IMG/VR virus record: IMGVR_UViG_3300037657_000283
Span: 1-39,169 of that record
Source: a virus
Lineage: Duplodnaviria > Caudoviricetes
DNA: 39,169 nt
Direction: 5' to 3' (one strand)
The position numbers and the translations under genes are program-made. Shown one piece after another: positions 1 through 39,169 of the stretch (positions are counted from its first letter, which is position 1; each line of letters starts with the position of its first letter). Below the pieces are notes generated by a model. That model saw only the letters and a list, made by a program, of their open reading frames with translations. It was not told the DNA's origin and did no database searches.

Positions 1-1086
1 TCACTTTGACATTTGCCATAATTTATCCTGCACATCATTAGCTTCAATGTCCACGTAAAAAGTCATCGTTGTCTTGATGTCGGCATGCCACATCAGGGTT
101 TTTAGCTCGGCTGGAGCAAGTTTTTTTGCCCATTCATTCCCGAAAGTCTTCCGGATAATGTGGGCGGTGACGTTGCACCCATTGACCTTTACACCGCTGG
201 CGATCCCGATTTCCCGAATGGTGTCTCCGATTGTGTCCGGATGATCAACCGGCATTTTGAAGACTTTCCCGTACCTGCTGGATTTTGGAAAAGTTTTTGT
301 CAGGAACTCAGCAAATTGAGGTGTGCAAGGGGCAACGCGATTTTGCTTTGCTTTGTCGACGGAGTGATCGACGATAAACGTGGGGCGTCCAGAATCAGGA
401 AAATTGATGTGTATGGGGTCTCGCTCGTCCCAGGAAAGATCCAATAGATTCTGAATCCTAAGGCCTGTGTGATAGATCCCATACAAAAAGTTTTTATACG
501 CTGTCGCCCGGCTCTTGTCAGTTTCGATCTTCGGAATTGCTTTGATCACCTGCTCAAATTGTTTTGGCGTGATTGATCTCCCTTTGCCCTTGTATCCTTT
601 TGGGAGTTGCAACGTGGGGAAATCTGGCAATTTGCTAATCAGCTTTGCGGATATACACCAGCGAAGAAATTTTCTCATATCTGCCATGCGACTGGATATC
701 GTGAAGATGGCCAGTTTTTTTTCGTGTTGTTTGTTTACCCATTCACTCAGATTTCTAAAGGTGATTTCGTCGAGTTTTTTCAGTTCAGGAAGATACGTTG
801 CGAATTGTTTTAGTGACACTTTGATGTGCTTTTTGGATTTTTCTCGAAGCAACGAAATTGCACTATAGTATTCTTCCTTTGCATCTTCGATTAGATATTC
901 ATCAACCGGTATTTCATCGCGATTCAACTGATATTCGTGTTTGCTGGCGACTTCTTTTGCATCGCCTTTGAGCTTCTTTTTTGTGGATAATCCTCGTGAT
1001 TTCCCATCATTGTCGCGCCATTCCATACGCCAATATGGAGTGCGAACAGGCTTCGATAGAGTCACCTTGATGTAGCGTTTTTTCAT
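1..1086 (-). CDS. int: Tyrosine recombinase / phage integrase
   Basis: Catalytic motifs HTGLR, HIIR (HxxR) and MWHADIKTTMTFY; N-terminal arm-binding-like segment (WRMEWRDNDGK). Confidence 0.93.
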   Translation of the reverse strand: MKKRYIKVTLSKPVRTPYWRMEWRDNDGKSRGLSTKKKLKGDAKEVASKHEYQLNRDEIPVDEYLIEDAKEEYYSAISLLREKSKKHIKVSLKQFATYLPELKKLDEITFRNLSEWVNKQHEKKLAIFTISSRMADMRKFLRWCISAKLISKLPDFPTLQLPKGYKGKGRSITPKQFEQVIKAIPKIETDKSRATAYKNFLYGIYHTGLRIQNLLDLSWDERDPIHINFPDSGRPTFIVDHSVDKAKQNRVAPCTPQFAEFLTKTFPKSSRYGKVFKMPVDHPDTIGDTIREIGIASGVKVNGCNVTAHIIRKTFGNEWAKKLAPAELKTLMWHADIKTTMTFYVDIEANDVQDKLWQMSK

Positions 1087-1412
1087 TTACTTTTGCCCTT
1101 TTTGGGTGGCTTCTTTGCAGCTTTATTTTTTTGAATCGAAGCAATTCGCTTTGAGTGATTCATTCTCTCGGTCATTTTTTCCATTCCATATTTCACATGC
1201 TCCTCATGTGCTTGAGGGATGCGGAATTTCCATTTCGTGATCGCATCAATCGTTTTTTCGTCCTCTAAAAGCCATTTCATTGGCAGGGCTTCTGCGTTTT
1301 TCTTTTCCATGTATTTCAATATTGGCTCAATCGCTCCCACTGTAGCGATCAGCTTGTTGTTCAATTCTTTCAGTAAAGCGAATGTAAGCAGGCCATTGCT
1401 TATATCATTCAT
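1083..1412 (-). CDS. Hypothetical protein with Lys-rich C-terminus, co-transcribed with integrase
   Basis: Stop overlaps the int start; GGAG SD upstream on the minus strand; no recognisable domain. Confidence 0.7.
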   Translation of the reverse strand: MNDISNGLLTFALLKELNNKLIATVGAIEPILKYMEKKNAEALPMKWLLEDEKTIDAITKWKFRIPQAHEEHVKYGMEKMTERMNHSKRIASIQKNKAAKKPPKKGKSK

Positions 1413-1445
1413 TTTTCAATCTCCATTGTTAAATTGCTTTGCAAA

Positions 1446-1633
1446 CTACATTTGTAATTTTTATATAATTTACAAACTGTTACACAGCAAGAAGATAAAG
1501 CAGAAGAAGTGTAATTGCGTGTGTAATTTTCTGTAAATTACATTGCATTTTATTGACTTTTACCTTTTTGCAATTAGGATGCTTTACGTCATCACGAGTG
1601 ACGAGAAGTTGCAATAGGACGCAATAAGTTACA
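1446..1633. promoter_or_regulatory. Divergent control region with repeated TGTAA/TTACA boxes
   Basis: TGTAA at 1453, 1510, 1522, 1532; TTACA at 1470, 1480, 1538, 1629; AT-rich; lies between divergent genes. Confidence 0.65.
1553..1580 (+). promoter_or_regulatory. Candidate sigma70 rightward early promoter
   Basis: TTGACT (1553-1558), 16 bp spacer, TAGGAT (1575-1580). Confidence 0.5.
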
Positions 1634-1673
1634 TTTATCGAAGATTTTGCCGAATGGCATAACTGGATTATTT

Positions 1674-1901
1674 ATGGCCACCAAAGAACGAAAAACCGTT
1701 GAACTCAAGCCGGGAAGTATAGTCAACTCAGAAAAGCTGGCAGAACTCCTCGGCTGCAACTCAACAAAGATCAGCGAAATGGTGATTGATGGATTACCAG
1801 TCGTTGACGGCGTGTTTGGTCGCGGGCGTCGGTTTTCAACCACAAAGGTTATCGAGTGGATGGAAGAACGAAGCATCTCAATTAAGGAAAGTGAATCATG
1901 A
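1674..1901 (+). CDS. Small winged-HTH DNA-binding protein (Nu1/Xis/MerR-like), paralog 1
   Basis: VNSEKLAELLG...GLP...RRFSTTKVIEW resembles the lambda Nu1 N-terminal wHTH; ATG at 1674 preferred to TTG at 1647. Confidence 0.75.
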   Translation: MATKERKTVELKPGSIVNSEKLAELLGCNSTKISEMVIDGLPVVDGVFGRGRRFSTTKVIEWMEERSISIKESES

Positions 1902-2134
1902 AAGCAAAATCTAAACCGCACGTTTTAGCACCTGGAATGGTCGTTGACGCTATCGCCTTGGCCGAAATGCTCGGTGTCAACCGGTCCCGCATCGGTCAGT
2001 ATGTCGCAGATGGCATGCCTCACAACATTGAGGATGGCGCTACAAGAGGTCGCAGGTTTTCCACAACCGCTGTCATTGAGTGGTTCACCAAGCGGTCGAA
2101 ATCAAACAAAAAACCAAACAAAAAAGTCAGCTGA
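1898..2134 (+). CDS. Small winged-HTH DNA-binding protein (Nu1/Xis/MerR-like), paralog 2
   Basis: LAEMLGVNRSRIGQYVADGMP...RGRRFSTTAVIEW; ATGA overlap with paralog 1. Confidence 0.8.
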   Translation: MKAKSKPHVLAPGMVVDAIALAEMLGVNRSRIGQYVADGMPHNIEDGATRGRRFSTTAVIEWFTKRSKSNKKPNKKVS

Positions 2135-2230
2135 ATCTCATGCCCCGGTTGGAGCCTTGAAGGGGTTTTGGAGTGGCGACACATGCCAGTGAGAATGTTG
2201 TGTAACAGTCGGGAGAGACCGGCATTTTGA

Positions 2231-2303
2231 CGCGGGGTAGAGCAGATGGTAGCTCGCAAGGTTCATATCCTTGAGGTCGCAGGTTCAAGTCCTGTCCCCG
2301 CTA
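2231..2303 (+). tRNA. tRNA-Met(CAT), initiator (fMet)-like
   Basis: Full cloverleaf: CGCGGGG acceptor with unpaired C1/U72, anticodon arm CAAGG-TTCATAT-CCTTG, T-loop TTCAAGT; CCA not encoded. Confidence 0.92.
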
Positions 2304-2312
2304 TTTCAATTG

Positions 2313-2387
2313 TGAATCGGTCGTCTAAACGGTAGGACAATAACCCTGTGTGGTTATAAATGCAGGTTCGATCCCTGCACGATTCAA
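2313..2387 (+). ncRNA. tRNA-like element (His/GTG-like) with aberrant anticodon loop
   Basis: Acceptor TGAATCG/CGATTCA, D-arm GTCT..GGAC, T-arm GCAGG-TTCGATC-CCTGC; anticodon arm ATAACC-CTGTGT-GGTTAT gives a 6 nt (or 8 nt) loop, not 7. Confidence 0.75.
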
Positions 2388-2388
2388 T

Positions 2389-2457
2389 CATCTTCCCACG
2401 GGCGAAAATGTAAAAACCGACGACCGTAAAAGCAGGATGCCGGGAAGATGTTTTTTT
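2389..2457 (+). ncRNA. Structured leader or branched terminator-like element upstream of csrA-like gene
   Basis: 9 bp closing stem CATCTTCCC/GGGAAGATG enclosing ACGG/CCGT and GCA-GGA-TGC hairpins, followed by T7. Confidence 0.55.
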
Positions 2458-2487
2458 GATTATCCCCACAAAAAAGGACACAACGGA

Positions 2488-2703
2488 ATGTATCTGACAT
2501 TAACTCGCAAGCCATCTGAAATGGTCGATGTGTACGAAATTTTGAACGAAGAAACACCTTCTGGAATCATTAAGGTGTTGCGTCATGTGATGACAGTCAA
2601 AACAAGAGACCGTACACGCATCATGATCAACGCAGGCCAGAAGTTCAAAATTCTGCGACGGGAAACAAGTATCAAAATGGGCCTGTCGTTCCCGGAAGAA
2701 TGA
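2488..2703 (+). CDS. csrA: CsrA/RsmA-like carbon storage regulator (divergent)
   Basis: MYLTLTRKPSE...TRIMINAGQKFKILRRE matches the CsrA pattern ML.L.RK..E...RI.I.AP....LR.E; AAGGA upstream; ATG at 2488. Confidence 0.7.
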   Translation: MYLTLTRKPSEMVDVYEILNEETPSGIIKVLRHVMTVKTRDRTRIMINAGQKFKILRRETSIKMGLSFPEE

Positions 2704-2775
2704 TCAACTTTTCTAATCCCCATATCTCCACTTCCCCACTTCTCCACACACTCCCAACGAAAGCAAATCCCCACA

Positions 2776-3585
2776 ATGAGCAATGAATTTTTCTTTGATC
2801 TTGAAACGGTCCCTGACCATGAACGGCTGGAATCGTTCGGGCTGGAGCCACTGCCAACATTACCACCGATCACACCTGATGATCAGCTGCCAAACGCCGA
2901 TGAAATCACAGGGAACAGCATTCCTGCACTGGAATCAATGCTTGCTGGAAAACGTCCTTCAGATGCCTGGCTGAACGCCGCTGAAGCAATTGACAAAGCG
3001 AAAAAAACTCGCAAGGGATTCGTTGATTTGTTGAACTCTGTGCGTGACATGATTTCAAGGATCGGATCAGCATCAGAAGAACGACGCAAACTGTTGTCGA
3101 CTGTCCCTGAGTTTTGCCGTCTCGCAGCTATGGGAGTGGCCGTTGGAAGTCATGACGTTATCCCATTCGTCCGCAACGAATCGCAGATGATCAAAGAAGA
3201 AACAATGCTTGAATTGTTTTGGGATTACGTCACCGAAACAAATTGCATCATCGGGTTCAACATCATTCATTTTGACTTGCCGGTGATCTATGCACGATCC
3301 ATTTTGCTGGACGTACCACCAAGCAAAAAGCTGAACCCGAAGTCATGGACTGATGACGTGATCGATCTTTACCAGCGTCGATTCCCGCGCGGGCAAGGCA
3401 AGGGACCGGCCAAGCTGAAAGACCTCGCGAAAGTCTACGGAATCAAAGTTCCGGCGGGTGACGTTGAGGGGTCACAGGTTGAGCAATTGTACAAGGAAAA
3501 CCCGGTAAAACTGGGTGAGTACGTTGCATCTGATGTTGAGATTACACGGCAACTGTACCGCAAATTCAACGGCTTTTTCTGCTGA
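2776..3585 (+). CDS. DEDD-type 3'-5' exonuclease (PolB exonuclease-like, stand-alone)
   Basis: ExoI FDLET, ExoII GFNIIHFD, ExoIII YVASDV. Confidence 0.85.
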   Translation: MSNEFFFDLETVPDHERLESFGLEPLPTLPPITPDDQLPNADEITGNSIPALESMLAGKRPSDAWLNAAEAIDKAKKTRKGFVDLLNSVRDMISRIGSASEERRKLLSTVPEFCRLAAMGVAVGSHDVIPFVRNESQMIKEETMLELFWDYVTETNCIIGFNIIHFDLPVIYARSILLDVPPSKKLNPKSWTDDVIDLYQRRFPRGQGKGPAKLKDLAKVYGIKVPAGDVEGSQVEQLYKENPVKLGEYVASDVEITRQLYRKFNGFFC

Positions 3586-3663
3586 TTTTCTGCTGACCTG
3601 TAAAAAATTTTTGCCTGTTATGGCTACTGACCACAATTCCATATCTTATCTAAAAGGTGCTAT

Positions 3664-4656
3664 ATGTCTGACATTGAAAACATCAGAGTGACCGACACTC
3701 GCGGAATGACGGCAAGCGTTGCAAAAGACATTGCCAAAGACTGGGCTGAAGCAATCCATAAATCGTGCATGTTCAAGACTGGCAACGTGCAACAGGCATT
3801 GTTGATCGCCTGGGATTGCCTTTATCGCAGCATGCCACCTCTGCAATGGCGACAACGGTATCAGTTGATCCAAGGCGTGATCACGATGAAAGCGGAATCG
3901 ATGCTTGCTATCTACTTCAAGAGTGGCGGCAAGGTGAAGTGGATCAACCAGGGCGATGAAGGTGATGTTGCTGAAGCTGAGTTTGAACTTTCTGGTAACA
4001 CTCAGACCGTGAAATTTTCAATTGAAGACGCCAAGAAAGCGGATCTGATTAAAAAGGATTCGGCTTGGCTTAAAAATCCCGGTTCGATGTTGCGGGCTAG
4101 AATGATTTCAAAAGCAATGCGGATGCTCGCACCTCACCTGATTGATGGTGCGTATGTGCCAGAGGAAGCGATGACGTTTGATCATGAACCAAGCGTTATC
4201 GGCATGCCTGACACGATTGATGCGACCACAGAGACCACACAGAAGACGATTGAACGTCTGGTGGCAGAGCCTGAATCAGAGCAAGTCGAAGAATCTGAAG
4301 CCTCAACAGATGCTTTTGGTGACGTGGTTGAGAAACCTGCTGAAACCATCACACCGCAACAAGTCACGCTGATTAAAGAGCTGATCAGTAAGGCTGGTAC
4401 ACCAAAAGAAAAAATGCGGAACTGGATGGAACAACGTGGCTTCAAGAAACTCGCGGAACTCACTGGTGTCGTTGCATTGGAAATGATTGCAACGCTGGAA
4501 AAGAAGATTGCGAAGTTAGCAGCTGAGCAAACTGCGACTGATCAATCCGCAACGGAATCAGTCGAGCAAACCCCTGCCGACAAAGCAACGCAGGAACTCA
4601 ACGAGTGGTCTGGTCGTGTGCTGGGGGAGCAGGACGAAACTGGCCAGAGCGCATAG
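3664..4656 (+). CDS. RecT-like single-strand annealing protein
   Basis: FSIEDAKKADL..W.KNP.SMLRAR.ISKAMR motif; acidic linker; follows an exonuclease. Confidence 0.75.
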   Translation: MSDIENIRVTDTRGMTASVAKDIAKDWAEAIHKSCMFKTGNVQQALLIAWDCLYRSMPPLQWRQRYQLIQGVITMKAESMLAIYFKSGGKVKWINQGDEGDVAEAEFELSGNTQTVKFSIEDAKKADLIKKDSAWLKNPGSMLRARMISKAMRMLAPHLIDGAYVPEEAMTFDHEPSVIGMPDTIDATTETTQKTIERLVAEPESEQVEESEASTDAFGDVVEKPAETITPQQVTLIKELISKAGTPKEKMRNWMEQRGFKKLAELTGVVALEMIATLEKKIAKLAAEQTATDQSATESVEQTPADKATQELNEWSGRVLGEQDETGQSA

Positions 4657-4793
4657 AACACCTGGTTGAAAAATACGGTTCAAACACTGTTTACATTCGG
4701 GGCCTGAAGGCTCTTGGATATCCACCAACCTGGAGTGATACAACTCCAGAATTTTTGACACTTCAACAAACTTTAGAAAAGGTACGAAAATGA
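4605..4793 (+). CDS. Possible small hypothetical protein
   Basis: Fills the gap between genes and its stop overlaps the next ATG (ATGA); start codon uncertain. Confidence 0.35.
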   Translation: MVWSCAGGAGRNWPERIEHLVEKYGSNTVYIRGLKALGYPPTWSDTTPEFLTLQQTLEKVRK

Positions 4794-5530
4794 GCGACTT
4801 CCCAACACAACAAGAGATCGACGCGATTTTGCAGGAAAACGGCTTGGATACGGGCTTCGATCTTGATGGCGTCGATGACACCAAAATTGGCTCTGACATC
4901 TTGGTCGATCAATCTGGCAAATATCACATGGAGGTTGAATCTGTTGCGGTGCGAGCAAAGACAGTGAGCGATAAAGGCGATGCTATCGCACCGTTCCTGA
5001 ATCTTAAGTGTCGCGTGATGCACTCCACAAAAGGCCAATCGCAAGAGGGATGCGTTTACTGGCATCGCTTGATCATTGGCGGCAAGGGTGGCAACGCTCC
5101 AGAAGAGTGGATGCGTAACGCGACGGTGAATTTCCTGTACGGTATCGGCTTGCTCAAAAAGCAAGGCGAGAAATTCATTGATCCAGAAACAGGTTCACAA
5201 CGCATCAATATTTCGTCTCTGCCTGAGCGTCTGACCGGCTGGAACTTCATCGCTGACCTGAAACCGCAACGCAATCGTGAAAACGAATTAACCGGCCAGA
5301 TGGAACTCCCATTCGGTAAGGGTGCGTTTGCAATCGATTCCGACAAGGTCGCGAGCGTCATGAAAAATGAAAACGCAGCAAAACTGTTTCTGGGGAATCG
5401 TGGGAAGCAAGAAAAGAAAGCGGCCAAGGCTACTGCTGAAACCGCTACTACTACCGCTACCACAAAGGCTAAATCTGCCAAGCCTGCCCCTGCCCCGCAA
5501 CCATCAGCTGATGACATGGACGATCTGTGA
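4790..5530 (+). CDS. Probable phage single-stranded DNA-binding protein (DUF669-like)
   Basis: Beta-rich core (GKYHMEVESV), Ala/Thr/Pro linker, acidic tail ADDMDDL; position in recombination module. Confidence 0.6.
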   Translation: MSDFPTQQEIDAILQENGLDTGFDLDGVDDTKIGSDILVDQSGKYHMEVESVAVRAKTVSDKGDAIAPFLNLKCRVMHSTKGQSQEGCVYWHRLIIGGKGGNAPEEWMRNATVNFLYGIGLLKKQGEKFIDPETGSQRINISSLPERLTGWNFIADLKPQRNRENELTGQMELPFGKGAFAIDSDKVASVMKNENAAKLFLGNRGKQEKKAAKATAETATTTATTKAKSAKPAPAPQPSADDMDDL

Positions 5531-5661
5531 TCATTGTCGATGTCATTGCTGGTGTTTTTGACCTGTCGCGCATTGGATGTGCGGGCTGATAGTCAGCAGT
5601 CGTTGCGGTGAGCAACACAGGTCTTTGTTTCCTTCTCTACATTTCAAAGAATCTCGCAGTC

Positions 5662-8082
5662 ATGCACACACTCACACGCAAGAACTTAAAGCCTTCGCTG
5701 ATCACCATCACAGGTGAGTTCTTGCGCATCTTCCGCTCGTTTGAAGATGGTGAGCCAGACACAGACAGTTATTCTCGTACTGTCATTGGGACCATGAAAC
5801 CGAAGGAATGGCCAGTTGGATTAGACCCAACTTTCAACGGCGAATTGACAGTTAAGGGCCGTGATGATGATTGCATGCTTGTCCCTGGCATGCCCTATAA
5901 ATTCGTCGGCAAATGGACCGACTACCGAGGCCAGAAACAGTTCACGTGGGATGCTTACATCCAATCAGAGCCACTTTCCCGCATTGGCACAGTGACCTAT
6001 CTTCGCAAGTATTGCCCTGGTGTCGGTAACACAATCGCATCTCGCATGTGGGACATTTACGGACCAGACGCAACGATGATTCTCCGGACTGATCCTGTCC
6101 GAGTGGCCAACGAAATCAAGGGCTTGAAACTTGTAGACGCAAAAGAATCTGCTTGTGCATTAACAATCCTGCAACGTGATGAAGAGGTTCGGATCGAGTT
6201 ATACACATTGTTCGACGGTCGCGGGTTCACTGCCCAGATGATCGAAAAGTGTATTGAAAAATATGGTGCATTGGCTGCGACTCGCATCAAGCGTGACCCG
6301 TTTTGCTTACTGGTGGACCGTATGCCAAGTGCAGGTTTTGCCCGATGCGATGCTCTTTATCAGAGCCTAGGGTTATCGCCAACGAAATTGAAACGTGCGA
6401 TGCTTTACGCATGGTACATGATCGACAAAGACACCAACGGCCACACGTGGTTTTCACGTCAACAAGTGTTCGTGATGATGCGGCAAAACGTTGGCGGGAT
6501 GTCACAAACGAGGCTTGAAAAGGCGATTAAACTTGGAATCCGGTCCGGCTGGCTGATTGAGCATGTTGACGAATCCGGCAAAACCTGGATCACGAAGGAT
6601 GAGTACGGACGCCAAGAAAAAATGCTTGCGGAGTTCGTGGTCGACAAATTGAGCAATACCGAAAAAACACTATGGCCGGACGTTGCAGATATCGAGGGGA
6701 TATCGGATCACCAGCGCGAGCAATTGGCACTCGCAACGTCATCACGATTCGGCTTATTACTCGGGACACCTGGGACCGGCAAGACATATACAACAGCCTT
6801 ATTGATTAAAGCTATCTGTGATAAACACGGTAGTGATAACGTGCAGATCATGGCACCGACTGGCAAAGCTGCTGTGAGGCTGTCAGAAAACATCCAGAAA
6901 CATAGCGTTTCAATTGATGTCACGACTGTCCATTCCGCATTGCAGATCGGACGAAATGGGCACGATGGAAATGGCTGGGGCTTCCGGAAAAACGAAGTCG
7001 ACAAGCTCACAGCGAGTTACATTTTCGTTGATGAAGTGTCCATGCTTGATTGTGACGTTGCCGCTTGTCTCGCGTCAGCAATCACCTTGAATGCTCATGT
7101 GCTGTTTATTGGCGATCCTTACCAGCTCACGTCAGTTGGACATGGTGCTGTACTGCGAGATTTAATAGATGCTGGTGTGCCACGTGGTTTGCTCACTGAG
7201 ATTCGACGGAATTCAGGCCGGATCGTTGAAGTTTGTCGCGACATCAAGGACGGCAAGGCTTACGTTCCATGTCGTCGAATCCGGATCGATAAGGGTGAGA
7301 ATATTTATCACTTCAATACACGTACTGAGATTGAATCGCGTGATGTTATTCGACGAATTTTGAAGACTGCCCCGAATGGAATTAATCCTGTCTGGGACGT
7401 GCAAGTGATCGTTGGCGTTAACGAAACTGGGGATTTGTCACGTTGCGAGATGAACATCTATCTGCAACGGATTCTGAACCCTAACGGTGAAGCTATCGAG
7501 GGTTGCAAGTTCCGCATGCACGATAAGGTTATTCGAGTTTCGCAGAACACTTACATGCCAATTTTTGACCCTCATGCATTGTGTCCAAAATGCATGTTGC
7601 CAACTCACGGTGATGGTCATTGCCGTGATACGAGATGCAAGGCGTTGGTTCCGCATGAGGAATCAAAAGTCGCTAACGGTGAAATTGGAAAAGTTGTCGC
7701 GTCGAATCCTGGTAAATGGATCGCGGTCGAAATCGATTCACCGAAAAGAACGGTTCGCGTTGACTTCCAGACCTCAAAAAAAGGCGATGGTTCGATATCG
7801 CATTTCGATCTTGGCTACGCGATCACCTGCCATAAGGCACAGGGTTCACAGGCTCCTGTGATCATCGTACCGACTGACGACAGAGCAAACATGGTAGCTA
7901 CTCGCGAGTGGCATTACACAGCGTTCTCGCGGGCTACGGTGTTGTGTTTGACAGTGGGGAAGATTGGCACTGTGAATAAGCAGATTAAACGGGTTGGATT
8001 GCGAGACCGGAAGACGTTTTTGAGTGAGCAAGTTAAACAACTGCTTTTGGTCGCGAAAAATAATGAATGTGAGGTTGTGTGA
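5662..8082 (+). CDS. recD2: RecD2-like SF1B helicase
   Basis: Walker A GTPGTGKT, APTGKAA, DEVSM, IGDPYQL, GYAITCHKAQGSQ, YTAFSRA; N-terminal HhH (PGVG); ATG 5662 preferred to GTG 5608. Confidence 0.92.
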   Translation: MHTLTRKNLKPSLITITGEFLRIFRSFEDGEPDTDSYSRTVIGTMKPKEWPVGLDPTFNGELTVKGRDDDCMLVPGMPYKFVGKWTDYRGQKQFTWDAYIQSEPLSRIGTVTYLRKYCPGVGNTIASRMWDIYGPDATMILRTDPVRVANEIKGLKLVDAKESACALTILQRDEEVRIELYTLFDGRGFTAQMIEKCIEKYGALAATRIKRDPFCLLVDRMPSAGFARCDALYQSLGLSPTKLKRAMLYAWYMIDKDTNGHTWFSRQQVFVMMRQNVGGMSQTRLEKAIKLGIRSGWLIEHVDESGKTWITKDEYGRQEKMLAEFVVDKLSNTEKTLWPDVADIEGISDHQREQLALATSSRFGLLLGTPGTGKTYTTALLIKAICDKHGSDNVQIMAPTGKAAVRLSENIQKHSVSIDVTTVHSALQIGRNGHDGNGWGFRKNEVDKLTASYIFVDEVSMLDCDVAACLASAITLNAHVLFIGDPYQLTSVGHGAVLRDLIDAGVPRGLLTEIRRNSGRIVEVCRDIKDGKAYVPCRRIRIDKGENIYHFNTRTEIESRDVIRRILKTAPNGINPVWDVQVIVGVNETGDLSRCEMNIYLQRILNPNGEAIEGCKFRMHDKVIRVSQNTYMPIFDPHALCPKCMLPTHGDGHCRDTRCKALVPHEESKVANGEIGKVVASNPGKWIAVEIDSPKRTVRVDFQTSKKGDGSISHFDLGYAITCHKAQGSQAPVIIVPTDDRANMVATREWHYTAFSRATVLCLTVGKIGTVNKQIKRVGLRDRKTFLSEQVKQLLLVAKNNECEVV

Positions 8083-8450
8083 TGCCTGATGCAGCTTGCT
8101 CAAAGATGACACAAAAAGAACTACTTGAAATCATCCAATTAGGAATCGTCTCGGTCGACTTGCAAACTGGAAATGTCATTAAAAATGGTCATATCCTAAA
8201 AAATTTCTGCTTCCCAGGAAAAAACTTTGATCGTCCATTAGTTCGTATTTATCACTGTGCAAAATTGATTCGCATCTTGGTACATCAAATCGTTTGGATT
8301 GCTGGGACAGGAAGAGAAATACCACCTGGGTTTGAAATCCATCACATGGATGAAGACCCAACAAACAATAAATTTGAAAACCTTATTTGCGTGAGTCGTG
8401 CGGACCACATGAAGTTACACGGCATGCTTATTGATGACGGGAGTTTTTGA
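8079..8450 (+). CDS. HNH endonuclease
   Basis: VHQIVW...EIHHMDEDPTNNKFENLICVSRADH, phage HNH pattern. Confidence 0.88.
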   Translation: MMPDAACSKMTQKELLEIIQLGIVSVDLQTGNVIKNGHILKNFCFPGKNFDRPLVRIYHCAKLIRILVHQIVWIAGTGREIPPGFEIHHMDEDPTNNKFENLICVSRADHMKLHGMLIDDGSF

Positions 8451-8451
8451 A

Positions 8452-8757
8452 ATGCCAGATCAAGACTACAGAAAAAACAGTCGCTTAAATTGGATTTGTA
8501 CCAATCCGCAAACCATGAAAGAGAATTCATACATTTCGCTTGGGTGTCAACTTCGCATCGCGGATTCATTAGAAGGTATTGCAAAAAGCACAAATGATTT
8601 TGCACATATCGCATTGCGAAGGGCTGAACTTGAAGTTGAGAACAAACAACTTCGGAACCAGGTCCGGCAGTTGAAGCGACAACTCAAAGCGGCAAGTGAA
8701 ACCGAAAAGGCAACGACAAGCGGTCCAAAATTCCCATTTAAGAATGATCAACAATGA
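8452..8757 (+). CDS. Hypothetical protein with C-terminal coiled coil
   Basis: GGAG SD; heptad-like ELEVENKQLRNQVRQLKRQLK. Confidence 0.65.
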   Translation: MPDQDYRKNSRLNWICTNPQTMKENSYISLGCQLRIADSLEGIAKSTNDFAHIALRRAELEVENKQLRNQVRQLKRQLKAASETEKATTSGPKFPFKNDQQ

Positions 8758-8951
8758 GCAACGAAACAACCTCTTTACTTGCGTGCATGAAGCGTCATCT
8801 CAGTGACCCTGAATCTATCCCTGTTTCATCTGATGCGGTGATTCTGGAACTGATGCAACGTATCGAAAAACTCGAACACGATGTTGTCGAGCTATCGGCA
8901 CGGATCGAAACACAACGGTCGATGCGGACCATTTTTGGCGTGGAGATTTGA
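8754..8951 (+). CDS. Hypothetical protein
   Basis: ATGA overlap, tight operon packing. Confidence 0.65.
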   Translation: MSNETTSLLACMKRHLSDPESIPVSSDAVILELMQRIEKLEHDVVELSARIETQRSMRTIFGVEI

Positions 8952-9596
8952 GTGATGACACCATACTACCAAGAAAAAAACATCACGATCTATTGCGGTG
9001 ACTCGCGCGAGATACTCCCGACTCTCGAGGTGGACACTGTGATAACCGATCCCCCCTGGCCAGACGCCACCGCGAAGATTGTCGGTATTGATCGACCGTA
9101 TGAGTTGTTCGCGGAAATGTGTGCAGCAATACCGGCGTCAGTCGTGCGGGCCGCAATACATCTCGGATGCAACAGTAATCCCCTGCTGATGATGCCACTC
9201 CAAGAGCGAATGAAGTTTTTTCGTGTGTGTTGGCTTCGTTTGAATGTGCCTTCCAGGCAAGGAAGATTACTCAAAGGGTCGGACGTTGCCTATATGTGGG
9301 GTGTGCCACCACGGTACCGAAAAGGATTAATGCTCATTTCGGGCGAGTCGAATGACACAACCATTGGTAAAAACTCCCCGCACCCTTGCCCACGTAAACT
9401 ATCTCACGTTCGCTGGCTTGTAGAGCGTTGGAGTGACCTTGATGACACTATCGTTGATCCGTTCATGGGCGGGGGAACGACTGTTAAAGCCTGCAAGATA
9501 GCGGGTCGAAAAGTCATCGGCATTGAGATCGAGGAACGCTTCTGCGAGATGGCTGTGAAATCAATCGAACAAAACGTGTTTAACTTCTCGAGGTGA
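8952..9596 (+). CDS. Orphan DNA amino-methyltransferase (N4-C/N6-A), beta class
   Basis: Catalytic TDPPW near the N-terminus, HPCPRK, SAM-binding DPFMGGGTT near the C-terminus, GIEIEERFC. Confidence 0.92.
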   Translation: MMTPYYQEKNITIYCGDSREILPTLEVDTVITDPPWPDATAKIVGIDRPYELFAEMCAAIPASVVRAAIHLGCNSNPLLMMPLQERMKFFRVCWLRLNVPSRQGRLLKGSDVAYMWGVPPRYRKGLMLISGESNDTTIGKNSPHPCPRKLSHVRWLVERWSDLDDTIVDPFMGGGTTVKACKIAGRKVIGIEIEERFCEMAVKSIEQNVFNFSR

Positions 9597-9600
9597 CTAA

Positions 9601-9831
9601 ATGAAGGCCAGAACCCAACACGACAAGACTCACAAACGCAAAGACATATACCCATCTGAAATTGAATTACAGATGGTCGAACGCCTTGCAAAACGCTATG
9701 GCCTGCGGACATTTTCTGAAGTGATGTTAAAGGCATTGAGGGTGCTGGATCGTGTCGATAGGGGTAACGGGATGGAGCTTTACCCGAATGATCACAAGGT
9801 ACTGAAAATTCAAACCACAATTACAGACTGA
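9601..9831 (+). CDS. Probable ribbon-helix-helix protein
   Basis: KRKDIY (beta) followed by ELQMVERLAKRYG-TFSEVMLKAL (two helices). Confidence 0.55.
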   Translation: MKARTQHDKTHKRKDIYPSEIELQMVERLAKRYGLRTFSEVMLKALRVLDRVDRGNGMELYPNDHKVLKIQTTITD

Positions 9832-9841
9832 TGAAACCGAA

Positions 9842-10063
9842 ATGCTCACAATCCTTAATCAATCCAGATGGTACATCTACGTGTTAATCATCGCCACATT
9901 GGGGCCGTATGCCTCAATGAAGGCGTGGTACTACTACCATCAAACGGAGTACCTCAAGGTGATTCTCGAGGCTGAAGACGGGGAGTCTATTGAGCTGGTT
10001 ATTGAAGATGGCAAGTTAACTTCTGGCAGATACTTAAAGAAAGCAGATGAGGTGGTGAAATGA
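9842..10063 (+). CDS. Small membrane-anchored hypothetical protein
   Basis: Hydrophobic WYIYVLIIATLGPY segment. Confidence 0.6.
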   Translation: MLTILNQSRWYIYVLIIATLGPYASMKAWYYYHQTEYLKVILEAEDGESIELVIEDGKLTSGRYLKKADEVVK

Positions 10064-10245
10064 GTAGTACACCGAATTGGAAATACACAAAGACCCATAA
10101 ACCTAATCATTACGTGCGAGTGGAAGTCATAGATAAAGCATACGGAAGAAAGTTGAATATCCCGTATGTGTTTAATGGAACCAATTGGTTTACCGAAGAT
10201 GGTGAACTCAAGAATCCACCTTGGAAATGGAAATACACATATTGA
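10060..10245 (+). CDS. Hypothetical protein
   Basis: GAGG SD, ATGA overlap, Trp-rich small phage protein. Confidence 0.6.
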   Translation: MSSTPNWKYTKTHKPNHYVRVEVIDKAYGRKLNIPYVFNGTNWFTEDGELKNPPWKWKYTY

Positions 10246-10298
10246 CTTTTCTAGAAACGTGAAGCAGTTGACGGCAGTTAAGTGAAGCGGGTGAAACT

Positions 10299-10412
10299 AT
10301 GAATGAGCTGTGTCTGTTTGCCGGAGCTGGCGGGATGTTACCAGGTGGGCAAGTTTCAATCGTGGCAGCAACTGCATTCCGAATTCTTCAGCAACGATTA
10401 GAGGGGGAGTGA
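10299..10412 (+). pseudogene. Internally deleted C5-cytosine DNA methyltransferase remnant (37 aa)
   Basis: Translates as MNELCLFAGAGGMLPGGQVSIVAATAFRILQQRLEGE: motif I (LFAGAGG) joined directly to the motif X tail (GQV..VAA.AFRIL). Confidence 0.8.
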
Positions 10413-10415
10413 ATA

Positions 10416-10589
10416 ATGGATGTGTTTAACCATGAATTAAACAAGTTCAAAGTGCCTAACGCTGACGAATTGCGTTTCGCTATCTGGTGGATCGGCGTGA
10501 AGCACATCTTCCATAATAATTATACTTTTCAAGACATTCATTTTGCCTATTCGCAGACGGTTTTAGATTTAGCACTGGCGGGGTTCTGA
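10416..10589 (+). CDS. Possible 57 aa hypothetical protein
   Basis: GGGGAG SD upstream of ATG; below the ORF-track cutoff. Confidence 0.4.
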   Translation: MDVFNHELNKFKVPNADELRFAIWWIGVKHIFHNNYTFQDIHFAYSQTVLDLALAGF

Positions 10590-10709
10590 TGCGAAACATG
10601 AGCTTTATGAACCGAATCGAGTTCCAATACGTTCCCGGTGGAAATCTGGAAAAATAGTCGCTACTAAACGCCACAAAACAGGAATAAATCAACTTAAAGG
10701 AGAAACGCA

Positions 10710-11204
10710 ATGAGCAACGAAACTGAAGCAACGACCACACCAGAACCTAACAGTTGCCGCGTGGTGACTGTGCCTGAGTTGTGGGGGATTGGAAGGGATG
10801 AACCACTAGGGGAGATGTTCTTAGACCGCGAAGAGGCCGAGGAACATTACAAACGACAAGCCGGCCATTTTCCTAGTAGTTATCGTCATGGTGGATGGGC
10901 ATTGTTACGCGTCGTCACGGCTCCACTGCCAGAAAAGAAAACACCCATCACGCGGGAATACTTCGAGACTGGGCTTGAGTTACGGGATAACTGGGAGAAA
11001 GAGGATAGGTCAGAAGAAGGTTACATGGTCTACTTTCATTTACATAATGAAATCTCAGTTGCGTTTTGTCTTGATAGTGGAATTGGAGAAAATTCAGGTC
11101 AAGTTAATGTTGAAGATGAAAATGGGGAAATTGTTATCCTCAAGAATATTAACACCGTCGAGAAGCTTGAGGCCCTGGTGGCTTTGCTCGGGGGTGAGGC
11201 GTGA
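10710..11204 (+). CDS. Hypothetical acidic protein
   Basis: Strong SD AAGGAG. Confidence 0.75.
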   Translation: MSNETEATTTPEPNSCRVVTVPELWGIGRDEPLGEMFLDREEAEEHYKRQAGHFPSSYRHGGWALLRVVTAPLPEKKTPITREYFETGLELRDNWEKEDRSEEGYMVYFHLHNEISVAFCLDSGIGENSGQVNVEDENGEIVILKNINTVEKLEALVALLGGEA

Positions 11205-11428
11205 GTGAAGATCAACCCCCAGCATATGATGATGATCCGCTCACTAAGGCCCGAGAAAAAAGGGCCAACAACCAACTTTACAGAATCTTGACATTGGGTT
11301 TTTTGTGGTTTTCCACCCTTATTGCTTTTGCTACCACAGCGGGAATTCGTGTTGAGAATGAAAAGCGACAGCTAGTACAGCAAATACAAGAGCTAAAAAA
11401 GACTATCGAAGTATTGGAGGGCCGATGA
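11201..11428 (+). CDS. Small membrane protein with coiled-coil tail
   Basis: One TM segment (ILTLGFLWFSTLIAFATTAGI); GTGA overlap. Confidence 0.7.
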   Translation: MSEDQPPAYDDDPLTKAREKRANNQLYRILTLGFLWFSTLIAFATTAGIRVENEKRQLVQQIQELKKTIEVLEGR

Positions 11429-11751
11429 CCGCGACGCTAAACATAACTGATCTCATGAAAGCGTGTGCGGGCGAGCATATTTACGCGGAAATTCTCCATG
11501 CCTTACCTGGCGGGTTTAGTCGCCGGTGTTATCTGGAGTACGTGGTAAACAGAAAACAAGCAATAAAACTCAACGAGGCTAACAGCCGCGCGGGGATGTA
11601 TAAACCGGGCGACCTGTGCTGTCGGTTCTTTACACTGGAGGATGTCTTGGTCGCAGCCAAGGCTTATTGCGAGAAAGAGGGGATTGACCTGCTGGTTGAT
11701 TACCTCGATCCGGAGAAAGTTTACTTTGATCGCACAGCGAAGGCGGTTTAA
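11425..11751 (+). CDS. Hypothetical protein
   Basis: GGAGG SD, ATGA overlap. Confidence 0.7.
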   Translation: MTATLNITDLMKACAGEHIYAEILHALPGGFSRRCYLEYVVNRKQAIKLNEANSRAGMYKPGDLCCRFFTLEDVLVAAKAYCEKEGIDLLVDYLDPEKVYFDRTAKAV

Positions 11752-11779
11752 CACCCAGCACACTAATGAAGAGTTACAC

Positions 11780-12394
11780 ATGACAAAACGTAAACCAAAA
11801 CGCCAGCGTTCAATCAACGGTCACATCATCGCACCATACACCGTCATCATCGACACGCGCGAACAACACCCGTTCGGCTTCCAAAACTTCTCTGCCGATG
11901 CAGCAGACGGTGGCGGTCCATTAGTCATTCCCACAACGGCAAAAGCACTTCACGCCGGAGATTATTCACTCGTTGGATTTGAATCTCGTGTCGCAGTTGA
12001 ACGGAAATCATTACCAGACCTGTACGGGACATTCGTTGGCGACCGAGAACGTGGAATCAAGCAACTGGAGAAACTCGCACAACTCGAATTTGCAACGGTC
12101 GTCGTCGAGGCTGATTGGCATTCCATCCTGTACTGCAACGACTGCACAGACATTCAAAAACACTGGCGAAATCCGAAGACGTTGTTCAGGTCCATTCTCG
12201 CATGGCAGCAACGATTCCCAAAAATTCACTGGCTGACACTGAACGACAGGCGAACAGCAGAGCATGCAACGTTACGAATCCTAGAGCGTTTCTGGATTGA
12301 TGATTTTCGAAAGCAAGAGGAACTAAAGGAAATGGAGACTGTGCCACATCTTGTGCTGAAAACATCAAATTCTACGATGGACCTTGATCGTTGA
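11780..12394 (+). CDS. ERCC4/XPF-family nuclease
   Basis: VIIDTREQ...GDYSL...VAVERKSLPDL signature; ATG 11780 avoids overlap with the upstream gene. Confidence 0.9.
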   Translation: MTKRKPKRQRSINGHIIAPYTVIIDTREQHPFGFQNFSADAADGGGPLVIPTTAKALHAGDYSLVGFESRVAVERKSLPDLYGTFVGDRERGIKQLEKLAQLEFATVVVEADWHSILYCNDCTDIQKHWRNPKTLFRSILAWQQRFPKIHWLTLNDRRTAEHATLRILERFWIDDFRKQEELKEMETVPHLVLKTSNSTMDLDR

Positions 12395-12421
12395 TCCTGC
12401 TTTAATATCGCTTCATTTCAA

Positions 12422-12489
12422 TCGATTCTCTTCAATGACGAAGGGCTTTTTTATCTCGATTCTCTTCAATGACGAAGGGATTTTTTATC
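12422..12489 (+). repeat. 34 bp tandem duplication, each unit a hairpin plus T-tract
   Basis: TCGATTCTCTTCAATGACGAAGGG(C/A)TTTTTTATC at 12422 and 12456, one mismatch. Confidence 0.9.
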
Positions 12490-12504
12490 TAAAAATCTCG
12501 ACGC

Positions 12505-14823
12505 ATGGAAGTTTCGTCAATGCCTCACGATATCATCTATCCAATCTTGGCGAAGCTCGATAACGTCCAGCGTACCAATGATAATCAGTGGTCTGCACGT
12601 TGCCCTATTCACGACGATTCAACAAATTCACTTGGTGTCTCAACCGGCAAAGATGGGCGGGCCTTGCTGCACTGTCACGCATGTGGCAAAGAAAAATTGC
12701 TCGATATCATGATTGCTGTCAACGCCAAATGGACCGATTTGCACCCGCAATCTACGCAGGCGAAATCACACAACAAACGTGATTCAAAAATCGTTGCCGC
12801 TTACGATTATCACAACGAACACGGTCGGTTGGTCTATCAGTCCTGCAGGATGGACCCGAAGGATTTCCGTCAACGCCGACCGGATCCCGATCACCCTGGC
12901 GAGTGGCTCTGGAACATGAAGGGCGTCGAAAAGGTTCCGTATCGGCTTCCTGATTTGATCGCGTCAGAATCAAACATCGTGTTTATCGTCGAAGGTGAAA
13001 AGGACGTTGACAATGTCCGATCGCTGGGCCTGACAGCATCGTGCAACGTCGGCGGTGCCGGTAAATGGCTGGCCAGTTATAACCAATGGTTCAACCGGAA
13101 AATTGTCTACATCCTGCAGGACAACGATACAGCGGGCGAACAGCATGCACATCTAGTAGCGAAACAATTGCATGACGTTGCGCTCGAGGCTCACGTTGTG
13201 TTGCTTCCCGGCCTGCCTGAAAAGGGTGATGTGTCCGATTGGATCGCGAGCAGATCAGATAAAACCAAAGAGGATATAAAAAATGAGTTGATGCAAATCG
13301 CTCAAAATTCCCAGATCTGGAAGCATGATCATAAAGCACTTTTGCGGACTGACGAAAACAGCAACGACACAGCAAACACCACTGACCCGTTTCAGCTCGC
13401 AAGAGAGTACCTGAAATCGCTTGAGCATGAAAATTTCCCCGGCAAGTACACCATTCGCCACTATCTGTCATGCTGGCACCAATGGACCGAAACGGGATTT
13501 ATTGAAGTCCCGGACGATGAATTCAAGGCGAACCTCACCCTTTTTATCGAACAGCAATTTCAAGCACACCACGAAAAGGAGTTGCGGAATCACGCCGTAA
13601 GCAATTCGGGACGTGCACCCAAAAAACTGGAAGTCATTTCATCACTGGTTCGCAACGTAATACTTGCTATCACATCAATCGTAATCATCCCTGCCAATAT
13701 CGTCATGCCTTGCTGGATCGATCAACGATCAAAAGACGATTTCATCTCATGCGAAAACGGGATCGTGAATCTTACAGCATTGTCGACCGACTCAAATTGC
13801 CAATTGTCCGAAATTGTCACGCCTCACACACCCGATTTCTTTTGCCTGAATCACTTACCGTTCCCATATGTTCCAAATGCGACGTTAAACACCTGGAAGC
13901 GATTTTTAGAGGTCAATATCGAAGGCGATGAAAATCGAATCATGCTGCTCCAGGAGTGGTTCGGCTACTGCCTCACGCGAGACACTTCATTCCAAAAATT
14001 CCTGATGATGGAAGGCGAAGGAGCCAACGGAAAATCCGTTATCTGCGCGGTGCTGTCAGCGTTACTAGGAGATCGCAACGTATCATCTGTGCCTCTCGAA
14101 ATCTTCCCGCAACGATTCGCCTTGACTGACACCGTGGGGAAAAATCTGAACATCGCATCAGAGATTGGCGAGCTGGACAAAATCGCTGAGGGGCTGCTGA
14201 AGCAATTCACAGCTGGCGACCGGATGATGTTTGACCGCAAAAACAAAGAACCGATCAACGCAGTTCCGACTGCGAAACTGATCTTAGCAACGAACAACCT
14301 GCCACGTTTCAAGGATCACTCAGACGGCATCTGGCGTCGAATGATCTTATTCCCGCTCAAGGTCCAGATTCCCGCTGAGGATCGCGTACAGGGCATGGAC
14401 AAGGCTTCGTGGTGGCGAGAACAGAACGAACTGTCCGGAATCCTCAATTGGGCCATTGAGGGGCTTGTGAGACTTCGTTCGCAAGGGAAATTCACATCAT
14501 CGGAAATGTGCGATGCTGGCTTAAGTGCGTATCGCAGGGAATCAAACCCAGCTCGGGAATTCCTATCGGAAAATTATCATCCCACGAGTGACAAAAACCA
14601 CACAGTAAAAACAAAGGACGTTTACAGGTCATATCGCTCATACTGTGAGCAACGCGGCTTCAGCCCGACGAATGACGCCAACTTTTCAAAGGAAGTGTAC
14701 AGGACGTTCCCAGCGGTCACGAAAAAGAGAGTTCGCGAGGGCGTGTCATTGCCTTATGTTTACGATGGATTGATTGAGGAGGATGATGTTAAATTAGAGC
14801 GACACAAAGACGCGGCGTTTTGA
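12505..14823 (+). CDS. P4-family primase-helicase (Zn finger, TOPRIM, D5_N, SF3 helicase)
   Basis: CPIHDD..CHAC zinc finger; IVEGEKD and DNDTAG TOPRIM; GEGANGKS Walker A; ATNNLPRF..GIWRR. Confidence 0.93.
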   Translation: MEVSSMPHDIIYPILAKLDNVQRTNDNQWSARCPIHDDSTNSLGVSTGKDGRALLHCHACGKEKLLDIMIAVNAKWTDLHPQSTQAKSHNKRDSKIVAAYDYHNEHGRLVYQSCRMDPKDFRQRRPDPDHPGEWLWNMKGVEKVPYRLPDLIASESNIVFIVEGEKDVDNVRSLGLTASCNVGGAGKWLASYNQWFNRKIVYILQDNDTAGEQHAHLVAKQLHDVALEAHVVLLPGLPEKGDVSDWIASRSDKTKEDIKNELMQIAQNSQIWKHDHKALLRTDENSNDTANTTDPFQLAREYLKSLEHENFPGKYTIRHYLSCWHQWTETGFIEVPDDEFKANLTLFIEQQFQAHHEKELRNHAVSNSGRAPKKLEVISSLVRNVILAITSIVIIPANIVMPCWIDQRSKDDFISCENGIVNLTALSTDSNCQLSEIVTPHTPDFFCLNHLPFPYVPNATLNTWKRFLEVNIEGDENRIMLLQEWFGYCLTRDTSFQKFLMMEGEGANGKSVICAVLSALLGDRNVSSVPLEIFPQRFALTDTVGKNLNIASEIGELDKIAEGLLKQFTAGDRMMFDRKNKEPINAVPTAKLILATNNLPRFKDHSDGIWRRMILFPLKVQIPAEDRVQGMDKASWWREQNELSGILNWAIEGLVRLRSQGKFTSSEMCDAGLSAYRRESNPAREFLSENYHPTSDKNHTVKTKDVYRSYRSYCEQRGFSPTNDANFSKEVYRTFPAVTKKRVREGVSLPYVYDGLIEEDDVKLERHKDAAF

Positions 14824-14870
14824 AATTTGTGTTCAAAAGAAATCCTCACCCCACCAGCTTGCAGTGTCGT

Positions 14871-14895
14871 CCTGCCCCGGATTGAAGGGGGCGGG
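14871..14895. terminator. GC-rich hairpin between convergent transcription units
   Basis: CCTGCCCC...GGGGCGGG stem; no clear U-tract. Confidence 0.35.
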
Positions 14896-14930
14896 CCGGG
14901 TGAGGTGAGGGTGTGACGTTTCAGTTGGGA

Positions 14931-15161
14931 CTAAGGACCACTTTTCGTAAACGGCCCAGAATTCCAGTCCCTTGCAGATTCTTCCATTTCCTCGGCGGAC
15001 GCTTCATTTTCCCACCCAAAAGAACCCCTGCGGTAACTTAAGTCGGCATCTTCAGAAAGCCCAAAAATGCCCTTTAACTCTGAATCTGTAGGTTCAGTGT
15101 CCCATCGGTAAATCTCATAGCCGTAAACATCTCTGGCGACGAATATTTCTTTTGTCTTCAT
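14931..15161 (-). CDS. Small acidic hypothetical protein
   Basis: AGGA SD within a repeated leader; Glu/Asp-rich. Confidence 0.75.
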   Translation of the reverse strand: MKTKEIFVARDVYGYEIYRWDTEPTDSELKGIFGLSEDADLSYRRGSFGWENEASAEEMEESARDWNSGPFTKSGP

Positions 15162-15238
15162 GTTTCAATCCTGCCCTGCAAGGGCTGTTGTGTGTTAAAA
15201 GATGCCCAGCCTCGCGTGAGACTGGGCTGTGAGAGTGA

Positions 15239-15469
15239 TCAGCGGGCCATTACAGCGTTGATTGCGTCAGTCATGTCTGACTGATCCATATTGAGTGTCA
15301 CATCTGACATTTCAACAATACCATCTGTCTCGTTGCAAAAAATACAGCTTGCACCGGCTGGATGCGTGTTACTGACAAGCACTTCGCCGGTCGAATCAAC
15401 ATACACGCCTTCGTTTTGGCTCAGGGTGACGGCTTCGATTTCTTTGATAATTTGAGTAACAGTCTTCAT
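15239..15469 (-). CDS. Small acidic hypothetical protein
   Basis: AAGGA SD within a repeated leader; acidic, CxxC. Confidence 0.75.
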   Translation of the reverse strand: MKTVTQIIKEIEAVTLSQNEGVYVDSTGEVLVSNTHPAGASCIFCNETDGIVEMSDVTLNMDQSDMTDAINAVMAR

Positions 15470-15552
15470 TGTTCAATCCTTTTTCCCCTGCAAGGGGGTT
15501 GTGAGTTTCGGGCGGCTCGAATGTCTTGCCTGTCCCCTCGTCTCATGTAATA

Positions 15553-15584
15553 ACTATATCGGTCATGCTATTGCATTGCAATAG
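15553..15584 (-). promoter_or_regulatory. Sigma70 promoter with palindromic operator over the -35
   Basis: Minus strand TTGCAA-17 bp-TATAGT; perfect inverted repeat CTATTGCA-T-TGCAATAG at 15568-15584. Confidence 0.75.
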
Positions 15585-15601
15585 TTAATCACACCAAAAT
15601 G

Positions 15602-16057
15602 TTATTTTTTGGTAACTTTCTTTTTTGCTCGTGATTTCAGGCTTTTTTCTGTGATACCAGCCATGTCGGGATTGCCAACCTGCACGGGAGCGAGGCCGAT
15701 TTTGCCCCGAATATAATTGCTCACGCTCACCCCAGCAGCCTTGGCAGCCTTGTCCAGCTCAGCTTTTTCAGCTTCAGACGATGCCGCCACAATCCACTGA
15801 TTCCGTTTCGTTGCCATTTCCGCTCCAATATCTGATCCGCAATAAAGACAGTTGCAGCTGCCCACAACATTGTACACACGTCGCCCATGAGGCTCGATCT
15901 TGTACTCCAACGATGTCCCATCATCCACGATCTGATTGAGTAATCGCAGCACCTGGCGAGACGCCAAGCCCAGGTGCTCACTCATCTGCTTGAGTGTGAG
16001 ATCCTTGGTCGTCGCCAGCATTACTGCGAGTCGCAATTTCGATTTGTCAACAGGCAT
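15602..16057 (-). CDS. Two-domain DNA-binding protein (N-terminal wHTH, C-terminal RHH-like)
   Basis: LTLKQMSEHLGLASRQVLRLL HTH; CxCxxC linker; EKAELDKAAKAAGVSVSNYIR RHH-like; AAGGA SD. Confidence 0.7.
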   Translation of the reverse strand: MPVDKSKLRLAVMLATTKDLTLKQMSEHLGLASRQVLRLLNQIVDDGTSLEYKIEPHGRRVYNVVGSCNCLYCGSDIGAEMATKRNQWIVAASSEAEKAELDKAAKAAGVSVSNYIRGKIGLAPVQVGNPDMAGITEKSLKSRAKKKVTKK

Positions 16058-16339
16058 GTGATTTCCTTTTTGGTGCCATCATACGCACGCACACTGCCAG
16101 ATCATGTCAGGCCTGAGAGAGATTATCAAGCAATATCTTTGCATTACGTTGCTTCCACCTAATCCACCCGTAAAGATTATTTGAGATATTTTACTGAGAA
16201 ATTCCCTTGGATCATTTCTTTTTGGCCACTCAAAATTTCCATACTGCGATCACCAGAAATCTGTCCAAGGGGGATTAGCGAACCGTTTTAGTCGTATATC
16301 ATTGATATGAAATATCTTACAAGAAAAACATACACAATC

Positions 16340-16536
16340 TGTTCCAAGCTGTTCTAGGTAATTCCTAATTGATTCAAAAAGTAAAATGGTAAAATATATC
16401 TCAATTCGTTATGAGAGTGTTTAATATTCAATAAAAGCATACTACCGAATAGTAAAGAATCTCATAGTAAATTGAGAAAAAAAGAGGTCATTTCTACTTT
16501 CTAAGATGTAGGGAAATGGCTAGAACAATTGGAACA
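16340..16536. repeat. ~197 bp imperfect inverted repeat in AT-rich noncoding DNA
   Basis: Nested symmetric blocks sharing a centre near 16438. Confidence 0.8.
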
Positions 16537-16752
16537 AACTTTTGAGCCATGGTGCACAACATGAGATTATTTACACGCACATAAATATAGATTTTTATTC
16601 CCACTAAATCGCGATCATCCCGCATGCAATCCATTCGTTCGGCATGGAAGAGTTGTGTTGAACGACTGGTCGATGATCAACCATTGCTCTGGGCGACCTC
16701 TTTAGGTTCTTTTTCGTGTTTACCTCTCCCCTGACACCAAACCGAAGAGTCA

Positions 16753-16772
16753 AAAATAGCGATCACCATTAT
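16753..16772. promoter_or_regulatory. 20 bp operator-like site, copy 1
   Basis: AAAATAGCGATCACCATTAT, 18/20 identical to the reverse complement of 22795-22814. Confidence 0.7.
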
Positions 16773-16826
16773 TTATTTCGTCGAGCATTTATTTTGAATT
16801 TGTTTTGTTATTTTCGCGATCAGAGA

Positions 16827-16854
16827 TTGACAATATGATTTCATGATGTTTAAT
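16827..16854 (+). promoter_or_regulatory. Candidate late promoter
   Basis: Perfect TTGACA, 16 bp spacer, TTTAAT. Confidence 0.55.
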
Positions 16855-16897
16855 CATTTGGGTACAAACTGACTTTGTGTCAGATCATTTTGCCAAT

Positions 16898-16945
16898 AGG
16901 ACGGCATCAGGGACCAGAAATGGTTTTTGATGCCGTCCTTTTTTT
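16898..16945 (+). terminator. Intrinsic terminator
   Basis: 19 bp stem (three G-U pairs), GAAA tetraloop, T-run. Confidence 0.85.
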
Positions 16946-16972
16946 GTGCGCACATTTAACCAGGGGAATGAA

Positions 16973-17230
16973 ATGAAACGAATTGTCGTCACGATTGATA
17001 TCGACGAGGCCAAGGCTAAGAACCTGGCTGCAACAAAACTCAACAGTTTGGTTGATATTCCTTTTATCAACGAATCGGTTGAACAGATGGGAATTGAATC
17101 TGTTCTAAATCTCGACAAGTTGGGAATCGATAACGTGGTCAGCAACGGTATTGCTTACATCGAGAAGACCATCGAAACGCTTATCGGTGGCGAATGCATG
17201 ACAACGAAAACCGTCTCGTCTGTCATTTGA
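16973..17230 (+). CDS. Hypothetical protein
   Basis: AGGGG SD before ATG 16973. Confidence 0.65.
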   Translation: MKRIVVTIDIDEAKAKNLAATKLNSLVDIPFINESVEQMGIESVLNLDKLGIDNVVSNGIAYIEKTIETLIGGECMTTKTVSSVI

Positions 17231-17283
17231 TGAGATCACGGTAAGCCGGGGCAACGTGGGGATATGTTGCCGGTTGATCGCGA

Positions 17284-17313
17284 GGCCTGTTATGGACGAC
17301 AGGTTTTTATTTT
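17284..17313 (+). terminator. Possible weak intrinsic terminator
   Basis: GGCCTGTT/GACAGGTT stem followed by TTTATTTT. Confidence 0.4.
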
Positions 17314-17360
17314 GCTGGATGATTTGGGTTTGTTAAGTGTTGCTTTGTTGGGGTGTTGAT

Positions 17361-17708
17361 ATGGAACTTGGCATTAAAGAACTGTTGACGATTGGTGGCA
17401 TTGTATTGTCAGCGCTGCTGATCGTTGGCATTCAGGGTGCAACGTATCTGATTCGCTGGATCCGGTCGCTGTTTCCAAACCAATCAATTGCGAAGGGAGG
17501 TGATCCTAAAGGTATCTCTCGGTCTGCTGATGAACCCGCAACGTCTGGTATGGTTGATTACATCAAGGACATTGCTGAAGCGTGCGGAACCGCTCCTGCT
17601 GAGTTTGTGCTTGAACAATTGAAGACTGGTGTCAGTCGTGATATCGCCAGAGCAAACCGGATCCGCTCCCTTGAGTCACCTGCTGGGGTGAAGGTGGAGG
17701 CGAAATGA
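17361..17708 (+). CDS. Membrane protein, one N-terminal TM (holin-like candidate)
   Basis: LLTIGGIVLSALLIVGI TM segment; ATG 17361. Confidence 0.7.
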   Translation: MELGIKELLTIGGIVLSALLIVGIQGATYLIRWIRSLFPNQSIAKGGDPKGISRSADEPATSGMVDYIKDIAEACGTAPAEFVLEQLKTGVSRDIARANRIRSLESPAGVKVEAK

Positions 17709-18085
17709 CAACCACTCGAATCATCGGCGTTGTGATGTTGTTGCTGACGCTGGGAGTGTATGCAGTCCCTGAATCGGCTTTCAACGTGGTCCCTGTTGTT
17801 GGTGGGGTTGTGATCTTTCGTGATGCGAATTTGCAGCGGTCGGTGATTTGGTCAGAGGCTGCAACGAAGGTTCGAGCCAAAGAATTCAACGCTGACGACA
17901 AGCAGGATGTGCGGAAGAAGATGGGGGAATTTCTTGACGGGAAGTTGAACCCATTGAAAGCTGAAGAAATCAAAGCATTGGCAGTGTTGATGGATGGAGA
18001 ATTTGACCGGCAGGATGTGACGACTGAAACACTCGGGAAGATGTGTGATCAGATTTCAGCAGCATATAAGAGGGCCGGACAATGA
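17705..18085 (+). CDS. Secreted or membrane-anchored hypothetical protein
   Basis: Signal-peptide-like RIIGVVMLLLTLGVYA; GGAGG SD; ATGA overlap. Confidence 0.75.
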   Translation: MTTTRIIGVVMLLLTLGVYAVPESAFNVVPVVGGVVIFRDANLQRSVIWSEAATKVRAKEFNADDKQDVRKKMGEFLDGKLNPLKAEEIKALAVLMDGEFDRQDVTTETLGKMCDQISAAYKRAGQ

Positions 18086-18969
18086 CAGATTTTGTGACGC
18101 CAGAAAATTTCACAGGGTATCGACGTGAACTCGAATCACGCGAGTGGTTTGATTCGTTGCCTGAATTGCCGTTTACATTGCGTGATGTGCAGAAGGCGTG
18201 CGGTTCTGGCGGTCACGATTACGATCCTTTTGACCTGTTTAGTTTTGACCGTGATGACCAGTATAAACAGAATGGTTGCGTAGGCCTTGGGTCGACGAAT
18301 TGCCTTGAAACACTTGTGAGATTTGCAACGGGAAAACAACCGAAACTTTCGCGTCAAATGGCATACATGGGCGCACAGTCCAGATCATTCAGGAATGGAA
18401 AAGCATTGCTTGGAGTTGATCAGGGGGCATATGGTCAGGGTGCGATTGAGTTCATGACGGAAGTTGGATTGGTTGAGGAAAGTTTTTGGCCTTATCCGAA
18501 TCCTGTTGCTTATCCAGGGAAACAAGATTTTATAAACCGGATGAATTCCGAAGCCGTCAAGAATGCACAACATTGGAAGATTCGCAACGCATTCAGAATC
18601 AAAAATATTGATGATGCGTCGGCGTTCACGTTGTCAAAAGCTGGTTGCCTTTTGATTTGTATGTCATGGCCACCAGGAATGGACGCAAATGGCTTATGGA
18701 CATCCTATAACCCATTACTCAAAAGCGGCCATTGTGTGATGTCGCCATTCAAAACCAAGCTGGTTTTAGATCGTCAGGGCAGACCGACATTCCCGATTGT
18801 GAATTCGCATTATGCGACATATGGGAAAAAGGGGTTCGGATTCTGTTCAGATTCGATCATGCAAAAAATGATCGAGGACAAAACGGCATTCATTGCCGGG
18901 ATCACTGATCTTGTTTCGCCGGGGCCGGACTCACGGCGTTTTGTTGATAATCCAATTTTAGGAGTGTGA
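18082..18969 (+). CDS. Papain-like (C1 family) cysteine peptidase
   Basis: DQYKQNGCVG (oxyanion Gln, catalytic Cys), LSRQMAY, DQGAY, E..WPY, GHCV (His), VNSH..YGKKGFG (Asn). Confidence 0.88.
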   Translation: MTDFVTPENFTGYRRELESREWFDSLPELPFTLRDVQKACGSGGHDYDPFDLFSFDRDDQYKQNGCVGLGSTNCLETLVRFATGKQPKLSRQMAYMGAQSRSFRNGKALLGVDQGAYGQGAIEFMTEVGLVEESFWPYPNPVAYPGKQDFINRMNSEAVKNAQHWKIRNAFRIKNIDDASAFTLSKAGCLLICMSWPPGMDANGLWTSYNPLLKSGHCVMSPFKTKLVLDRQGRPTFPIVNSHYATYGKKGFGFCSDSIMQKMIEDKTAFIAGITDLVSPGPDSRRFVDNPILGV

Positions 18970-18991
18970 GAAAATGAGAAAAGATTGTGCG

Positions 18992-19714
18992 ATGAAGTTT
19001 CTTGTTTTGGCAGTGGTCGTGGCATTGTTTGCGACGATGCCGGGTTGTGGTTTGACGAACGCGAAGGCTGATCAAGGCTATTCGATCACAGATACAACGA
19101 AGATCACCGAACCGATCATCGCCAAAATTGATTCGGTTGCCGCGACATCAACGGCCAGTATTAAAGAGATCATTGAACAGCAACGCCAAGAAATGATGAC
19201 CGACATCAAAAAGATGTACGATGAAAACAGTGCCAGTCGTAAGCGGACAAGGTCTGAAGCTGTTGAAGAAAACGATGGTAAGGAAAACACAAGTCCGGGG
19301 GATTCGACCACACAAACATCACCTGATAAAGCTGGTTTGGATACACCCCGACTTGTGACCATCAATGGAAAACTTGTCGATGCTGATTCGTTTATCGGTG
19401 GGTATTGGAAGCGTGATTGGACGTATCCTGGCGGGATTGAAGGTCACATTGTTGAGCATGGTGTGAAGCCTGACGAGATTAAAGATTTCACGTTGAGCGA
19501 CTTGGAACGATTGCATGCAGCAATTCATGAGCAGGAACTGGAAGGTTCAGCGGTGAAGAAAGTTTCGCAATCTGCAGTGAAATCGAAGTCCGTTCAGCTC
19601 GTTGGGAATCAGGGGCAGGTGAGTAAATATTCAACGTATGCAAGAACGTCTGGTTGTCCTAATGGGCAATGCCCTGTGCAGCAGTATTCGTACCGAACGA
19701 TTCGTCGGCGTTGA
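18992..19714 (+). CDS. Putative lipoprotein with His-rich motif and CPNGQCP tail
   Basis: MKFLVLAVVVALFATMPG-C lipobox-like; coiled coil; HIVEH...LHAAIH; SGCPNGQCP..RRR end. Confidence 0.75.
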   Translation: MKFLVLAVVVALFATMPGCGLTNAKADQGYSITDTTKITEPIIAKIDSVAATSTASIKEIIEQQRQEMMTDIKKMYDENSASRKRTRSEAVEENDGKENTSPGDSTTQTSPDKAGLDTPRLVTINGKLVDADSFIGGYWKRDWTYPGGIEGHIVEHGVKPDEIKDFTLSDLERLHAAIHEQELEGSAVKKVSQSAVKSKSVQLVGNQGQVSKYSTYARTSGCPNGQCPVQQYSYRTIRRR

Positions 19715-19722
19715 TATTGATT

Positions 19723-19812
19723 GAGCCAGTGACAGTTGGGTCCGTTAGCAAGTTAACGTTGCATGCAACAACACGAGCGAGACGAAAGATAGTTCGAATC
19801 TATCCTGGTTCA
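19723..19812 (+). ncRNA. tRNA-like element (acceptor stem plus canonical T-arm, non-canonical core)
   Basis: GAGCCAG/CTGGTTC-A acceptor; GATAG-TTCGAAT-CTATC T-arm; GAC-AGTTGG-GTC D-like arm; CGTTA-GCAAGT-TAACG arm. Confidence 0.65.
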
Positions 19813-19828
19813 TTAAAGGTTTAGAAAA

Positions 19829-20158
19829 ATGAACTTCACCGCAAAAGCCATGAGAGAATGCAATATTGAAGCCCGTCACATCTCGCGGGTGAATGCGATA
19901 CTCACGGCTTTCGTTGAAGAGGGTCCACGCACGAAACACGATGCTCGAAAGGTAGCTCGGGAAGCGTTGCAGTCATTGTCGAATGAAGAGAGCAACGGAC
20001 AGAAAGCAGTTGGATTCGCTGGCATCGGTGGGTTTTTGTTGTGGATGACAATACGGATCATAGTCACAGCGTTGGTCGATTGGTGGTTTAAGCCAACGTT
20101 ATTCGGCAGTGAGTCAGTGTCACCGATGGTGATGGCTCAATTAGATGAGGAAATGTAA
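19829..20158 (+). CDS. Membrane protein
   Basis: TM segment GFAGIGGFLLWMTIRIIVTALVDWWF. Confidence 0.75.
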   Translation: MNFTAKAMRECNIEARHISRVNAILTAFVEEGPRTKHDARKVAREALQSLSNEESNGQKAVGFAGIGGFLLWMTIRIIVTALVDWWFKPTLFGSESVSPMVMAQLDEEM

Positions 20159-20161
20159 GAA

Positions 20162-20449
20162 ATGGATTTCGATACTGCATTGGCGAATCTTGGATTGGGT
20201 GGCACCTTGTTGATATTCATGTGGCGTGCTGCTGTGTGGATGGCACCACGTGCAGAAAAGTTTCTGGATTCACACATCACATTTGTGAATGCAATTAAGG
20301 AATGTCAGATAAAGCAAACTGAAATGATCAATGATGTTTATCGCATTGTCAGTACATCCGACTTTTGCCGGGTCGGGAAATGCGACGAATGCAAAAAGCT
20401 TGAGTACAAACCAGAGCCCGGTAATCGTTCGGGTGAAATAAAAAACTGA
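20162..20449 (+). CDS. Small membrane protein (holin-like candidate)
   Basis: N-terminal TM LGLGGTLLIFMWRAAVW, charged C-terminus, directly upstream of terminase. Confidence 0.7.
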   Translation: MDFDTALANLGLGGTLLIFMWRAAVWMAPRAEKFLDSHITFVNAIKECQIKQTEMINDVYRIVSTSDFCRVGKCDECKKLEYKPEPGNRSGEIKN

Positions 20450-20473
20450 TCCCGATTGGATTAACGCAGCAAT

Positions 20474-22546
20474 ATGGCAGGACGTCCCAAGCAATTCACG
20501 GATGCAGAAAACTACGAACGCCACAAAGCAAGGGTGTCGGACCGTGAACGTAAAATGTCTGCGAGTACGCGAGACATTGGACAGATCCCAGCTGCAATAA
20601 AAGGTGATCTCAAGGAAGAGTGTCGGTTCAATTTAGAATTGTATTGCACATCATTTTTCCCTGATCTGTTCCCGCTGGATTTTTCAGATGACCATCGCAC
20701 CGTTATTGCATCACTTGAGAGATCGATACTTGAAGGTGATCTATCAGCAGTTGCCATGCCTCGCGGAAGCGGCAAGACCACACTAACGATCATTGCTTGT
20801 ATGTGGGCAATCACTTATGGGCATCGTCGATTCTTTGCTTTGATTGGTGCCACTGAGTCACACGCGAACAATCTCATTGCTGTGATAAAGTCGTTATTCG
20901 CCAATAACGATAACCTCTTGGATGCTTTCCCTGAAATCGCTTTCCCGATTCGATGCTTGCAAGGCCTTTCGATTCGGTGTAATGGCCAGTTGTGCGAGGG
21001 GCAAAGAACAGAAATCACTTGGCAAATTGACAAGATTGTATTCCCGACGATCCCCGGAAGCGAAGCCAGCGGATCCGTGGTTATGTCATCCGGAATCACT
21101 GGTGCTGTTCGCGGCCTGATGCATCTTACAGCCGATGGTGAATTGTTAAGACCTGACATTTTTATCGCTGACGATCCACAAACAGACGAGTCAGCGGCTT
21201 CGCCAAGCCAGACAGCCAAGCGGTTGAAGACATTGACCGGGACGATTGAGGGGCTTTGCGGACCTACTGTAAAGATGTCTGGTGTCGTCCCCTGCACTGT
21301 GATTCAGCCGGGCGATTTGGCAGATCAGTTATTGGATCGGAAGAAGTACCCACAGTACCACGGCATTAAAACAAAGATGCTTGTCAGTTTTCCTGATCTC
21401 GACGCACTGAAACTTTGGGAAAATGAGTACGACGATATTCGTCGCGAGTGCCTTACCAATGAGGAACCGATCACCAGGGCCACGGAATATTATTTAGCGA
21501 ACATGGAGACAATGAATCGGGGCGCTAAGGTTTCATGGGAGCAACGTTTTAACCAGGGTGAGGCATCTGCAATTCAGAATGCAATGAATCTTTGGCTGAA
21601 AAACCGATCAACATTCATGGCGGAATACCAGAATGATCCTGAAGGATTGTTGGCGGTCGAGGGTGCTGTTGTTGTTGATGCCAAAGAGATCATTGGCAAG
21701 ACAAACGAGTATCGACTTCGAGAAGTTCCCGAAGATACGAGCAAAATCACAGGGTTTATCGATGTTCAAAAGCGTTTGCTGTATTGGTATTTAATCGCAT
21801 GGAACGATTATGGTGGCGGCAAAGTGATCGGCTTTGGGGTCTTCCCCGATCAGAATGTACCATATTTTGTGGCGAATGATGCCCGGCAAACATTTGATCG
21901 GAAGTATAAAAACTGCACGGTAGAAGTTCAGATCGGTAAGGCACTCAATGAGCTGGTTGGATTTCTTGTTTCATTTCCTCTTGGGTCAAGAAACACTGTT
22001 GACGCGATCATGATCGACGCCAACTGGAGCGAATCCCGCAAAGTTGTGTATCAGTTTTGTCAGTCATTCACAGCCGTGAAATGTACTCCTTCGCATGGTC
22101 GCGGTGTACTCGCAGCTGATCGGCCAATGAGCGAATGGAAACACGACAAGGGAGACCGCAAGGGTGACAACTGGCGGATCCCGTACAAAGCGCCTGATCG
22201 TGTTCGGCATTGCGTTTATGACACGAACTTTTGGAAGTCTCGGGTGAAAAGCAAATTATTGCTGCCTCTTGGTCATAAAGAGGGGATCGAGTTTCACCAT
22301 CCCGAAGATCCGCAACGTCACAAGCTCATGATTGATCATCTGGTTTCGGAGTATAGCGTTGAAACTGCAGGTCGGGGCAGGCGTGTTGATGTATGGTCCA
22401 TGATGCCTGGACGACCCGACAACCACTGGTGGGATTGTCTTGTTGGTGCGGCTGTTTGTGGATCAACGCAAGGTGTTCAGTTTGGAGAAGCGAAGGTATC
22501 GGCCATAAAGAAAAAGAGAAAGCGGGCAGTGGTATATGACATCTGA
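20474..22546 (+). CDS. terL: Terminase large subunit (GpA-like nuclease domain)
   Basis: Walker A MPRGSGKTT, Walker B IFIADD, AEYQNDP, nuclease GFIDVQ and NHWWDC. Confidence 0.93.
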   Translation: MAGRPKQFTDAENYERHKARVSDRERKMSASTRDIGQIPAAIKGDLKEECRFNLELYCTSFFPDLFPLDFSDDHRTVIASLERSILEGDLSAVAMPRGSGKTTLTIIACMWAITYGHRRFFALIGATESHANNLIAVIKSLFANNDNLLDAFPEIAFPIRCLQGLSIRCNGQLCEGQRTEITWQIDKIVFPTIPGSEASGSVVMSSGITGAVRGLMHLTADGELLRPDIFIADDPQTDESAASPSQTAKRLKTLTGTIEGLCGPTVKMSGVVPCTVIQPGDLADQLLDRKKYPQYHGIKTKMLVSFPDLDALKLWENEYDDIRRECLTNEEPITRATEYYLANMETMNRGAKVSWEQRFNQGEASAIQNAMNLWLKNRSTFMAEYQNDPEGLLAVEGAVVVDAKEIIGKTNEYRLREVPEDTSKITGFIDVQKRLLYWYLIAWNDYGGGKVIGFGVFPDQNVPYFVANDARQTFDRKYKNCTVEVQIGKALNELVGFLVSFPLGSRNTVDAIMIDANWSESRKVVYQFCQSFTAVKCTPSHGRGVLAADRPMSEWKHDKGDRKGDNWRIPYKAPDRVRHCVYDTNFWKSRVKSKLLLPLGHKEGIEFHHPEDPQRHKLMIDHLVSEYSVETAGRGRRVDVWSMMPGRPDNHWWDCLVGAAVCGSTQGVQFGEAKVSAIKKKRKRAVVYDI

Positions 22547-22790
22547 TTCAAAATTACGCGGACGACCAAAAGGACAGCCGAACAATGAGTACGCCGAAAT
22601 CATTGAAGTGAAAACACGTTGCCCTAAATGCAGCATGACCGAATTCACACCTGAAAGATTCGTTCGGCATTGCGCACACAACGGCATTGCGCCTGACGGC
22701 AAGCCCTACACAAAGATAAACATCGTTGCGAAACGATGCATTTCCTGTGGTCAAGCTACCCTAGTGAAGAAATATTTCAACGAAAAGTAA
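22536..22790 (+). CDS. Zinc-ribbon protein with AT-hook-like N-terminus
   Basis: RGRPKG, CPKC...CISC. Confidence 0.75.
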   Translation: MTSDSKLRGRPKGQPNNEYAEIIEVKTRCPKCSMTEFTPERFVRHCAHNGIAPDGKPYTKINIVAKRCISCGQATLVKKYFNEK

Positions 22791-22794
22791 CTTT

Positions 22795-22814
22795 ATAATA
22801 GTGATCGCTATTAT
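22795..22814. promoter_or_regulatory. 20 bp palindromic operator-like site, copy 2
   Basis: ATAATAGTGATCGCTATTAT, near-perfect palindrome in the intergenic gap before head genes. Confidence 0.7.
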
Positions 22815-22856
22815 CTCGTGTTGATACTGATGTTTGCTATCAGCATTATTGTATCC

Positions 22857-23060
22857 ATGGCAGATAATTCCGCTCGTATCACTGCAATCAACAACATCTT
22901 AGCCGCTGGCGTTTCGTCAACAACTGTTGATGGCCAGTCCGTGAGCTATGACTTTGAGACGTTGCGCCGTGAACGTGCAATCCTGATCGACCTAGATGAC
23001 GTGGCGAGCAAGAAACAGAAGTCATTGTTCTTAGGGTGCGACCTGGGAGGGCGGGTATGA
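22857..23060 (+). CDS. Head-tail joining protein (gpW-like)
   Basis: GVSSTTVDGQSVSYDFETLRRER pattern; between terminase and a lambda-type portal. Confidence 0.75.
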   Translation: MADNSARITAINNILAAGVSSTTVDGQSVSYDFETLRRERAILIDLDDVASKKQKSLFLGCDLGGRV

Positions 23061-24511
23061 TTGCCGCAATCCAGAATCGCGTGAAGACAATGTTTGGATA
23101 TCAGGCCACTGAATCCAGTGGAAGACGTAAAATCGCTTCCCCTCATGTTCGATCTGAAGACGTTGAATTAAATCCGTCGAAGCGAAAACAGCTTCAGGCT
23201 TCCACCCGTGATATCGTTCGGAATTACTCTGTTGCTCAATGGGCAATTGAAAAACACCTTGATTTCGTGTCTGGTTTTAGCTTACTTCCGACATCTGGTA
23301 GTAAGCGTGACGATGATTTGTTGAAGCTGATGCAGGAATGGTCACTGCCTGAGAACTGCGATATCTCAGGGCGTCACTCACTTAGCACAATGGTACGAAT
23401 GGCTGAAGGTCTGGCGGTTTTAGACGGTGACGTTCTTGTCGCGAAATATAAAACTGGGCATATCCAGTTGATTGAGTCAGATCGTGTTAAATCGACCGAC
23501 GCAGATCAGATACACGGTATAAAAGTTGATCAGTTTGGACGTCGCGTTTCGTACTCTGTCCATCGTCGTAATGGATCTGCACTGGAATTTGAGCGAAATG
23601 TTCCAGCTGCAAACATGTTACAACATGGATACTTCCAGTATTACGATCAATATCGCGGTATTAGTCCGTGGAAATCGGGCATAAATAGCCTAGTCGATGC
23701 TTATGAAAATGTAGACTATGCACTAGCTAAGTCGAAGTTACATCAACTATTTGCGTTGGCAATCTATCGTGAATCTGGAGTAGACCCAGACGGAACGGAA
23801 GATGATGAAGATGCTGACGACGATCACCCGTACAAGAAGATAAAACTTGGCGATAAACCGCAGATTCTTCAGCTTGATCCTGGTGATAAAGCGGAGGTTA
23901 TGGAATCTAACACACCTTCAGCTAACTTCCGCGAGTTCATGCAGTCGACGATTTCGGTGGCGCTGAAGGCTATTGATATTCCTTACTGCTTTTACGACGA
24001 GAATTACACGAATTTCTTTGGATCCCGCGCAGCTTTAATGCTGTATCTGGAGTCATGCCGTCGCAAACGCAATCGTTTGATTGAATTGTTGACAGCGCTG
24101 ACCAACTGGAAAATTTCCCAGTGGATTTCGCAGGGTCGATTGCGAATGGCAATTGATCAACCGTTGCCGTTTCGCTGGGTGCATGCCGGGGTGCCGTGGT
24201 GGAATCCGCAAGTGGAAATTGCTGCCGATGTGCAGTGTGTTGATTCGGCCTTGCGTTGTCGTCAGGAGATCCGCTTGGAGCGATTTGGCGATGACTGGTT
24301 TGATGTGGTTGATCGACTCGCGGAAGAACAAGAATACCTTGCAACTAAGGGTGTCAGCACCGTTTCCAAGAATGGGAATGGATCGCCAGTAGGTGTGACA
24401 ACTCCCGCTCCTGCTAAAGATGATCCAAACGAAATTGATTCACGCGGTGACGACGATAAGAATCCCGCTGTTACAGACGAGAAAAAGGACAATCCCAATG
24501 CCTCAAATTGA
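23057..24511 (+). CDS. Portal protein, lambda family
   Basis: RDIVRN, QYRGISP, LDPGDK, NYTNFFGSRAAL, WWNP..EI.A; size and position; GGAGG SD. Confidence 0.9.
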   Translation: MIAAIQNRVKTMFGYQATESSGRRKIASPHVRSEDVELNPSKRKQLQASTRDIVRNYSVAQWAIEKHLDFVSGFSLLPTSGSKRDDDLLKLMQEWSLPENCDISGRHSLSTMVRMAEGLAVLDGDVLVAKYKTGHIQLIESDRVKSTDADQIHGIKVDQFGRRVSYSVHRRNGSALEFERNVPAANMLQHGYFQYYDQYRGISPWKSGINSLVDAYENVDYALAKSKLHQLFALAIYRESGVDPDGTEDDEDADDDHPYKKIKLGDKPQILQLDPGDKAEVMESNTPSANFREFMQSTISVALKAIDIPYCFYDENYTNFFGSRAALMLYLESCRRKRNRLIELLTALTNWKISQWISQGRLRMAIDQPLPFRWVHAGVPWWNPQVEIAADVQCVDSALRCRQEIRLERFGDDWFDVVDRLAEEQEYLATKGVSTVSKNGNGSPVGVTTPAPAKDDPNEIDSRGDDDKNPAVTDEKKDNPNASN

Positions 24512-25601
24512 TCTCAGTAAACCAAATACAACGAAGCGTGAACGTGTTTCATTTGCCTCGCCATTTGCCGGTGATGATTGCGAATACGCTGCTGGCGGGA
24601 AGTTTGGCGGTGGCCAGATCAAGAATGCCTCACTGATTACGCGTGGTGAAGCTCTCGGTCATGGTATGTGGATTGACAACGTGATGTTGCATCAAGTTGC
24701 CGATGCTCTGAATGCCAGCGAAGACGGAATCAAATCACGCTTCACCCATCCTGGCATGTCGTCCGATGGCATGGGCAAGGCGACCGGGAAATATTTCAAC
24801 GCTCGTGTTGATGGTGATCAAGTCAAAGTCGATCACCACTTCTATAAATCAGCGAAGGAAAGCCCAGGCCATGGGGATTTGCCAAGTTACTTGATGAATC
24901 TCTCCAAGGAAGATCCCAAAGCATTTGGACTTTCCATTGTGTTCAATCGCGACAAGGAAGGCATGTCAAAGTTTTCGGACGAAAACAAGTCCGAAGATGG
25001 TTCGTTCAAATCACCTGACGAGTTGAACGAAAAGCATCTTCCGCATGTTCGCCTGGGCAAATTGTTCGCAGGTGATTTCGTCGATGATCCAGCGGCAAAC
25101 CCGAACGGCCTTTTCCATAACAACGAAGAGTTGTTTTCGATCTTGGAAGAATCTCAAGGAAGCCTTGAATTCGTGCTGGGACTGTCGGACGAAAAGCCTT
25201 CCGATGTCTTTGGCGTCGAGGCTGATCGGGCTAAAGCATTCGTTGAACGTATCCTGTTATCGAAGGGGTTCACGCTCGCAAAGAAAACTGATCCAGTCAA
25301 GGAAGACAATGTTGATCTCACGCAACGTCTTCGCGAGTTGACTGAGAAGTACGGGGCAACAGTCGCGACTGATGCCGTTCTCAACGGCAAGTCAGAGCAT
25401 CAGATTGTGGCTGATCTGTATTCATCGTTGCAGACTACTCACAAGGATCTGCAACAACAATTTGAAGAGTTGAAACGGTTCTCAGCTGGTGGCGAAACAG
25501 AGCCGTTGAGTCAAGGCAAAGAAAAGCCAGAAGAGAAAAAGGTCTCTCATACTGGTCTTTCCCCAGGTGTCCAGCGTTACGTTGACGCGACGAAAAACTG
25601 A
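24498..25601 (+). CDS. Prohead protease / scaffold
   Basis: SRFTHP, FGLSIVF, DFVDDPAANPNGLF; helical C-terminus; between portal and capsid. Confidence 0.75.
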   Translation: MPQIDLSKPNTTKRERVSFASPFAGDDCEYAAGGKFGGGQIKNASLITRGEALGHGMWIDNVMLHQVADALNASEDGIKSRFTHPGMSSDGMGKATGKYFNARVDGDQVKVDHHFYKSAKESPGHGDLPSYLMNLSKEDPKAFGLSIVFNRDKEGMSKFSDENKSEDGSFKSPDELNEKHLPHVRLGKLFAGDFVDDPAANPNGLFHNNEELFSILEESQGSLEFVLGLSDEKPSDVFGVEADRAKAFVERILLSKGFTLAKKTDPVKEDNVDLTQRLRELTEKYGATVATDAVLNGKSEHQIVADLYSSLQTTHKDLQQQFEELKRFSAGGETEPLSQGKEKPEEKKVSHTGLSPGVQRYVDATKN

Positions 25602-25605
25602 TTTT

Positions 25606-25650
25606 CACCCAAACACACACAAGTAAACACACACACACACACAAACACTA
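25606..25650 (+). repeat. CA-rich tract including (AC)8 upstream of the capsid gene
   Basis: CACCCAAACACACACAAGTAAACACACACACACACACAAACACTA. Confidence 0.9.
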
Positions 25651-25689
25651 CGAATTCACAATTTCTTTTTCATTTGAAGGGTCTCTGAA

Positions 25690-26649
25690 ATGACTATTCC
25701 GACATTGTACAACATGCTTGATATCGCAAAGTTCAAGGGAGCTGACTCAATTGTTGGCATCATTGACGAGACGATGAAAACCTTCCCGGAAGTGTCCGGG
25801 TTCGACCTCAAAAACAGTCGTTCGATCGCATCCGGAATTGCTTCCGCGCGTACGATCAAGGGACGTTCGTACAAAACTTTGGTCCGGACCGGGTTGCCAA
25901 CGGTTGCGTTTCGGAACGCGAATGAAGGTTCGTCTCAAAGCCGTTCCACATTTGAAGAACGTAACGTTGAAACCTTCCTGATGAATCCTCGCTGGTCCAT
26001 GGATCGTGCGATTGCTGAATCATATGAAGATGGTCCAGCTGCACTGATGGGGCTGGAAGCAAGCGGGCAGATTCAAGCCGGCTTCCGTCACGTTGCTTCT
26101 CAGTTTTATTACGGGACAAGCAACGACTCGAAAGGCTTCCAGGGTCTTCAATCGTTCGTTGATTCTGCGATGGTGCTAGATGCAACCGGTGCATCTGCTA
26201 ACACTGGTTCATCAGTTTATGCCGTCAAGTTCGGACCTCAACACATTCAATGGGTGATCGGCAACGATGGCTCTTTCAATGTGCCTGAAGAAATGCGATC
26301 CGAAACTGTGTATGACGAAAACAACAAGCCATACACAGCCTATGTGCAAGAGATGATGTCTTGCATCGGCTTGCAAAAGGTCAACAAATATTCTGTTGCA
26401 CGTCTGAAAAACCTGACAGCAGAGAGTGGAAAGAGTCTTGATGATGACATGTTGGCCGACCTGCTCAACAAATTCCCTGTTGGCATCGTTCCAGACGTGC
26501 TGTTCATGACTCGTCGTTCCATCAGTCAATTGCGTAAGTCACGCACTGCGACAAATGCCATCGGTGCACCGGCTCCAACGCCACTTGAGTACGAAGGCAT
26601 TCCAATCGTGCCAACGGATTCACTCTTGGACACCGAAGCAATCGCCTGA
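25690..26649 (+). CDS. Major capsid protein
   Basis: LP.VAFR..NEG, FYYG....GFQGL, SSVYAV.FG, GIPIVPTD.LL.TE end; size and position. Confidence 0.88.
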   Translation: MTIPTLYNMLDIAKFKGADSIVGIIDETMKTFPEVSGFDLKNSRSIASGIASARTIKGRSYKTLVRTGLPTVAFRNANEGSSQSRSTFEERNVETFLMNPRWSMDRAIAESYEDGPAALMGLEASGQIQAGFRHVASQFYYGTSNDSKGFQGLQSFVDSAMVLDATGASANTGSSVYAVKFGPQHIQWVIGNDGSFNVPEEMRSETVYDENNKPYTAYVQEMMSCIGLQKVNKYSVARLKNLTAESGKSLDDDMLADLLNKFPVGIVPDVLFMTRRSISQLRKSRTATNAIGAPAPTPLEYEGIPIVPTDSLLDTEAIA

Positions 26650-26731
26650 TTCTGACTTTGTTTCTTTAAGTCTCTGATACACCAACACGCCAACAAACCA
26701 ACACATCAATGTAAATTTTGGAGTTAAAAAC

Positions 26732-27136
26732 ATGTCTCTTAATATTCAGGATGCAGCACTGATCAAGACAATCGCACTTCCCGCGAGTGCAACGAATGTC
26801 AAATCAGGTGCTTTCGACACTGGCAATGGTCCTCGCGGCTCTTTTCAGGCTCAATGCGAGATTGAAATCTCTGCTCCAGCACTGGCAGTTGGAGAGCTCG
26901 CGAACAGTTCAACGATGAAATATGAGCTGATCACTGATGACAACGACACCTTTTCCTCAGCAACTTCACTTGGTGTGTTCATCACCCAAACTGGCGCAGG
27001 TGGGGCAGGTGCAGCAGCTCAAACTGTGCGAGCAAGATTGCCAACAAACATTAAACGTTATGTTTGCTTGCGTGTGACGAACTCAGCATCTGTAGATGCA
27101 TCCGCGAAAACCGCAACCATCAAGGTTCTGACCTGA
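26732..27136 (+). CDS. Capsid cement/decoration protein (Bbp16-like)
   Basis: Beta-rich; ELITDDNDTFSS...LP...KRYVCL pattern; follows the capsid gene. Confidence 0.6.
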   Translation: MSLNIQDAALIKTIALPASATNVKSGAFDTGNGPRGSFQAQCEIEISAPALAVGELANSSTMKYELITDDNDTFSSATSLGVFITQTGAGGAGAAAQTVRARLPTNIKRYVCLRVTNSASVDASAKTATIKVLT

Positions 27137-27140
27137 TCCA

Positions 27141-27491
27141 ATGCCGTCAACATTTTGTCAATCCATGCTGTCAGGTCTTCAATCAGTCATGTCACTGAGC
27201 GGTGAAGATTCTGTCTATCAGCAAGGATTGACAAGTGTGGCATTGCAAGTGATTCCTGGCCGGGAGCGGTACGACATCGATTCATCTGGTGAGATTCGCC
27301 TTGACTCAAAGTCGCGAGATTTTACTTTTTTTTCAGCTGATTTGAAGTCTGGTGAAACTGTCCTTGTCCCTAAACGTGGGGACAAGATCACACTTACTGA
27401 TCGAAGCGAAACATACGAACTGCAGATGGGCATGAAATACAACGACTCATGCAATTTGCAGTGGCGAGCAACTGGAAAACTGGTGTCTTAA
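27141..27491 (+). CDS. Head-tail joining/closure protein
   Basis: PKRGDKI motif, size and position. Confidence 0.65.
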   Translation: MPSTFCQSMLSGLQSVMSLSGEDSVYQQGLTSVALQVIPGRERYDIDSSGEIRLDSKSRDFTFFSADLKSGETVLVPKRGDKITLTDRSETYELQMGMKYNDSCNLQWRATGKLVS

Positions 27492-27940
27492 TGTCGTCAA
27501 TGCGAACAAAGATTGAAGAGGCTTACAAAGAGTTGGTCACAACGTTGCTGCCAAATACAGCGCTTGTGAAACGTGTCCGAGTGCCGTTCTATGTGTTCGA
27601 TGAACTTCCTGACTCACTTGTCGCGATGGTTTACACGGCATCAAGAACGGCAGCCCGCGAGATTCGATCACAAACGACCAATCGACTTTCTGTTGCTATT
27701 TCATTGGTCCGCAAGGCCGCATTCGATGGTGATTCAGTCGACATGTCGGAAGCCGATGAATTTGATGTGTTAGTCGAGTTATTGATCGACACACTGTCGA
27801 AATCAGCAGTTGAAGTTGAGGGAGTCAAATACCGAACAGAGGAAGGAGCAGTTGAGGTCGCATCGTCCGTGCAGCCTGAAAGAGAATTGCACGGCATCAT
27901 GTGCGAGACGTTAATCCTCAGTGTTCCTTATTACGTGTAA
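27491..27940 (+). CDS. Probable tail terminator/completion protein
   Basis: Position and size; TAATG overlap. Confidence 0.55.
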   Translation: MSSMRTKIEEAYKELVTTLLPNTALVKRVRVPFYVFDELPDSLVAMVYTASRTAAREIRSQTTNRLSVAISLVRKAAFDGDSVDMSEADEFDVLVELLIDTLSKSAVEVEGVKYRTEEGAVEVASSVQPERELHGIMCETLILSVPYYV

Positions 27941-27942
27941 AC

Positions 27943-28398
27943 ATGTTGAATTCCGGGTTTTTGAAACTGGGATTGAGGGAGGCGAAAAGCTCTTTCTTTG
28001 ATCGTGCCAGAATCATGAACAAAATGAGTGTCAGTGATCAATGGGCACTGTCGAAATGCGGGGCTTATGTTCGATCAGCAGCACGCAGGTCGTTTCGTAA
28101 GCCACCTAAGAAGAGGAAATACAATGGTGGACGCGCCCCCTACAACATCACTGGAAAACTGAGGGAATCGATTGTTTTTGCCTATGCTGCCACGAAAAAA
28201 AGTGTCGTCATTGGTCCATATCTTTTCCCTGGTGTCGCGCAAGATGTGCCAGCACCGCAATTATTAGAGTTCGGCGGAGTGGTCAACACAAAAACACACA
28301 CATTCATTTATCACGCTTATCCCTATATGCGACCAGCATTCGAGAGAAGCAAAGATAAGTTGGCACAATTTTACGAAAACTCATTCAATAGAAGGTGA
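27943..28398 (+). CDS. Neck/tail completion protein (HK97 gp10-like)
   Basis: TGKLRESI...LLEFGG...PYMRPAF. Confidence 0.8.
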   Translation: MLNSGFLKLGLREAKSSFFDRARIMNKMSVSDQWALSKCGAYVRSAARRSFRKPPKKRKYNGGRAPYNITGKLRESIVFAYAATKKSVVIGPYLFPGVAQDVPAPQLLEFGGVVNTKTHTFIYHAYPYMRPAFERSKDKLAQFYENSFNRR

Positions 28399-28850
28399 AA
28401 ATCATGGAACTGTTATTCGGTCGTGACGCCAAAATGTATCGCAACACTGCCTCATACGGTACGCCAACATGGGTTGCGATGGACAATATCGGTGATGTAT
28501 CGGATGACCTGAATCATGAGCAGGTCGAAGTTCCGTTGCGTTCAAGCGGCAACATCAATCGGTTCTTCTACGGCAATACATCCATGTCATTGACCATCAA
28601 CACATCGAACATTAAAGACGATGCGACATTGGCGGCCATTTGGGACGCCTTCCGCAACAAAACAACGCTCGATTTGCTTGTGCTTGACCGCGCGAAAGAA
28701 GATGCAGAAGCACGTGGTTTCCGCTGTGAATTTGGTGTGTTTGGCCATCCACGCGACCAAGCTGTTAAGTCTGTGCAATCATCCGCGCTGGCACTTGTTC
28801 CGGTCATTAGCTCAAACCCTGTTGTCTTTTATCCGATCCCCGAAGAGTGA
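28395..28850 (+). CDS. Major tail tube protein
   Basis: G.DAKMYRNT....PTW...NI.DV; directly upstream of chaperone and tape measure; start may be ATG 28404. Confidence 0.75.
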   Translation: MKIMELLFGRDAKMYRNTASYGTPTWVAMDNIGDVSDDLNHEQVEVPLRSSGNINRFFYGNTSMSLTINTSNIKDDATLAAIWDAFRNKTTLDLLVLDRAKEDAEARGFRCEFGVFGHPRDQAVKSVQSSALALVPVISSNPVVFYPIPEE

Positions 28851-28932
28851 TGATCGAAAAAAATCACTGATCCGCTTGCAACATCTGATTCGTTATTCCT
28901 TACATTCAACAGCAGCATAAACGGTAATTATC

Positions 28933-29400
28933 ATGACAGACCAACTGAGTGTTCAATCCATTCCATGGGATTTCACCATCAATATTGGTGTTCTTAAACG
29001 CATCAAAAAAGAACTTGGAATCGATCCAGATACAATTTTGGATCATGTGGGTGATCCAATTCAATTGGCGTCATTGATCTGGGTGATCATCGCTCCCCAA
29101 GCAGCAAAACATGAAATCACCCAGGATGCATTTGACGCTGAATGCTATGGAGACTTCGTGGATAAAATCGCCAATGATTTCATGGACGGTTTCGCCGCTT
29201 TTTTCCCGAAAGCCCGTCAGGAACGGGTAAAGAAGCTCAGGGAAATCGGAAATCTGAAGATCGATCACGAACTGAAGAAGATGGATCGGCTGTTAGCGGA
29301 AGTGGAGCAAGAAATTATTGGCCAGTCATCTATGAAGTTGTCGGAGCGGCAGGAGTTGGAAACCCAGACGAATACAGTTGGCGAGAGCTCAACTGGATGA
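28933..29400 (+). CDS. Tail assembly chaperone (gpG-like)
   Basis: Between tail tube and tape measure; overlapping open -1 frame. Confidence 0.75.
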   Translation: MTDQLSVQSIPWDFTINIGVLKRIKKELGIDPDTILDHVGDPIQLASLIWVIIAPQAAKHEITQDAFDAECYGDFVDKIANDFMDGFAAFFPKARQERVKKLREIGNLKIDHELKKMDRLLAEVEQEIIGQSSMKLSERQELETQTNTVGESSTG

Positions 29401-29582
29401 TCGAAGGCAAAAAAACAGCAATGATCACTTTCATTGCTGAAATTGCCCAAACGTTTCTTGGTGGGAATCACATCAATTCCACGCGAGATATGCCCAAAAC
29501 TTCAAGTGCGAATAATTCAATCAGTCCCATGGATCGCACAATTGCTGCCGTGAAGCAATTGCAAGCCAAACAACGAAAGTAG
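29178..29582 (+). CDS. gpT-like -1 frame extension of the tail chaperone
   Basis: Frame is stop-free from 29178; encodes GVGNPDEYSWRELNWMIEG upstream of its first ATG (29397); the shift point is uncertain. Confidence 0.65.
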   Translation, partial: FHGRFRRFFPESPSGTGKEAQGNRKSEDRSRTEEDGSAVSGSGARNYWPVIYEVVGAAGVGNPDEYSWRELNWMIEGKKTAMITFIAEIAQTFLGGNHINSTRDMPKTSSANNSISPMDRTIAAVKQLQAKQRK

Positions 29583-29588
29583 TAGCTC

Positions 29589-32000
29589 ATGCCAGGCTCA
29601 AGAGACGTTCGAGCGGGAGGGGCGTTTGTCGAAATCTTTTCGACAGATACTCAGCTCGTTAAAGGTCTCAGCGCTACCAACGCGAAAATCAAGGCATGGT
29701 CCGAAGGATTGAGACGCTTTTCTCTGGCTGGCATCGGTCTAGGAGCAGGTGCCATTGCTGGCCTCGTTGCAATCACAAATCAAGCTGTCGAAACAGGTAG
29801 TCGTTTAGACGATCTGTCACAACGTCTGGGGCTATCTGCAAACTATTTATCCAAGCTCGAATACGTTGCCAAATTGAGCGGGACAGAATTGGAAGTCCTG
29901 GCCAAAGGTGAAGTGAAATTACGCAACATTCTGGCCGATGTGAACAATCTGAGTAAAGAGCAAACAGCAACGTTCAAAATGCTGGGGTTGGACGCTAAGA
30001 AGCTGGCAGCAATACCTATGGAAGAACGCTTCCTGCTCGTTGCTGACGCATTATCAAAGATCACCGATGAAACACAACTCACAGCAACAGTCATGGAGTT
30101 GTTTGGTAAATCGGGTGTCGAGCTGATTCCAATTTTTCGTAATGGTGCCAAGTCAGTCCGCGAGATGATCGAGGAAGGCCAGAGACTTGGCATCTTCAAA
30201 ACAGATGCACAAGTTGCAGCAGCCGCAAAGCTCGGTGACACATTCGATCAGATGAAATTGGCTGCATCAAATCTTGTGTTCACTGTAGGTGTGCAGATGA
30301 TTCCTGTTTTTGAGGGCCTTACATCAACCATCATCAATTGCACGGGACAACTCCAAAATTTCGTTAACGAAAATGAAGACTTTGTTCCCAGCGTAATGAA
30401 AATTGTTGTTGCTGGTACGGCAGCATTTGCATCTCTCTATGCACTCTCCACGGGTGTCTCTCTGGTGTCTTCCACGGTTGGCATGGCAGGTGGTGTCGTT
30501 GGAGGTGGGTTAAATCTGATATCCGGTGGATTCAATCTCCTGTACGGATCCGGCACGCGCACAATCGGCATGCTCCACTACCTGCTCCCGGCTTTTCGTT
30601 TATTGTCCCCGATCGGACAATCGGGAGCAAGTTCATTATTGTTATTAGCCAGAGGCATGAACACCACCGCACGCGGGGGAATGGCATTATTCCAAGTCCT
30701 CGCCAGCGGGAAAACATATCTGAAGATTTTTGAATACAGTCTTGGATATGGTTATATCGCACTCGATAAATTCCGTACTGGTCTTGGCATCGGGATGGCT
30801 GCACTCCGTAAGTTTACATTGATAACAACGCTTGCAATTCGGAGCATGTCATCATTATCTGCAGCGATATCAATGGCACCATTAGTGATATCGAGTCTTG
30901 CTTCGAGCGCAATGGCTTTGCCGGCGGTTATTGGATCAATCATTTCAGGTATTTCGGTCCTCGGTCCATCGCTCTTGGCAATGACTCCAGTGATCGCCAT
31001 TGTGGCGGCAATTGCTGCAGCAATTATTCTGTTGTCTGATGTCTCTTTTGAGGACTTTAATTCTGGCCTCAAAATGGTGACAGACACACTCGCATATCTA
31101 AAAGGTTACGCGGTCGGGGTGTTCAATTACATTGTGTCCGGAGTGACAAAAGAATTGAGTCGGATCTGGACCATTGCGAGTGATGCTTTCGGCGAAATAT
31201 CCACTGTGTTTGGCGACACATGGGACACGATGTTCGCCTACTTGCAGAATGGGGATATGGGAGCTGCTGCAGACACACTCTTTACGGGCCTTCAATTCGC
31301 CGTCAGTCGTGGGCTACGTGCCGTATGGGATATCTGGTCTCCATGGCGAAAACTGATTTTAGAGTCTTGGAATTCCTTGGCCGGTGCAATTGAGCAACGA
31401 TTTGCGGATGCAATCAATGGGGCGCAGGGCATGCTGGCGAGTAGTCAGAACTCGATTGCCAATCTGTTGTTGGTGGGCAATGCAGATGCCCAAGAGACGC
31501 TCAAAGAGGACTATGAACGGGCTGAAAAAGCACGTCAAAATGAGATCAAACGCGCATCGGAAGAACGGAGTAAACGCTCAAATGATTACGCCCAAGGCAT
31601 TGGCCAATCTTCCGAGAATACAATTTCCGCATTGAGGAAATCCGAGGATGAAGCATTTGCCAAACTCGAAAAACTGAAAAGCGAAGCTCCCCAAAAAGAG
31701 TCATCAGATGCCGAGAAAAAAAAGGATGAAATCCAGTCCGTCATGGACGACGCTGAATCTGAAGACAAAAAGAAAAAAACGAAGAAGATCGCAGAACGTG
31801 CGGCGTTCGAGGGGCTACAAGCCAACTCCAGCGCGGGAATACAGACACTTGCGAAATTCCTGCATGGTACCGGGAACCATTCTAACATCCCACAAAAGCA
31901 GTTAGATGCTGCACAGCAAGGGAATGTCAAACTGGATCAGATCCTTGAATCTATACGCGAAAATGATAACGAACAAAAGTTTCAGACAGGAGTTGTCTGA
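29589..32000 (+). CDS. Tail tape measure protein
   Basis: VRAGGAFVEI N-terminus, LDDLSQRLG, MELFGKSG, Ala/Gly-rich hydrophobic middle. Confidence 0.92.
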   Translation: MPGSRDVRAGGAFVEIFSTDTQLVKGLSATNAKIKAWSEGLRRFSLAGIGLGAGAIAGLVAITNQAVETGSRLDDLSQRLGLSANYLSKLEYVAKLSGTELEVLAKGEVKLRNILADVNNLSKEQTATFKMLGLDAKKLAAIPMEERFLLVADALSKITDETQLTATVMELFGKSGVELIPIFRNGAKSVREMIEEGQRLGIFKTDAQVAAAAKLGDTFDQMKLAASNLVFTVGVQMIPVFEGLTSTIINCTGQLQNFVNENEDFVPSVMKIVVAGTAAFASLYALSTGVSLVSSTVGMAGGVVGGGLNLISGGFNLLYGSGTRTIGMLHYLLPAFRLLSPIGQSGASSLLLLARGMNTTARGGMALFQVLASGKTYLKIFEYSLGYGYIALDKFRTGLGIGMAALRKFTLITTLAIRSMSSLSAAISMAPLVISSLASSAMALPAVIGSIISGISVLGPSLLAMTPVIAIVAAIAAAIILLSDVSFEDFNSGLKMVTDTLAYLKGYAVGVFNYIVSGVTKELSRIWTIASDAFGEISTVFGDTWDTMFAYLQNGDMGAAADTLFTGLQFAVSRGLRAVWDIWSPWRKLILESWNSLAGAIEQRFADAINGAQGMLASSQNSIANLLLVGNADAQETLKEDYERAEKARQNEIKRASEERSKRSNDYAQGIGQSSENTISALRKSEDEAFAKLEKLKSEAPQKESSDAEKKKDEIQSVMDDAESEDKKKKTKKIAERAAFEGLQANSSAGIQTLAKFLHGTGNHSNIPQKQLDAAQQGNVKLDQILESIRENDNEQKFQTGVV

Positions 32001-32998
32001 TGCCTCTTACATGGTTTGAAATCGGTGACGAATCTGGCGGCCAAAACATGGCCGATGGGCATCGCACCTACAACGTCACTGCCTTCGGCTTGAATGATAA
32101 TCCTAATGAGTTACTCCCAACGATTTTAATGAACGATAAGTTGTTGCGTGAGAGTGTCACACCGTTTTGGGGTGCTGATATCAGCGCGGTACTGACTGAC
32201 ATCAAAGGGGCAACGAATAAGAAAATCAGCGAAGGAATGATCTGGAAATTTGACCTCGTTTATTCGACCAAAAAAGAAGAGGAAAAAGACGGCGAAGAGG
32301 ATGTCCGCTACAACCCGACAAAACAAGCAGCGGTGATCATTCCGACATTCACAGAAACGGAAATTCACTCGCTCACGGATTACACGAAAAAACTTGTGAT
32401 TAACAACGCTGGTGAGCTATTCACAGGGTTCACTAAGAAGGTCGGTTGCAATCGATTTCAGATCACGAAATCGATTGAATTTAATGGTGAACTTCCTAAG
32501 TGGTGGAAGACTCACCAGCTCGCAGTCAACAAGGATGATGTGACAATCCTCGGTCTCAAATTTCCACCATTAACACTGCTTGTGTCCTTCAATGGATCTG
32601 AGAAAAAGCAGAAGTTCGGTGTCAAATATATTGATGTGAATTTTGACATTTTAGAAAACCCGTTGGAGTGGCGATTCAAAAGTTACAACGTCGGTTTGTA
32701 TGAGCAATCGCCGGTTTTTAAATTCGTTGAAATTGAGCAGAACGAGTTCACACCGATCGGATCAGGTGTTCAGAAAAAGGTGCAAACAGGATTTGAATTC
32801 AAGCGAATCTTGGATGAAGAGGGGCAAGCGATAACGGAGCCTGTGCCACTGGATAAGAATGGTACAGCGTTACGGGAATACGACAAGGAACTGAAAAAGT
32901 GGGTTTTGAAACGCAAGGTAGACATAGAAAAAGAGTGTGAACTCTTGGATTACCCGGATCACAACGAAGTCTCTTTTTCGGTACTGCCATTAACGTGA
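32000..32998 (+). CDS. Tail-tip protein (putative)
   Basis: Immediately after tape measure, TGATG overlap. Confidence 0.6.
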   Translation: MPLTWFEIGDESGGQNMADGHRTYNVTAFGLNDNPNELLPTILMNDKLLRESVTPFWGADISAVLTDIKGATNKKISEGMIWKFDLVYSTKKEEEKDGEEDVRYNPTKQAAVIIPTFTETEIHSLTDYTKKLVINNAGELFTGFTKKVGCNRFQITKSIEFNGELPKWWKTHQLAVNKDDVTILGLKFPPLTLLVSFNGSEKKQKFGVKYIDVNFDILENPLEWRFKSYNVGLYEQSPVFKFVEIEQNEFTPIGSGVQKKVQTGFEFKRILDEEGQAITEPVPLDKNGTALREYDKELKKWVLKRKVDIEKECELLDYPDHNEVSFSVLPLT

Positions 32999-33019
32999 TT
33001 TTGTAAAAGGCGAATAAAG

Positions 33020-33517
33020 ATGACCAACGAACAACTGAAACAACTGATTCTTGAAAATCCCGCAGCTCTCTATGCTGTGACAGGCTGCTGCTTTGTCGAT
33101 GCCCAGGTTGCTCTCGGAAGCATCTGGCCGCAACGTGTTAAACGAAAAGTGGGCAATGTGCTGCTTTATCGTTACCTGCCCGCTGATATGCGGCCGCGCG
33201 TGGTGATGGCAAAACTGGATGCCTTTGCTGCGTCAGCATCTCCAGAGGGGACACCTTTTGATGTCCTGAAACTCAAAGATGCGATTGCGGATTCCCGACT
33301 TGAAATGGGTGTAGCGGGTGTGGGAATGGATTTCGGGGACGATGCTGTATTGGCATCATTTGATGCTCTCCTTGCGTTGGAAGTGATCACCGAAGATGAA
33401 CATATGGCACTCACAAACGTGTCGATTGATATTGTGCAAGTGCCGGTGGAAGTGTTGCAGGAAGTGCAGTTGCAATACCGTGACGAACTCATGGCCGCTC
33501 TGAACGGGGGTGAATGA
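33020..33517 (+). CDS. Hypothetical protein in tail module
   Basis: AAGG SD; operon position. Confidence 0.7.
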   Translation: MTNEQLKQLILENPAALYAVTGCCFVDAQVALGSIWPQRVKRKVGNVLLYRYLPADMRPRVVMAKLDAFAASASPEGTPFDVLKLKDAIADSRLEMGVAGVGMDFGDDAVLASFDALLALEVITEDEHMALTNVSIDIVQVPVEVLQEVQLQYRDELMAALNGGE

Positions 33518-34506
33518 TGGGTATTATTGTGAATCCTGGTGGTGGTGGTACCACGTTGCCAAGCCAGACCGGGAACAATGGAAAGTTCCTGAAGACGGAC
33601 GGGTCTGCGTTGTCGTGGGATCCAGCATCGTTGACGGTTTACGATGCAACGGGAACGCTGGCTGATGGCGCATCTATCACGATTGAGCATCCGAGTGATC
33701 CCGACAAGAAAAGAATCCCATTTTTCCGCAAACTGGATTCGATTTTCGGGACATATGCACTCCTCAATTTTGAGGGGGCAAATGATTCGACGACTTTTGC
33801 CGACTCAGGGCCTCTTGCAAATTCAGTCACACGTGATGGATCGGCAGTCATTAAAACGGCTGAATATAAATTCGGATCATCATCTGGGTTATTTCTTCCT
33901 GGCTCCGGCGATTCGGTACACGTGCCATCTGTCTCATTGTCGGGTGATTTTACTCTCGGTGCCTGGGTTCGATTTACGACTCTGGCCGCTTACAACACTT
34001 TATTCCGTCAACCGAATCCGGGTATTTTCGTCGGGCTGAAATCTGATGCGACTGGCATCAGATGGGGACGTACCGATGTGGCCGAATACGGAAATGCTGC
34101 TTTTAGTTGGTCAACTAATACCTGGTATCATTTTTTATTAACACGGGCCTCAAATACAGTGAGAGTCTTCGTTAATGGAACCCAAGTCGGGTCTGATGTG
34201 ACCAACTCTAATAACTACGCCGAAGTCATGTACGTCGGCGGTGGGGGTGGATTTGCTGTCAATGGATATATGGATAACGCCTATATTCTCAATGGATATG
34301 CACTACATACGGCGAACTTTACAACTCCCACAACTCCATTCACGGATCCGGGATATGTCCAAAAACCGATGACGATCGGCACTGCCTCTACCGGTGTGAT
34401 TAACTGTATTTTTGCTGATGGATCAAACTTGAATTCCGACACAAAAACGACTTTCACAAATAAAACCGGATCGTCTGTTAAATACATTTGCGGGGTGAAT
34501 CTATGA
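33514..34506 (+). CDS. LamG/concanavalin A-like lectin tail protein
   Basis: LPSQTGNNGKFLKTDG fibre repeat; LLNFEGAN..TTFADS, DFTLGAWV, TWYH..LTR....VRVFVNG, NGYMDN. Confidence 0.88.
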   Translation: MMGIIVNPGGGGTTLPSQTGNNGKFLKTDGSALSWDPASLTVYDATGTLADGASITIEHPSDPDKKRIPFFRKLDSIFGTYALLNFEGANDSTTFADSGPLANSVTRDGSAVIKTAEYKFGSSSGLFLPGSGDSVHVPSVSLSGDFTLGAWVRFTTLAAYNTLFRQPNPGIFVGLKSDATGIRWGRTDVAEYGNAAFSWSTNTWYHFLLTRASNTVRVFVNGTQVGSDVTNSNNYAEVMYVGGGGGFAVNGYMDNAYILNGYALHTANFTTPTTPFTDPGYVQKPMTIGTASTGVINCIFADGSNLNSDTKTTFTNKTGSSVKYICGVNL

Positions 34507-37500
34507 GTAATTACAGAGGCGACTACGAGGCCGGAACGTCCGTTGACTTCATAGATGATACTGTCAGCGGGGCATCTCCGTTTACCTTGTCGGGCTCACC
34601 AGCTCTCAAGGCTTATCGGTCAGGCGACACCACAGGCAGCACAGCAGGCATCACGCTATCTGTTGACTATAATGGCACCGGTCTACACAGAATTGTCATT
34701 GATCTCACGCAGGATTATTACACACCCGGCCATGACTATATGATCAAGTTCACCGCTGGGGCCGTGGATGGCGTGTCAGTCGTGGGCCGCATCGTAGCAG
34801 ATTTCAGCGTCGAAAACCGATTCGTTCCCGGCGATGAACCAATCACAGGAGAGGTTGTACCAATGGCAACGAATATTTGGAGAGGCACGGCAGTTGCAAA
34901 AGTTGGGCAAAAGGTATTTCCAGTTCAACAAGGCAGCAAGCCATTCAAGCTGGTGAGAAATAATCAATCGCTGTCATTCTCGACATGGAATGCAGTGATC
35001 ATTGCCAAAGCTATCAATTCAAATGTAAACAACATTCCGGAATTTTCTGAAGTTGTCGCGACTGCGTTGGGTGATGGCTCCTTATTGTTGACCGATGCGA
35101 CACCAGGTCTACCGGCTGCGGAACTGTTTAATATTGTCGTTGAGCCTACCGTTACCATCGAAATCAACCGCTTGGGTGTGGATCCGATATCAGAGATCCA
35201 GTTGATTACATTGCCAGCAACGACAACGGGCGGTACGTGGGATCTGCAAGTGACCGTGAATGGTGTCGTGGAGGTTTATGACACGCTTGATCACGATATC
35301 ACTGCAGCCGAACTCGAAGACGAAATCGAAGCACACGCTGAAGTCGGAACAGGAAATGTGGAAGTTACTGGCGTAGCTGGCGGCCCATGGTCAGTCAAAT
35401 ATAAGAACGATCTTGCTGGAGTTGATATTCCATTGATGGTGGGCAGTGGTGATGACTTGACAGGAAACGCCAGTGTTGTCGTCACGACGATTCAGAATGG
35501 TGCCTCATCCGATGAGATTGGATACTTTCAAATGGGTGTATACTTAATATATGGCGTCAAGTTTTCTTACGGTGGCAACACAACTGCAGTGATCACCTAT
35601 GGTGCTTCAACAGCAACAATCAAAGCGGCGATCGAAGCACTTCCTGGAATCGGTTCAGGAAACATTGAAGTTTATGGGGGATTTAGCAAAAGTATTAATA
35701 ATTTTTACGGGGGTTCTACAAGTTATGGAATCTTTATGGTCTTCAAATTCACTGGCTCGCTTGCTGGACAGAACGTAAACGCACTGCAAATGCTACGACA
35801 GTACGATCCTATTTCATCTCCTGATTACAATCAAACAATAAATGCAACGATGATCACTCAAGGTGGAACATCATTTGCGAACACGCTTGTGTTTATTGAC
35901 GCTCGCTTAAACAGCGGAACAAGTCCATCTGACACATGGACAATTACAGTTGATGGGCAGACAACATCTGCACTGTCAGTCAGAGCAACGACATCTGAAA
36001 TTGACACTGCAGTCACAGCATTAAGCACTGTCGCCAGCGTGACAGTTTACGGAAATTCAAGTGCCAGCACATTAAGCAAAGATTGCCAAGGCTTGTATCT
36101 GTTAAACTTTGATGGTGGCGATGCTGGTACTGATATTTCGCCGGTGTCGATCACTTTAGGTGGTGGACTCGATCCAGCTTCAACAGTGGGTGCAACTGTT
36201 GTCAATACTGGTGGTGCATCAAGCGAGATCCAAGAGTTTTACATTACCGCAGCTGGTGGTACGTTCGATGTCGGAATTGAATCTGATACAGCATCAGGTA
36301 TTGCTTACGGTGCATCAGCTGCAACATTGCAAACGGCACTTGAGGCGACATCAGGCGTTGGGTCCGGTGATGTTATTGTGACTGGATCAGGAACTGAGTC
36401 AGATCCGTATCGTTTGGAATACGCCGCTGCTCTGGGTGGATTAAATCTCGCTCAAGTAACAGTTGATATATCCAGCATTACCGGCGGCAAGGACATTGCG
36501 ATATCAAATACTCAGGCTCCAGTTGCTGGCGTGAGCATGATTGAAATCATCAGAATCTATAACGCTGACGGTGGTACTGTGCTGCTCACCCGCAATGGTA
36601 TTGATGTTAGAATTGATTGGGATGCCACTGCTGTAGAAGTGCAGACAGCATTTGAAACACTCCAAGGTGCTGGAAATGCTCAAGTCGAGGGACCGAATGG
36701 AGGTCCATGGATTATCACATCAATTGGAGACATGGCAAATAGAGCAGTGGGACCACTTTTGTATTCTACCTTTAGTCTGACAAGTTCAAATGGTTTCGCA
36801 GACGCCACACGCTACCCAAGCGAAGGCCCTGAATATTACAACGTCCCCTCAAATTGGTCTCTGGGACGTGTGCCACAACCATTGGACGAAATCATCTTTG
36901 ATCGCTCTGCCAAGTGGCCCAAGTACGGCACAATACAACGATGCGAGGTCACAGCAAACGCAACGTTGAATCGATTATCTCCCGTTGACACACACGATTT
37001 GATTCGTGGTCAGATCGTTAGAATCAAATCATCTGGCACACTGCCAGGAGGCCTCACAGCAGATACAGATTATTACATTCAATCGCTTGATCCTGTAGAC
37101 GGTTCATTTGCGTTGACTGCAAGCTATGGTGGTGACGCCATCAATATCAGCTCAACAGGATCAGGAACACATAAGGTATTCGTGCCACTCGCAAATATCG
37201 TGTTCCTTGGTGCTGCAAATTACGTTGGTATTTCACAGCTCAATAAGGCGGGATATTACGACGATCGAAAGCGTTACCTTGGTATTGATACTGCCGATAA
37301 CGGAACTTGCTCCATTGGTGTGAATACGGGGGCAGGACCATCGTTGCTGCGTATTGATTTTGATGATTCGCAAGTGAACTGTGATGTGATCTCGACAAGC
37401 ACATCATCAGAATCAGGCACCGAGCCCGTTATTCTCCTCAACGACAACGACAATTCAGAAGTCAACATCTACGGTGGAACGCTTGGCATCGCAACGGAAA

Positions 37501-37658
37501 TCGGGCAAGAGTCAACTGTCGGTCGCGTGTTTCAATCGGGCGGCTCTTTCGTCGCGAATAAAAATCTTGAGATTACGCAACTGTATGACAAAATTGGGGG
37601 CACTGTGAATATTGCCCAGTTGGATATCAGCGGTGTGTTTCGCGAACGGAGAAGATGA
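34503..37658 (+). CDS. Large virion/tail protein with about five internal repeats
   Basis: Repeated EIQ..GGT...I.Y.A.AA.L..ALEA...VG.GNV.V.G..GGPW units; Thr/Gly/Ser-rich; ATG 34503. Confidence 0.8.
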   Translation: MSNYRGDYEAGTSVDFIDDTVSGASPFTLSGSPALKAYRSGDTTGSTAGITLSVDYNGTGLHRIVIDLTQDYYTPGHDYMIKFTAGAVDGVSVVGRIVADFSVENRFVPGDEPITGEVVPMATNIWRGTAVAKVGQKVFPVQQGSKPFKLVRNNQSLSFSTWNAVIIAKAINSNVNNIPEFSEVVATALGDGSLLLTDATPGLPAAELFNIVVEPTVTIEINRLGVDPISEIQLITLPATTTGGTWDLQVTVNGVVEVYDTLDHDITAAELEDEIEAHAEVGTGNVEVTGVAGGPWSVKYKNDLAGVDIPLMVGSGDDLTGNASVVVTTIQNGASSDEIGYFQMGVYLIYGVKFSYGGNTTAVITYGASTATIKAAIEALPGIGSGNIEVYGGFSKSINNFYGGSTSYGIFMVFKFTGSLAGQNVNALQMLRQYDPISSPDYNQTINATMITQGGTSFANTLVFIDARLNSGTSPSDTWTITVDGQTTSALSVRATTSEIDTAVTALSTVASVTVYGNSSASTLSKDCQGLYLLNFDGGDAGTDISPVSITLGGGLDPASTVGATVVNTGGASSEIQEFYITAAGGTFDVGIESDTASGIAYGASAATLQTALEATSGVGSGDVIVTGSGTESDPYRLEYAAALGGLNLAQVTVDISSITGGKDIAISNTQAPVAGVSMIEIIRIYNADGGTVLLTRNGIDVRIDWDATAVEVQTAFETLQGAGNAQVEGPNGGPWIITSIGDMANRAVGPLLYSTFSLTSSNGFADATRYPSEGPEYYNVPSNWSLGRVPQPLDEIIFDRSAKWPKYGTIQRCEVTANATLNRLSPVDTHDLIRGQIVRIKSSGTLPGGLTADTDYYIQSLDPVDGSFALTASYGGDAINISSTGSGTHKVFVPLANIVFLGAANYVGISQLNKAGYYDDRKRYLGIDTADNGTCSIGVNTGAGPSLLRIDFDDSQVNCDVISTSTSSESGTEPVILLNDNDNSEVNIYGGTLGIATEIGQESTVGRVFQSGGSFVANKNLEITQLYDKIGGTVNIAQLDISGVFRERRR

Positions 37659-37661
37659 TAA

Positions 37662-38369
37662 ATGGCTGAGAAACCGATATTCGGACTGACTCCAAATCAG
37701 TTCAAGGAATACTCGCAGATGGTCCGCTGGTGGCGAAAGCCGGACGAAAAGCCCGCACCACCAGAAGTCTTTTTGCGCCGCACGGTTTGCTTGTTGCGCG
37801 ACATTGCCGAATTCAATCAGCAAGTCGAAGCACTTATTCTGATCCCTTCAAGTAGTGGGGAACTGACTTTCTCTGTCGAGATATCCGGATTACTTTCGGA
37901 TGAATCATCTATGTTTCAATTCCGTTACAAGTCGGAACACTCAGATGATGTACCGACTGATGCCACGAACCAAGAAATTGAAGCGGCAATTCGTCAACTG
38001 TCACCCTGGAAGGATGCGGTGATGAGCATTTCTGGAGGCCCGCAAGCTCTTGATCAGAATGGAAAAGATGAGATTCTGCACCCTCAACGCTGGTTCGTGA
38101 CAATGACTGATGTGTACGATCCAGCATTGATCTGGACGGGAAGCCAGATCCAAAAGACAAATGCATTTGTGAATGTCACAAAAACAATGTGGAAGGCATC
38201 CACATCAATCATTCCTGTCCGTGGTTTCACCTGGAATGAAGATGCGATGATTTACGGCGCAGGTTCCATCTGCCTCGCTGACACCATTCAGGGTGTGGGG
38301 AATTTAATCACGCAAGTCGAACCTCGCATCTTTGCTTATCCAGCGCCTACACCAATCGGAGAATTATAA
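37662..38369 (+). CDS. Tail-associated protein with one copy of the same repeat
   Basis: FQFRYK...DVPTDATNQEIEAAIRQL...SGGP. Confidence 0.7.
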   Translation: MAEKPIFGLTPNQFKEYSQMVRWWRKPDEKPAPPEVFLRRTVCLLRDIAEFNQQVEALILIPSSSGELTFSVEISGLLSDESSMFQFRYKSEHSDDVPTDATNQEIEAAIRQLSPWKDAVMSISGGPQALDQNGKDEILHPQRWFVTMTDVYDPALIWTGSQIQKTNAFVNVTKTMWKASTSIIPVRGFTWNEDAMIYGAGSICLADTIQGVGNLITQVEPRIFAYPAPTPIGEL

Positions 38370-39169
38370 TGCCACTTTCTCGAGGGCATTTTGATCATTA
38401 CATAGGTGTCGGTTCAGGATTTCCGTCAGGAGTGCAGCAGAGCGACAACGGTTCGATCCTGAATGATCATTTTGCATATCCATTTGAAGATCAACAGACA
38501 TTGCCGCGTTATGTGTCAGTGGAATTCAAACGTCGAACCGATGTTGAGTTTCCCGACTACTTCAAGTACGACCCCGAAGGCGTATTTATCCTCGAACTCC
38601 AGGTGATCGACTCCATTCAAAAAATGGTCGACAGACGCGAGCAGTCACTCGGCAATATCTTTTATCCCTTTGGTGTGTTGTACGCCAACACGAACCCAGA
38701 TGGGGCTCCATGGTTTCTCAGCAACGGCCATATGATGTGGGACAGCACTCTCGGTAGATACTCGGTCTATAACGGTGGTCACACTGGATGGATGCTGTGG
38801 TACCAACGGAGTGTGATTGGATTCTCTGACTCTCCATTCAGCGATCCGTGGGAGTGGGATTTCGTATTTAACCAGGTGCGGTATGCATCATCACAATATG
38901 TAACGAGTACGGATCTGCATGAATTTGAATCCGGTCCCGTACTGCAGGGGGTGCGTCGATACAATCCATTTCGCCGATGTGTCTGGGATTATGTCGCAAC
39001 GAGTTGGAAGGATGTCGGTGGCGATCGATTCACTCCCCTGGGTGTCTTTGGCGAAACAGATCGAGAGCTCTCATATCCCAACTATTACGAAACACATTTA
39101 GAGATGACGTCGAAAGTGATCACGAAGCCGTTTTTTGGAGGTCGCGTGAAGCCTGAGTTACTGTCCTGA
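38369..39169 (+). CDS. Hypothetical aromatic-rich protein
   Basis: TAATG overlap, GGAG SD; stop coincides with the window end. Confidence 0.7.
   Translation: MPLSRGHFDHYIGVGSGFPSGVQQSDNGSILNDHFAYPFEDQQTLPRYVSVEFKRRTDVEFPDYFKYDPEGVFILELQVIDSIQKMVDRREQSLGNIFYPFGVLYANTNPDGAPWFLSNGHMMWDSTLGRYSVYNGGHTGWMLWYQRSVIGFSDSPFSDPWEWDFVFNQVRYASSQYVTSTDLHEFESGPVLQGVRRYNPFRRCVWDYVATSWKDVGGDRFTPLGVFGETDRELSYPNYYETHLEMTSKVITKPFFGGRVKPELLS

Follow-up and report, generated by a model that had tools for sequence, protein, structure and literature searches.

The window analyzed here is the complete 39,169-nt stretch of IMGVR_UViG_3300037657_000283, a provirus record that is 85% complete and whose right end falls in tail genes, so that genes past this end are out of view. 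Searches with single-protein patterns found no close IMG/VR relative. A block of small genes surrounding a cysteine protease gene lies in a late-operon position ahead of the terminase gene (Table 1). The six ORFs described in the sequence-only reading of this DNA were recovered with the same starts, ends and strand, followed by TerL, and the translational coupling it proposed for the first three is seen as ATGA overlaps joining 17361, 17705 and 18082. The left border that it had set at 17361 had to be moved, as an extra gene precedes it and matches the -3 family of relatives; this family was found at -3 or -4 in 8 of 34 groups.

Table 1. Features of the protease block and its surroundings. Negative positions are upstream and positive positions downstream of the protease gene.
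Feature	Positions	Strand	Basis or remark
Candidate late promoter, TTGACA-N16-TTTAAT	16827..16854	+	Read from the sequence
Intrinsic terminator-like hairpin, 19 bp stem, U tail	16898..16947	+	Between promoter-like site and cassette
85-aa cassette gene, position -3, no known family	16973..17230	+	RBS AGGGG; -3/-4 family of relatives, E 5e-5
115-aa holin candidate, position -2, single N-terminal membrane segment	17361..17708	+	Kyte-Doolittle 2.14
Signal-anchored partner of three helices, 126 aa, position -1, predicted periplasmic	17705..18085	+	Partner profile and helical model
C1A papain-family cysteine protease, 295 aa, Q60/C66/H217/N241, no signal peptide	18082..18969	+	Alignment and fold model
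246-aa exported protein, possible lipoprotein, position +1	18974..19714	+	Family in 24/34 groups, E 6.5e-15
109-aa protein, single C-terminal membrane segment, position +2	19829..20158	+	Kyte-Doolittle 1.91
95-aa protein, weakly hydrophobic N-terminal segment ahead of an amphipathic helix	20162..20449	+	Kyte-Doolittle 1.46 over 19 residues
TerL	from 20474	+	Just downstream of the block

The promoter-like site is outside the list produced by our consensus scan, which demands an A as the second base of the -10 box. RNA folding of the region 16860-16950 gave -44 kcal/mol (z -7.4), a value reached by 0 of 200 shuffles. Late transcription starting at the 16827 promoter would have to read through the hairpin at 16898 before entering the block.

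Pfam and PHROGs searches gave no family name for the 18082 protein. PF00112 did not match it either; of the ten closest homologues that were scanned, seven scored above the PF00112 cut-off. A PDB sequence search returned xylellain alone (E 0.14), and a fold search with the structure model (pLDDT 89.6) returned xylellain at E 3.8e-12 (TM 0.65, 17% identity); xylellain and cathepsins were the best among the fold matches listed. The intact Q/C/H/N residues noted previously were confirmed by alignment: Q60, C66, H217 and N241 are kept in 118, 117, 118 and 118 of 119 proteins, respectively, and the catalytic Asn is followed by Ser-His in 73 vs. Ser-Trp in 43 of them. By model and alignment, the 18082 product is a papain-fold C1A peptidase with an oxyanion Gln and a Cys-His-Asn triad, and proteolytic activity is predicted. 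A word-index search with this protein returned the self-match alone and cultured-phage records gave no match; a search with one of its homologues matched one unannotated metagenomic record.

No Tat or other signal peptide was found on the protease. Among 142 homologues, an N-terminal hydrophobic stretch is present in four and a twin-Arg motif in none. Three homologues have a membrane anchor and a partner-like domain fused ahead of the protease (profile match 80%, E 1.4e-5), and a second C1 lineage, found in a similar cassette, has a built-in N-terminal anchor in 15 of its 16 groups; these anchored forms suggest an extracytoplasmic site of action. Inteins favour essential genes. Since 10 of the 142 homologues contain an intein with the catalytic Cys as its +1 residue, the protease is likely an essential enzyme.

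The 17361 protein had no match in Pfam or PHROGs, and its family (E 6e-12) is represented in 11 of the 34 groups. The 17705 protein was the best non-member match to the partner profile (E 0.0034, residues 7-124), and a fold search with it gave no PDB match at E 0.001; a papain-propeptide reading of this -1 partner gained no support. The 18974 product had been called a lipoprotein. It is predicted to be exported, and with a non-canonical lipobox (Pro two before Cys25) lipoprotein status is plausible. It contains a coiled/linker region, a His motif (H158...H182) and CPNGQCP at the C-terminus; an Atlas search returned nothing usable. As regards a thiol-disulfide role, a thioredoxin CxxC is present in most relatives (15 of 25 +1 partners) and absent from the window copy, which has the C-terminal Cys pair alone, so that a redox step would not be universal. 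Of the last two genes, both previously read as encoding transmembrane proteins, 19829 has one such segment (family in 10/34 groups, E 0.004) and 20162 is only weakly hydrophobic. The latter had no homologue in the homologue sets searched; relatives carry single-TM genes of similar shape at +1 to +3, and by position and shape alone 20162 may be considered a holin candidate. Neither holin nor spanin families were matched among the 53 window ORFs (Pfam, PHROGs). Spanin families were likewise not matched in the blocks of relatives; anchored helical and lipoprotein-like genes are present.

The block was found to be conserved as a unit in related phages. The exported helical partner is upstream of the protease in 33 of 34 independent groups (with the ATGA overlap in 16), the exported thioredoxin/His-motif partner is downstream in 24, and both occur in 23. 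The suggestion of a holin-like partner gained some ground from relatives, in which Phage_holin_10 was detected at -3 (L080, E 1.3e-13) and Phage_holin_1 at -2 (L076, E 0.001, under the cut-off; its family is found in 7 groups); the window itself gave no such match. Position ahead of terminase, as in the window, is not general. Of the 11 groups with a terminase of the window's type within 10 kb, 8 have it downstream of the protease and 3 have it upstream. This terminase family is present in just 5 of 12 complete relatives. The head modules of block-carrying phages are unrelated (HK97-, Mu- and lambda-type), which argues that the function of the block follows the host and not the virion type.

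Some blocks include further enzymes: a matrixin M10 protease in 3 groups, trypsin and astacin-like proteases in L066, and a thioredoxin-trypsin fusion in L073. These additions are proteases and not glycan hydrolases. Of 39 records, seven contained PG_binding_1. All three that were checked have it as the N-terminal domain of a matrixin, and it was set aside as evidence concerning peptidoglycan. Eukaryotic matrix metalloproteinases carry such an N-terminal domain.

The proposed Planctomycetota-type host agrees with the cellular loci that encode protease relatives, 7 of 8 being Planctomycetaceae. In a cultured strain, Thalassoglobus neptunius KOR42, the cassette is within a prophage. YTV proteins are encoded by all five carrier genomes. 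A 9.7-kb contig in a Rheinheimera bin is probably a mis-binned piece of phage DNA. Planctomycete walls are described as dominated by protein, and peptidoglycan is reported in planctomycetes, Planctomycetia included (PMC12673574). For Planctopirus limnophila, murABCDEFGJ are reported as non-essential and a Cys-rich YTV wall protein as essential (PMC10632474).

We give about an even chance to the reading that this late cassette of Planctomycetia phages is a lysis module, in which a holin-released papain protease replaces the endolysin and cuts a protein-based wall. The signal-less protease would accumulate in the cytoplasm while the exported -1 and +1 partners stand ready in the periplasm. A holin, for which 17361, 19829 and 20162 are the small membrane-protein candidates, would then free the protease, which together with its helical -1 partner would cut wall proteins, for example Cys-rich YTV proteins. 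Help from the +1 partner would come through thiol-disulfide exchange or through disturbance of the outer membrane.

Five cellular loci contain an intact-looking five-gene block amid housekeeping genes, the nearest ∼8-10 kb being free of phage genes, and in a quick tree two phage-free copies branch beside host C1A enzymes (support 85). Such copies could indicate that phage and host share a module for envelope remodelling or cargo, which would serve non-lytic release, vesicle or bud formation, or superinfection exclusion in place of lysis; a planctomycete is reported to release phage without lysis (PMC10945688). We consider this unlikely. The protease family (E <1e-58) is present in 4 of 301 Planctomycetota genomes and thus has no core host function, further phage-free copies are placed within groups of phage sequences, as stranded lysis cassettes would be, and the block stands first or last in late operons and has holin families among its genes. 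In the same tree the window protein is on a long branch, and the direction of phage-host transfer is not given by it.

A lysis cassette could also work with the C1A enzyme as a peptidoglycan endopeptidase, which would make it an endolysin whose catalytic domain is new. Papain-fold CHAP and NlpC/P60 domains are known from phage lysins (PMC10318531), a viral Atlas cluster of 75 members (TM 0.70 to the 18082 protein) joins Peptidase_C1 (59%) to PG_binding_1 (83%), and there is the peptidoglycan detected in Planctomycetia. However, a wall-binding domain was found in 0 of 24 longer homologues scanned, Pfam matched no CHAP or NlpC/P60 domain in the 18082 protein or the homologues scanned, and the fold is cathepsin/xylellain-like and not CHAP. 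Together with the dispensable mur genes of P. limnophila and accessory enzymes that are general proteases and thioredoxins, these results make a peptidoglycan substrate rather improbable.

The absence of a recognizable endolysin, claimed for the window earlier, was upheld: no peptidoglycan hydrolase was found among the 53 ORFs with Pfam and PHROGs, and a six-frame search gave no M15_3, Amidase_3 or M23. Six peptidoglycan-hydrolase families were detected in 0 of 20 near-complete relatives (15 groups; 8 with terminal repeats) vs. 18 of 31 unrelated temperate phages (Fisher p 1e-5; 0.002 against 17 metagenome-derived controls), a comparison in which Pfam coverage is better for cultured hosts. No endolysin was found in 411 ORF representatives from 12 genomes at least 92% complete; ∼100 of these ORFs had a Pfam match and about three quarters had none, so a remote endolysin could hide among them. 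Relatives of the window's terminase were also surveyed. The 18082 family is carried by 0 of 26, and no peptidoglycan hydrolase was found in the 150 scanned of their 179 ORF representatives. A motif scan found no C1 protease in 8 of 9 (67-86% complete), a scan that missed the second-lineage protein too. Since these relatives lacking the 18082 family also showed no peptidoglycan hydrolase in the ORFs scanned, endolysin absence does not single out the cassette. One terminase relative led to the second C1 protease lineage.

An undetected conventional endolysin might carry out lysis, with the protease merely processing or activating holin or spanin-like partners, and a window of 85% completeness with mostly unannotated ORFs leaves space for it. 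This is improbable given the result for the 20 near-complete relatives and given that, outside the cassette, no unannotated enzyme-size family is common to most of the 13 genomes compared. Most improbable is a protease that matures virion proteins or is packaged with the particle and opens the wall during entry: the gene is in a late operon and two relatives (L003 and L093) have the block between head and neck genes, but the products of neighbouring genes are membrane-bound or exported, the protease accompanies head types that are unrelated, membrane-anchored forms exist, G015 and G017 encode a separate S78 or Clp-type head protease, and the fold is C1A and not the S78, S49/Clp or U-family fold of a prohead protease lying between portal and capsid.

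To leave a walled bacterium, a tailed phage is expected to depend on a peptidoglycan hydrolase. A phage group that swaps this hydrolase for a papain protease would widen the rule, and the exit route would be new for tailed phages of bacteria; no description of a protease-based lysis cassette of this kind was found in the literature searched. More tentatively, we suggest for Planctomycetia phages in general that a disulfide-linked protein wall is digested by a holin-released papain protease and exported partners (often thioredoxin, sometimes more proteases) without any peptidoglycan hydrolase, that at least two protease lineages serve this purpose, and that hosts keep stranded cassettes. What holds a planctomycete cell together is an old question, with peptidoglycan detectable but, in P. 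limnophila, its synthesis genes dispensable and a Cys-rich wall protein essential (PMC10632474). If protease-based lysis is correct, the substrate would reveal which layer of the wall bears the load, and the phage protease would be both a direct test and a tool, as whatever is cut for lysis is load-bearing.

Like the holin-endolysin-spanin genes of phage lambda, the window block opens the late operon ahead of terminase, and small membrane proteins flank one signal-less hydrolase with a lipoprotein-like gene after it. The lambda cassette S-R-Rz/Rz1 sits behind pR'-tR', and the promoter-like site and terminator ahead of the window block may represent a similar layout. The block differs from that of lambda in having a C1A protease in place of a peptidoglycan hydrolase, in the coupling of this protease to an exported helical partner, and in the thioredoxin or His motifs borne by the exported protein downstream in such blocks; no holin or spanin family was matched in the window. 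Xylellain (Xylella fastidiosa, PDB 3OIS) and the papain/cathepsin C1A peptidases share the fold and the Gln/Cys/His/Asn residues; the window enzyme differs from them in being phage-borne within a fixed membrane cassette, and no lysin of the xylellain/papain type was found in the literature searched. The CHAP (LysK, PlyC), NlpC/P60 and PeiW/PeiP lysins are described as papain-superfamily Cys-His peptidases that open the host wall (PMC10318531). They usually bear wall-binding domains, none of which was matched for the window protease, and they belong to families other than C1A and target the peptide bridges of murein or pseudomurein.

The gene block around the papain-family (C1A) protease travels as a unit. 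Two scans gave 142 viral loci, with a protease ORF called in 139; clustering of these at 70% identity gave 34 groups. Conservation of the block in related phages, named as a check in the sequence-only reading, was found: a signal-anchored helical partner lies no more than three genes upstream of the protease in 33 of the 34 groups (with an ATGA overlap in 16), an exported partner lies downstream in 24, and both are present in 23. The other small cassette families each occurred in 7–11 groups. Family profiles made without the window genes matched five of the latter at the positions seen in relatives; the gene at 20162 had no match to them. The block had been placed at 17361..20449. Its genes from 17361 to 19829 do match relatives' families, and because the matches fall in the same positions as in relatives, we moved its start one gene earlier, to 16973. 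Upstream of 16973, a TTGACA-N16-TTTAAT site is accompanied by a 19-bp hairpin of terminator type (z -7.4). This strong terminator stands ahead of the late genes, yet the window has no recognisable Q-type antiterminator; the product of the candidate late regulator gene starts with an HTH-like segment and contains a Cys pair as well as a NikA-like ribbon-helix-helix domain (E 1e-6). The window's terminase type was found within 10 kb of the protease in 11 groups, downstream of it in 8/11 and upstream in 3/11.

The window covers an entire provirus record of the IMG/VR type, which is 85% complete, with an integrase at its left end and replication genes up to about 14.8 kb (Pfam, PHROGs). Rightward of 20474 are terminase, lambda-type portal, capsid and tail genes up to the right end, where the record stops. 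Two tandem Nu1-like/HTH genes adjoining the integrase are excisionase-like. Pfam and PHROGs gave no recognisable small terminase gene next to TerL.

No close relatives of the window protease, encoded at 18082-18969, were found; its 141 distant relatives share 22–35% identity. The Q/C/H/N catalytic residues, described earlier as intact, are indeed kept across the 119 of 142 sequences aligned (long, fused and fragment forms were excluded): Q60, H217 and N241 each in 118/119 and C66 in 117/119. The predicted structure is confident (pLDDT 89.6) and resembles xylellain (E 3.8e-12, TM 0.65) and cathepsins. Ten of the 142 homologues carry an intein, all at one site directly before the catalytic Cys, which acts as the +1 residue, and several of the inteins have LAGLIDADG homing endonucleases. 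Three extended homologues consist of a membrane anchor, a Pro-rich linker, a helical region, and then the protease; this helical region matches the upstream partner profile (80%, E 1.4e-5, 48 columns), vs. at most 12% for five other cassette families. In one prophage copy (L150) the protease gene is split across two frames, by a break or a sequencing error.

Coordinates of cassette genes, related loci and other features (L, loci; P, protease homologues)
Feature	Position	Strand	Remark
Cassette gene	window, start 16973		profile match E 5e-5
Cassette gene	window, start 17361		profile match E 6e-12
Upstream partner	window, start 17705		profile match E 0.0034
Downstream partner	window, start 18974		profile match E 6.5e-15
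Cassette gene	window, start 19829		profile match E 0.004
Candidate late regulator	window 15602-16057	-	divergent 151-aa gene adjoining late promoter
Head protease or scaffold, by position	window 24420-25601		393-aa gene between portal and capsid, no family match
Excisionase-like genes	window 1647-2134
Intein-bearing homologues	P0016, P0079, P0084, P0085, P0086, P0103, P0106, P0117, P0120, P0140
Second C1 lineage	L271:10344-11693	-	relatives L302-L381; own N-terminal membrane anchor
Phage-free planctomycete copies	L143:8785-11517, L146:9109-11241, L382:9141-11924, L383:9058-11771, L384:3930-6360
Thioredoxin fusion	L073:10633-12390
Matrixin (M10) genes	L128:8322-9245, L133:8324-9226, L124:8288-9202
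Desaturase-domain genes	L115:11585-12112, L150:10851-11303
Split protease gene	L150:9920-10796

A Pfam scan of 138 chosen genes, a selection of those near the protease, gave holin matches at L080 (E 1e-13) and L076 (E 0.001), matrixin with PG_binding_1 in 3 groups, a trypsin and an astacin-like enzyme at L066, and no peptidoglycan hydrolase. The matrixin genes head cassettes of large phages (157–205 kb). Two cassettes contain a gene with a lipid desaturase domain (PF10520; E 1e-39 in L115). Among 25 downstream partners, 4 matched thioredoxin (Pfam) and 15 had CxxC; a His motif was present in 9 and a Cys pair at the C terminus in 11. The partner in the window has this His motif and Cys pair but no CxxC. 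At L073, a thioredoxin with a lipoprotein signal, fused to a trypsin/HtrA-like domain, directly follows the C1 protease. Since the window contributes a divergent copy without a thioredoxin domain, we take the cassette core to be the protease, the anchored helical partner and the exported Cys/His protein.

Seven of the eight cellular loci lie in four Planctomycetaceae genomes. One of these seven is a T. neptunius KOR42 prophage in which the block precedes tail-like and terminase genes. The eighth locus is on a short contig binned with Rheinheimera. The earlier suggestion of a Planctomycetota-type host therefore holds for the relatives, and from their hosts we infer that the window's own host is probably of this type. 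A search of 301 genomes from the phylum gave 21 with a match to the protease family at 1e-25, 4 of them at <1e-58; the three strong genomes (<1e-58) that were new have the block, and the two inspected weak matches resemble xylellain and have no such block. At five chromosomal loci housekeeping genes surround the block, and no phage gene was found nearby among the ORFs scanned (60 of the 96 listed). In a quick tree these phage-free copies fall at three positions; two of these lie within phage sequences, and the third adjoins host C1A enzymes. The copies could be lysis cassettes that were stranded or tamed, or else the phage module may have originated from them; a tamed lysis or wall-remodelling system is possible. 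Phage release without lysis has been reported from a planctomycete (PMC10945688). The cassette is unlikely to be a non-lytic envelope module.

Further papers describe planctomycete walls as protein-dominated, with Cys-rich YTV proteins and peptidoglycan detected (PMC12673574), murABCDEFGJ of Planctopirus limnophila as not essential and a YTV protein as among its essential genes (PMC10632474), and papain-fold lysins as CHAP and NlpC/P60 types (PMC10318531). YTV proteins were found in all five carrier genomes searched for them, as expected of any Planctomycetia. The Atlas matches of the protease are mostly viral Peptidase_C1 clusters, with a viral C1 + PG_binding_1 cluster among the matches listed. 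We doubt that the C1A enzyme is a peptidoglycan endopeptidase.

The window was said to hold no recognisable endolysin, and this was borne out: Pfam and PHROGs searches found no peptidoglycan hydrolase, spanin or holin among its 53 ORFs, its cassette ORFs had no match of any kind in either, and six-frame searches of the 85%-complete sequence gave no M15_3, Amidase_3 or M23. The profile searches were run also on relatives. In 12 protease-bearing genomes at least 92% complete, 501 non-cassette ORFs (105–700 aa) gave 411 representatives, none with a peptidoglycan hydrolase match at E 1e-4 (Pfam), where only about 100 match anything. Six families (Phage_lysozyme, Amidase_2, GH108, GH19, SLT, M15_4) were found in 0/20 near-complete carriers (15 groups) vs. 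18/31 controls (7/17 for metagenome-derived controls). As controls we took records with an integrase and a length of 33 kb or more, chosen among the first 80 of 120 matches to an unrelated motif. None of the 26 records selected through the window's terminase had the protease family, and in nine of these the 150 ORF representatives scanned, out of 179, included no endolysin. Since terminase relatives without the protease family show none either, the absence of an endolysin in carriers should not be over-read. It is improbable that a hidden endolysin carries out lysis with the protease as its activator. Even with the block between head and neck genes at L003 and L093, a virion enzyme flanked by exported partners is very improbable.

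A second, widespread C1 lineage, in a similar block, occurs in the sole 99%-complete record of nine terminase relatives; neither lineage was seen in the remaining eight (67–86% complete). Its protein had no Pfam match at 1e-4. Among the best 80 of its 154 relatives, an N-terminal membrane segment was present in 15/16 groups and weak upstream matches to the partner family in 4.

We give about an even chance to a lysis module in which the protease would stay cytoplasmic and its partners be exported, a holin would time protease release, the released enzyme would cleave the protein wall, and a redox helper would assist in most relatives. No description of a C1A protease lysis cassette was found in the literature searched, mainly open-access papers. 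We put the chance of a new route of lysis at somewhat less than even. The C1A cassette is proposed to resemble the holin-endolysin cassette in its way of working, but differs from it in having no peptidoglycan hydrolase, the defining feature of that system.
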